From the NCBI RefSeq assembly GCF_035084215.1, contig NC_090352.1:35650001-35714000 (forward strand): DNA of 64,000 nt, read 5' to 3'. Each line of letters starts with the position of its first letter. The stretch's first letter is position 1. Shown in pieces: positions 1 to 64,000 of the stretch. A program made the translations under genes and the position numbers. This DNA comes from Heptranchias perlo (taxonomy: Eukaryota). The notes beneath the pieces were generated by a model. It made no database searches, was not told the DNA's origin, and was given only the letters and a program-made list of their open reading frames with translations.

Positions 1-1271
1 AATTATATTGCAGAAAGCTACTGAACCCTTTTTTTCCCCCCAGGACTGCAAGTGCCATGTGGACCTTGACAACAACAGATTTTATTAAAGCAAAAGAACC
101 TGTTATTACTCAAAGTTGTGGCGTTCCAACAATTAGAGTTGGAAGTACACCCAGAACTGTCCTATACCACCTCTCAACGAATACAGATAGTGACCTTTCA
201 ATTCCAGTCAAAGCAAACATGTCACACACATATTCTACTTTAATAGATGTACAAATTAACAAAGAACCTCTGCCTCCATGGTCATGTTAAGCTTAGAAAA
301 TCATAGGAAAAACCTTGAATGCACAGTAAAGATGACTATCCTATCACTATTCAACACAGTGCAACATACTGTAATGTTGTCAATGATTTATTTAGCATAC
401 TTGTCTCGTGCATTTTTCCTTATAGTATTCATACCAATGTGCTACAGGAAAAATGCACTCAAAAGCCAATAGGCTTTAACCTGCTTCTTGCATAATATTC
501 TTAATGCATCACATCATACTGCTATAACCATTTCCACAACCAGTTTTTCACTTAACTATTCCAAGTACTCGGCCCAGATTTTGCAAGACAATATCTAAAA
601 TAGTACTGCTGGTGCTTTTCACATGCCTACTATTACATTTTAGCAAAATACTAGCGACAGCACTTGGTGCTAAACTACCACAGTTAATGTTGAATGGGTG
701 TTTTAACATTATAAAGTTGATTTACATAAATACACAGAACTTCTATTAGTACATTGCCCATGGTGTTGCTAGTGACCATTGACTAATTCAGGTTTTCTAC
801 ACACGCACACAGAGTTGGGAGACTTCAAAAACACTCCACAGTCCCACCCGACAACTGCAACCTCATCATTACAGACAACCGCTTACGTACATTCTAAACA
901 TTTACATAGGGAATTTCAATTTTAAATGTGGACATAAAACTGAGACCAAAAATCATGGCAACAGGAAGTGCACATGTACACCAGATTTTTAACATACAGA
1001 AGATACTGGTGCTCTTTGTTTTGAAAAAAGGCAAGAGTTGGATCACCACGACAATCAGCTCACTTTCGATGACATTCTTCCAGGCCAACCTAGTGTGCAA
1101 GATCTTACCAATAGATATTGGACCAAGTACAGTCTTCAGTCTGTTATTCAGACTATTCTTGCTTTTGGAAAGTAATTACTTTCGACCCTTAGTTTTATTC
1201 ATACCTCCCCATATCCTCATACATCAGTTCTTAAAGATGGAATTTCACATCCTCTGCCAATGGTGATCTGA

Positions 1272-1356
1272 GCTACGTTCAGATGCTTTGACAATACTAT
1301 TGCACTGCTAGCTGTGAAACACAGTAGTGCAATAAAGTCAGAGCGTCTGTCAGCAG
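1272..1356 (-). ncRNA. MIR301: pre-miR-301 hairpin (miR-130 family) in SKA2 intron 1
   Basis: Reverse complement of 1285-1307 is CAGUGCAAUAGUAUUGUCAAAGC (mature miR-301a-3p). Reverse complement of 1323-1344 is GCUCUGACUUUAUUGCACUACU (5p arm). Same strand as SKA2, the known host gene. Confidence 0.97.
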
Positions 1357-2734
1357 CAAGTCCGGAAAAACTTTGTAGAACTTTTCAAATCTCTCTCCCC
1401 TCCCCCCCGAAATGAGTTGTGTGTACTCAATTCCCAAGAATAAAATCCACATGTTCCAATAAGTCCAATGGAATTAACCTGCAACAAAGCAACCATAATC
1501 TTAAAATACCAGCCATTTCCTATGTATATTAGCATCCTCAAAAACTTTGTTCAAACAATTTCTAAAATAGAAATCACATTCAGGAGTGATTTCTTTGGTG
1601 TTTGAAACACAATCAAATTCATTCAGATCTGAACATTCTTTCTAAAGTTATGATAAGTTTGTATTTAGTTTATTAAAAAAATGTGATTGGGGGGTGCAAA
1701 ACAGAGAATTAGAATCTCACTCAACCAGGTTATCACTAACAGCTTAACTTGTTGAGAGGTTTGAAAATAGCTGGTTATCTGATAGTTAAGACTTCTATAA
1801 AGAATCTAATTAAACACTCTAGTCTAAAAAGGGAGGTTTCTGCTGTCAAGTTAAGATGCTACATCATATGACTAGTCTTAAATTATGTACCACATGGCTA
1901 AAACAGAAATTTAAATTTATGAATTAGATTATCCATCAAGTAATTGAGGGCATGTTACCTTCTGTCACCTCCTCCCACGTAACAAATTTCTATCCTTGGC
2001 TTCTCTTCCTCCCGCCTGCGTCCAGAAGGGACAACAAACGAGAGATAAAGACTGGCAACATACTTCCAGGCCTCTGCCAATGGCAATCTCAGCTGGCAGC
2101 TAAATGCACAAGAGGCCTGGTGGAGATTTCCCCACCTCACATCTACTTGGCATGTTATTGCAGAAGCAAAATGTATGCCCGAACACCATCTTTACTCCAT
2201 GGCAGCTTCCACTGGTGTTCCAATATGGGTTCACCCAAACGTAATTCCTTTTATATGCTATAACAGTTGAGTTCTACTTCCTCAAAGTAATAAAAAAAGT
2301 TGGGCCTGCCCTTACTGCCTGCTTACTTAGTTTTGTTCTATTAAACTGTATTTATATGTACTAAATTTTGCAGCATTATATAATTACTCCTTTACATATG
2401 CTACAAGTAAAGCAAAACTGCAAGCTTTCCTCCTTTAGTGACGATGTGATAGAGAACATCCTGCTCCTGGCAGGCAATCCCACATCCAGAAACCAGCTGG
2501 ACAATGTTACACACATATCCAACCCACCAATGAATGGTGCACTTGTTGAAACATCAGCCAAAGAAGGGACTCACACTATTCAAATTAGACAACCTGTCAA
2601 CAGAATATGGTCAGGGGCAGCACTTATGCTTTCATACATTTTGTAAAATTATATCGTTACAAAGCATGATAATTATTGGATAATCTTTGAATCAACCGCT
2701 AGGTTCCTTTAAAACGCACAAAGCCGCTTCCCCC

Positions 2735-2950
2735 AAATGGCTTAGTGAGTTTATGCAGTGCATAGGAACGTTTCCAGGTTTGATATCTAGTCTGTGTGGA
2801 GATAGCTGATCTCAGCTGCGGCCACAGCGAGAAGCTATGGATGGTCCCAGCATCCCCAAGCTAGGAATGGGGAAAATCAGCCAGAATTTCAATTCCTGGC
2901 CACTATTCTGCGACCCAGCATGTAAGGACATTGGGGGAGGAAAGATCAGG
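2735..2950 (+). mobile_element. Degenerate tRNA-headed SINE (AmnSINE2-like family)
   Basis: Shares the GCTGATCTCAGC...GGGGAAAATCAGCCAG core with copies at 4490-4860(-), 51050-51410(+), 59470-59800(+) and 61650-62030(+). Family name is from memory. Confidence 0.5.
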
Positions 2951-4009
2951 CTTCATTATCTTGCCTCCCTGAGGTGAATAGCTTACCATCACAGACGGTC
3001 AAGGTGTACGCACTAACAATGGCTACTTGGGTGCGGAACCAGAGAGCACCTATACAAGCATACCGTACCTCAGCAAGACACAACAGTAGAAAATAAAATG
3101 GGGGTTGGGGCGGAGAGATACAGATACAAGAGTGTAGTACTGTCATTCACGTGGATGCGAAGTGACAGCACAACTCGGAAGTTAGCTCAGTTTTGATTTC
3201 CCTTTCCAACGGATGCAGTATAGCGCCAGTCCAGTGTGAAGTTATATTTTAAGACTGCCCCCTTGGGAACCTCATATTGGTAGAAAAAAAGCTGCCCACT
3301 ACCCAACATTAAAATTATTTGCCAGGGAAGCAAAGCACCCTCACTTCTTTAGTGCCAATCTCAATGCAACCCACTGTAAGGCCCAGCAGTATAACTCAGG
3401 TCTGCCTCACTGAAGGTTGCATTTGACAGATACCAGTCAAGACTATATCAGTACTGTAAGTGCAGACTAAAAAAAGTTACTAAAGAAAACCTTTGGGGTA
3501 AACTTGCTTAATATCTGTAGAATCACTTTGCACCACTGCTAAAGTTTGTAATGTAAACCCAGGGTGTCTCACTCTGGTCTGGTCAGGCCCAAACTCTGGA
3601 TTTATAGCACAAAACTTCAGCATGGTTGTGAAATCACTTTGCACAAATGCTGCTATTGTAGTGTAAAGGCTCCGTTTAGATTCCTTATTAAAACTGTTAT
3701 GTTCCAAAATGCATACTTTCAAATCATGTCAAATTTCTATTAATTTTCCTGATGGAGCAATGGATTGATTTTCTGACTGATTTAAATATTTGTTCTAATG
3801 GATGATTCCAAAGAAATTAATTCTGATATTGAAATTTCGTAAATGTAGATTCATGATTTTGAATTTACAGCACCAGATTTTCTATATCTTTCCCCAAACC
3901 GCCTCACAAAGAGCCAGTTGCCAATATTCATCAGCCCCAACTTACCCACTTAGTCCTTTTTGGAGGGAAAAAAACCAAAAGAACTGCAGACCCTACCTGC
4001 AACATTGAT

Positions 4010-4100
4010 CTGGTCGCCGGCCAATGCCCTTTTAATATTGCACTGCTTTTTTTCTGTTATCACTAGTAGTACAACATAAAAGGGGCACTGGACGATCGGA
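4010..4100 (-). ncRNA. MIR130C: pre-miR-130c hairpin in SKA2 intron 1
   Basis: Reverse complement of 4024-4045 is CAGUGCAAUAUUAAAAGGGCAU (miR-130c-3p). Reverse complement of 4065-4086 is GCCCCUUUUAUGUUGUACUACU, a 5p arm that pairs with it. Confidence 0.95.
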
Positions 4101-4489
4101 CAAAGGGCATAGAGTTCGATGATGGAAATTCTCTCAGTCATCACAAACATCAAAGCTGGAAAATCAATGAAGTTTAATTTGGTACAACCTTCAATTATCC
4201 AGGAGTGGAAAAAATAAGGCAAAACCTTAATGCTATATTCCTGTGTCCGTCAGCCACTGCAGAACACAATAGAACGATACAGCATAGGAGGCAATTTGTG
4301 TTTTTTTAAAAACACACACACTTGGTCAATAAGATTTTAGAAAACAGTGAATCAAAAAACTGACTAGAGCCTAACCTAGGAATACCAGAAGAGAAACTAG
4401 AGACACATTAAGATCACTACACACCAAAAATACTGTTATAGACTAAATATGTTTAGTAACTTTAATACACAGTTTTAAAAACATTTTTT

Positions 4490-4865
4490 CTTCCCTTCTC
4501 AAGGCATCAACGTCGTACAGGTTTATGGTTTCATAGACAATGGGCACCTCGGGTGTCTGACCCAAGCTGCCTAATATTCACGTGAGCCTCAGCGGCAAGT
4601 GTCAGCAGGTTACATGACCATAAGGAGGCCAATCCCACCCTCATCCGACACCCACATTCCCAGCAGGGGTCACCGGAGAAGGAACACTGGCTGCTCTTCC
4701 CCTCCCTGGCCTAGAGTTCCTGAACCTAACTGCAGCACCCTCTACTGCTGCCCCAGCTGAAATCAGCTAACTAAGCACAGACCAGGGATCGAACAGACCA
4801 GGAAAATCCCATGTATGTCTCAGCTGTTCACTCGATAGACTTGCTGAGTCATCAGTGGAGCCTAC
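4490..4865 (-). mobile_element. Degenerate SINE (AmnSINE2-like family)
   Basis: Reverse complement of the same core (ATCAGCTAACT...GCACAGACCAGGGATCGAAC). Confidence 0.5.
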
Positions 4866-5504
4866 GATTAAATAAAGACAAACATTTGGACACCTGGACA
4901 AATAGAGATATACGACTGTGATTTAGTTATAAACAAGAGGGACACAAGCATTTGTACATTAAGAATTTTTGGAGATCATACATTTGCAATCAATTAATGC
5001 ATTTTTGAAGGAAACATATGTTCAACCCTCTCTTATGTAAACTACAACATCTGGGAGGAAGGAGGGAAAAACAAAGTGAGTACGGCACACCCGTATATAG
5101 ATGGATAGTGGGGCCTCTTTACTCCAGAAAGGTGTTCTGTAGATTCATACTTTTAATCTGTTTATTGATAAGTGTTCCACTCAGAACATTGCCTCTGAAA
5201 GTCAGGTGTGTTCTTGAGTACCAGTTAAGGAAGTTTAAACAAACATCCTTTATGCATGGAGCATGTGATGGCATATGTTTCAACATTGGCAGCAAGGTTT
5301 AATCAGTGACATAACCCAGTGATCGGACACTGATGATCTATCATATGCTCACGTCACAATTCCTAATGAAAGAAATATCAATAACTTGTTAAATTGCAGC
5401 ACTGTCTATTTACTGTCTTCAGAATTCTGAAGAACAGCTAAAGGTTACTGAAGTATATCGCAAAGCTTTAATTTTCAATCAGACATGAAATTTCTCAGCC
5501 TTTC

Positions 5505-7085
5505 ATAGAATCATAGAAAGTTACGGCACAGGAGGCCATTCGGCCCATCATGTCCGTGCCTGCCGAGAAAGTGCTAGCCAGCTTAATCCCACTTTCCAGC
5601 ACTTGGTCCGTAGCCCTGTAAGTTACAGCACTTCACGTGCACATCCAAGTACTTTTTAAAATAAGCTTAGGGTTTCTGCCTCAACCACCCTTTCAGGCAG
5701 GGAGTTCACCCTCTGGGTGAAAAAATTTTTCCTCAGCTCCTGTCTAATCCTTCTACCAATTACTATGCCCCATCTGCTAAGGGAAATAGGTCCTGTCATA
5801 ATTTTATATACCTCAATTAAATCTCCCCTCAGCCTCCTCTGTTCCAAAGAAAACAACCCAATCTTTTCTCATAGCTAAAATTCTCCAGCCCTGACAACAT
5901 CCTTGTAAATCTTCTCTGTACCCTCTCTAGTGCAATCACATCTTTCCTGTAATGTGGTGACCAGAACTGTATGCAGTACTGAAGCTGTGGCCGAACCAAT
6001 GTTTTATACAGTTCTAGCATAACCTCCCTGCTCTTATATTCTATGCCTCGGCTAATAAAGGAAAGTATCCCATATGCCTTCTTAACCATCTTATCTACCT
6101 GTCCTGCTACCTTCAGGGATCTGTGGACATGCACTCCAAGGTCTCTTTATTCCTCTACACCTCAGTATCCTCCCATTTATTGTGCATTCCCTTGTCTTGT
6201 TTTCCCTCCCCAAACACATTACCTCACATTACTCTGGACTGAATTCCATTTACCACTTTTCTGCCCATCTGACCAGTCCATTGATATCTTCCTGCAGTCT
6301 ACAACTTTCCTCCTCGGTAACTAACGACACAGTCAATTTTTGTATCATCTGCAAACTTCTTGATCAAGCCCAAATCATTAATATATAATCACAAAAAGCA
6401 AGGGATCTAGTACTGAGTCTTGCGGGACCCCACTGGAAATAGGCTGCAAATCACAAATACACCTGTCAACCATTACCCTTTGCTTCCTACCGCTGAGCCA
6501 GTTTTGGATCCAACTAGCCACTTTCCCTTGGATCCCATGGGCTTTTACTTTTTTGACTAGTCTGCCATGTGGGACCTTGTCAAAAGCCTTACTAAAATCC
6601 ACATACACTACATCAAACGCGTTACTCTCATCGACCCTCCTTTCTAAAATGGAACTTTATGCTGTCCCTCAGAAATCAATTCCAATAATTTGCCCACCAC
6701 CAAAGTTGGACTGACTGGCCTATAATTACTTGGTCTATCTCTTTCTCCCTTTTTAAACAATGGTTCAACGTTAGCAGTCCTCCAATCTTCCGGCACCATG
6801 CCTGTATCCAGGGAGGATTGGAAAATGATGGTCAGAGCCTCCGTTATTTCCTCCCTTGCTTCTCTTAACAGCCTGGAATACATTTCATCTGGGCCTGACG
6901 ATTTATCTACTTTCAAAGATGCTAAACCCCTTAATATTTCCCCTCTCACTAGGTTTATCCCATCCAATATTTCACACTCCTCCTCCTCCTCAACTATAAC
7001 CTCCGCATCAACCCCCCTCTTTTGTGAAGACACATGCAAAGTATTCATTAAGAACCATACCCACATCTTTCACCTCCACACATCA
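5505..7085 (-). mobile_element. CR1-like LINE, 5'-truncated, frameshifted RT region and 3' end
   Basis: Minus-strand ORF pieces KSSGPDEMY, NYRPVS, YVDFSKAFDKVPH, GVPQDSVL, LYKTLVRPQL and [13 protein letters not shown]. Tail is the (TTCTATGA)n type. Confidence 0.92.
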
Positions 7086-7304
7086 ACCCAAAAGTCAATG
7101 CTATGAAAAGAACAAAATTCCCAACATTAGGTCCAGTGTACAATTTTCTCCCAGAACAGTACCAATTTATTGTTGGCTTTTCAGTACCACATAAACTGGC
7201 AAAAGCAATCAAAAACCCAAGGAAAAAAACAGTTGTGTGAACTCAAAACAGATTTAACAAGATAAACAGGAAAAGGTTGCCCCGCTTTGAAATGAATGAC
7301 ACAA

Positions 7305-7800
7305 TGTACAGCACAGAAACAAGCTATTCGGCCCAACAGGTCTATGCTCTAAATGTGCCTCCTCCCTCCCTACTTCATCTAACCCTATCAGCATATCCTT
7401 CTAGTCCTTTCTCCCTCATGTTTATCTAGCTTCCCTTTAAATGCATCTATGCTAGTCGCCTCAACAACCCTTATGATAGCAAGTTCCACATTCTAACCAC
7501 GCTGGGTAAAGGAGTTTCTCCTGAATTCCCTATTGGATTTATTAGTGACTAGCTTATATTTATGGCTCCTAGTTCGCCTCCACAAGTGGAAACATCTTCT
7601 CTACGTCTACCCTATCAAACCCTTTCATAACCTTAAAGGCCTCTATCAGGTCACCCCTCAGTCTTCTCTTTTCTAGAGAAAAGTGCCTGCTCAGTCTTTC
7701 CTGATAGGTATAACCTCTCAGTTCTGGCATCATCCTAGTAAATCTTTTTTGCAGCTTCTCCAGTGCCGCTATATCCTTTTTATAATATGGAGACCAGAGT
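7305..7800 (-). mobile_element. CR1-like LINE 3' fragment
   Basis: WSPYYKKDIAALEKLQKRFTRM...RRLRGDLIE peptide on the minus strand. Confidence 0.85.
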
Positions 7801-10400
7801 CTTGAGCTGCTGCAACAAGAATTAAGAGTATTAGTTTCCCACCCTGATCTGCATGGTTTCTTTTTTTTTTCTTTCAAACAAACAGTAATCTCACCTCAAG
7901 TAACTACAGTTGAATTATGAATCATCAACTACTCATTCATGCTGTGCACCAACACCTAGGGCTCTCCCCACACATAAATCAAGCAGTGGGCTTTACCTAT
8001 TTAGACAATGAATACCACTGAGCATTCCCATTTGAAACTGGAGTGTTAGAGGGCATTTTAAAAACACTGGATCTTCTCTTGGGTCCCAACATCTATAAAC
8101 TGTAGTAATGGGTGTGCATTTTCAAACAAGATTTTCTCAAATATAAATCAGGACTGTCACTGTAACAACAATGAACTATTTTTACAGCCATTTCTCACTG
8201 CAGTTTCCATTTATTTAATTCATTAAAATACTAAGAAAAGAAGGCAGATTTTTACAATGTAATGTCATAATAGCCAGAGATTACTTGTAACATTTTGTCA
8301 CTGAATGGTTAAAATAAAAAAAGTGTAATTCAGTCACAGGCAGACAAATTAAATTTGAACTTTGCTCTTCATCCAATACTTTTTCCCCCACTGAAACTCA
8401 TGCTCAAAAGAGAAAGAAACCTTCAAAAATGCGACATTTGAATACTGAAAATCCCAATTTCCAGCAAAGTTTGATGAAAGCCACTTACAGCGTTTCTGAG
8501 GCGGCATTTCAGTCTTTTACAAATGCATTTTCAAAAGGGTACCGTTCTGCTGACAGCAGGTGATTTAGGTTTGTGTTGGTGTTACTTCAAGCGATACACA
8601 AGAGTTTGTAGATAAATTCACCATCTAACAAAAATAAGGCAAGAGGTGGAGATCAGGAGGTTAAAAAAAAACACTTCCCAGTCATCCAGAAAGGGAGGAG
8701 AATTCAAAAACAAACACACACATCCTTACACATACATGCAGCATTCCTTCCACACCCCAAGCATATAACCCCAGCTGGACATTGTTAACCCAAAATGCAC
8801 CATGCACTTATTTACAGCCATTTTCAACCTAGAAATTAGAGTACTGTAGTAAGTTACATTCATTTTTGGAACACTTCATTAAGAACCACCACCATGCAAG
8901 AACTTCAAAGGGTAGCAAAATACCTCCGAAAACATACCTAAATTAAGAACATTTTTCTAGCAGCATTCTAGTGCTATTTACTATCGAACACCGTTTCTCA
9001 AGTAGTGTTTGTATTAAATCTAGTCTTTTTTCACTTTCACACTTTGGTTTCAAGAGTACTAATAAAACTACAGACCTCATAACTTCATTCGCAATTGCCA
9101 AATAAGCCTCAAAAATCCCAGTTTTAACTCTACCCTAGACTGCTGTTGAACAGGGTATATGAAATGTACCACTCTCATATGCAGAAGTAATTTGGTCACA
9201 AATGAAAATGTTTTCGACATGCATCATGATCATACATTGTCTGTGTGCCTGGATAGAACATTTTGAGTAGCTCAAGCAAGAAAAACGAATGTTAGTAGTG
9301 TCTAAAATGGTTTATGAACGCTTGAGCGTCTGCCTTGCATAGCAGGAACATCCCCTCCCCCCAAACTCTTGCTGAAGGTATTTTCTTTTGTTAAGTTGAA
9401 GAGCGCATTAAGCCAAGAGGATATTTAATTTGTCCAAAACTGATGGCTCCATTCTGAAGCTCAAATGCTTCATTTCTAAAATAACCGTGCTAAATTGCAT
9501 TTTAAAAATGAAGTGTTTAAGCATTGGTGCAATTCGGAGGAAATGGTGCAATTAAATAGAAGAGCTTCTTAAGCTGCAAACAAGCGGTTAAAACATGCAA
9601 CCACTACAATATCCCATCGGGGGCGCGCACACAAGCTTCTTTTACTATTCCCCTATTGGGAGGGGTAAAGAAAATTGGCGTCGACAACAATCTGATGAGA
9701 TATACAGTAGTTCATTTGTCTTCTTAATAAGTTTTGTTTCTTGTACATAACATATCAACTTGGCGTTTTCAAAAAACATAAAATGTCGCCAAATATTCAT
9801 TTTAACAGGGCGGACACCCCTGGATCGTTTTTACGCGCGCAACCAGCAGCTGGCTGTCAACCGCGGACTGGCGGTAAATGCGCGCGCGTACTCGCGGCTC
9901 CGTGAGCGCGCACGGCAGCCTATTCTGTCAATCGGCCCGCTCGAGCGGCTGCTGTTACTCTTACTACAGGACGCGCGAGGAGAGAGAGAGAAAAAAGGGG
10001 GAGGGGGCGCAGAAGACAAATGAAAATAGGCGCGACAATACCGGGGACACCTCGATCTTCCACACGTTTATCACAGAATCGCAACTATTTTACAATTCCA
10101 GCCTAAAATTTGAGATTCTGAGGCGATTCCGTTTCGAAAAAGAGTCAAATTTGCCGTTATCCCCTGCAGAAAATCCGACTCCCGCCATTTTCGCACCCAA
10201 TTACCCGGATGCAAATCAGGACGGGGCTTTCAAACAAATTAAAGTTTTAACCGAAAAAAAACCAATCGCGCGCGCGCAGATTTTTAAAACTTTTTTTCCG
10301 CGACCGCGAGGTTTTACTCTACCTAATGCAATAGGTTTCTTTTGATTGAAACCGGTTTCCAACATTAAATAATTTTTTACAATATAAAAAACCCTCTTAC

Positions 10401-10433
10401 CATCGCTGCCAGCTTGTTGACCGCGGTCTCCAT
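10401..10433 (-). CDS. SKA2: Spindle and kinetochore-associated protein 2, coding exon 1 (METAVNKLAAM); the rest of the gene lies left of the window
   Basis: 11 codons followed by a GTAAGA donor. Resembles human exon 1 (MEAEVDKLELM). Head-to-head with PRR11, and its intron carries miR-301. Confidence 0.9.
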
Positions 10434-10439
10434 ATTGAA

Positions 10440-10880
10440 TAGTTTACATTCCGAAGGCGAACCGATAAAGGCCCCCTTAAGTGAGATGGATCGGAGCTTC
10501 CGATTCGGCAGTTGCTGCATGAGATCGGTATTCCGATTGGACAGGATGGAAGATCTCCTCCTGATTGGATTGCCGTTCCTCTTCTGTGGGGTGAAACAGA
10601 CCTTCCGATAGGAGGATAGCAACAGGCATAACGCCCTGTGATTGGACAATCGTTGTACGCACGACGTCCTATTAGGCAAGAAAGAGGTGAGAGGCCGCAC
10701 GGATTGGCTGGAAGAGCAGCGGGCTCACGACGCTTACTGCTGAGCTGTTGGTTGAGTCAGCTCGACTTAAGGTTGAGACACCCAGCGCGGTTGGTCGAGA
10801 GTTGTGCCCAAACGCGGCTCATGAAAGGCATTTTCCTATTGGGCAGTTGGCGCGAGCTTTTTAATTTAAAATTTTCGCCG
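10440..10880. promoter_or_regulatory. Bidirectional SKA2/PRR11 promoter with NF-Y CCAAT boxes and E2F/CDE- and CHR-like motifs
   Basis: ATTGG at 10536, 10564, 10641, 10703 and 10838. TTGGCGCG at 10847-10854 and TTTAAA at 10865-10870. Lies between two divergent first exons. Confidence 0.8.
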
Positions 10881-10920
10881 CCGTTACTTGTGTCACGTTG
10901 GTGAATTTAGTTCAGTTGAG
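10870..10920 (+). other. PRR11: PRR11 non-coding exon 1 (start approximate)
   Basis: Consensus donor GAG|GTGAGT at 10920/10921 just after the promoter. The ATG lies 2 nt inside the next exon. Confidence 0.65.
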
Positions 10921-11302
10921 GTGAGTATTGGTGGAAGACTCTGGATTGTCTTTTTTTTGTGTGTGGTATTTAAAGATATCTTTAACTTGCTTTAAAAGAA
11001 AATATGTCAGCATTAATAAATGATTCTGAAGTGAGTGTGGACACCGCACTGGAACTGTAGGTTGCTAACAATCTAAGTCCGTGTCACTCTGCTCCCTTCC
11101 TTGTATACTAATAAACTCTGCTCACTTTCTTATCCTTCTACAAATAAACACAAGAACACGGTTTGCCGTACGAGTGGTATTTATTTATTGCTTCTATATA
11201 TGCATCATTGCCTTGTGAAGTGTTCAAATCCCTCCATGGCCTCGCCCCTCCCTAACTCTGTAACCTTTACAACCCTCCGAGATCTCTGTGCTCCTCTAAT
11301 TC

Positions 11303-11390
11303 TGTAAGGAATCTTACAACACCAGGTTATAGTCCAACTGTTTTATTTAAAAATCACAAGCTTTCGGAGGCTTTCTCCTTCGTTAGGTGA
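11303..11390 (-). mobile_element. Penelope pseudo-LTR remnant with a degenerate hammerhead (core CTAACGA)
   Basis: Diverged homologue of 15726-15817 and 54206-54297. Confidence 0.8.
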
Positions 11391-11494
11391 GCTATGTATG
11401 ATGTTTATTACATTAAAGGACAAGGACACACACAGGCTACTTGCCAGACCCATTAATCTATTTCTATCCTTGGACTAAAGTGTGCTGGAGGAAG

Positions 11495-12010
11495 AATACT
11501 TGGAATACTGTGCACAGTTCTAATCTCCATATTATAGAGGGCTTTGGAGAGGGTGCAAAAAAGATTCACAAGGATGATAGCAGAACTTAGAGGATATCCT
11601 TATCAGGAAAGGCTGAGCAGGCTGGAGCTTTTTTATCTAGAAAAGAGAAGGCTGAGGGGTGACCTGATGGAGGTCTTTAAGATAATAATAGGATAGATGT
11701 AGAGAAAATGTTTCCACTTGTGGGGTGTCCAAAACTATAAAATAGTTGCTAATAAATCCAATAGGGAATTCAGGAGAAACTTCTTTACCCAAAGAGTGGT
11801 AAGAGTGTGGAATGTACTACCACAAGTAGTTGAGGCAATTGGCATTGATGTATTTAAGGCGAAGCTAGATAAGCATATGAGGGAGAAAGGGATAGAAGGG
11901 TAACCTGATTGGGTTAGATGAAGTAGGGAGGGGGGAGGCTCGTGTGGAGCATAAACGGCGGCATAGATCAGCTAGGCTGAATGGCCTGCTTCTGTGCTGT
12001 AATTTTGATG
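11495..12010 (+). mobile_element. CR1-like LINE 3' fragment
   Basis: RRNFFTQRVVRVWN peptide and the typical 3' UTR (GAATGGCCTGCTTCTGTGCTGT). Confidence 0.85.
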
Positions 12011-12039
12011 TAATACTGTTGTGTTCAACCCTTTTTTAG

Positions 12040-12258
12040 AAGAAAAAGACTTATATTTACATAGCACCTTTCACGTCCTCAGGATATCCCAAAGTGCTTT
12101 ACAACCAATTAACTACTTTTTGAAGTGTAGTTACTATTGTGATGTAGAAAAACGTGGCAGCCAATTTGCGAACAGCAAGGTCCCACAAACAACAATGTGA
12201 TAATGACCAGGTAATCTGTTTTTAGGTGTTTGTTGAGGAATAAATATTAGCCAGGACA
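12040..12258 (-). mobile_element. DeuSINE/SacSINE1-like 3' part
   Basis: Matches the 3' portions of copies at 13250-13600 and 23405-23815. Confidence 0.65.
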
Positions 12259-12651
12259 TCATTTAGAATCCTGTAACATGTTAATTTGGTTAGAGAGTAC
12301 CAAATCTAACTGACTTGACAGGCTACGAGGCAATGCACAGGAGCAGCCTATTTCAGAACAACATTGGCAAGAGTCATAGGTGGTGTGAAGCGACACAAAA
12401 AAGAGGTATGATAAAAGGCATTTCAATCCCAAAATGGATCGGTGCACTGCTGTGACAGAATTGTAAGTCCTGCTGGAATAATGTGGTGATTGGAAAGCTG
12501 AAAACAAAGTTGAAAATTCCAGCTCTACATTATCGATCAACTGGCACCGATTGGTTAAGTGTTTTGAAACAATAACTTCCAGTTTTGAGGTGTTTGATTT
12601 TGTATTCAGTCTAAATGCAATGCCTGATATTCTATAACTTCTTCTACAGCT

Positions 12652-12800
12652 ATGCCCAGGCTCAATCAGCGCCACAGGAAGTGGAAGATCATGAGAAGAC
12701 GGCAAGCAATAGAAAAGGCCCAGAACGATAAGCGACGTCTGCTAGCAAAAAATAAACAGAATGTCTGTAAGACAAAGCCAACTACTCCCGAAACACCAGG
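12652..12800 (+). CDS. PRR11: Proline-rich protein 11, coding exon 1 (MPRLNQRHRKWK...TPETPG)
   Basis: Acceptor TTCTACAG at 12649, ATG at 12652, donor GTAAGC at 12801. Basic N-terminus resembles human MPKFKQRRRKLK. Confidence 0.88.
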
Positions 12801-13249
12801 GTAAGCATAATTTAGAAGCCATGTTGTAAATGAACAAAATTTGTTTCCTTTCTTCTTGCCTCCCATCCCAAAAAAATGTGTTGAACTGCTTTATTAGAAT
12901 TTTTTTAAATCTTTCCAATTGATTTCAGGTGTCCTTTATGAGCTGGTAGCTTTTTAAACAATTTCTTATTTGTTTTTCCTTTATTTTTTCTCCCTTGCCC
13001 CCCTCAATCCTCATCCCAAAGTAGGCTTTCTGTCAGTCACTGCCCATCCTGTTGAGTGTCAATGTTGACATTTAGCTCTTGCTCCCAACACTGCTGCCAA
13101 TTGCAATGGCCCTCCCAGTGCCTTGATTGGGATAAGCTAACACAGCACAGACCAAGGATTGAACTTGGGACCTTCCTAATCTGTGTGGCTCTAATACTTG
13201 TAGATCACTATTAACTAGTTTAGGTTGTCTGTTACATGGTTGTTGGAGG

Positions 13250-13600
13250 AACTTGAAGATAATCTAGGCTGACAGTTCAGTGCTGTACTGAGGGATTACT
13301 ACACTGTTGGATGAGACATTAAACCGATCCTCATCTGTCCTCTCGGGTGGATGTTAAAGACCCCATGGCACTATTTGTAGAAGAGCAGGAAAGTTCTCCT
13401 GGTGTCCTGGCTGATGTTTGTCCCTTAATCAACATCATTAAAAATAGATTATCTGGTCACTTATCTAATTGCTGTTTCTGGGATCTTGCTGTGTGCCAAT
13501 TGGCTGCTATGTTTCCTACATTACAACAGTGACTACAATCAAATGTACTTCATTGGTTGTGAAACACTTTGAGACATCCTGAGCACTACAGAATAGCAAA
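13250..13600 (+). mobile_element. DeuSINE/SacSINE1-like SINE
   Basis: CAGTGCTGTACTGAGGG...GATCCCATGGCACTATT-type core, repeated many times in the window. Confidence 0.7.
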
Positions 13601-13774
13601 TTCACTCTTTCTAAATTTAACTAAATTCTTCTGACTGTATACAGCATTTCACAGGATATGCCTACTACTACTCGATACAAATAAGTTATTTGACATTAAT
13701 GTTTGTTCCCACTTTATGGCTAGTTTGTATGATGCATGTAGTTCACTTACATTTCTTTTTCGTTTTAAATCCAG

Positions 13775-13928
13775 GAAGAAGTACACACTAATGTCTAAAA
13801 GCAATTCCTTCCCGCATGAGCCAGTTCCTGTCAGGCTCATTTCTTTAGTGAATGTGAAGAACATGCTGAATCCTCTTAAGGCTGTGGTTTCCTCCATGTA
13901 CTGCTGGTGGCTGAGCAGCATTAGGCAG
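13775..13928 (+). CDS. PRR11: PRR11 coding exon 2 (KKYTLM...SMYCWWLSSIRQ)
   Basis: AG/GT bounded and phase-compatible (2 to 0). Resembles human SIYSWCQNCITQ. Confidence 0.85.
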
Positions 13929-14144
13929 GTATAAATGCAAATCATATCTTCTTTAATTCATATAGTACAGGTTATCTTTATTTTCCACAGCCAGTTAACT
14001 ATGGTTCTGTAATTATCTTCTGCCCAACAGAATTGTATGAGTTGACTATAATTCTCTACTTCAACAATTTAAAAAGGATTTTTTTATTTCCAGTTTCCAT
14101 TTTAGAACAGTTTGGCCAATTTTTATTTTGTATTCTGGTAAATT

Positions 14145-14383
14145 ACCAGTAAATTGGAATTTGAGGAAATATTTCTTGCCAATTGAATAATAGCCTGCTG
14201 ACACTCACTGTTGAGGCTCACAACAGCTACTTGAGGGAGGTACCCAATGGGACTCAGACCAAACCAGTAAATTGGAATTTGAGGAAATATTTCTTGCCAA
14301 TTTACTGGTTTGGTCTGAGTCCCCTTGGGTACCTCCCTCAAGTAGCTGTTGTGAGCCTCAACAGTGAGTGTCAGCAGGCTATT
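14145..14383. repeat. 87-bp inverted repeat overlapping a 40-bp direct duplication
   Basis: 14189-14275 versus 14297-14383 is an inverted repeat with 1 mismatch. 14145-14184 is identical to 14263-14302. Confidence 0.95.
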
Positions 14384-15690
14384 TGACTGTGGGGGCTGAA
14401 TGTGCTAAAGCCCACAACTTCACAAAATTGTTCTCATGCTCCAGGTTTAAGATCTGCCTACTCCTTCTCAACTTGGGCCCTGTTCAGTCCCCATGGCGTG
14501 CTTGCCCGGACCCTTGCTTCTATCAAGGCCTTCTGGCTTCTATCATTCATGTATTTCAGCAGTTCATATATAAGCCAGTACCAAATCCACTGTACATGAT
14601 CCAGGGTAAAAGTCCCTCCAAGGCTTGATCCTGACACCATGCCTTTCCCTCCCCTCCCATACCCAAACCCCAACTGCCAGCCCAAAGTTCCAAATCCCCA
14701 GTTTCTTTTAAATGTGCAGGTTACACACCTCTCAAACAGCTTCTCCTCAGATCCCTACCTCCAAGTAGGTATATTTTGGATCTTGTATTGTCTGGCCTTT
14801 TAAAAGTTCAGTAACAGCATATGAAATGCACATTGACACAGTGGAAAACATACAGCAAAGAGTAGAAGTAGAGATTTATAGAACGTGTTTTGGGGGGGAG
14901 GGTGGTAGATGAGAGAAAGAGGCTTTGAGTTAAGTGGGCACAGAGACAAGTGAACACACAAAGTATTATGGTGTTGGTGAGAACAGAGGTTGTTACAGGA
15001 AGAGATCAATCTTTATTTTTATCCATGAGTAACATCTTGGGAGATCAGCTGGTCTTGTGGGTAAATTTGTGAGTGAGGCATACCTGTCTTCAAAATAACT
15101 TTTTTGGTGGGTTGAATGGAGTGCAGCCAAGTTCCTCCCCCTGCAGCTCACTTGGCTTAGACTGAATCTACTCTTTCACCAAAGAGGAATGTAATTTGTT
15201 TTTTTATATATAAACTTACAAACCAGTGATGGCAAGAAAAAAAAACCTTTTTATGTTGCCTCTTCTCTCCTCCCTCTTCGTTTTCTTCCACCCTCTCCTT
15301 ATCAACATTTTGACTTCTGCTAGAATAAGGTTCTACAGGATTTGGGTGCCTTGGAAACCTTGCCCAGGTGATCATCCTTCAGCCCAGTGAATGTTGGCAG
15401 GCTGGTAAATTGTGTAGGCATCACCGCCAAACCCAATCCTGTTCTCACTTGGCATTGACGCACATGTATTTTCTAGCATGGGTTGATGGATTCTGATCAA
15501 GAACAGAAATCCTGGCCGCTTGTTTCTTTTCCTTCCCTTGTCTTATCTCCCTTCCCAATTATTGTGACAGTGAACCCAGTTGTATTGCCCTTACTACCAT
15601 CCAGGTGCAATCAGTTAATTCAGTACAGTCTGAGAATCAAACCCAGGACCTTTTTGATCTGTGGCTCAGCTACATGCTGCCTTTATCAAA

Positions 15691-15896
15691 TGATGTGGAG
15701 ATGCCGGTGATGGACTGGGGTTGACAATTGTAAACAATTTTACAACACCAAGTTATAGTCCAGCAATTTTATTTTAAATTCACAAGCTTTCGGAGGCTTC
15801 CCCCTTCGTCAGGTGAAGGGGGAAGCCTCCGAAAGCTTGTGAATTTAAAATAAAATTGCTGGACTATAACTTGGTGTTGTAAAATTGTTTACAATT
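15691..15896. mobile_element. Palindromic Penelope pseudo-LTR mini-insertion with a 12-bp flanking duplication
   Basis: Perfect 82-bp arms at 15726-15807 and 15815-15896. TTTATCAAATGA at 15682-15693 and 15895-15906. Nearly identical to the ends of the element at 54.2-57.2 kb. Confidence 0.92.
15779..15817 (-). ncRNA. Minimal type I hammerhead ribozyme motif
   Basis: UUCAC-CUGACGA-AGGGGGAAGCCUCC-GAAA-GC-UU-GUGAA: intact core, helix II, palindromic helix III and a 5-bp helix I. Confidence 0.8.
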
Positions 15897-15984
15897 TATC
15901 AAATGAGTCAGAAGAGGGAGAATTAGAAAAATGACAATCCAATCTCGTTGCTTTGCTGATGATTTGCTTCTTCCATGTTTACAG

Positions 15985-16116
15985 GGCTTAGAAGTAGTGA
16001 AGGACACTCTATATCCTTCTCGTGTTTACTTGAGGGAGCTGAATGCACTACGGCAACATATTGAGATACTTGAGATGAAGCTAACACAATTGCGAGAAAT
16101 CTTCAATGTAAACCTG
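15985..16116 (+). CDS. PRR11: PRR11 coding exon 3 (GLEVVKDTLYPSR...LREIFN[VNL]); alternative in-frame donor after 16107
   Basis: Matches human SLEVLKDTIFPSR and its coiled-coil segment. Acceptor TTTACAG. Confidence 0.9.
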
Positions 16117-16769
16117 GTAAATAGATGACCTCTATCAGAAAATAGTGTCTGTTAACAGATGATGCCAAGTTAAGTGAGAAAGCAAGGTTCTCCGAGGAAT
16201 AGGAGAATGTTTTTATTTACCTGCAACGACTTGGCAAAGTGGGTAGATGAATTGCAAATTAAATTTGAGTACCAAGAAATACAACTAAAGGATACCAGTT
16301 GAAAAATAGCTAAAAGATGAATTAGTGCGATCACTAGTTGTATTCTGTTCAGTTGTGGTATCTGCGCTTACGAAAAGATGTAGAGGCAGTAGAAAGAATC
16401 TGGAGGATGACAAACCAAACTATGAAGAGGGGTTAATGAGTTGAATCTATTGTAACGGGAGGGGAGAAAGACTTTTGAGAGACTCTGATCCACGTCTTAG
16501 GAAATGGATATGGTGAAAGTACTTTGTACAAAGCGAGAATAAGTGAACCAGACGACTGACTCGGCTACATGCTTAACTTATCCATCCTTAATCACTGATT
16601 TCTGGAATAGATGGCCACCTAGTGGAGTGCATACTAACTTGGTCGATTTGAAAGTGTACCTGTTGAGGTTATCTAATTTGCAGTGAAGAGAATCATTTTG
16701 CCATTGAAATGTCCTTTTACTTTTGAAATAAATGTTCTGCATTATTGGTTTGTACATGTTAGATAATTG

Positions 16770-17500
16770 GCAAACGAACCAAAGGTGACATGAGGAAAAA
16801 CTTTTTTTACGCAGTGAGTGGTTGGGATCTGGAATGCACTGGCCGAGGGAGTGATAGAGGCAGATTCAATCATGGCCTTCAAAAGGGAACCGGATAATGA
16901 AAAAATGTGCAGGGCTAGGGCAGGGGAGTAGGACTAACTGGATTGCTCGTGCATAGAGCTGGCGCGGACTCGATGGGCCGAATGGCCTCCTTCTGATCTG
17001 TAACCTTTCTATGATATGACCACCTTGACAGAGATGGGGTTATTAGATACACTCAACATGGCTTCTGGAAAATACGGTCATGACTCCCCAACCTGGTTGA
17101 ATTTTTTGAGGTAGTTACTAGTTCGGTAGATATAGATACTCTGGCTGACACTGTATACCTTCACTTTCAAAAATCTTTGACAAGGTGCCACACAATAGGC
17201 TACGTATTAAGATAGTCCTGTGGAATTAATGGACAGATTTTGGGTTGGACAAGGAATTGATTGCATTCTCATATGCAGATGTTTGTTATTAATAGCATTA
17301 GTTCTGCATGGGAACCAATTACTAGAGGATTCTCACAGGGATTGGTGTTAGGGCCACTGGGGAACTGTCTGTAAACTTGCGGATTATGCAAAGATTTGTG
17401 CGGGTGTTAAGACTTTTAGATGAGAAAAATAGATTACGAGAAATGGGGGAATGCCCTCTGGACCCCAGTAGATGTAACTTAATACAGATAATTGTAGTGT
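16770..17500 (+). mobile_element. CR1-like LINE fragments (a 3' end at 16770-17015 plus an old RT fragment)
   Basis: TTTTTACGCAGTGAGTGGTTGGGATCTGGAATGCACT and TTTGACAAGGTGCCACAC (FDKVPH). Confidence 0.7.
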
Positions 17501-17892
17501 TATGCTCGTGAGCAGGGTTAGTGCCAAGCATGTGTACACCATGCAGGATTGTGAACTTAAGTAAGCGTTGAATCCAAAGTGGTTTTGAGTGCACATCAAT
17601 GAAAAAGTGGCACAATGACTCAGACTGGCAAGCACATTAAATCCCCAAGTTGTGAAATCCCCCTTCTCCTAGACAGTTTGCATGAGTCCTTTATTTTATT
17701 TAGAAATTATCTGCACCTAATATGTAAACTTAATGGGAGTATAATTGCATTCCAATGTGCAAACATAATGGAAGAATCTATTGTATAACACGGTATAGCA
17801 CATCCTTTGTATTTATGTGTTAATGGGAACATCAGTTGGTAGTTTTAAATCTTGTCCACTGTTCCTGAATTATGCCCTTCTATCTTTTACAG

Positions 17893-18132
17893 GAGTCTAA
17901 TAATGCAAAAGCTGCTGAAATATGTTGCTGCCGAAAGTATGTTGACTTCTCCCCAGGCCCCACTAAAATACCAGTATGGCCAGTCCAGCCGATCGTTAGT
18001 CGTGCCATGCTGCTATCACCAGTTGGGGCCCTTCCTCCGCCACCTCCACCTCCTCCACTACCTCCTCCTTCAGTGTTTCTACAGAAGCCTCTACAGATTC
18101 AGCGAAAAGCTAGGAGTGAGAAATCTTTGCAA
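17893..18132 (+). CDS. PRR11: PRR11 coding exon 4 (polyproline tract)
   Basis: ESNN...LPPPPPPPPLPPP...KSLQ. Acceptor TTTTACAG, donor GTGAGT, 240 nt. Confidence 0.9.
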
Positions 18133-18469
18133 GTGAGTGTGTGCCAAGCTGTGGAATTGTTTTGCTATGTTCCAAAATTAGTTGAATAATGTGTAATTTA
18201 AAAAAATATATTGATAAGATTGTAGGACATTTTAATATTTATTTACAATTGTCGAAGTGTTAATTTTGTTTTCAAATAATTCCTCAACACTTGTAAAACT
18301 AATGAGACTTTAGGTTTGTTGACTCTTAATAAAATCCTGGTTTTAGGAAGATGTCAATGTGATCTACATAGCTTTGTAAGTTGGATACTTGAGTCAAATC
18401 GCACATGCAGAATGAGGAGGCAGCCTCGTAGAGGCCTGAACTCAGTCAAATCCATACCTGCAGAGTGCC

Positions 18470-18810
18470 AACTTGGCTCAGTAGTTGGCATTCTTGCCTC
18501 TGGTCATGCATTCAATGCTCAGGACAACCCTTCAGTGCAGTAGCAGAGGGAGTGCTGCTTTGTTAAAGATGTCGTCTTTTGGATGAGATGTTATACTGAG
18601 GCCCTATCCACTTGTAAATGATCCAGTGGCACAATTTGAAGAGCGGGGAGTTCTCATTATGTCCTGGCCAACATTCAGCCCTCAACACCATCACCAAAAG
18701 GTCAGATTAACTATTCAGTCGGCACTTTTGCTGTGTTTAAATTTCAAAACTAACTGGTTGTGAAAAGCTTTGAGATTCTGCAAGACATGAGGTGTTAATT
18801 GCAAATTCTT
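18470..18810 (+). mobile_element. DeuSINE/SacSINE1-like SINE
   Basis: A-box-like TGGCTCAGTAGTTGG head plus the shared core. Confidence 0.65.
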
Positions 18811-19833
18811 CTTTTATGGCAATGCCCAGCCAGTACTGAATTTTCCCTGAAGTACAGGTTCCAGAAAGAGTACAAATTCCTGTAAATTGGTATTCTATCA
18901 AAATCCTGTAACTGGCATCGTCTAGCAGGAAGAAAGGGATTTTGTGGGGAGGAAAATTACAAAGCCTACATATTTCCTTTTTGTTTTAAAAAGAAGTGCC
19001 ATTATAGGGTCTACAGTATTTTAATATTGAAACTGCTTCCTCCCCCTCACACCATCACCAACACTTACCCTGTAGGGATGAAAATGTACAATGTAAGTTT
19101 TCTTTTCTCGCCACAGTAAAGGGAATTAATACGGTGGATCTAATGAGACATCTTGTGCGTAGCCAGAGGCTGAGTGTATAAATTGGGGAAAACGCAAGTT
19201 TATTGGAGCTTCTATTCTGTAATAGACTGCCAAATTCAAGTTGTGTTCCATTCGGTTCTCGATTAGGAGTTGGATCGATCTGTGAAGTGTGAAAAGGAGG
19301 CCATAGCATTTCTCATCAGGGAGTAAGGAGCAAGAAAAATTCAGTGAAGTTTCTCTGAGAATTTAAATGTTGGGCATGTCATTCTCATGTGTATGCTTCT
19401 GTGCAGCAGAATTATCAGGAAATAGCAACCAGGATGAACAGCTGACATTGGGAGACCAACTGGGCATTTTGGGGGATTTGTCCTTACTGTAGCTGTGGGT
19501 GACAAACTACTGTAGACAGTTTTTAGAGGGAAAGTTCTTTCCACCTTCATTCACTTTATCCTGTAAAATTAGGGATGTTTTCCTTATACACCATGACAAT
19601 CTAATGAATGCACTCCTGACTTTCAATGCTGCTCACTTTCACCAGTGCTAAAGTTTACTCCAGCATCGTGTCCAATATTTGCAGTCTAGCCAATAAATGT
19701 CATTCTCTAATTTCTCGATTCTTCATCCGCAACAGCAAAATCTGGGGTATACTCTTAAGAATAGATAATTTCTAAATAGAATAAGGACTGTGAAATGCAG
19801 ATGCTTTATTGATGACTCTTATTGCATTTGCAG

Positions 19834-19932
19834 ATAGTGTCTGAGGAAATTGGTAGACCGCCATCCATAACTATGAAAGATTTGCTTAAAGTAAAATTGA
19901 AGAAGACTGCGGACCGATTCGAAATAACAAAG
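19834..19932 (+). CDS. PRR11: PRR11 coding exon 5a (IVSEEIGRPPSITMKDLLKVKLKKTADRFEITK)
   Basis: TTTGCAG acceptor, AAG|GTTAGT donor, 99 nt. Matches human ITVKDLLTVKLKKT. Confidence 0.85.
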
Positions 19933-20616
19933 GTTAGTTCTACTCATAAGGCTATTTGTTTTATTACTACAGATTGTGCTGTTGTTGATGAACTCGATTC
20001 TTTCCCCTCAGTCTGGTTCAGCAAATTCTGAGCCGAATACACCGTTGCAGTTCAACAATAACTTTATTAGAGTAGAACTTGGAACTTGGTCTGCAGCATT
20101 GATCTGGACTCCCGATAGAGTCCCACCTATGCTGGCAGAACAAGACAAAGAACATACAGAAAATACACACGTTTATACAGCTCAATAGGGGTTGGAACAT
20201 TGTTAGCATGAGTGTCAATACCAATCATAAGCCTGGCATAGGTTGGCCATGAGGGGTTACCTCACTACAGGCCAATCATGGACAATACAGTTAGCTGATC
20301 ACGCCGCAGTGACAGACATAGATGAATGTCTCTTCATCTCCTAGCTTGGAATGTTTTCCCCCAATCATCCCACATCCTTATCAGCCAACCTGTAATGGTC
20401 TCTGGCTTCACTAAGCTCATTATTTCTATTGATCACCCAGCTGCAAACTCCCTACACCAAACTCCCTACTCCCTAATGGCAACATGTCAATGATGAGCAT
20501 AAGCAGACCCCAACATCTAACGAGTTACTCATCTCACTATTAGCCTTGAAGGGGCCCATTGTTCTAACCTAGGCAGCTTCTAATTAACCCTTGCTTGTCC
20601 TATTACTACTTTTCTA

Positions 20617-20711
20617 CTTTGCCACTTAGACATTCTCATTCTCATTCTTTGCCACTTAGACATTCTCATTCTTTGCCACTTAGACATTCTCATTCGTTAG
20701 ACATTCTCATT
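20617..20711 (+). repeat. Tandem repeat, 24-bp unit CTTTGCCACTTAGACATTCTCATT (three full copies plus partials)
   Basis: Read directly from the sequence. Confidence 0.95.
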
Positions 20712-20736
20712 GTAATGTTTTGTGTGGCATCCCTAG

Positions 20737-20829
20737 ACTGAGAGGATGGATGGGCCACTGTCTGTGACGGTAAACGATTTGCTTGAAGTGAAACTGAGGA
20801 AGACCCAGAACAAATTAGAAAAACCAAAG
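20737..20829 (+). CDS. PRR11: PRR11 coding exon 5b, paralogue of 5a (TERMDGPLSVTVNDLLEVKLRKTQNKLEKPK)
   Basis: CCCTAG acceptor, AAG|GTGAGC donor, 93 nt, open frame. Matches human DGPMQITVKDLLTVKLKKTQ. Confidence 0.82.
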
Positions 20830-20959
20830 GTGAGCACTGTACAAATCTTTCATTTTAAGTAAATCTTTCTGGAATTCTCAAACGAACACCTGAAGGAATG
20901 GGATAGTTACCACAAGTAGTTATTCCTGTTGCTGGGATGCTCATACCAAACTAATACAC

Positions 20960-21940
20960 ACAAAATAAAAACAGAAAATGCTGGAAAAGCTGAGCAAGTG
21001 AGGCAGCATCTGTGGAGAAAGAAACAGTTAACATTTCAGATCAAAGACCTTTCATCAGACCTGGAAGATGTTGGAGTTAAAGTTTTTAGGCAAGTACAAA
21101 GCCGGGGAAAGGGGAGGGAGGGAAGGAAAGAACAAAAGGGAAGATCTGTGATGAGGTAGAGGGCAGAAGTGATTAAATGACAAAAGGGATGATGGCGCAA
21201 AGCAAGAAGGGTGGTAATGGGCCAAGTTAAGAAACAAAAGATCGGTCTAGGGTAGCTGTAAATGGCGCCAACAGAATCATAACCAGCAGCTGCAGTCCAA
21301 TAACTTTTTTAAAAATTAAAAATGGGAGCAGTGATTATGGTCTGAAGTTATTGAAATCAATGAGTCCTGAAGGTTGTAAAGCGCCTAAACGAAAGAGGAG
21401 GTGATGTTCCTCAAGCTTACGTTGAGCTTCATTGGAACAGTGTAAGAGGTCGAGGTCAGAGTGGCAGTGGGACGGGGAATTAAAATGGCAAGCGACCGGC
21501 AGGTCAGGGTCACGCTTGCGAACAGAGTGGAGGTGTTCAGCAAAGCGATCACCCAATCTGCGTTTGGTCTCCCCAGTGTGAAGGAGACTGCATTGTGAGC
21601 AGTGAATACAGTACATTAAATTTAAAGAAGTACAAATAAACTGCTGTTTCACCTAGGAGGAGCGTTTGGGGTCCTGGACAGTGGGAAGGGAGGAGGTGGA
21701 GGGGCACCCATCTCCTGCGCTCGCATGAGAAGGTGCCGTGGGGAGGAGAGCGGGTGTTGGGGGTGATGGAAGAGTGGACCAGTGTGTCAGGGAGGGAACG
21801 GTCCCTTCGGAATGCTGAAAGGGGAGGGGAAGATGTGTTTGGCAGTGGGATCACACTGGAGGTGGTGGAGGCGGAAATGGTGGAGGATGATACGTTGAAT
21901 GTGGAGGCTGGTAAAGCGCCCATTGTGGTTCTGGGAGGGA
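20960..21940 (-). mobile_element. Penelope-like element of a second, older family: GIY-YIG fragment and pLTR with a hammerhead motif at 21026-21062
   Basis: Peptide LMYCIHCSQCSLLHTGETKRRLGDRFAEHL...PVACHFN. Minus strand reads CTGATGA-AAGGTCTTTGATCT-GAAA-TGTT. Confidence 0.85.
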
Positions 21941-23086
21941 ATGGAATGAACATAAAATGTTGGTTCCAAACTATAGGAATTTTAAACGACAAATATAGAA
22001 TCATAGAGTACAGAACGAGGCCATTTGACCCATTGTGCCGGCTCTCTGAAAGAGCTACCAATTAGTCCACTCTCCTGCTCTTTCCCCATAGCCCTGTACA
22101 TTTTTCCTTTTTAAGCAGAGATCCAATTCCCTTTTGATAGTTACTATGAACAAGTAATGGCTGTATTTATTTCTTAGTTAGCCAATCTTGAAAGGAATAT
22201 TACTTAATTTGACAGGAAGACTTTTCACTTCAGAGTTGGTACTGTAGTTTTTTTTAAACTGCATGCAGTTTGCAGAAGTTATGTAATAAGCTACTGATTT
22301 TACTAATCCATAAATGTGACTGGAAATTAAGCTCTGTGAACATTAGTGTACAAAAATGAATTTCCTTTATCTGCTGAGGTGCTAATCTTGTTTAAAATAA
22401 ACTGGTTAACTTCTCTGTTAGGGTAGCAGACAAAGGATTATGAATTTGTTACATATCTATGCTAATATTCAAAGAGCTTAGCTGCAAGGTAGTGGTGTCC
22501 AGCTATGTTGGCTGTCTTCCATTTAAATTGTGATCAGAAAATACATTTAACATGGAACTAATTAACATGCAAATTAATGTAAGCATCCAATCTACCCACT
22601 GAACCATATAAGAAAAAACACCAGTGTTGAAAAGATTTTGTGCGGTACTGTTGTCAGGTTTGTGTTAGACAAAGCTGATATTTTTCTGTCTTCCCACCCC
22701 ATTATTACATTGCTACCATTCCACGCACCATTTACTGAAAGGGTAGGTAAAGGACACTTCACTGCCAGTTCTATTTCCCTTGCTAATTTTCTTCTTTTCC
22801 GTGCTGATAACTCCTTGCTGGGGTATAGTTTGCCAAGTGCCACCTCACCCAAATGGCCCACTAATGAATTAAGTCCTTCCTTCTCTTTCCCTGAATGATG
22901 AGCTGTCTATAAGGGGATTTGTGGGTGTAAAACCCATACTTACCAGCCCTTGGCAACTGGGAGCAGCAGTAAGTTGTGTGATTGAGACCATTCTTTTTTT
23001 TTGCATCCGTTGTCTTCAGCAGGTGATGGGGATGTAGTCATTTTAAGCTATTGTCTGAAGTACTGGGATTTATTTTTTGCTCATAG

Positions 23087-23193
23087 ATGGATACACCAGG
23101 AAAGAAAAGATCTCCTTTAGTCACAATCTCTGATCTACAAGGCTTTAACTTGCAGGCAAAAGCTAACCAACTGCAGAAACCAGCAACAAAGAT
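23087..23193 (+). CDS. PRR11: PRR11 coding exon 6 (MDTPGKKRSPLVTISDLQ...)
   Basis: Matches human RNPLVTVSDLQ. Acceptor TCATAG, donor GTAAGC, phase 0 to 2. Confidence 0.88.
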
Positions 23194-23404
23194 GTAAGCA
23201 CATGAGGTTCTGTAGTGACTGATTTTGTGAACTCTAAACAGCACAATAAAATAAATGTCACAGAATGATTTTAATTGTAACCAGTGTAATCATTTTATCT
23301 GCAATGTGTTTTTTTTAAGCTGGTGAGAATTTTTGTTTTAATTCAAATGTCAAAATTCACAAGATTTATGCTATTAAATATGGAAAGTATAGATTGTTAA
23401 AAGA

Positions 23405-23815
23405 AAGACTTGCATTTATATAGCGCCGTTCATGACATCCCAAAATGCTTTACAACCAATGAAGTATTTTTGAAGTGTAATCACTGTTGTAATGTAGGAA
23501 ACGAGGCAGCTAATCTGAGCACTGCAAATCCCACAAACAATCTATTAATGACCAGATAATCTGTTTTAGGGATGTTGGTTGAGGGATAAATACTGGCCAG
23601 ACACCAGGAGAACATCCCTGTTCTTCTTCCAATAGTGTATGGGAACTTTTACAGCCACCTGAGAGGGCAGACGTCGGTTTAATGTCTCATCTGAAAGACA
23701 GCACCTCTGACAGTGCAACACTCTCTCAGTACTGCACTGGAATGTCAACCTAGATTATGTGCTCAAGTCCCTGGAATGGGACTTGAACCTGCAACCATCT
23801 GACTCTGATGAGAAT
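23405..23815 (-). mobile_element. DeuSINE/SacSINE1-like SINE, near full length
   Basis: B-box-like GGTTCAAGTCCC on the minus strand, the shared core and an L2-like tail (TATATAAATGCAAGTCTTT). Confidence 0.75.
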
Positions 23816-24321
23816 CCTGACCAGCCCTTTGAACTAACAATTCCTCAAAACACAATTGTTTTATTTATATTTTGAGGATATCGTTAGACCTGAATAGAAC
23901 AATATTGTTTTGAGGAATTGTTAATTCTCCGGAGCCCCTTTCAGCGAGGAGTTTATTGAGCCAAGCCTTTATGTGGCTTACTTGAACAATGACCATGCTT
24001 TTACCCAAAGTTCTAATGAAAATCCACTTCCATTTTCAAAATAAATAATTTTGAACACTTCTATGTGATCTTTTTGCCAGAAAGACACTCTTTTCTTAGC
24101 TTTGAACTTTTCCACAGGTGCTGCTGATTACGATTCAGATTGACTGAGCAGAGCCAGAGGTGAAGCAGATTATTGGTTCAAATCTCCCCAAAAGAATGTA
24201 CAGTGCCCTTTTTTAAAAAAAAATAGGTGTCTAATTATGGCTTCTGCATAATATAGAGCTTGTGGTATCAAACTGAAGAAATGGCTAATTATAACTTGAA
24301 TTTTTGGATTTTTTTTTTTAG

Positions 24322-24384
24322 AATCACTCTAAATAGCCCTGTACTGGATCTTCGGAAACGTCTAAAGAAAGTAGATATAGAAAG
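24322..24384 (+). CDS. PRR11: PRR11 coding exon 7 (ITLNSPVLDLRKRLKKVDIER)
   Basis: Matches human MDLRKLLRKVDVER. Poly-T-AG acceptor, GTAATA donor. Confidence 0.9.
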
Positions 24385-25465
24385 GTAATATTAGCTAATA
24401 AAGGTCATTATTCATATATTTAAATATTAATCTTTTTAACCAGCTATAATGATCCATATCCATTTCAATCTGTTATATCTAACTTATTTAGAAAAGTGAG
24501 GAAGTGATTTCTGTTGCAAATTTGAGCCTCAGCAGAAGTTTGTTGCAATGATCTAGTAATGTAGTGTACTATTCTGGAGCATAATAAGCAGTTGATTCAT
24601 AGCTAGAAAATGTTCTTCACTTTCTCCTCTCCTTGTCTCTGAAGACATTGACTCCAGCTCAGGGTACAGTTCCAGTTGAACTGGTTGTCATCTAGTATCT
24701 GGTCCAAGATACTTTTCTTCAAATGATCCTAGACAGTGCACATTGGCAAGCTACTGGACTACAGGTGGACATCTGACCAGTCTGATTCCGTCTTTCCCCC
24801 AAATTCCACACTTGCACTTTCTAGTAGGGGTGATTGGATAATTATCGAGGGAAACTTGCTTAATTCTCTCTCTTCTCTCTCTCTTTCCTCTCCCCACACC
24901 CACCAAACAAACTGTAGCACTCTACTGCTACTCTTGCTTGAATCAACTTGCTCAGCATTCTAGGAAACAAGCATAGGAGCTTCTGGTGTCTCAGGCTTAC
25001 CTATACACTACCTTTACTACCTGAGCCATTGGGAAGCTTTTCACTTTTTAAAAAATTTCTTGCAGTTATTTTCATCCCTCTTAACAAATTTCCTTTCTAC
25101 TCCCTCCCTCCTCTTTCTCTCTTTTCTCCGCCCCCCCCACCCCCAACCAAAGAGACAGCAAGCTGCCAATCCAATTGATCTTGGCAGGATCGAGGTTTAA
25201 ATTGAAGAAGGTAAATAACCTACATCCACAGCACTTTAGTGGCTGAACCAAGAACAAACATTAAAATGCTGTGACTGTATACTGCTATACACAATTCATC
25301 ATTTACAAAACATTTATTAAAACCGCTGTTCAAAACTTCAGATGTAATTAGAACTTTGCTCTGTAAAACAGCTGATGCCAAAAATACTTTTGTTGAACAA
25401 TGGAAGCTTGTGTTTTGAGAAAGTATTGAATACGATTGCTTACCCTATAAAGTATTTGGTTGCAG

Positions 25466-25559
25466 GAGCCCTGGTGGAACACCTCTCTATAAGGAGAACA
25501 GAGATACCGGGTCAGGACTGACGCCAGTTATGACGCAAGCGCTAAGACGGAAATTTGAG
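25466..25559 (+). CDS. PRR11: PRR11 coding exon 8 ([31 protein letters not shown]; contains a KEN box)
   Basis: Close match to human [32 protein letters not shown]. Confidence 0.95.
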
Positions 25560-26038
25560 GTAATTTAGGTGAAGCAGTTCATTTACTTTGTAAGGTTCCT
25601 CCTCCAACCCCATGGATAAGTCACATTGCAACATTTCTTTTGTCCATTGCCAAATAATCTGTTATTTTCCCCCCAGAATACTAGAAAAGTGTATTTCCTT
25701 TTCCCTTCCAACTTTATCCTGAAAGCATTGAATCCTTGTTGGGGTATAGTTTCATGGTTGCTCTCTGGTTCCTTTTCCACACTTCATGCATAAGGCTAGA
25801 TGATGAGTGTCGATGGGCTATTCTTCTGTCAGGGCATCACAGATGAGCCAAATACTTTCCTCTCCCAACATCTACATCTGCACTCTTAAACTAGGTGTCG
25901 CTGGTTAGTGACCAGCAATGGGAGCCTCTTTTGTCCACCAACCCAGGGCTGGGATCAGCTAACTCAGCAGTCTGGGCTTAAACCTGGGACATGTCTAGTC
26001 TGTGTGGCTCAGCTGTTCAATGTCTTGTCCAGCTCAGC

Positions 26039-27064
26039 CAGAGGTTCCCAAACTGGGAGATATGATGGGGTTACCAAGAGGACATAAGGAGGACACTAGC
26101 TGTAACTCACTAACTGGTAATGCCTGCAATATGTATTTTCTCCATGAGTGGTGCTGTAGCACTGCCTGCATCACACTGATTGATTCCTGACTCTGCTCTC
26201 CAAACTCATGCATTTCCTGCAAAAAGCTGTTTGCCTTCTGATCTGTACCTCTGCAATATAAACTTCCTTTTGGAAATGCTTATGAGCCCTGGGGTTCCCG
26301 CTGCCATAGATAGATAAATAAATAGCAGCAAGTCGGTACCCCCATTCCCCCGCAACTCTGCTTCAAAATCACCTGCCGAGCTTTTTTTTTATATCCCTAC
26401 ATCGAAGTCCTCATGAGCCCTTGGGTTCCCGTGTGTTTACAGGGAGCAGATAAATAGGCAAAAAAAAAAATTTGTCTCTGCCTCAATAAGTACTTTCTTG
26501 CCCAGTCTTCTGCATCTTTCTAGAAAGTTTGTGTTGCTGCTTGCTTGGCATCGTCTTAAATTGAGAAATAAATTAATAATGACATCGGCACTCGGGTCTG
26601 GCTGTTTGTACAAAAAAAAATTAAACTTGTATTTTACCTCCTCCAAGGCAACCGAAGGATTCATTACTCCCTGTTCCAACCCCCCCCCCCCCCCCCCCCA
26701 AACAACCTGACCACAGACCCATCCTAGTTCCGTCTGCAGAGGATTGTTCATCCTGCCCCTGGCTCGCATCCCCATCCAGAAGAGAGGAGAGGCCTGCAAT
26801 TTTCCATTCATTGTTGTTACTTACACTTGCATTGTAGCTGGGTAATTTCTCAGATCTGCTCACGCGTTACTTCCACCATGCTTTTGAGGAAGCAGGAGAT
26901 TATCCGAGGAATTTCCTGGCCAGAGGTTCTAATGATATGATTGGACTTCATATTAAAACCCAAAAGTGTAAGGGAGCAGATTTAAAACTGCTGCGGTATT
27001 CTAAGTTACGAGTTATATCTACACTGACATTGATGCATGCAAAAATAATGTTTGGGAACCTCTG
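26039..27064. mobile_element. Probable non-autonomous hAT/Charlie-like DNA transposon
   Basis: Perfect 15-bp terminal inverted repeats CAGAGGTTCCCAAAC (26039-26053 and 27050-27064). No clear 8-bp target-site duplication remains. Confidence 0.6.
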
Positions 27065-27186
27065 ACCTAAATTAAAAGAAACCAATATTTGTTTGATTTG
27101 TGAAAGGTAAAACTGATGCCTGTGTAAAATAGATGCTTTGGAATCCGTTAGCAGTTTGAGTTAACAATCTTTCTGCTCTGTTTCAG

Positions 27187-27258
27187 ATGGCTCGTCCCAA
27201 AAGTCCTCCTTGCTGCCGCTCTCCGCACACCAGCTTTGATGAGCAAAATACATACTAA
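27187..27258 (+). CDS. PRR11: PRR11 last coding exon (MARPKSPPCCRSPHTSFDEQNTY*)
   Basis: TTTCAG acceptor. Matches the human C-terminus LAHPRSP...SSFDEQN. TAA at 27256-27258. Confidence 0.92.
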   Translation: MARPKSPPCCRSPHTSFDEQNTY

Positions 27259-30200
27259 CTTTCCTCGTGCATTATGTTTTCATTTTAAAATTACAAAGAA
27301 TTTTAATGTTTTATTTTATGTTTTTTGTATATACATATAAAAAAAACGTGTAAATCTCACTTGTACATGATGTGCAGACCAATGGACTCTGGCTGAAAGT
27401 GAGGATGCTGTGCTTTCCATTACATTTGGTAACTATTCATGTTCAGCCAGCATAGCTGTGATATGTGCTGTTGTAGCACTCCTACGGTTAACTGATGCTG
27501 TTAACTTAATTGCATTGTGTGCTCTATCTCCAAGCTTGAGACTGGGAAACAGAACTATGCTGATTTAAACCACAAGGTAAATAGTCAAGTGCTTTAATTG
27601 TTTCTTTTTTGGGAATAGCTCTATTTTGGCATTGAACCTACATATATCTGCACTATAGCCATTAATTGCATGGCTTGTGGCACCATTGACTGTTTACACA
27701 GTTCTGCTTTGACATTTTTAAATTGGGGTTTAAGAATGCAGAAATAGCTCAACTCTTGGCGCCCATTTACTAGCCCTATTGGTTTTCCCTTTTTTTTAGT
27801 TAATTCCCCTACATCTTTTTAAATATTCAATACTTGAGATAATTCCCTTGACCAATGAAAAAAATATAGTTCTGGAAACAACTGTTTTTCATCTGTAGCC
27901 TGTCCCTGAAGTCTGATTTATCCAAATTATTGGGGCTGAAAGAATTCAGTGGATCTTGGTCTTGGATCTCACATCAACCTGAGTGGACTGCAGTAATACA
28001 AATTATAGGTAAACTAATTGACTATAAACTACAAAACCTTTATCGATAGCATTACAGATGCTACAGCATTCTCATTACTTACACTGGGAGATAATAAATT
28101 GATGCTATATTTGTGTTTGCCACCTCTTGATTTGTGGTGGGGATGAAGTCATCTGGATCATGAATTTTCAATAGTTACTAGTTCTAGGTTAATTGCAACA
28201 CATTTAAAGGAAGCATTTTAAATTTACTGTAATATATGATTTGAAATATGTTGCTCGGATTCACTTTTTTACAAAGCTCCCAGATATCCACAGTGCGTGT
28301 TTACAGTAACTAAGCTATTTACATGATGCAGTTAGATGTGTATTTCATAGGTCTGGTTATTCAGATTTACTCCAGTCAACAGAAAGTAAACTCTGTCCTA
28401 CTGCAAAATCTGACCTATCATTGCTGTGGTTTATGACCAGTGAAAATGTGTACCCATATTTCAAAAAGTGCTTTCTTTTCATAACCTTGACTTGGGGACT
28501 GAAATGTTAACTTCCCAGTAACACTTTTTCTAATTCAGGTTCTCTTATTGTATGAAGCAATTCTGAGCTGCTGGATAGAGCTGTGAATGTGCTATTGACT
28601 GTGCTGGAAAAAGTGAACACCATCTAGTGACCAACTGTGTTCAAACATTCTCATGAAATGTGTTCACTTAGTTGTGCTAGTGACCATTGTTCTGTTTGAA
28701 ACTGCCAGAGTTTTTTAGATAGACAGACGGACGGACGCCAAGGTAGTCAGGATAGGGTTAAAATGATACGTGAAATATATATGATGACTTTCTGCCTTTG
28801 GCACAGCTGGGAAGTGAATGAATCAGCTGGGTGGGAGTCAGCCCTTAACCTTTATTGCACAGTAAATGGATACAAGTTGAGACTATGGACGAGCCCTAGT
28901 TCTGTGCACATTTGATCAAGGGGAGGGTGGTTGCCAGTATCCAGTAATCCTAAAAATGTAAGCATTCCCTACATCTCCAAATGAGTACTCCCCTGCAGTA
29001 ATTTTAGTTTCCCTTTTAACAACTGCACTTGCTTTAAAGGCTGAATCAGAAGGGGCTATGAAGGTGTGGGCAATGTAAAGACCACTATTGTTTCCAGTTA
29101 TTGATTGCCCATAAACATTGTTTTATCTTTACAGGAGCACATTTTGACAGTTGCTTGCAGAGCAGAAAAGAGCTCTGTCAAATTATGTGGCAAACTCAAA
29201 AGTATCAGTGTTACCTGTCCCCAGTGATGTGGAAATCGTGTTGCAATCTTGTATATCTGTCTAACAGTACCATGAAAATGGCCCCAATGTTTTTCACTTG
29301 TCTATATTGCTTGCCTAGCTACAGAACAAAAGGGACACTTGGAAATGTTTTCAAATTGAAAACAAGTGATTCACTTTCACCACCAATGTGATTCTGATGT
29401 TTACTCTAATTTTCTGTGTAGTCCTTAACTATGACTACAAAGAGGTGATATGATTGGAGCAGTTCCTGGGTATTTCTTATTCACAGGTCTCAAAATGGAG
29501 GTTATAAAATTGTACAGTTTTCAATTTATTGCAAATATACAACATTTAGCATCAAGCATGTATGTTTTAATGAGGTTTTCACCAAACTAACTTTTGGAAC
29601 TGGTACTGGGCTATAATAACCACAAGGACTCACTTCAGCAGTATCCCACTATTGTGTGTTTCTTGTTCATTTAGTGGGGTTCCTGCTGGATTAGAAGTCT
29701 GAGATGCTTGATCAATTTAACAGTAGTGTTTCTCCATTTTTAACCATGGAAGTACTAGATACATAAGATCCTAACCACACAGAGCTCGGTATATTCAGAA
29801 TAACAGTCACTGTTTATCCAGTGCCATTCCTGTGTGTTGATTTTAAAGACTGTAGAAAAGAGAATTGTCATCAAGCATGAACTGCAAACCGTTTATGCCA
29901 TATTACAATTCCTATTTCTGGCTTATGTATTAGGTGCCACTAAGATTTAGCTTGAGTGAAGGAAATTCAGGAGAGTAGTCTGTTCAAAATACTCTATTTA
30001 CAATGGAGAAACCATTTTTTGAAGTCAATTTTCTGAGTGTGTGGACACTGGCATGTACACTAGACCACACTGATGTCAATGACTGGGAGCAGCCCTGCGC
30101 CTCCTGGAGTGGATTAATTGAAAACAATAGGAGCATATGATTTCTGACCCACCTGGAAGATGCCACGCCATAAGGAGAGGAGCAGGAGAGAAAGTCAGAC

Positions 30201-32424
30201 CAAAATTCTGTACTCTTGTTTGTTTTCACTACATAGTGGAGGACTTTAAACAAAAAGAATTTCCTTGAGCTTGACTAGAATGACTGTTACAAAAATGGTC
30301 TTGCAAAACTCTTTAAAATTTGCACATTTGTCTATTTGGTAGCACATAGAAGTGTGGGCATTATCAATGAAGCTATTGCAAAATTAAGCAATCAAACCAG
30401 TAATGGAGGTTGCACTAGTCCCATAGGTTGTAATGTTGAAAGATTTCACAAACTGTTTTTATCAATTTTTAAAATGTTTTTTGTATTGACTGCTTTTTTT
30501 ATTCCTTTCTATGTAATAATGCATTTTGGTCCTTGGTCATACCCTTCCAGTGGATTAAATTTGCTTTTTATGTTTTTATTTAATAAACAGTCAACACCTG
30601 AATCGTAATTCCCTTCTCTATCAAATACAGAAGTTAAAGTTCCATTTTTTTTTAAATGAGCAATATGGACAGTGGGGAGGCACCAGTTGGCTGCAAGTTT
30701 TTCTGTCTGAACTCTTGACAGAGGGAAGATGACCTGACAACAGGAGCATAAGCACACTGGCCATCCTGCTTTCCTGTAGGTTACCTGATTGAACAAAGGG
30801 ACCTTTCTCCACTGTAATTACAGTATGACTGCCTCGTATTCATTGTTTAATCTGGGTTCTGTTTTCATTGAATTGGGCAAAGCTACATCGTACTTGCAGA
30901 TTCATAATAGTTCTGTGAATTTTAGGTCAAGTAGGGAGGTTGAGTCAGTGAGCTTGCTGTGCATGTTCTGGTAATAGTACCTATAGTTTTAAACTATGCC
31001 TGCTACGAGAGAGGGAATCGTTCCAAACCAGAAGTGAAAGAAACTGTGTTAGAGATTACATTTCCATTTGTACATAGGACTGTGTTGTAGGTTATATGAA
31101 TATACCATATTATGGCTGTTTTCTTTCCCTTCTCCCCCTCACCACACCTACCAGACATTAAGGCCCTGTTGTAATCTGCAGGCCTGCTGTATTGAGCAGT
31201 GTACCCTCTGATGTTACTCTACACATGAGGCTATCAACATTTATTCCTGGGTTTGTCCTTGAATTGCCTCCTAAATTATTTTACATCCCCATATTTCTTA
31301 GCTTTTTAACATTTAGCCTTCAATGAACAATAGTGTAACCCATCACTTCTACTACATTCACATTGCAGATTTTTTTTTCTCTCCTAAACACTTCTTCCCC
31401 TTCCCTCTGGCTCTTCTAAATTGAATCTTTGCTAGGGTCTGGTTCCAATCCCTCATCCAGTGCTAGCCTAGACAACTGGTTATTTAGCTTGTGAAAAGCA
31501 GGGCACATTGCAGCTGAATCTGATCCTGTCCTTGTGCAGCATCCACATATATGCATTTCTATCGCATGTGTATGCAGCTGGCTCCCAATTGGCTGTCGTT
31601 TCTGCCCTTGGCCAGCCACCAATGCTGTGATGCATCAGAGAATCCCATTCAATTTTTCCCACACCCCCTTCTCTCCTGCTATTGTTGTAGACGATATTCT
31701 CAGTATACAGCAACTGAAATAATATGCTAGCAAATCAACAAATACAGACTTCAAGATTATGCTCACACTGTAGACAAGTAGGAATCTGATGACTTCGCAG
31801 ACCCCTCTCCAGTTTTTTTTTAAAAAACCTCTGGTCTAGGCTCGCATATAAAGAACGGCCAAGAGTGAAATAGCAGAGGATGCTCAGTGCCTGCAGAATC
31901 ATACCCAGCAGAAAAAGATGCCACCAGGAGAGGATAAGGGGAGAAAAGCAAAAAAAAAAAATTGCAAACTAACCTCCCATGTTCTTTTTCTCTTCACTGA
32001 ATTAGCCTTCTGGAGAAAATTTGTATGTATTTACAATGGTTTTCTGAAGTAAATAATGGTTGGTACAGAATTATGCAATATGTTAATTAAGTGTTCATTC
32101 TAAAGGAGCTGCTTTTCTAAGTATAAACAGCCTTTGCAAATGAATAATTCATGTTCATAGGGTCTATTATAAATATGGTAATTAGCAAACCTTCCAACCA
32201 TCACTCAGCAACCATGTGACATTTTAGCTGCCCTGTTTTCTCTCTCATTGTAACCTCTTTCCCTCTTTTCCCCCATCCAGTGACTCTCATGCTAGAATTT
32301 TCTCAATTTGAAGCACTAAGGTAGATAGAGTATGGACAGTTTATCTTAAGTTATTTCACTCCTCTTCCATAACCAAAAAAATGCCCAAAACACTGACCCA
32401 AACAGGAATCAGATGGCTTAGGAC

Positions 32425-33660
32425 AGTGGTTGTTTCCAGTGGGGTCCCTCAAGGCTCAGTACTTGGTCCCTTGCTTTTTGTGGATCTGGAATGAATCTGT
32501 AAGGCAATAAGGCACCCCAGAGTGTCATAAAAAAATATATATTAATGATTTGGACTTGAATATGGGGGGGGCTTGATCAAGAAATTTGCAGATGATACAA
32601 AAGTTGGTCATGTGGTTGTTAGTGAGGAGGAAAGCTGTAGACTGCAGGAAGATATCAATGGACTGGTTAGGTGGGCAGAAAAGTGCCAAATGGAATTCAA
32701 TCCAGAGAAGTGTGAGGTAATGCATTTGGAGAGGGCAAACAAGGCAAGGGAGTACACAATAAATGGGAGGATACAGAGAGGCGTAGAGGAAGAGAGGGAC
32801 CTTGGAGTGAATATCTACAGATCCCTGAAGGTAGCAAGATAGGTAGATAAGGTGGTTAAGAAGGCATATGTGATACTTTCCTTTATTAGCCGAGGCATAG
32901 AATTTTTTTTGTATTCGTTCATAGGATGTGGGTGTCACTGGCAAGGCCAGCATTTATTGCCCTTCCCTAATTGCCCTTGAGAAGGATGTGGTGAGCTGCC
33001 TTCTTGAACCGCTGCAGTCCGTGTGGTGAAGGTTCTCCCACTGCTGTTACGTAGGGAGTTCTAGGATTTTGACCCAGGAACGGTGATATATTTCCAAGTC
33101 GGGATGGTGTGTGACTTGGAGGGGAACGTGCAGGTGGTGGTGTTCCCATGTGCCTGCTGTCCTAGTCCCTCTAGGTGGTAGAGGTCGCGGGTTTGGGAGG
33201 CGCTGTCGGAGAAGCCTTGGCGAGTTGCTGCGGTGCGCCGGTGGTGAAGGGAGTGAATGTTTAGGGTGGTGGATGGGATGTCAATCAAGTAGGCTGCTTT
33301 GTCCTGCGTGGCGTCGAGCTTTTTGGGTGTTATTGGAGCTGCACTCATCCAGGCAAGTGGATATAAGAGCAGGGAGATTATGCTAGAACTGTATAAAACA
33401 TTGGTTAGGCCACAGCTTGAGTTCTGGGTACAATTCTGGTCACCACATTTCAGGAAAGATGTGATTGCACTACAGAAGGTACAGAGGAAATTTATGAGGA
33501 TGTTGCCAGGGGCTGGAGAATTTTAGCTATGAGAAAAGATTGGATAGGCTGGGGTTGTTTTCTTTAGAACAAAGGAGGCTGAGGGGAGATTTAATTGAGG
33601 TATATAAAATTATGACTGGACTAGATAGAGTGGATAGGGTGGTAGAGGCAGAAACTCTCA
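32425..33660 (+). mobile_element. CR1-like LINE RT fragment, interrupted by a nested element
   Basis: GVPQGSVLGP, KFADDTK and LYKTLVRPQL motifs. The sequence breaks near 32902 and resumes near 33361. Confidence 0.88.
32903..33360 (-). mobile_element. Non-LTR retrotransposon 3' end (RTE/RTE-X-like), nested in the CR1 copy
   Basis: A-rich tail at 32903 and peptide LDATQDKAAYLI...LNIHSLHHRRT. A second copy lies at 39712-40015. Confidence 0.7.
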
Positions 33661-33711
33661 ACCCTTTGAATTCTATGAAATAAAGTATGTTTTGAAATTT
33701 TTAAAAAAGTG

Positions 33712-34376
33712 GATCTCTCAGGACGAGGATGTAGCCTGGGTGGTGGTGAGAAAGGCCCTCCCAGTGCAGTCCTTCCAACACGCACAGAACCTCAGCCCCA
33801 CGCGAGCTGCCCTCTAGGCTGTGGCGGGGAGGAGACTGTCTTCCACCTCCTGATGGACTGCCCCTTTGCGCAGAGGGTGTGGAGAGAGATACATTGGTAT
33901 CTGTCCCGATTCATCCCAAACAGTGCAGTAACACAGGACGCTGTGCTCTATGGACTGTTCCCCAGGTCGCACACCGAGACAGATGTCACCTGCGGCTAGA
34001 AGACCATCAACTCGGTGAAGGAGGCTCTTTGGTCTGCCCTAAACATGCTGGTCTACCAGCTGAAGGAGCTGTCCATGACCAAATGTTGCCGACTGGTTCA
34101 CTACAAGGTCCAGGAGTACATGCTGTGGGACACACTAAGGCGAGGTGTGACTTACGCATAGGCCCTATGGAGAAAGGCCACCGTGTAAGGCTCCCCCACC
34201 TTGTATCGTACTCCATGAGTCATAAGAAATACTGTGAATTGTAATAATGAGATTGCTTGTGTACGATCTGTAGTGTTCTTGCTTTGAAATGTACAGGTTT
34301 GGAATTGTAATATTTACTTTGAACTGTGTCTACCTTTAAATTCTATGAAATAAAGTATATTTTGAAATTTAAAAAA
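33712..34376 (+). mobile_element. Tx1/L1-clade LINE 3' fragment (C-terminal zinc-finger region)
   Basis: CPLGCGGEETVFHLLMDCPFAQRVW (CCHC motif typical of L1/Tx1 ORF2). Ends in AATAAAGTATATTTTG plus an A-tract. Confidence 0.8.
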
Positions 34377-35039
34377 GTGCACATGAAAATATTTATTTAT
34401 AAAATAAATCCTCTTATTAGTCAAGATTGATAAATTTCCATCATTTTTAAGTGAGAAATTTTGGTTAAGGAGGCACTTATGCAACTTACAATCAATCCTT
34501 TGATATAAACAACTCAAAGTTTTGCTTTTTTGAGGGTATAAAATGTCCCTGTTTTGCTCCAATTTTCTATGCTCTCTGCTATGGCTGAAAAGGCAGTTTG
34601 GTCTCCCAGTCTCTGGCTTCTGTGATTGTTGTTCTGGGCCAGCACTTGTATGTGTGGAAGGCGACAACATTTCCTCCCTAGAGGCCAAGTGCCCTCTGCT
34701 TGCCACATTCACTCATCGATGAGGTGCCGATCAAAAAGAAAGTTACTGATCATCAGGTTGTGGACTGGACAAGTTTTTTTTTTAGCAGGCTGTCTGGACA
34801 TTTCTAAGCTGTATATTAAACTCCAAAAGTCCAGTTTTGAAAATAGAAATCTATTTTTTTTCTACTTGCCTCTGTCAAATTGTGACATTTGACTGAAGTG
34901 TCACCTTAGCATTGTGTCGTCATATGGGAGGCAATGACATCCTATGGTGATGTGACCTATGATTGACCACCGTAGACTTGAAGTTTGCAGGCCTTCTGTT
35001 TTACTTCATTTGTGGTATTGCTATACCTATATACATCAT

Positions 35040-35505
35040 TGGCTAGGTTGTAGTTAAAATATTGTGTCCACTTTTGGGTGCCTTTCTTTAAGAAGGCTGT
35101 TAAGGACCTGGACAGGGTGCAGAAGAGATTTATTAAGATGTTACCAGGGATGAGAGGCTTTAGTTAAGGGGTAGAGGCTAGAGAAACTGGGGCTTTTTTA
35201 AATCAAACATTACATTAAAATGAGATTTGATAGAAGTGCTCAAGATTATGAGGGGTTCTAATAAACTAACTAGGGAAGAACTATTTCCACTGGTTAGTGA
35301 GTTGGTAACTAAGGGGTGTTAATTTAAGATTCAGTGAAAATACAATAGGAAATTTAGGCTATTTGTTTCCATGCAGAGGGTCATTAGGACAGTGACTAGT
35401 CTACCAGAAACAATGCTGGAAGCAAAATCCATAATATTCATAAAAAGCAAGTGGATAAATATTTTAAAATTAAAGAGGTCTGGGGAATGGGACTAAGTGG
35501 ATATT
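35040..35505 (+). mobile_element. Old CR1-like LINE 3' fragment
   Basis: Degenerate AGGGTGCAGAAGAGATTTATTAAGATGTTACCAGG motif. Confidence 0.6.
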
Positions 35506-35904
35506 ATTTTCAATTAATTTTTTTGGGTGGGAGAAGGTATCCTCCTGCAATGTACAGGGAAATCATATCTCCATAAATTTTATTTTTGACAGTTGTCTTT
35601 TAACAGAGCTGTTAACATTGGGGAAATGTTAAGAGTAAGGCTTGTGATCAGCTATAGTGACGTTTTAAACTCGTTATTGTGAGTAATTTTCACGCCCAAT
35701 GATTGACATTGCCAGGTCTGTCTCCTATCATCTTTATATATTTAAAAATGCTTCAGTTGGTAAAAGCATTTTGTAGTTTGGTGCTGAACTGTGTGAGACC
35801 TGGAACCACGATTATTCCAGAAAGAAGAAAACTATGGGAGAGGGATGGGGTGATCCAACTTTTATTCTTCAATTTATGAAATAAATATAAAGATCAATGT
35901 TTTA

Positions 35905-36040
35905 ATTCAAACCATGGCGCTTTTTGTTTCCCGCCGGATGAGATGAACTGCGGGACTCCTTGCGAGGAACGATTGTGGGCGCAGCAGTTCCTCCGCCGGA
36001 CAGGACGGAAGAACGGACGGCGAGCAAGATGGCGGCGGCC
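35905..36040 (+). promoter_or_regulatory. SMG8 proximal promoter/5' UTR with E2F-like and YY1 motifs
   Basis: TTTCCCGC at 35927-35934. CAAGATGGCGGC overlaps the ATG at 36026-36037. Abrupt AT-rich to CpG-rich transition. Confidence 0.55.
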
Positions 36041-37547
36041 AGGGCACTGAGGGTTGCGTTGGCGACGGACGGCGAGGAAGCGGCCTGGAAGGACGAAGAG
36101 ATGTGCGTGGTGGGGATATTCGGCAAGACGTCGGAGCTAAGCGCCGAGAAATACGCCATCGTCAACACCCTGTGCGACAAGCCGGTCTTCCCTTTGTATC
36201 CGAGGGCTGGCGACGACCATCGTCACCAGGGCAACAACAACTTGCTGCAGTGCTACTACAACCAGGACAGCAAAGTCCTCTACCTGCTCCTCACCGCCGT
36301 CTGCGACAACCACCAGCTGCTCCAGGCCTGCAGGGCCTTGGCTGACGACGTTTCCCACGCCGAAGCCCACGAGTTCTGGAAGGGGGAGGAGAAGCTCCAC
36401 TGCATCCATCTGCTCTACCTCTTCTCCGTTTCCCACATCCTCCTGCTGGTCCATCCCACCTGCTCCTTCGACATCACTTACGACCGTCTCTTTCGAGCCC
36501 TGGACAGCCTCAGGCAAAAGGTCCTCCCCTACCTAAAGAACGCGATTAAGGATTGCCCGGTAGGGAAGGAATGGCGATTGAACTGTAGACCCTGCCCTCC
36601 TAGACTCCTCTTCATTTTCCAGCTCAATGGGGCGTTGAAGGTCGAGCCTAAGTGTCTAGACCCCTCCAATTTGGATAAACCCAAGAAGCACTCTCCTAAA
36701 AGGAGGCTCCAACATGCCTTGGAGGATCAGATCTATAGGATTTTCAGGAAGAGCAGAGTGCTGACCAACCAGAGCATTAATTGTTTGTTTACCGTCCCTG
36801 CCAACCAGGCATTTGTTTACGTGGTGGCTGGGCAGGGGGACGACCCAATCAGTATGCTGATAGGGCAGCTGAAAAATACCTGTGCCATCAGGGAGCATGA
36901 ATCCCTCCCAGTTTCTGGGTCACGGCGTTATCAGATGATAAGGCATGTCCGCCAGCCGTCCTTCATACTGGAAAGCAGTCTCAACAGCTCCAGCGGCCAG
37001 CTGGTGGACTGCACCTTGAAGGAGTTTCTGTGGCAACACGTGGAGCTGGTTCTGACCAAAAAGGGATTCGAGGATAGTGTAGGGAGGAACCCACAGCCGT
37101 CACACTTTGAACTTCCTGCCTATAAAAATTGGCTGGCTGTGGCCTCAAAACTCTATGACGTGATGATAAGCGGGAAGGATGAAGACCTTGGATTTCTTTC
37201 TGGAGATCTTTCGTCCAAGATACAGGGACAGCTGAAAGGGCTTGAAGGGTTTTTGGATGCGGATAATAAGTTTTCAGAAAACCGCTGCCAAAAGGCTCTG
37301 CCGCTGGCTCACAGTGCCTACCAGTCCAATCTGCCGCACCATTACACCACGACTGTCCATAAGAACCAGTTGGCACAGGCCCTACGCGTCTACAGTCAGC
37401 ATGCGCGCGGACCAGCCTTCCAGAAGTATGCCATGCAGCTGCATGAGGACTGCTATAAGTTCTGGAGTAACGGGCATCAGTTGTGCGAAGAGAGGAGTTT
37501 AACGGATCAACACTGTGTTCACAAATTCCATCTACTGCCCAAGCCAG
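36029..37547 (+). CDS. SMG8: Nonsense-mediated decay factor SMG8, exon 1
   Basis: CVVGIFGK, CRPCPPRLLF, KKHSPKRRLQHALEDQIYRIFRKSR and FSENRCQKALPLA. Strong Kozak ATG at 36029, donor G|GTGAGC. Confidence 0.97.
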
Positions 37548-38379
37548 GTGAGCCATAAGGAGAGGGCTTCATCATGGCAGGGGGAGGGAAAAGGCTAGAG
37601 AATCGAGTTAGTTTACATGAATACAAACACCCTACCTAGTAGCAAAGTGGTAGAGAGCCCGACACAACTCTGCAATATTTATACTGACAGGAGTATTTGA
37701 GATTTAGTTCTACAAATTTATCAGATTATTTTATTATAACCAAAGAAAAATACATTCAGAAGGTTTGCACTGCAGCAGGAAACCGTGACTCTGGATTTTT
37801 ATTGAGGTTGGCATTGGTGTCTGCTTTGGTAATGACCCTATGGTCAAATGCCTACTAATACTCTGCAGGCTTATAAATGAAGAATAGACTATGGACATGT
37901 TAACCATGGATCTATATCTTGTCAGGGGTCCTAACCTTCAGGCCAGGAGGGGAAGGGGAATTTTGGGAATGCAAGGTTGTCACAAGGATCTTGGTAAAGT
38001 GTGCTGATGGGACTGACTTCCCTCCCTCCCCCTCCCCAGTACGTGAAGCTGTTAATTTGTTTCCTTTCGTTTTTTTCTTCTCATTTTTCTTTCTTTATAT
38101 ATTCTACCCCCATCCCTAGTTCCTTTTTCTAGTTCTAAGTTTTCATTCTCACCTATAGCCCCTTGTTTGATCACATCATTTCTGGAACCCACAATCTTAT
38201 TATCTGTCTCTTTCCTACTACCTCCGTGCATTGTTGATTGTGGCATGTTAAGCCCAATATGTTTAATGAAATTTAATAAATTTTTGAAATAGGGAGGCTC
38301 AAAGAGATACATGTACTAAAGTTTTTATTTTACTATTTCTGCAGTGTAACACCATAAGGGTTTGGAAGCCTTGCTTTTC

Positions 38380-38755
38380 AAATTCTCATCCTTGTTTTCA
38401 AATCCCTCCATGGCCTTGCCCCTCCCGAGCTATGCAACCTCCTCCAACCCTCCGAAATCTCTGCGCTCCTCCAATTCTGGCCTCTTGAGCTTCCCCAATT
38501 TTCTTCACTCCACCGTTGGCGCCGTGCCTTCAGCTGCCTCGGTCCTAATTCCCTCCCTAAAGCTCTCTGCCTCTCTACACCTCTCTCCTCTTTTAAGACG
38601 CTCCTTAAAACCTACCTCTTTGACCAAGCTTTTCATTACCTGTCCCAATACTTCCTTATCTGGCTTGGTGTTAAATTTTGTTTGATAACGCTCTTGTGAA
38701 GCACCTCTGGATGTTTTACTACGTTAAAGACGCTGTATAAATGCAAGTTGCTGTT
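38380..38755 (+). mobile_element. L2-like LINE 3' end
   Basis: TTCAAATCCCTCCATGGCCTTGCCCC...CTGCGCTCCTCCAATTCTGG and a tail ending ATAAATGCAAGTTG. Confidence 0.8.
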
Positions 38756-39711
38756 CTGGCGCTGGACTAGCAGTGAGTTAAAATTTCATTGCAATCTCTA
38801 AGATTGAATTCAATAACTGGTTATTTGTAGGCCGGCACCAGGAAAAGAAAAATTACCATAAAAGCTACCATTTTGTCATAAAAACCCAACTGGTTCACTA
38901 ACATCCTTCAGGGAAAGGAACCTGCCCCCAACCCTGGTTCAACCTGTACGTGATTCCAATCCCACACTATGTGGTTGGATGTTAACTGCTCTGAAATGGC
39001 CTAGTAAGCCAGAACAGTTAGGGATGGGCATAAATGCAGGCTTGACAGCACACAAAAAATTGCAATGGTAACATACAATATATATTTAAGCAGATAAACA
39101 TAGCATTCCTAATGTTGTTAACATTTATATGGTGCCAGGAGTCACCCGAATCACGTCTGCATTATTATTAACATTAATTATAGAGTAGAAGGTGTTGATA
39201 TCTCATCATCCATACAAGGGAGACCAATTTCCAGAATCGTGGAAGTCTTGTGGACCCCCGGTTGACTGGGAGAGCAGATGCTGAAGGGTCATCTAGTCAT
39301 TAAATCTGAGCTACAGAAGACCGAGCATAGGGATTGATAATGAAGACGAATGAACAGTACAGAAATTAGAAGAAGCACCAGAGCTAAATCAAATGGGCAG
39401 GAAAAAGTAGGACCTAGGGTGGCTGAAATCCAGGAGAACACCCATCCCACAAAGGGGAAGGCTCAGAACCTCTCACCAGCGTCTTTTACACCAGGTATTT
39501 CCCATGAATGTTTTTAATGAGCTTTATGTGGGACGTGGGAGGGTGGAGCATCGTGTCGCAGTGCCAACATCTTGCATCACAGAGTCAAGTCAGTGATTCT
39601 CTGTATAAGTGAGTTGCTATTCTTAGTCATGGGAAGATGCTGAGTAAGGACTGTGGGCAATCCCCTCGAGAACAGAGGGATAGTCACTCTGGACCACTCG
39701 CATGCACCACC

Positions 39712-40015
39712 TTTTTTTTTAAAATTCAAGGCCAGCATTTATTGCCCATCCCTAATTGCCCTTGAGAAGGTGGTGGTGAGCCGCCTTCTTGAACCGCTGC
39801 TGTCCATATGGTGAAGGTTCTCCCACAGTGTTGTTAGGGAGGGAGTTCCAGGATTTTGACCCAGCGACGATGAAGGGACGGCGATATATTTCCAAGTCGG
39901 GATGATGTGTGACTTGGAGGGGAACGTGCAGGTGGTGTTGTTCCCATGTGCCTGCTGCCCTTGTCCTTCTAGGTGGTAGAGGTCGCAGGTTTGGGAGGTG
40001 CTGTCGAAGAAGCTT
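39712..40015 (-). mobile_element. RTE/RTE-X-like 3' end
   Basis: Near-copy of 32940-33215. Confidence 0.7.
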
Positions 40016-40075
40016 ATTGGCTGATTTCAAATATATTTGCCAGTGTTATTCTGCAAACAGATCGCACGGTGGTGC

Positions 40076-40208
40076 AAAAGCAAAATACTGCAGATGCTGG
40101 AAATCTGAAATCAAAAGAGAAATTGCTGGAAACACTCAGCAGGTCAGGCAGCATCTGTGGTGCCAGAAACAGAGTTAAAGTTTCAGGTTGATGACCTCTC
40201 ATCAGAAC
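40076..40208 (-). mobile_element. Penelope solo pLTR with a hammerhead motif (40174-40208)
   Basis: Homologous to 20965-21062. Minus strand reads GTT-CTGATGA-GAGGTCATCAACCT-GAAA-CTTT-AAC. Confidence 0.75.
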
Positions 40209-40584
40209 AGTGATATTCTCTGCTGACAATTTGTTTTATTCCCTCTCTCTATATTTTTTTTGCTCTTGGTGAGAGACCAGGAGAAATCCTCTCACTCAAC
40301 AGGGACCGATGATGAACCAACGTTCTAGGCTGGTGGCCCGGTGCAGAACGTGTTGGGGGGTTCCTTTCTTTTGGATGAGGTGTTGAACCAAAACCCCAAT
40401 TTTCTGTGCCCAGTGGTTCAGGGGAGCATTAAGGATTCCATGGCACTATTTAAAGAAGAGCAGGGGGTTTAGTCCAGTCCTGGTCAACATCCCTCACTCA
40501 ACCAATATTACCAAAAAAAAACAGATTACCAGTCATCCATTTCATTACAGTTTGTGGGATGTTGCTGACAAAATGGAATTTACA

Positions 40585-41160
40585 TTACATAGAATGTACA
40601 GAACAGAAACAGGCCATCTGGTCCGCACTGGTGTTTATGCTCCACACAAGTCCTCCCATCCGTCTTCAGATCAGAATAACCTTCTATTCCTTTCTCCCTC
40701 ATGTGTTATCTAGCTTCCCCTTAAACGCATTTATGTTATTCATGTCAACTACTCTCTGTGATAGTGAGTTCTACATTCTCACCACTCTCTGGGTAAAGAA
40801 GTTTTTCCTGAATTCCCTATTAGATTTATTAGTGACTATCTTGCATTTAAGGCTCCTAGTTTTGCACCCCACCTCCTCAGCCCCAACAAATGGAAACACC
40901 TCTGTCTACCCTATCAAACCCTCTCATAATCTTAAAGATAATCAGGTCACTCCTCAGCCTCTTTTCTAGAGAAACGAGCTCCAGCCTGTTCAATTTTTCC
41001 TGAAAGCTGTAACCTCTCAGTTCTGGTATCAACCTTGTAAAAATAATTTGCTCCTTCTCCAGTGTCTGTATATCCTTTTTATACAATGGAGAACAGAACT
41101 GTACAGTACTCCTTAAGTGTGGTTTAACCAAGGTACCATATAAGTTTAACATAACTTCTC
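40585..41160 (-). mobile_element. CR1-like LINE 3' fragment
   Basis: LNLYGTLVKPHL...FTRLIPELRG peptide. Confidence 0.85.
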
Positions 41161-41411
41161 AATAGCATTTGCCTACATTACAGTCGTTGCACCTCAAGGG
41201 TAATTAATTGCCATTAAAGCGCTTGAGACGTTTCGACATGATGTGGTGCAATATAAGTGCAAGCAAAGCGTCGTCATTAACCGAGGCTGGATGCAAGTCT
41301 CCTTCTCCCCTATTGCCCATGGAGGAAAGTGCAACAATAATGAAATATCTAATGGCACTTGAATACACTTTTTTTTTTGTGTGTGTGTGTGTTTGCCTTT
41401 GTTTCTTGCAG

Positions 41412-41557
41412 GGGAAAAACCAGAGCCTGACAGGAATCCACCCGTGCTGTATCACAACAGCCGCGCTCGCTCCACCAGTTCCTGCAACTGCGGTCGCAGG
41501 CAAGCCCCCCGCGACGATCCCTTCGACATCAAGTCGGGCAATTACGATTTCTATCAG
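41412..41557 (+). CDS. SMG8: SMG8 exon 2
   Basis: EKPEPDRNPPVLYHNSRARST...FDIKSGNYDFYQ. TTGCAG acceptor, GTACGG donor, phase 1 to 0. Confidence 0.95.
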
Positions 41558-41635
41558 GTACGGCGGGCATTGCTACATGTTACAGGTAGACCTAGGGCAT
41601 TAAATATGGACAAGTGGGCAAATATCTTTTGCGAT

Positions 41636-41880
41636 TACTTTTTTTTCATAAAATATACTTTATTCGTAAAATTTGTAGCGAAACATACAATACAGTTGTC
41701 ATATCACATTCCAAATGTACACAATACAGATTATACAATTTGCAGGTTACATCAAGTACAGTTCAATGAACACATTGTACATAATTACAGTTCATGACAC
41801 TCTGGGGTGTCTCATTGCATTATACTCAATACAGATTATTGATAACAGATTCATTATGGGTACATTACAGATTACTGTGC
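41636..41880 (-). mobile_element. Tx1-like LINE 3' UTR fragment
   Basis: T-tract followed by AAAATATACTTTATTC. Close copy at 52748-53088. Confidence 0.65.
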
Positions 41881-42236
41881 TAGTGAGACTACTTTCTCCA
41901 TTTATTTGCACCACTTTCTTTCCTGTTGTAGTGATAGACATAAATGGGGAGAGACTCTGGTGGCTGGTGATGGGGGTAGATGCCTAGAAGTGGGTCTGCT
42001 CTTTTGACCTAGGAGTCAGGCCGGGTATTAATTTTTCATAGAATGGGCTCAGAAAAATAAAAATTTATATAGCGCTTTACAGCCAATGAGATACTTTTGA
42101 AGTTTTATCACTATTGTAATGTAAGAAATTTGGCAGCCAATCTATGCACAGCAAGGTCCCACAAACAACAATAAGATCATGACCAGACTCAGGCATGTGC
42201 ACTACCATTAAGCCAAGGCTGACACCCAAACCCATA

Positions 42237-42682
42237 ATGTCAGTTTGGCTCAGTTGATCACATTCTTACCTCTGAGGCAAAAGGATGTGGGTTCGGACAC
42301 CACTCCAGAACTTGAGCAGATATTCCAGACTGACACTTCAGTGCAGTACTGAGGGAGTGCGGCACTGCCAGAGGTGCCGTCGTTCAGAAGAGATGCTATG
42401 CCAAGGTCCCGTCTGCCTGTTTCAGTGGTTCAGGTTAAAGATCTTGTGGTAATCTTCAAAGAAGAACAAAGGAGTTCTCCCAGTGTCTTGACCATCATTT
42501 ATCTCTCAATCAACACCACCAAAAACAGATTAACTGACCGTTCATTTCATTGCTGACCGTCTGCAGAATGGTTGTCATATTCATTCACATAACAACAGTA
42601 ACTTGCACAATGTGAGTAATTCTACATGAAGCACTTTGGGACATTTCTGAGAGGTATAATAAGGTGCTATATAAATGCAAGA
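42237..42682 (+). mobile_element. DeuSINE/SacSINE1-like SINE, full length
   Basis: A box TGGCTCAGTTG, B box GGTTCGGACAC, shared core and L2-like tail. Confidence 0.75.
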
Positions 42683-42949
42683 TTTTTGCCTGAAAGCTTA
42701 TCACGTATAAGTTGTAAAGAACTTTTAACTACACAAAAAAGTCAACTTACATTTAGATAACATTCTTCACTTTGGAAATATGTCTGATTGCTTTCCGGAA
42801 AGGAGAACATTATTTTTCAAAATCTCTATTAAACCTTTTTAGCCTTCTCTGCTCCAGTATCTCAAGTCTCATAACTAGAGTTTCACATCTCTGGCATCAT
42901 CCTGGTGAATCTACACTGTGCGATCTTTGAATAATAACGTAGAGGAATA

Positions 42950-43775
42950 TCAACAATAACTTGCATTTGTAAAGCACCTTTAACGTAGTAAAACATCCCA
43001 AGGTGCTTCACAGGAATGTTATGAAACAAAATTTGACACTGAGGCACATGAGATATTTGGATAGGTGAAGAAAAGCAAAAGAGGTAGGTTTTAAGGAGAG
43101 TCTTAAAGGGGAGAGAGTGGCGGAGAGGTTTAGGGAGGGAATTCCAGAGCTTAGGGCCTAGGCAGCTGAAAGCACGGCCGCCAATGGTGGAGCGATAAAA
43201 ATCAGCGATGCACAAGAGGCCAGAATTGGAGGAGCGCAGAGATCTCGGAGGGTTGTAGGGCTGGAGGAGGTTACAGATATCGGGAGGGGCGAGGCCATGG
43301 AGGGATTTGAAAACAAGAATGAGAATTTTAAAACTGAGGCGTTGCCAGATCGGGAGCCATTGTAGGTCAGCAAGCACAGGGGTGAACAGGACTTGGTGCG
43401 AGTTAGAACATAAGATAAGAAATAGGAGCAGGAGTAAGCCATACGGCCCCTCGAACCTGCTCCACCATTCAATAAGATGGCTGATCTTTGACCTCAACTT
43501 CACTTTCCTGCCCTATCCTCATATCTCTTGATTTCCCCTAGAGTCCAAAAATCTATCTATCTCAGCCTTGAATATACTCAACGACTGAGCAGCCACAGTC
43601 CTCTGGGGAAGAGAATTCCAAAGATTCACAACCCTCTGATTGAAGAAATTTCTCCTCGTCTCAGTCCTAAATGGCTGATCCCTTATCCTGCAACTATGCC
43701 CCCTAGTTCTAGACTCTTCAGCCAGGAGAATCAAGAAGAGGATACCGGCAGCAGAGTTTTGGATCTAAGTGTTGC
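42950..43775 (-). mobile_element. L2-like LINE 3' fragment with a CR1 3' end nested at about 43406-43735
   Basis: TPVLADLQWLPIWQRLSFKILILVFKSLHGLAP (L2 RT C-terminus), split by a segment encoding RRNFFNQRVVNLWNSLP. Confidence 0.8.
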
Positions 43776-43824
43776 AGAATGTACTCGAATACTAGGTGTG
43801 GGAAAATTGTAAATTGTAAACTGC

Positions 43825-44362
43825 AGCTATACAAAACCCTGGTTTGACCGCACCTGGAGTAGTGAGCAGTTCTGGGCACCGCACCTTCGGAAGGACATAT
43901 TGGCCTTGGAGGAAGTGCAGCGTAGGTTTACTAGAATGATACCCGGACTTCAAGAGTTAAGTTACGAGGAGAGATTACACAAATTGGGGTTGTATTCTCT
44001 GGAGTTTCGAAGGTTAAGGGGTGATCTGATCGAAGTTTAAAAGATATTAAGGGGAACCGATAGGGTGGATAGAGAGAAACTATTTCTGCTGGTTGGGGAT
44101 TCTAGCAGTAGGGGGCACAGTCTAAAAATTAGAGCCAAACCTTTCAGGAGTGAGAATAGAAAACACTTCTACACACAAAGGGTGGTAGAAGTTTGGAACT
44201 CTTTTCCGCAAACGGCAATTGATGCTAGCTCAATTGCTAATTTTAAATCTGAGATTAAGGGATATGGGCCAAAGGCAGGTATATGGAGTTAGATCACAGA
44301 TCAGCCATGATCTTATCAAATGGTGGAGCGGGCTTGAGGGGCTGAATGTTCGTATGTTCCTA
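43825..44362 (+). mobile_element. CR1-like LINE 3' fragment ending about 35 nt before the SMG8 exon 3 acceptor
   Basis: RKHFYTQRVVEVWNSFP peptide and an (ATGTTCGT)-type tail. Confidence 0.85.
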
Positions 44363-44399
44363 TGGATTGTCTGACTTTCTGTTTAAAATATCTTTGCAG

Positions 44400-45284
44400 C
44401 TTCAAGAAGAGAAATGCTGCGGGAAGCTCGAGCACTTTTATTTTCCTGTCTTCCAACCTAGCACTCCCGACCCAGCTCCAGCCAAGAACGATTCCACTGT
44501 GTCATCACTCCCCCCGCAAGAGGGCGAAGGAGAGAAAATGAAAGAAAAAGAGGCTCAGACCCAGGGGGAGAGCACCAGTCTCAGTTTGGCACTCAGTCTC
44601 GGTCAGTCCACGGACAGCCTGGGTGCGTTTCCCCCCGATCCCCATGCAGGGGGGGATAATCCTGAAGCCCACGGCCAAGGAGGGGAAGCTAAACAGGATA
44701 AGAGGCCCAGTGTTGTGGATCGGCAGGTGTCAACGGTGGAATATCTACCCGGCATGCTAAATTCCAGCTGTCCAAAGGGACTTTTGCCTAAATTTTCCAG
44801 TTGGTCCTTCGTCAAACTGGGCCCTTCCAAAGCATACAACTTTCACCGGGGCCTGGACCAGAGCGGCTTCATACCGGGGACTAACTACCTGATGCCTTGG
44901 GACATAGTCATCAAGACCAGATCCGAGGACGAAGTGGACATGGACAGTAATTCCTGGCCGGCCCCCAACAAGTCTGTACCGGCCAAACGGGCCAGCACAG
45001 TGATTGGCAGAGGCAGGCGGAGGGACGACATCGCTCGGGCGTTTGTTGGCTTTGAGTACGAGGATTCGCGAGGTCGTAGATTTATGTGCTCAGGGCCAGA
45101 AAAAATCATGAAGGTAATGGGGAGTGGGCCAAAAGAGTCCGCCATCAAAGCCCTCTCCTCAGACATGCCCCTGTACATCCTGTCTCCGTCCCAGGGCCGA
45201 GGACTTAAGCCACACTATGCCCAGCTCACAAGGCTGTTTATTGTGGTTCCTGATGCCCCGTTACAGATCATACTCACACCGCAG
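44400..45284 (+). CDS. SMG8: SMG8 exon 3
   Basis: EEKCCGKL, STVEYLPGML, LLPKFSSWS and RAFVGFEYEDSRGRRF. TTTGCAG acceptor, GTAAGG donor, 885 nt. Confidence 0.96.
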
Positions 45285-45507
45285 GTAAGGTTCCAACTCC
45301 AAAAATGTTTATCTGTTTCCTGCAACCTATCTATAATCCCCAGAGAGTAATAAAAGTGGAAGAGTGATTTCAAAGTGGAAATTCAATTGACCGGCTTCGA
45401 ATGACCTCATAAATCGTGAAAGTGAAACTTGAGCTGTTTATAACTGTTATGTTAAAGCCCTACGTTACTTCCTGATATGTTTATAACACACACTTGTTTC
45501 AGTTTCA

Positions 45508-47660
45508 TTCATAGAATGGTTACAGCACAGAAGGAGGCCATTCGGCCCATCAAGCCTGTGTTGGCTCTTTGCAAGAGCAATCCAGTTAGTCCCATTCCCC
45601 TGCAGCCCTGCAAATTTTTCCCATTGGATTTATTCAATTCCTTTTTGAAAGCCACGATTGTATCTGCTTCCGCCACCCTTTCAGGCAGCGCATTCCAGAT
45701 CATAACTACTCGTTGCGTAAAAGGGTTTATCCTTATGTCGCCTTTAGTTTTTTTGCAAGTCATGTTATATCTGTATCCACTGGTTCTTGACCCTTCTGCA
45801 AATGGGAACAGTTTTTCTTTATTTACTTTATCTAAACTCTTCATGATTTTGAACACCTCTATCAAATCTCCTCTCAACCTTCTCTGCTCTAAGGAGAACA
45901 ACCCCAGCTTCTCCAGTCTTTCCACGTAACTGAAATCCCTGGAACCATTCTAGTAAATCTTTTCTGCACCCTTTCTAAGGCCTTCATATCCTTCCTAAAG
46001 TGTGGTGCCCAGAATTGGAAACAATGCTCCAGTTGTGGCCGAACCAGTGTTTTATAAAGGTTCAACATAACTTCCTTGCTTTTGTACTCTATGCCTCTAT
46101 TTATAAAGCCCAGGATTCCATATGCTTTTTTTAACCACTTTCTCAACCTGTCCTGCCAATTTCAAAGATTTAAGGTCTCTCTGTTCCTGCACCCCCTTTA
46201 GAATTGTACTATTTAGTTTATATTGCCTCTCCTCGTTCTCCCTGCCAAAATGTATCATTTCACACTTCTCTGCATTAAATTTCATCTGCCATGTGTCCAC
46301 CCATTCCACCAGCCTGTCTGTCTTCTTGAAGTCTGTCTCTATCCCTCCTCACTGTTTATTACACTCTCAAGTTTAGTGTCATCTGCAAAGGATCTCAACT
46401 ACCTCCTCTTTTACTGTGACTTTGGCAGCATCTTCCTTGGTAAAAAGTACTCATTTAGTACCTTAACCATGCCCCTCCATGCATAGATCTCCTTTTTGGT
46501 CCCTAATCGGCCCCACCCCTCCTCTTACTACCCATTTACTATTTATATGCTTATTGAAGACTTTTCGATTGCCTTTTATGTTAGCCACAAATCTATTCTC
46601 ATACTCTCTCTTTGCTCCTCTTATTTCCTTTTTCACTTCGTCATCCAGGGAACTCTGGCTTTAGTTGCCCTACCTTCCCCCTCGTGGGAATGTACCTGGA
46701 CTGTCTCTACCGAACCGTCTCCTTTTTTAAAGACTGCCCATTGTTCAATTACAGTTTTGCCTGCCAATCTTTGATTCCAATTTACCTGGGCAGATCCGTT
46801 CTCAACGCACTGAAATTGGCCCTCCTCCAATTAAGTATTTTTGCTCTAGATTGCTCCTTGTCCTTTTCCATAATTAATCTAAACATTATGACACTATGAT
46901 CATTGCTCCCTAAATGTTCCCTCACTGACACTTGCTCCACTTGACCCATCTCATCCCCCAGAACCAGATCCAGCAATGCCTCCTTCCTTGTTGGGCTGGA
47001 AACATACTGATCAAGAATGTTCTCCTGAACATACTTCAGGAATTCCTCTCCCTCTTTGCCCTTTACACTATTACTATCCCAGTCTATATTAGGATAGTTG
47101 AAGTCCCCCATTATCATTACTCTATAGTTCTTTGACCTCTCTGTAATTTCCCTGCAAATTTGCTCCTCTATATCCTTTCCACTAATTGGTGGCCTATAGA
47201 ATACACCCAGTAGTGTAATGGCACCTCTATTGTTTCTTAACTCTAACCAAATAGATTCTGCCCTTGACCCCTCTTTCTCCAGCACTGCAATATTCTCCTT
47301 AATCAATACTGCTACCCCATCCTTTTTTTCCTTCCCTATCTTTCCTGAACACCTTGTATCCAGGAATATTCAGTACCCTATCCTGCCCTTTTTTGAGCCA
47401 GCACTCCATTATCGCCACTACATCCTATTCCCATGTGGCTATTTGCACCTGCAGCTCACCAACCATATTTACCATGCTTCGTGCATTTACACACATGCAC
47501 TCTAAACCTGTCTTAGACCTTCTCGTATTCTCTTTTAGCCTGATCCCACCTAATACTGTACTATTTCTTACTCTAGTGCTATCTGACTCTCCCAATCCTT
47601 TCTCCTTTCTAATGCTACATCCTGGTGCCCATCCACCTGCCAAATTAGTTTAAATCCTCT
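45508..47660 (-). mobile_element. CR1-like LINE, internally deleted (APE endonuclease plus RT C-terminus)
   Basis: NARSM, LGVFYRPP, MGDFNYP, LDLVL and NDH endonuclease motifs, plus LYKTLVRPQLE and RRLRGDLIE. Confidence 0.92.
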
Positions 47661-48643
47661 CCCTCAGCACTAGTTTCAGTTCTTGGGTTAAGACCAGCCA
47701 TCAGTGCAGACACTGACTGTCCATCATGTCCTTTTTTTTTATATTGCTTGCAATCGAGAAAATAACAAATTGCAACAATTGTCGTCATTAGAGGCAGACT
47801 TCAGTTGCTTGAGTTTCAGAAAAGCACCATATTGAGTTTGTGAAATTTGCATGTTATGTCCATTTGAGCTGTGAAAGCAGGAGAGGTATAGGATCACCCT
47901 TCCAAACCGGCATTGTGTCTGGAGAGAGAAGTTTGAGCGACATAATACAAGAGTGAAGTAGTTGTGGTAACATGTCGACTACTGGTAACAATGGGGACAA
48001 TTTGAGGTGATGAGTTTAGAGCGTCACACAAGAAATGCGTTGGCGTAACATTAAAGAGTATTGGCTTAAGTGCAATATTTATAGCACTATTAAATTGCCC
48101 ACGATAAGCTGATGAATATAATTTTCTTTTAAATACAGATGGTGAATTGGTAGAGAAGCTTCAGAAGTCACTCTGCAGAGCTGCCTAGTGGCCCGAGCCT
48201 GCAGCTGCATTGTGACAGTTGACGTAGCAAAATTAAATGGGAAATGTTGGCATAGCAATTTGCAATGGTAAATGTTAACACAAAAGCGTGACCAAAAATT
48301 GTGATGACATAATATTCTAACAATCCTATGAAAAATAGAGCTGTGTATATCATGAAATCCTTGGTTCTTAGCATCTGCCCAAGGGGATTAACGATTGTGA
48401 AGTTGTTGCAACATGTTTATTTCAGAAATAATCCTATCAGTAGATAAACCTTACTTGAATTAGACAGTTTCCCATTGATAGGTAAGCAGTTCCTTCCTTT
48501 GTTCATTTACTTTCTTAGTCTTTTATTGTGAACATCAGGCTTGCTTAGAATTGCCATCTCTTTAGAATTTAGTATTTTAGAACATCAATTCTATGCTTAT
48601 TCTCCCCTGCTTGAGAGGGGAGAGTGCTACCACTGAGTCAAGG

Positions 48644-48990
48644 TGTCAGCTGTGACTCAGTTTGTAGCACTCTCGCCTCCTGAGACAAAAGGCCGTGGAT
48701 TCAAGCCCCATTCCTGACACTTGAGCCCATAATCCAGGCTGACACTTTAGTGCATTATTGAGGGAGTGCTGCACTGTCGGAGATGCCATCTTTCGGATGA
48801 GAGGTTAAACCGAGGCCCCCTCTGTCCCCTCGGGTGGACTTAAAGGAAGACACAGCACTATTCGAAGAAGACTAGTGTTCTTCTGATTTCGTGGCTGATA
48901 TTTATCCCTCAACCAGTATCACTAAAACAGATTATCTGGTCATTTATCTCATTGCTGCTTATGGGACCTTCCTGTGCACAAATTGGCTGA
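48644..48990 (+). mobile_element. DeuSINE/SacSINE1-like SINE
   Basis: tRNA-like head and shared core. An opposite-strand copy lies at 49425-49627. Confidence 0.75.
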
Positions 48991-49762
48991 AGGATGAGTT
49001 TTGCTGGTCATAATGATGATGTGGGAGGGAAAACTAGGAGGGGGAGAGGAGGCTTAGACAAAGTGCACTGTTGGTGGTGTCTGTGTAGAAATATTCATGA
49101 ATTGAACCAAACTTTTTGTGATGGACGAGGGGTGGTGGCGTTCAGTGAACTTGGATGAAGAAAGATGAGGTTGGGGGAAGGCCATATCCTGTGGAATGTG
49201 GTTGAAATTTTATTTGGAAAGGTAAGACTCCCTCATCAAGACCTGGAACACACCGCCTGAAAGCAGAAGCAGATTCAATAGTAACTTTCAAAAGGGAATT
49301 GGATATGTACTTGAAAAGGAAAAATTTGCAGGGCTATGGGGAATGAGCAGGAGGATGGGACTAATTGGTTTGTTCTTTGGGATAGGCATGATGGGCCGAA
49401 TGGCTTCCTTTTGTGCTGTATGAATCTTTTACGCCCAAGTGAGAGGGCAGATGGGGCCTCGGTTCAACATTTCATCTGAAAGACCGCACTTCCGACAGTG
49501 CAGCACTCCCTCAGTATTGCACTGGGAGTGTCAGCCTAGATTATGTGCTCAAGTCTCTGGAGTGGGACTTGAACCCGTGACCTTCTGACTTAGAGGAGAG
49601 AGTGCTACCACTGAGTCATGGCTGGCACCTTATGTTCATTGTTGCAGTAGGCTTAGAGAATCCCCATTCCATGAAATATTTGCAATGTGGTAATTTTTTA
49701 ATTTGCTCGTGTAAGAATTTAGGTTTTTTTCCTGTAAGATTGAATTTCCCTTTACCTTGCAG

Positions 49763-49960
49763 GTTCAGCCCGGACCTCCACCGTGCCCTGTATTTTACCC
49801 TGAGAAGCAGGAAATACCTGTGCCACCGGATGGACTCTGGGTGCTCCGCTTCCCCTATGCCTACGTTACGGACCGTGGGCCCTGCTTCCCCCCAAAAGAA
49901 AACCAACCGCTGATGAGTTACCGGGTGCAACGGGGGATCCTTAAGGCTGTCCCACAGTGA
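49763..49960 (+). CDS. SMG8: SMG8 exon 4 (last coding exon)
   Basis: VQPGPPPCPVFYPEKQEI...WVLRFPYAYVT...GILKAVPQ*. Acceptor CCTTGCAG. Confidence 0.96.
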   Translation, partial: VQPGPPPCPVFYPEKQEIPVPPDGLWVLRFPYAYVTDRGPCFPPKENQPLMSYRVQRGILKAVPQ

Positions 49961-51044
49961 TGGTGCTTTAGTAACTACGCAATGCTCGTAAAAGAAAAAA
50001 AACTCCTCCTTCTTTCCCCTCATCTCCATCTTTACAGCCAGAGAGATGGGATGGATCGGACGTCGCACTGACCCAAACCAACGGTTAGGGTTGAACAGAA
50101 AGTTCTCCTCGGTGATGTGAATCTTTTCCTCGCCCTAACAGGCCAGGAGTGTCTGCAGAATCAGTTAGCAAAAGCATACATACATTTTCTGAGCGAAACG
50201 ATTAAGGACTTCAATCAAAACAGACCCTAAGACCGTAGGCACTTCCCACTATAGTATTCGTGACTCTGTATGACCGTGAACATCCTGGTAAAATGTGATG
50301 CACTCTATTTCGGTCGAACGTTGCCTTTGGTTGCATAAGGGAAAATCCACATTTTGTTTTCCAGTAAAGTGCCTTCGTCCTGTCATATGATGTGAAGCCA
50401 TATGGCAACACTCCGAGCCCATCGTGGCAGTCAGTAGTAGATGATGCAGTCATTGGTATCAGTAATGTCAGAAGCAAACTCAAAAGGGAAAGCTCAGTAA
50501 TTAAACGAAGGCCCATGGTTTTGGTTGGGAGGTTCTAATGACTACATACTGCTGTTCATAACCTCATCCAAACCCTCAACTGCACTGCAACCTCCAGTAA
50601 CAGCTTCCCATCGTTCTTTAATCTCTCTCATTAGCCTTTACGTAAAACTGGGTTTGGATAGCAGTGAACACTTTAATTTTTGTCTGGTATCCTCCAAGTC
50701 TGTCATGGTGCTGTTAATGACTAAACGCAGTTTTGTCAGCTGATAGCCCCTGCAGTCTGGTCTGGTGAACCCCTAACTGGGCAAATAGTGCTGGGTAGGA
50801 AAGTGCTAACTGGTGTTATGTTTTTACATTGGTGTTCGATCTGTGTCCTTGCACATATTGGTTCAGATTAGTAAATTGTGTTTAAACATTTACACTATGG
50901 TAGCTGTTAAATAGTCCAGTGGCAAACATATCGTGTTTGCCTTCAAAACGCCCCGGGGATTAGGGGTATCTTCGCTTTCAGTTATTGTTGGGTGAGTCTA
51001 AGTATTGAGAGTTCTTTATTTTTCATAAATTAAAGTGATTAAGC

Positions 51045-51410
51045 TCTCTTGATGGCCTTGTGGGTGAAGGTGCTGCCCAGTGTAGTGCTAAGTTGTACAG
51101 ACCAAGAGGTCCCAGTTTCAATCCCTGGTCGATGCTGAGTTGGCCGATTTCAGCCAACAATCAGCCTCTCCCTCCTGAGCTAGGAGTGAGGGGGGGAATC
51201 CACCAGCGTTCCTGTTCCTGATCAATGTCAGGCAACTGCTGCTGGAAAGGGACATTGAGAGCAGGATTGGGCTCGGTTGTGGTGCTCCCCAATCGGGCAT
51301 AAAGCCTCGCTGTCTGGGCTAACACATGAAGAGTGGCTACTTGAGTGAGGGACCAGAGAGCTACTGCTGCCTGTTGAACAGTATCCCAGCACATGGCAGC
51401 AGTTTCAGAA
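51045..51410 (+). mobile_element. tRNA-headed SINE (AmnSINE2-like family)
   Basis: Best-preserved copy of the family also seen at 2735, 4490, 59470 and 61650. Confidence 0.55.
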
Positions 51411-52747
51411 AGGAAGGGATAAAGTGGGGAGAGGGGAATGAGGGCTGGGGGGGGGGGTGGGGGGAGGGTTTAATCCCAGTAGGTGACTCAATGCAATTTT
51501 TTTTATTATATGTTGTTTATTTCTTTCACTTTTTTTAATGTTCCTAAAATATAACTCCCTCTCTTGCATGAACAGTTGAGTGAAATCTCCAGTATCTCGG
51601 GGCAAAGAGTTCCTCGGGTTGATGCTTACCTGGTCCAACAGCATGCTGATAGAGGTCTGACACCAATACGAGTAATAGCTGCACAATGATGATTCAAATG
51701 TTTGAACCGGGAATTTTGATTTGTGAAATCAATTGGCACCTCAGTCAGATGGGAAACGTTTAGGAATTTGTATCAGTCACTACCAAGTGCGCAGGAACGG
51801 GTGATGCTAATTTGTTTTCACTACTGGCTGTCAGGAGTTGCAGTGATGGTCTTCTCCTGGCCAATGGATGCAAGTCAGTTGTAGAAAAAGTGACCCTAAT
51901 TTAACGAGCCCTGCCCTGAGGGACCAGCGCCAGAAATGGTGAAAGAATGGCCAACTTGGTGGTGTTGCAAATGTGACACTCCATTCACGTCCCCAAGAAG
52001 TGTGGAGTGTTGGGGCTGTCTGACCGTTGTCAGCCAGCTATGTTTTGTGACGAAGTTTACCTCTTTTTTGAAGGACCTTTGCTGTCTCGTGCCCTGGAAT
52101 GAGTTTTACCCTCGATTTATGGTGGAGAGCTTGGTCTGGTAATTTGCTTTTGTGGCCAAGAGGGAAGGTCTGAATCTGGAAGCTATTGTGTGGAGGGAGG
52201 TTGGTGGTGGTGGAGGGGAGGTAGAGGGAGGTGTGGAGCCCAGTTTGAGAAATTCACCTGATGTATGCGGTGTTCTTAGTGTTGGTGTTGAAGATATGAT
52301 GTTAACACAACCTCCCGATGGATGTAAATTGCACCTGATGGCAACGTTATCAATTCTCACTTTACAAATCCAAAATTAAAATACTGTTGCAAAAATCTAC
52401 AAGTACAATGCCTCTTGGCTAACTTCTTTCCTGTTCTTGCTCCAGCTGAAACTGGTAGAGCTCATATGCTGCTGAGCCCCTCCAAAGGAGACCAAATTCT
52501 GCTAATTAAGAGTGTGACGAACAGTGGGTTGCTGGTGCTCCTGTACATTGTAGCACAGAGTGATGGAATTTGGGTTTGCCTCCTGAGCAATCACTGTGGG
52601 GTACAATGCTGTGTCCATACAAACCAGAAAATCCAAAGTTTAGTGCCCGAGTTGGCTGACCTTGTGGGCTAGTGGTAGCGAAGTGTGAAGATTTATGTGC
52701 GTAATCCAAACTACATAATGAGTCTTATACAACATTGTTTTTTAATC

Positions 52748-53088
52748 AATTTTTTTCAAAAAATATACTTTATTCATAAAATTTGCAGCAGTACATACAA
52801 TACAGTTGTCATATTACATTCAAAACGTACACAATATAGATTATGCAATTTGCAGGTTACATCAAGTACAGTTCAATGAAACACATTGGACATAATTACA
52901 GTTCATGACACTCTAGGGTGCCTCATTGCATCACAATCAATACAGGTGATTCATTACAGATACATTACAGATTTATTACGGGTACATTACATCAATTTGA
53001 ATTTTACATTCTGCCCGAGGGGGTTTTTCCCTGTTTGCAGCCCCTCGGTATACAATGGTGGGAAGGCTCTAAACGGTTGCCTTTCCCA
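52748..53088 (-). mobile_element. Tx1-like LINE 3' fragment
   Basis: Close copy of 41636-41880. Confidence 0.65.
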
Positions 53089-53384
53089 ATATAATTTATA
53101 ATGATTGGTGTTTTTTTAGTGTCATTTTTGAGAGCTGTCCCCACAATCCTTTAATCTCCCTGTACCACCTGAAGGTGAGAGTGGGTGACTTCCCTGCACG
53201 TCTGTGCCAGTATTGTTTGTCAGTGGCCAGTAGAAGTCACTGCGAGGGGGAGACATTTTGCTATATTAGCATTTCTGAGGTCGCCAGCTCAGCAACCTGG
53301 AGGAGCTGCTCCTGGGAACTGGCTGGAGGCAGCAAGGGTTGGCTAGAGCAGGTTGGCTCCCACTTCCAATAGAGCGTTGTCACT

Positions 53385-53650
53385 TACATCGAGTCTACAG
53401 CACAGAAATGGGCCATTCGGCCCAACTGGTCCATGCTGGAATTTATGCTCCACGTGAGCCTCCTCCCTCCCTATTTCATCTAACTCTATTAGCATATCCT
53501 TCTGTTCCTTTCTCCCTTGTGTGGTTTGCCTCAACTATTTCTTGTGGTAGCATGTTCCACATTCTTACCACTCTTTGGGTAAAGAAGTTTCTCCTGAATT
53601 CCCTCTTGGATTTATTAGTGACAATCTTATATTGATGACCTCTAGTTTTG
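53385..53650 (-). mobile_element. CR1-like LINE 3' end
   Basis: REFRRNFFTQRVVRMWN peptide. Confidence 0.8.
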
Positions 53651-54205
53651 GACCAACAGGTCATCATGCGACTCACACCAGGGTATTAAACACTTCCGAT
53701 TCACACTAAAAACAGAAAGCGCTGGAAATACGCAGAGGTTCTGGTGCATCTGAAAAGAAATGATAGATTAATGGTGTAGAGTCACTGGATGTCATCAATA
53801 TTTAATTCATGTCCAAAGAAGATTTTGCATATGTAGCTCAGAATATTTAATGCAAAAAAAATTAGTATTTGTACTGCAAGTGGATTGTGTGTGCATGCAC
53901 GTGTATGTGTACTTACGCTGCAGTCAGTGATTAACAGGAAGAAAAAGTTGAGATTGTTATCTCACATTTTTGGGGAAAAAATCCGTACATATAGTTATCC
54001 GTCCAAAATAGTCATCATACTTGTGAATCTCTTTGGAATTGTTCACAGTAAATTGGAGGAAAAGCCATTCTATAATGACGGGAGCGTTACACCTTGTAAT
54101 GCAAACTGCTGCTAAGGTTTCGCTATGTTTAATGTGACCTGATCCTTTCAGGCCACAGGGTGTATTTGCTGTAAGTAAACAGAAGCCTGGGATCGGTCAT
54201 GATTT

Positions 54206-55975
54206 AATTGTAAACAATTTTACAACACCAAGTTATAGTCCAGCAATTTTATTTTAAATTCACAAGCTTTCGGAGGCTACCTCCTTCCTCAGGTGAACGA
54301 TGTGAAAATGAAATCCTCGAAATGAAATCGCATTTATAATTCACAGAACAATGCTTGGTGAGTACAGACAGTTTTTTCAACTGCCCGTTGCCAAGGCAAT
54401 CAGTGTGCAGACAGACAGGTGTTACCTGCCAGGTCTCATAGAATATACAAATCACCAAAAAAAAACAACAAACAAAAAAAAACAGAGATAGAGAGGTAGA
54501 AACATAAAAAAGACAGCAACTGACCCGTTATATTAAAAACAGATAACATTTGTTCGCTGGTGGGGTAACATGTAGCGTGACATGAACCCAAGATCCCGGT
54601 TGAGGCCGTCCTCATGGGTGCGGAACTTGGCTATCAATTTCTGCTCGACGATTTTGCGTTGTCGTGTGTCTCGAAGGCCGCCTTGGAGAACGCTTACCCG
54701 AAGGTCGGTGGATGAATGTCCATGACTGCTGAAGTGTTCCCCGACTGGGAGAGAACCCTCCTGTCTGGCGATTGTTGCGCGGTGTCCGTTCATCCGTTGT
54801 CGCAGCGTCTGCATGGTCTCGCCAATGTACCATGCTCTGGGGCATCCTTTCCTGCAACGTATGAGGTAGACAACGTTGGCCGAGTCACAGGAGTATGGAC
54901 CATGCACCTGGTGGGTGGTGTCCTCTCATGTGATGGTGGTATCTGTGTCGATGATCTGGCATATATTGCAGAGGTTACTGTGGCAGGGTTGTGTGGTGTC
55001 GTGGACGCTGTTCTCTTGAAAGCTAGGTAATTTGCTGCGAACGATGGTCTGTTTGAGGTTGGGTGGCTGTTTAAAGGCGAGTAGTGGAGGTGTGGGGATG
55101 GCCATAGCGAGGTGTTCGTCGTCATTGATGACATGTTGAAGGCTGCGGAGAACATGGCGTAGTTTCTCCGCTCCGGGGAAGTACTGGACGACAAAGGGTA
55201 CTCTGTTGGTTGCGTCCGGTGTTAGTCTCCTGAGGAGGTCTATGCGATTTTTTGCTGTGGCCCGTCAGAACTGTCGATCGATGAGTCGAGCGTCATATCC
55301 CGTTCTTACTAGGGCGTCTTTCAGCGTCTGTAGGTGTCCATCGCGTTCCTCCTCGTCTGAGCAGACCCTGTGTATTCGCAGGGCCTGTCCATAGGGGATG
55401 GCCTCTTTGAAGTGGTTAGGTTGGAAGCTGGAAAAGTGGAGCATCGTGAGGTTGTCCGTGGGCTTGCGGTAGAGTGAGGTGCTGAGGTGCCCGTCTTTGA
55501 TGGAGATTCATGTGTCCAAGAAAGAAACTGATTCTGAGGAGTAGTCCATGGTGAGCTTGATGGTGGGATGGAACTTGTTGATGTTATCGTGTAGTCTCTT
55601 TAGTGATTCCTTGCCGTGGGTCCATAGAAAGAAAATGTCGTCGATGTATCTGGTGTATAGTGTTGGTTGGAGGTCTTGTGCAGTGAAGAAGTCCTGCTCG
55701 AACTTGTGCATGAAAATGTTGGCGTATTGGGGTGCGAATTTGGTCCCCATGGCTGTTCCGTGTGTTTTGGTAAAGAACTGGTTATCGAAGGTGAAGACAT
55801 TGTGATCCAGGATGAAGCGGATGAGTTGTAGGATGGCGTCCGGAGATTGGCTGTTGTTGGTGTTGAGTATTGATGCTGTCGCAGCGATGCCGTCATCGTG
55901 GGGGATACTGGTGTATAGTGCCGAGACGTCCATCGTGGTGAGAAGTGTTCCTGGTTCAACTGGTCCGTGGATACT
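54206..55975 (-). mobile_element. Penelope-like retrotransposon, left arm (RT core, GIY-YIG endonuclease, pLTR), 5'-truncated
   Basis: MDVSALYTSIP, GTAMGTKFAPQYANIFM and RYIDD RT motifs. VVYLIRC...WYIGET GIY-YIG motif. In-frame stop at about 55508. Confidence 0.95.
54259..54297 (-). ncRNA. Minimal type I hammerhead ribozyme motif
   Basis: UUCAC-CUGAGGA-AGGAGGUAGCCUCC-GAAA-GC-UU-GUGAA. Confidence 0.8.
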
Positions 55976-55977
55976 GT

Positions 55978-57202
55978 CCCTATGGACAGGCCCTGCGAAT
56001 ACACAGGGTCTGCTCAGACGAGGAGGAACGCGATGGACACCTACAGACGCTGAAAGACGCCCTAGTAAGAACGGGATATGACGCTCGACTCATCGATCGA
56101 CAGTTCCGACGGGCCACAGCAAAAAATCGCATAGACCTCCTCAGGAGACTAACACGGGACACAACCAACAGAGTACCCTTTGTCGTCCAGTACTTCCCCG
56201 GAGCGGAGAAACTACGTCATGTTCTCCGCAGCCTTCAACATGTCATCAATGACGACGAACACCTCGCTATGGCCATCCCCACACCTCCACTACTCGCCTT
56301 TAAACAGCCACCCAACCTCAAACAGACCATCGTTCGCAGCAAATTACCTAGCTTTCAAGAGAACAGCGTCCACGACACCACACAACCCTGCCACACTAAC
56401 CTCTGCAAGACATGCCAGATCATCGACACAGATACCACCATCACACGAGAGGACACCACCCACCAGGTGCATGGTTCATACTCCTGTGACTCGGCCAACG
56501 TTGTCTACCTCATATGTTGCAGGAAAGGATGCCCCAGAGCATGGTACATTGGCGAGACCATGCAGACGCTGCGACAACGGATGAACGGACACCGCGCAAC
56601 AATCGCCAAACAGGAGGGTTCCCTCCCAGTCAGGGAACACTTCAGCAGTCATGGACATTCATGCACCGACCTTCGGGTAAGCGTACTCCAAGGCGGCCTT
56701 CAAGACACACGACAACGCAAAATCGTCGAGCAGAAATTGATACCCAAGTTCCGCACCCATGAGGACGGCCTCAACCGGGATCTTGGGTTCATGTCACGCT
56801 ACATGTTACCCCACCAGCGAACAAATGTTATCTGTTTTTAATACAACGGGTCAGTTGCTGTCTTTTCTATGTTTCTACCTCTCTATCTCTGTTTTTTTTT
56901 GTTTGCTGTTTTTTTTTTGGTGATTTGTATATTCTGAGACCTTGCAGGTAACACCTGTCTGTCTGCACACTGATTGCCTTGGCAACGGGCAGTTGAAAAA
57001 ACTGTCTGTACTCACCAAGCATTGTTCTGTGAATTATAAATGTGATTTCATTTCGAGGATTTCATTTCCACATCGTTCACCTGAGGAAGGAGGTAGCCTC
57101 CGAAAGCTTGTGAATTTAAAATAAAATTGCTGGACTATAACTTGGTGTTGTAAAATTGTTTACAATTGTCAACCCCAGTCCATCACCGGCATCTCCACAT
57201 CA
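55978..57202 (+). mobile_element. Penelope-like retrotransposon, right (inverted) arm: RT thumb, GIY-YIG, pLTR and 3' extension
   Basis: ORF 55945-56841 (PYGQALRIHRVCS...YIGET...EDGLNRD). Reverse complement of 54206-55396. Confidence 0.95.
57076..57114 (+). ncRNA. Minimal type I hammerhead ribozyme motif
   Basis: TTCAC-CTGAGGA-AGGAGGTAGCCTCC-GAAA-GC-TT-GTGAA. Confidence 0.8.
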
Positions 57203-57929
57203 TGATTTAATTGCTGTTTACAGAAGGAAATTTGCATATTGGAAAGTGCTTGTAAATTTTTGGCTCCGGGTCACAGGAACCCAGCATGAAATTCTTGCCT
57301 TTAGATTATTTACATTTGTAATGTCTGAAGTATGCTGAACATGCACTAGATGTAAGACTTTGTCAGATTTATTTTTGTATTATTGGCCATTGTTTAAAGT
57401 AAAAGTACAGTCTATTTCTATTCATTATAAAATAAGGCACCTAATCATAGTATCTAACTTTTTTTTTAAAAGTGCAAATGTTGGAAACCTGAAATTAAAA
57501 AAATTACTGCGATGCATGGAAGATGTGTTTAAAGTCTGAACAAAAAAGACTGGCAACAGTCAGGTGTTGACTGTAAACCTTTTTAATATATAGTTTCATA
57601 CTCATGTGATTCTATGTCTGTATTTTATTTCTGTTGATCAACTTTCAGGCTATACTTTTCATTTAAACAATGCATGTAACCAATAATACCATATGTAACT
57701 GGTATTTTTCATATTGCCTAAATGGTATAGGGTTCTTTTCTCTAACAGTGTGCGGTAACCTAATCTCGATTACTCTTCTCTTGTCAATACCAATTGGAAA
57801 TACATTCCAGCGCTCACTCTCTGCACAAATACTCGCTGAAACCGGAGTAGCTCTCTTTTTTTTTCTTTGCATAAATTAATTTAGAGCCGTGCAAGATTTC
57901 CTTCAGCTCTTAATAAACACCTTAGACAG

Positions 57930-58280
57930 CCCAGGCGCTTGGCGTCTGGCGGTGTAATAATAGATACAACAGATTGATGGATACTCTCGCTTTGTGACAG
58001 GTTGCTGCGCGTGCGTAGATTGTCCTTTTTGTTGGGGGGAGGGGGAGGGGGTGGGGGCAGATTGGATGAGGCGGGGCTGCGCGCGCATGCAAATGTGTCA
58101 ATGGGCGTGTGCGCAACAATCTGCGAAATGTAGCGAGAAACAGGCCAATTGTATCGCGCTCGCAGTGTGTGCGCAGGCGCAGCTGCCGGAGTCTGCCCTG
58201 ACCGGCTCTGGGGAGAAAGGATAAGTGAGAGCCGGAGCTGGTGGCGGCTGTCCGTCCGTCCGACCTTCTCCTCAGTCCCC
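57930..58280 (+). promoter_or_regulatory. GDPD1 CpG promoter with CCAAT, GC-box and NRF1 motifs
   Basis: ATTGG at 58061, GAGGCGGGGC at 58068-58077, TGCGCGCGCA at 58078-58087, CCAAT at 58145 and TGCGCAGGCGCA at 58170-58181. Confidence 0.7.
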
Positions 58281-58313
58281 ACTCGTAACTGTTTATACTT
58301 GATCTTTTTTTAA

Positions 58314-58345
58314 AATATATATATATATATATACACACACGCGCA
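58314..58345. repeat. (TA)n(CA)n microsatellite
   Basis: Read directly; lies between the promoter and the GDPD1 ATG. Confidence 0.9.
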
Positions 58346-58409
58346 CATACGTATATAACGGGAGAGAGCGAGAGGAAAGGCTGCCACTGACTGTAAGGCA
58401 GAGAAAGAA

Positions 58410-58545
58410 ATGTCAGCCGCGCTTTATATTCTCTCCACTCTCGGCGGCTATGTGGTCACCACAGCTTTACTCTTCAAGTGCCCGACTCTGCTGCACAGTA
58501 AGAAGAAACAGAGCTTCAAATGCCGGCATATCTCGCACCGCGGAG
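58410..58545 (+). CDS. GDPD1: Glycerophosphodiester phosphodiesterase domain-containing 1 (lysophospholipase D), coding exon 1
   Basis: MSAALYILSTLGGYVVTTALLFKCPTLLHSKKKQSFKCRHISHRGG matches human YLLSTLGGY...HISHRGG. Donor G|GTAAGT. Syntenic position after SMG8. Confidence 0.93.
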
Positions 58546-59984
58546 GTAAGTGAGCGACAGCGGGACCCCAAGCAGGGATGGACGGTGTATGTACAGGGAA
58601 AAGCTGCCTCTCTTCCCCACCCGAGTATCGGTTAGTGAAGGCTGCGGATTTCCGTGATGGTTTTAACAATAGGAGCTTTGGGGGGTGCGAAGGGGGTTTG
58701 GATTCTTCAGATTGTGGGTTAAAGGTATTTATTCATATCATTTTTTTGTTGTTGTCCTAAACCCATAGTGTGTCGCGGTTGGGCTGTTACTTGCCGCTGA
58801 CAAATGAGAAGTCTTTTTTTTTAGTGTGACTGCGAACTGATTGTGCGGATGGTGAAAGCCGTTTCCAAATGGCACTGCAGTCTCCCCGCCCCGCTCCCAA
58901 TCCCCTAGCAACAAAAACACACACAATCGCCTGATGGGAATCGGGAAACTCTTTCTACACAGGCTGCAGACTGCGGCGGGTTTGGACCACGCTCTGGTTC
59001 ATTGCCAGGTCTCATGAAGCGGTCGCTTCTCAATCCTGCTATCTGATGTCTCACTCCACAACTCCCACGGTCAAGACTACCTTCTTTGCGTGTTCCGAAA
59101 TGATTCCTCCTTTTCGTGGAAGTTAGAATACTGATTGATCCCATTTGTTTTTTTTATTTCTCATCCCATGAAAGGGCACCGGGGACGGTCAGTGGTTAAC
59201 GCAATGCTGTCTAAAGTATGAGAACTTAAGAGGAGGTAAAACCATTCAGCTTTTCACAGACCATGTGCAATTTGCACCGTCATGGTCTGTACCCAAATAT
59301 CCGAGGAAGATGTCATCACTGGCAAAATTTCCCGAGAGAAAAAACTCTTGTGAAATTGCTCTCTGGTTTTCCATGGTAATCTTGCACAACTTTAGAACAA
59401 TCTAACGCTGCAGTTTACATTCTTTATGCTGAGATTCTTCTGATGGGTTCAGGCAGGTTAGCCAGCAACCATCTGAGCCATACAGACTAGGAATATCTTG
59501 GGTTTGACCCTCGATTGGTGCTCTGTTAGCTGATCTCACCTGGGTTGGCAGTAGTGGTGCTACAATTAGCTTCAGTGTCCCTGGGCTAGGCTGGGGAGGA
59601 ATTTGGCCAGAAAGGAGCATCAGTACCCCCCCCCCCCCCCCCCATTGAAAGTGCGTGCGTGGGGAAAGGATGAGGCTCGACTGTGAAGCCCATTGTGTTT
59701 AACGTTCTGGTGCTACTTACTGTCAATTCGTATTGGGTAAGGTACTGAGGACTCCCAGTGTCGGTGCAGCCATGCTGTTGTGGGGAGTCAACAGCTGCAG
59801 GAGAGAAGAGGAGTCAGTGGCTCAATGGGGGAAGAAAATTTCTGCATGCTAAACTGCCAAAGTCAGTGGATAACTTAGGAGGGCAGAAGCATGTGATTCT
59901 TCCCAATTGGGATGGGAGGACAGGCAATTCATGGATATTTCCGGATGATGGCAATGTCTCTTCTTGACTGGGCTGCCGGAGATA

Positions 59985-60665
59985 ACAACAACTTGCATTT
60001 GTATAGTGCCTTTAATGTAGAAAAATGTCACAAATAACTTCACAAAGACATAATCAGAAATAAATGGACGCTGAGCCAAAGAAGGAGATGTTAGGAGGGG
60101 TGATGAAAAGCTTTGTCAAAGAGGTGGATTTTAAAGAAGATCTTAAAGGAGGAGAGGGAGTTGGAAGGTAGAGGGGCCTAGACATGGAATTCCAGAGCGT
60201 GGGGCCTAAGCAGCTGGGCATGGCTGCCAATGGTGGGGCAAAGGGTTGCCCAAAACAGCAAGTTAGAGGAACGGAGAGTTTGGAAGAGTTTTCGGCCTGG
60301 ATGAGGTTACAGAGATAGAGAGGAGTGAAGCCATGATGAGACTGGGACATGATGTCCAATTTAAATTGAAGATGTTGGGGAACTGGGAGCCAACGTAGGT
60401 CAGCTAGGACAGGGAAGATTGGTTAGCAGGACTTGGTGCGGGATAGGGTACGGGCAGCAGAGTTTTGAATGAGCTGAAGTTTATGGAGGATGGGAGGTCG
60501 GCTGGCTGAGCATCAGAATAGTTGAGTAGGAGGTGACAAAGCATGGATGAGGGTTTCAGCAGAAGATGGGCTGAGATAGAGGCAGAGATGGATAATGTTG
60601 TGGAAGTGGAAGTAGGCGGTCTTTGTGATGGAGGTGATATGAGATCGGAAACTTAGCTCAGGGAC
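59985..60665 (-). mobile_element. L2-like LINE 3' fragment
   Basis: ITKTAYFHFHNI...SAETLIHAL peptide and the L2-type tail. Confidence 0.8.
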
Positions 60666-62569
60666 CGAGGATATGTTTGGATGGGATACCCCGTCAGGAA
60701 AACCTAGCAGGTGCCAGAATGCAAATGACAACTGAGACAAAGATGATAGTCCATCACTAGAAACATTATGGCTATTGGACTATGCCTGGCCATTGTTTTC
60801 ACGAAGGTTGCAGTTTTGAGAAAAATCACCATTCCACTTCAACTCTTTCACCTTAAAGGTCCCATCCCACAGCCAGAGTCCATTTATCTTGGCTGTAGGT
60901 ATTTATCCGAGGACCAATGCTGTGCTGTGGATTGGTAAAATATAGCTCCAGATCTCACTGCTCCCCATTCAGTAAGGTATGGATTTCAACTAAGCCTCAT
61001 GAGCGGTTCTGTGGAAGTTGAGAGAAGGAGATTAACCTGTGATAACTCATGTATCTTAGCATACATCCATTATTCATATGTGAGTCTTGATGGGCTATTT
61101 GACTGGGGGAGGGGGATGAATGGGCACAGCCGAGCCTGATTACTTCATCACTTCCAGCAGGGGTTGCTGAAAGGCTGGGCTATTTTCTCCGCGAGCATCC
61201 CGCCCCCAACCCAAGTTTTAAGCCTAACTGAGATCTGCTAACTCAGCACAGACCAGAAAGCTCATACTCATTGAGGCCATTGTGCTAATCTTGGTTAATA
61301 ATATAAATTGTCGTATTAGGTCAATGCAAAGTTTTGCTGGATACCTTGGGTCAGGGAGAAATTCCGCAGGGCTTTATGTTTTACCTGTCGTAACTCGCCA
61401 GCACCCCCCGCCCCCGGCCAAAGGATTTGTGAGTAAGTGGGCAAGAGATGGTGTAGGAAGACCAATGTAAGGGAGGAAAATATATATATATTTTAAAACT
61501 TCATCCTCCTTTCTCTTCCATCTCCAAGCACACTCCAGGCAATGTGGGCAAAGTTTCTGTGAAACACTTTATTTTGACGCTTAAAATTAAGGCCTTTGCA
61601 GCTCCTGCGATGGAACAGCTGGGTGCATGCACTACTTGGAATGGTGTTGAGCCAGACAGGTGAGGAAGGTGGCAGGTTTGTTCCCTGGTTTGTGCTGTGC
61701 TGTGCTGAGTTAGCTGGTCTCGGCCAGGGTAGCAGTGAAACATTATTGCTTCTGGGCGGTGGGGGAAAGAGAATCAGATAGGTTTGCTGAAGTTACTCGT
61801 TCTGCTGTACTGGGACAAATTGAGCATGTGTGGACATTGGCTGGGGTTGGCATTGGGCTTGGCTATAATGCCTCCCTGCTGCAACTCCCAGCCACAGTCA
61901 AATACCTTGCTAACCGTCACTGTTTAGCTTCACATATCATCATTGTCCTCTGCTACCTCACCCAGGTAGCAAATCAGTGCCCAAGGAGCTCCACTTGAGT
62001 GCCTATAGGAGAAGATGAGTAATGGGGAAGAAAACCCAAATCAAACAATGTTCTCGCTCTAGTTTAGCTGCTGAAGGGGTCTGAGCAGTTTATACCTTTG
62101 AAATATATCCAGTTTCTTGGGGAGAATGGAGCTTTGCTCTCGGGGGAGTGAGGGGGGGGAAATCTCTACAAAGTAGAGGGACAAGATGGTATCCAGTGTC
62201 TAATTTTCATGAGGCCCCTCCCCTCACAAACCCATATTGTAATACCTTAATCTGTTGTAATCAATGAACCTGGAACGCAGTCGTCTGTATGATGTGCTTG
62301 CGATGTTTGCTGCTGTTGCACGATCTTCTCGGTACAATAATTCGTATCCTGGAGGATTATTTGCGCAATGGGCTGATTCCGAATATTTCTGCCTGTCTCC
62401 TCTGTGAGGTGCAATAAATGATTGCGATCATCTAACTGGGCAAGTAGTGAAGGCGTGTGTGCGATATCCAGCTGAGACCACCAGTTAAGAGGAAAAGAAT
62501 TATTTTGATCCTATAATTTCTTGGCAATTAGTATCTTGCCAAGTGCCCACATACATGGTCCAACCTATA

Positions 62570-63140
62570 ATGCACAGGATGGAACAGGCAAGATAATTAT
62601 GAATGGGGAAGGCTGTTGACTCCATCTTAGTTCATCCATCCAGAGCGGTCCTGACACCTGCCTTCCCCCCTACCTCATTGTAGCATCCAATTGTTTCTTA
62701 AATAATTCCGGGGATTTTGCCTCTACTGCTCTATCTGGAAGTTTCACACTTTTTAATTGAAGAAGAATTTCCTGATATCGGTCTGAATCTGTGTTGCCTT
62801 GTTCTACTCTCAGTTGAATTTAAAGTAATATTCCGGGTTAACTTTTTTCTATACCCTTAACGACCTTACATACCCTCTCTATAAGATTATCTCTCAAAGT
62901 CTCCTTGTACAGGCCAAGAAGCCCATGTTTCTCTAGTCTTTTCTCATAACACGGACCTCTGAAACTGGGGATCAGTCTTGAGGGTCTTCTCTGCACTGCC
63001 TCCAGCGCTGAAATAGTCCTTGGTGACCAGAACTGGGCACAGTATTTAAGGTGCGACCTGACTAGAGCATTGTACAGTTTCATCATAACCTCCTCTGACT
63101 TGCATTCCACTGTTCTGGCTTTGTAGTTCAACATCCTACC
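62570..63140 (-). mobile_element. Old CR1-like LINE 3' fragment
   Basis: KLYNALVRSHLKYCAQFWSP peptide. Confidence 0.75.
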
Positions 63141-63224
63141 CACCCTCACAGTATATAGGACATTGTGCTGATAGTGAGTGCCCTGTTGCATGCCTTGTTC
63201 CCAACTCTGCTCCTTTTTGGCTAT

Positions 63225-63510
63225 GTGTACTTATAGGAACAGGAGTAGGCTATTCAGCCCCTCAAACGTGTTCTGCCATTCAATCAGATAATGGCTGATC
63301 TGTATCTGAACTCCATCTACCCACCTTGGTTCCGTAACCCTGAACACCCCTTGCCTAACAAAAATCTATCAATCTCAGTTTTGAAGTTTTCAATTGACCC
63401 TGAGCCTCAACAGCTATTTGTGGGAGAGAACTGCAGATTTCCACTACCCTTAGTGTGAAGAAGTGCTTCCTGACAATTGCCCCTGAATGGTCTAGCTCTA
63501 ATTTTAAATT
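63225..63510 (-). mobile_element. CR1-like LINE 3' end
   Basis: Reverse-complement homologue of 44130-44360. Confidence 0.7.
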
Positions 63511-64000
63511 TGAGTTCCTTTTGTCCCTTATGACAAATCCTAACTAAAGTGTTTTAAGAAGTACGTTTCAATTTAAGGTCCATATTGCATTGGAACTTTG
63601 ACCGCTGAATAAACGAAAACTCCATCTGGTGCTCAGTCAGATCCGAGCCCTTGCCTCACACACCACTCCCTAGTATAGAAGATGGGCAGATGGCCTGCTG
63701 TTGGACCTCTGCCAAAATACCCTATGTAATCAGCTGAAGGGGTGAGATCAGCCTGGATTAACTTGCTTTCTGATTTTTTTTTTTCTGCCCCTCTGTATGG
63801 GGATAGTCTCCCCTGCTGGTATGGCCCCTGCTGAAATCGGGAAATTAGTTCCCCACCCACAAGCACGCACTGTGTCACTGGGCCACCGGTATATCTGTCT
63901 GCCCTGGTGCCTGTTTGGCTCTTATCCAAGTGGATTTTCTTTCTTCTCCAAATCTCTCCTGGAGGTCGCTGACTCTTGAGTGGGGTGTGGAGGCTGCCCC

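What the first reader, a model, noticed from the sequence alone, without database searches (positions are those of the whole stretch)
19834..20829. Tandemly duplicated PRR11 exon adds a second DLLxVKL(K/R)KT motif
Seen: two exons of 99 and 93 nt, 804 nt apart, both phase 0-0 with canonical splice sites and open frames. They encode SITMKDLLKVKLKKT and SVTVNDLLEVKLRKT. The DNA has diverged while the motif is kept, which suggests both are under selection. As I recall human PRR11, it has only one such segment (ITVKDLLTVKLKKT). Inference: an old exon duplication, used additively or mutually exclusively, that changes the motif copy number. I know of no description of it.
Basis: partly seen in the sequence, partly recalled or inferred. 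Interest (0 to 1): 0.72.

Follow-up and report, generated by a model that had tools for sequence, protein, structure and literature searches.

The report
Sharks' extra actin-binding PRR11 exon
Sharks and rays carry an old second copy of a short exon in the cancer-linked gene PRR11 and splice both copies in; the encoded motif is predicted to grip actin monomers like a WH2 motif, which would explain how PRR11 drives actin assembly.

Summary
The two exons belong to PRR11 (RefSeq Heptranchias perlo protein, 100% identical). RNA contigs from one sample splice both in tandem, so use is additive, not mutually exclusive. Both copies occur in 17 of 18 elasmobranch species; five database isoforms lack only the second. 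The RefSeq models already contain both exons. The motif is a family repeat present twice, about 33 aa apart, in 102 of 102 bony-vertebrate proteins, lamprey and most invertebrate relatives. Elasmobranchs have three, the last one eroded. A complex model docks the second exon's peptide on actin at the WH2/thymosin site (0.81 vs 0.00 best control). This may be recall of solved WH2 complexes, and Pfam WH2 is not met. PRR11 also appears to be a distant paralog of MTFR1/2, with a shared motif order and intron. Chimaera status is unknown. No earlier scan note or searched paper describes any of this. Verdict: ordinary exon duplication that exposes a likely unrecognised tandem actin-binding repeat.

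The parts
12652..12800 (+). PRR11 coding exon 1 (ATG; basic N-terminal helix)
   Evidence: exact match to P0001 aa 1-50
13775..13928 (+). PRR11 coding exon 2
   Evidence: exact match to P0001 aa 51-101
15985..16116 (+). PRR11 coding exon 3 (long predicted helix, likely coiled coil)
   Evidence: aa 102-145; in RNA contig X1; helix in model
17893..18132 (+). PRR11 coding exon 4 (polyproline tract)
   Evidence: aa 146-225; RNA contig
19834..19932 (+). Exon 5a, repeat A1 (motif at aa 237); in every elasmobranch isoform seen; flanks more derived
20617..20695 (+). 24-nt intronic tandem repeat (about 2.8 copies) ending 41 nt before the 5b acceptor; role unknown
20737..20829 (+). Exon 5b, repeat A2 (motif at aa 268); absent from 5 database isoforms; flanks closer to the bony-vertebrate exon; 2 codons shorter here than in other sharks
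23087..23193 (+). Exon 6, repeat B (aa 301), eroded in elasmobranchs
24322..24384 (+). Exon 7 (ends in a split Arg codon, phase 2, before SPGG)
25466..25559 (+). Exon 8 (SPGGTP and C-terminal helix; the best-conserved block)
27187..27258 (+). Last coding exon to stop
   Evidence: aa 378-400; RNA contig

Best explanation
Exons 5a and 5b are an old tandem duplicate, shared by sharks and rays and spliced in together, of one unit of PRR11's tandem repeat, and each unit is predicted to bind an actin monomer in the manner of a WH2/beta-thymosin motif. Shown: the gene reads long helix, polyproline, repeats about 33 aa apart, then SPGGTP and a C-terminal helix. Most relatives have two repeats and elasmobranchs three. 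The last elasmobranch repeat has lost its V/I and basic residues. Predicted: a short helix inserts in actin's barbed-end cleft and the L-R-K-T segment contacts actin residues 23-25. Inferred: tandem repeats next to a polyproline tract would gather actin monomers, fitting PRR11's reported Arp2/3-dependent actin assembly. The duplicate likely kept two intact units while repeat B decayed. Skipping 5b would leave one intact unit, so splicing would tune the number of actin sites.
For: Splicing: (one sample, two runs). Distribution: 17 of 18 elasmobranch species and 34 of 39 named proteins have both exons. Exactly two repeats in 102 of 102 bony-vertebrate proteins, and two in 50 of 67 distant representatives; lamprey, echinoderms, hemichordate, tunicate, cnidarian, Daphnia, Balamuthia and Paulinella have two. 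Tree: 5a, 5b and bony A are set apart from B at 100/100. Decay of B: position 8 is F in 18 of 18 elasmobranchs against V/I/M/L in 102 of 102 bony; position 11 is Q in 14 of 18 against R/K in 102 of 102. Actin model: score 0.81 in three runs, best of 3 controls 0.00; contact agreement at least 69%, partner pLDDT at least 62. The mark was reached by 51 of 78 solved and 2 of 108 mismatched microbial pairs, and by 71 of 105 solved and 2 of 126 unrelated eukaryote pairs. L278 contacts actin 23-25, 341 and 345; L273 and V270 contact 143-148. Each repeat has a short predicted helix. Hydrophobic spacing (+3, +8) equals that of this genome's thymosins. PRR11 is reported to drive F-actin via Arp2/3, with its N and C termini needed and proline region 2 dispensable for filament assembly (PMC8720695, passages and Discussion).
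Against: Pfam WH2 does not match the exons and a genome scan with PF02205 does not list the locus. Profile-profile likeness to this genome's WH2 motifs is weak (probability 51%, 13 columns). The linker is one residue shorter than in 8 of the 11 measurable WH2s and lacks the glycine. The complex pass may be memory of solved WH2-actin structures. Peptides and disordered chains were not in the tool's calibration, my alignments were not used, only 5b was tested, and the actin was a stand-in 96% identical to the shark's. Skipping of 5b rests on database gene models whose support I could not see; the RNA contigs here show only inclusion. Compensation is a correlation from one evolutionary event. In stingray-lineage species 5a has also drifted. 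No dN/dS was possible.
Confidence: 0.64

Rival explanations
1. The duplication is real, but the repeat binds something other than G-actin (filament sides, Arp2/3 subunits, tubulin, membranes or a regulatory enzyme), and the WH2-like docking is a model artefact.
For: No Pfam WH2 match; weak profile likeness; MTFR paralogs carry a related motif, and none of the 25 listed MTFR papers contains 'WH2'; the tool warns of passes from memory.
Against: Three runs converge on the canonical site, with controls at 0.00; spacing matches thymosin; PRR11 has a reported actin phenotype.
Confidence: 0.24
2. Repeat number is loosely constrained: the extra exon was fixed by drift and is redundant, and the decay of repeat B and skipping of 5b are side effects without regulatory meaning.
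For: Copy number varies elsewhere: three in Asterias and in an unnamed protein, one detected in 15 of 67 representatives. Repeat B is also weak in two amphibians without a duplicate.
Against: Both cores are conserved across sharks and rays. 5b-less models recur in two shark orders and a ray. This rival is compatible with actin binding and differs only on why the copy was kept.
Confidence: 0.3
3. Three repeats are ancestral to jawed vertebrates and bony vertebrates lost exon 5a.
For: 5a sits on a long branch and the introns retain no homology; no chimaera sequence was retrieved.
Against: Lamprey and most invertebrate deuterostomes have two; one gain is simpler than gain plus loss.
Confidence: 0.08
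4. The two exons are mutually exclusive alternatives.
For: Similar size, same phase, adjacent.
Against: Direct 5a-5b joint in RNA; 34 of 39 proteins carry both and none carries 5b alone.
Confidence: 0.02

Closest known systems
Human PRR11 (PMC9775115, PMC8720695; passages read)
   Same: Same gene; described as NLS, two proline-rich regions and a zinc finger, ten exons; recruits Arp2/3 and promotes F-actin.
   Different: The passages read mention no repeat or WH2 ('WH2' and 'motif' 0 occurrences in PMC8720695; 'motif' 0 in PMC9775115). Primates (gibbon P0105) have repeats A and B; elasmobranchs have A1, A2 and an eroded B.
WH2 / beta-thymosin actin-binding motifs (PF02205, PF01290); tandem-WH2 proteins such as N-WASP, WHAMM/JMY, and, recalled, Spire and Cobl
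   Same: Short helix then L-[KR]-[KR]-[TV], after a polyproline tract, in tandem; predicted to use the same actin surface.
   Different: Fails both Pfam models; helix shorter, starts at a conserved S/T, no glycine in the linker; no VCA central or acidic-tryptophan motif.
MTFR1/MTFR2/MTFR1L family (PF05308)
   Same: One shark MTFR gene shows the order coil-like helix, polyproline, LKD..VKLR, RSPGGTP, AL.RKF, with a phase-2 intron in the same Arg codon (vs 7); sub-threshold Pfam hits in 6 of 18 PRR11 proteins.
   Different: One motif copy rather than two or three; mitochondrial outer-membrane fission regulators; hits are below the curated cut-off and partly driven by polyproline.
Alternatively spliced WH2 exons in Aplysia WASP (PMC3298513, passages)
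   Same: Duplicated exons encoding part of an actin-binding motif.
   Different: Those are mutually exclusive and species-restricted; here additive and lineage-wide.

Membership tests
Tandem exon duplication | Adjacent homologous exons of equal phase with intact splice sites | tested here: met
Tandem exon duplication | Both copies spliced into mRNA | tested here: met
   RNA contig joint, one sample, two runs
Tandem exon duplication | Single copy in outgroups | tested here: met
   102 of 102 bony proteins and lamprey have one A-type repeat; chimaera not retrieved
Mutually exclusive exons | Exactly one of the two per transcript | tested here: not met
Cassette exon (5b) | Transcripts with and without the exon in one species | tested here: inconclusive
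   Both forms are in database models of 4 species; only inclusion seen in RNA here
WH2 / beta-thymosin | Match to PF02205 or PF01290 | tested here: not met
WH2 / beta-thymosin | C-terminal LKKT/V-type motif | tested here: met
   L invariant and K/R at the next position in all 16 species for 5a and 5b; definition from PMC11589041 passages
WH2 / beta-thymosin | N-terminal amphipathic helix ahead of the motif | tested here: inconclusive
   Short 5-7 residue helices predicted at modest confidence; hydrophobic at 0, 2, 5, 8, 10
WH2 / beta-thymosin | Binds the barbed-end cleft of G-actin | tested here: inconclusive
   Model supports it (0.81 vs 0.00) but does not show it; may be recall
WH2 / beta-thymosin | Measured G-actin binding | not testable with these tools
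   needs biochemistry
WASP-family nucleation-promoting factor (VCA) | Central amphipathic motif homologous to NPF C regions | tested here: not met
   PRR11 C-helix profile gave no real match in 12 WH2 loci of this genome (best 4.7, not in a recognisable C region; only 1.5 kb flanks read), against 13.8 for MTFR
WASP-family nucleation-promoting factor (VCA) | Acidic tail with tryptophan | tested here: not met
   128 of 133 vertebrate tails have F[DE][DE], 4 contain any W; 16 of 97 other tails have F[DE][DE]
MTFR family (PF05308) | Score above the curated cut-off | tested here: not met
   best 21.7-22.1 bits vs 26.3
MTFR family (PF05308) | Shared motif order and intron position indicating common ancestry | tested here: met
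   one shark MTFR gene examined at DNA level

The most novel reading that the evidence does not exclude
PRR11 is an unrecognised, pan-eukaryotic tandem actin-monomer-binding protein with a short-linker WH2-like repeat that Pfam misses. Its distant paralogs MTFR1/2 carry one such motif, which would tie mitochondrial fission regulators directly to actin. Elasmobranchs swapped a decaying repeat for a duplicated one and dial the number of intact actin sites between one and two by a conserved cassette exon.
Probability: 0.35. Interest if true: 0.8.

Novelty: new variant of a known kind. Interest (0 to 1): 0.56.

Why it matters
PRR11 is an amplified cancer gene reported to drive Arp2/3-dependent actin assembly, and the papers read give no actin-binding element for it. 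The duplicated exon marks out the functional unit and gives a direct test: mutate two leucines per repeat. Natural one-, two- and three-repeat forms exist for comparison. If the MTFR link holds, the same test applies to mitochondrial fission regulators. The exon duplication by itself is an ordinary event already present in gene models.

Tried and rejected
Mutual exclusivity: rejected. Assembly or segmental artefact: rejected, as the copies are diverged, the introns unrelated, only two genomic hits exist and 17 species share it. Chimaera, coelacanth, lungfish and gar: none was named among the listed hits (best 120 of 246 shown), 20 or the 20 representatives looked up, so their state is open. 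P0289 looked like a candidate but is an unnamed fragment without the repeats. Run X3 gave no contig on the exons at 97%: no evidence either way. No run is on record as RNA; the spliced joint itself shows a transcript. PDB sequence search gave polyproline and coil hits; leiomodin-2 at E 0.005 is not separable from that. The ESM Atlas gave nothing above 0.8. A VCA-type reading failed. The whole-protein model has pTM 0.28, so no fold search was run. dN/dS could not be run: no DNA of other species. The primary PRR11-Arp2/3 paper (J Biol Chem 2020;295:5335) is not held; I saw only its citation and the follow-up's description, and it or its supplements may discuss these residues. Literature searches: PRR11+WH2 0 papers; PRR11+shark 3 unrelated (37); PRR11+MTFR1 5 with single mentions, listings only (60). 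Searches listed no paper joining the topics, but 66, 67, 77 and 78 showed only the top 12-25 of 185-1,944. In one search one bony row (P0030) was mis-windowed; corrected counts are. Earlier scan notes: none on PRR11.

Full report
Observation. Both exons are as described: 99 and 93 nt, AG/GT, phase 0-0, 804 nt apart, each with the motif 22 residues from the exon end. They share 62 of 93 nt and 14 of 31 residues; the introns around them share nothing significant. A search of the whole genome with exon 5a finds only these two places.

Gene and transcript. The upstream exon matches the RefSeq PRR11 protein of Heptranchias perlo at 100% (P0001). That protein maps exactly on ten coding exons from 12652 to 27258 and includes both copies. 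SMG8-family coding sequence lies downstream. Contigs from two runs of one sample join 5a to 5b over the 804-nt GT..AG intron, preceded by exon 4 and followed by exon 6. One contig leaves exactly 456 nt for the five internal exons, which is their sum. Contigs show presence only, so skipping here is neither shown nor excluded.

Distribution. Among 39 named elasmobranch proteins from 18 species, 34 carry both copies, 5 lack only 5b, and none lacks 5a. Seventeen species have the two-copy form: sharks of four orders, skates, an electric ray and stingrays. Four species have both long and short models (Scyliorhinus canicula, two Chiloscyllium, Mobula hypostoma); for Stegostoma only a short model was retrieved. 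These are database predictions whose read support I did not see. The cores are conserved: 7 and 8 of 14 positions are invariant in 16 species, against 1 and 2 of 16 flank positions. The duplication therefore predates the shark-ray split (recalled as roughly 270-300 million years). No chimaera sequence was retrieved.

The motif is a family repeat. A profile built only from non-elasmobranch relatives (shuffled proteins reach 4.1 at the 99th percentile, 11.4 at most in 1,000) finds exactly two repeats in 102 of 102 bony-vertebrate proteins, a set dominated by birds and mammals. It finds two in 50, one in 15 and three in 2 of 67 distant representatives. Named two-repeat relatives include lamprey, echinoderms, a hemichordate, a tunicate, Priapulus, Daphnia, Nematostella, Balamuthia and Paulinella; Asterias has three. 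Spacing is 30-34 residues in 138 of 156 intervals. The flanks of 5b are closer than those of 5a to the bony exon in 15 of 16 species, with one tie and small margins in carpet sharks. The skippable copy is thus the more conservative one.

Decay of repeat B. In elasmobranchs position 8 of B is F in 18 of 18 species, position 10 is F in 7, and position 11 is Q in 14, R in 3 and M in 1. Bony vertebrates keep V/I/M/L, L and R/K in 102 of 102. Sharks and rays therefore hold two intact repeats, like the rest of the family. That the duplicate compensated for B is an inference from a single event, and B is also weak in two amphibians.

What the repeat likely does. It is a short predicted helix followed by V-x-L-[KR]-[KR]. 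WH2 motifs are an N-terminal helix that binds the barbed-end cleft of G-actin plus an LKKT segment (PMC11589041, passages), with a linker of variable length (PMC3298513, passages). The PRR11 spacing equals that of this genome's thymosins and is one residue shorter than most of its WH2s. Against membership: Pfam WH2 does not match and profile likeness is weak (51%). I modelled residues 259-291 with a cytoplasmic-type actin from an unnamed record, 96% identical to the shark's own over the compared part. The score was 0.81 in all three runs and the best control 0.00, with contact agreement at least 69% and partner pLDDT at least 62. The tool's mark was reached by 51 of 78 solved and 2 of 108 mismatched microbial pairs, and by 71 of 105 solved and 2 of 126 unrelated eukaryote pairs; peptides are untested. 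Contacts fall on actin 23-28, 143-148, 168-169 and 341-355, which I recall as the WH2/thymosin site. WH2-actin complexes are solved, so the pass may show likeness rather than binding. Independent support is functional: PRR11 is reported to recruit Arp2/3 and drive F-actin through its N and C termini, with the second proline region dispensable for filament assembly (PMC8720695, passages and Discussion). PRR11 is not a canonical VCA activator: neither a central motif nor an acidic tryptophan was found.

Mechanism, step by step. Shown: duplication, tandem inclusion, conservation, two-repeat norm elsewhere, decay of B. Predicted: WH2-like docking of 5b. Inferred: 5a binds likewise; tandem units beside polyproline collect monomers for filament assembly; skipping 5b halves the intact sites.

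MTFR link. Six of 18 PRR11 proteins hit PF05308 below its cut-off. A shark MTFR gene has the same order of elements through RSPGGTP and AL.RKF. Its phase-2 intron splits the same Arg codon as in PRR11. The PRR11 C-helix profile scores it 13.8, against at most 4.7 in 12 WH2 loci. This points to common ancestry; only one MTFR gene was checked at DNA level.

Novelty. Both exons are in RefSeq models, so the sequence is on record. Searches for PRR11 with WH2, shark, MTFR1 and related terms found no description of the duplication, the repeat or the homology (several showed only top rows, and most subscription journals are not held). The main PRR11-actin paper could not be read. The scan has no earlier PRR11 note. 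The event is of a known kind; its value is that it exposes a testable, probably actin-binding repeat. Interest 0.56.

Noticed in passing
G000:C5:93836571-93846100 (L122, L124) vs window 24322-25559: A shark MTFR-family gene shares motif order and a phase-2 intron in the RSPGG Arg codon with PRR11, suggesting PRR11 and MTFR1/2 are distant paralogs; MTFRs carry one related LKD..VKL motif.
   Followed up: partly
G000:C3:2.16-2.41 Mb and 37.21-37.28 Mb (L001-L012): At least 13 cytoplasmic-type actin matches in two clusters; the 12 fetched each have residues 42-375 in one open exon. Several further single-exon actin-like genes lie on C1, C4, C13, C14, C32, C35 and C1070.
   Followed up: no
window 20617-20695: 24-nt tandem repeat just upstream of the 5b acceptor, whose polypyrimidine tract looks weak by eye; could affect inclusion.
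   Followed up: no
window 20737-20829: Exon 5b is two codons shorter here than in other sharks, giving a 31-residue A1-A2 spacing instead of 33.
   Followed up: partly
P0085, P0158 (Polyodon and an unnamed relative): A 30-residue insertion between repeats A and B doubles the spacing to 63-64 without adding a motif.
   Followed up: no
P0181/P0299 (Asterias), P0233 (unnamed): Independent three-repeat forms of PRR11 outside vertebrates.
   Followed up: partly
window about 36600-37100 and 41412 onward: SMG8 coding sequence downstream on the same strand; one turtle record with PRR11 sequence is named as an SMG8 isoform (P0023), probably a merged gene model.
   Followed up: partly
P0257, P0266, P0277, P0283, P0288, P0292: Longer proteins (one named from the beetle Agrilus) keep the repeats but lack the SPGG block.
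   Followed up: no
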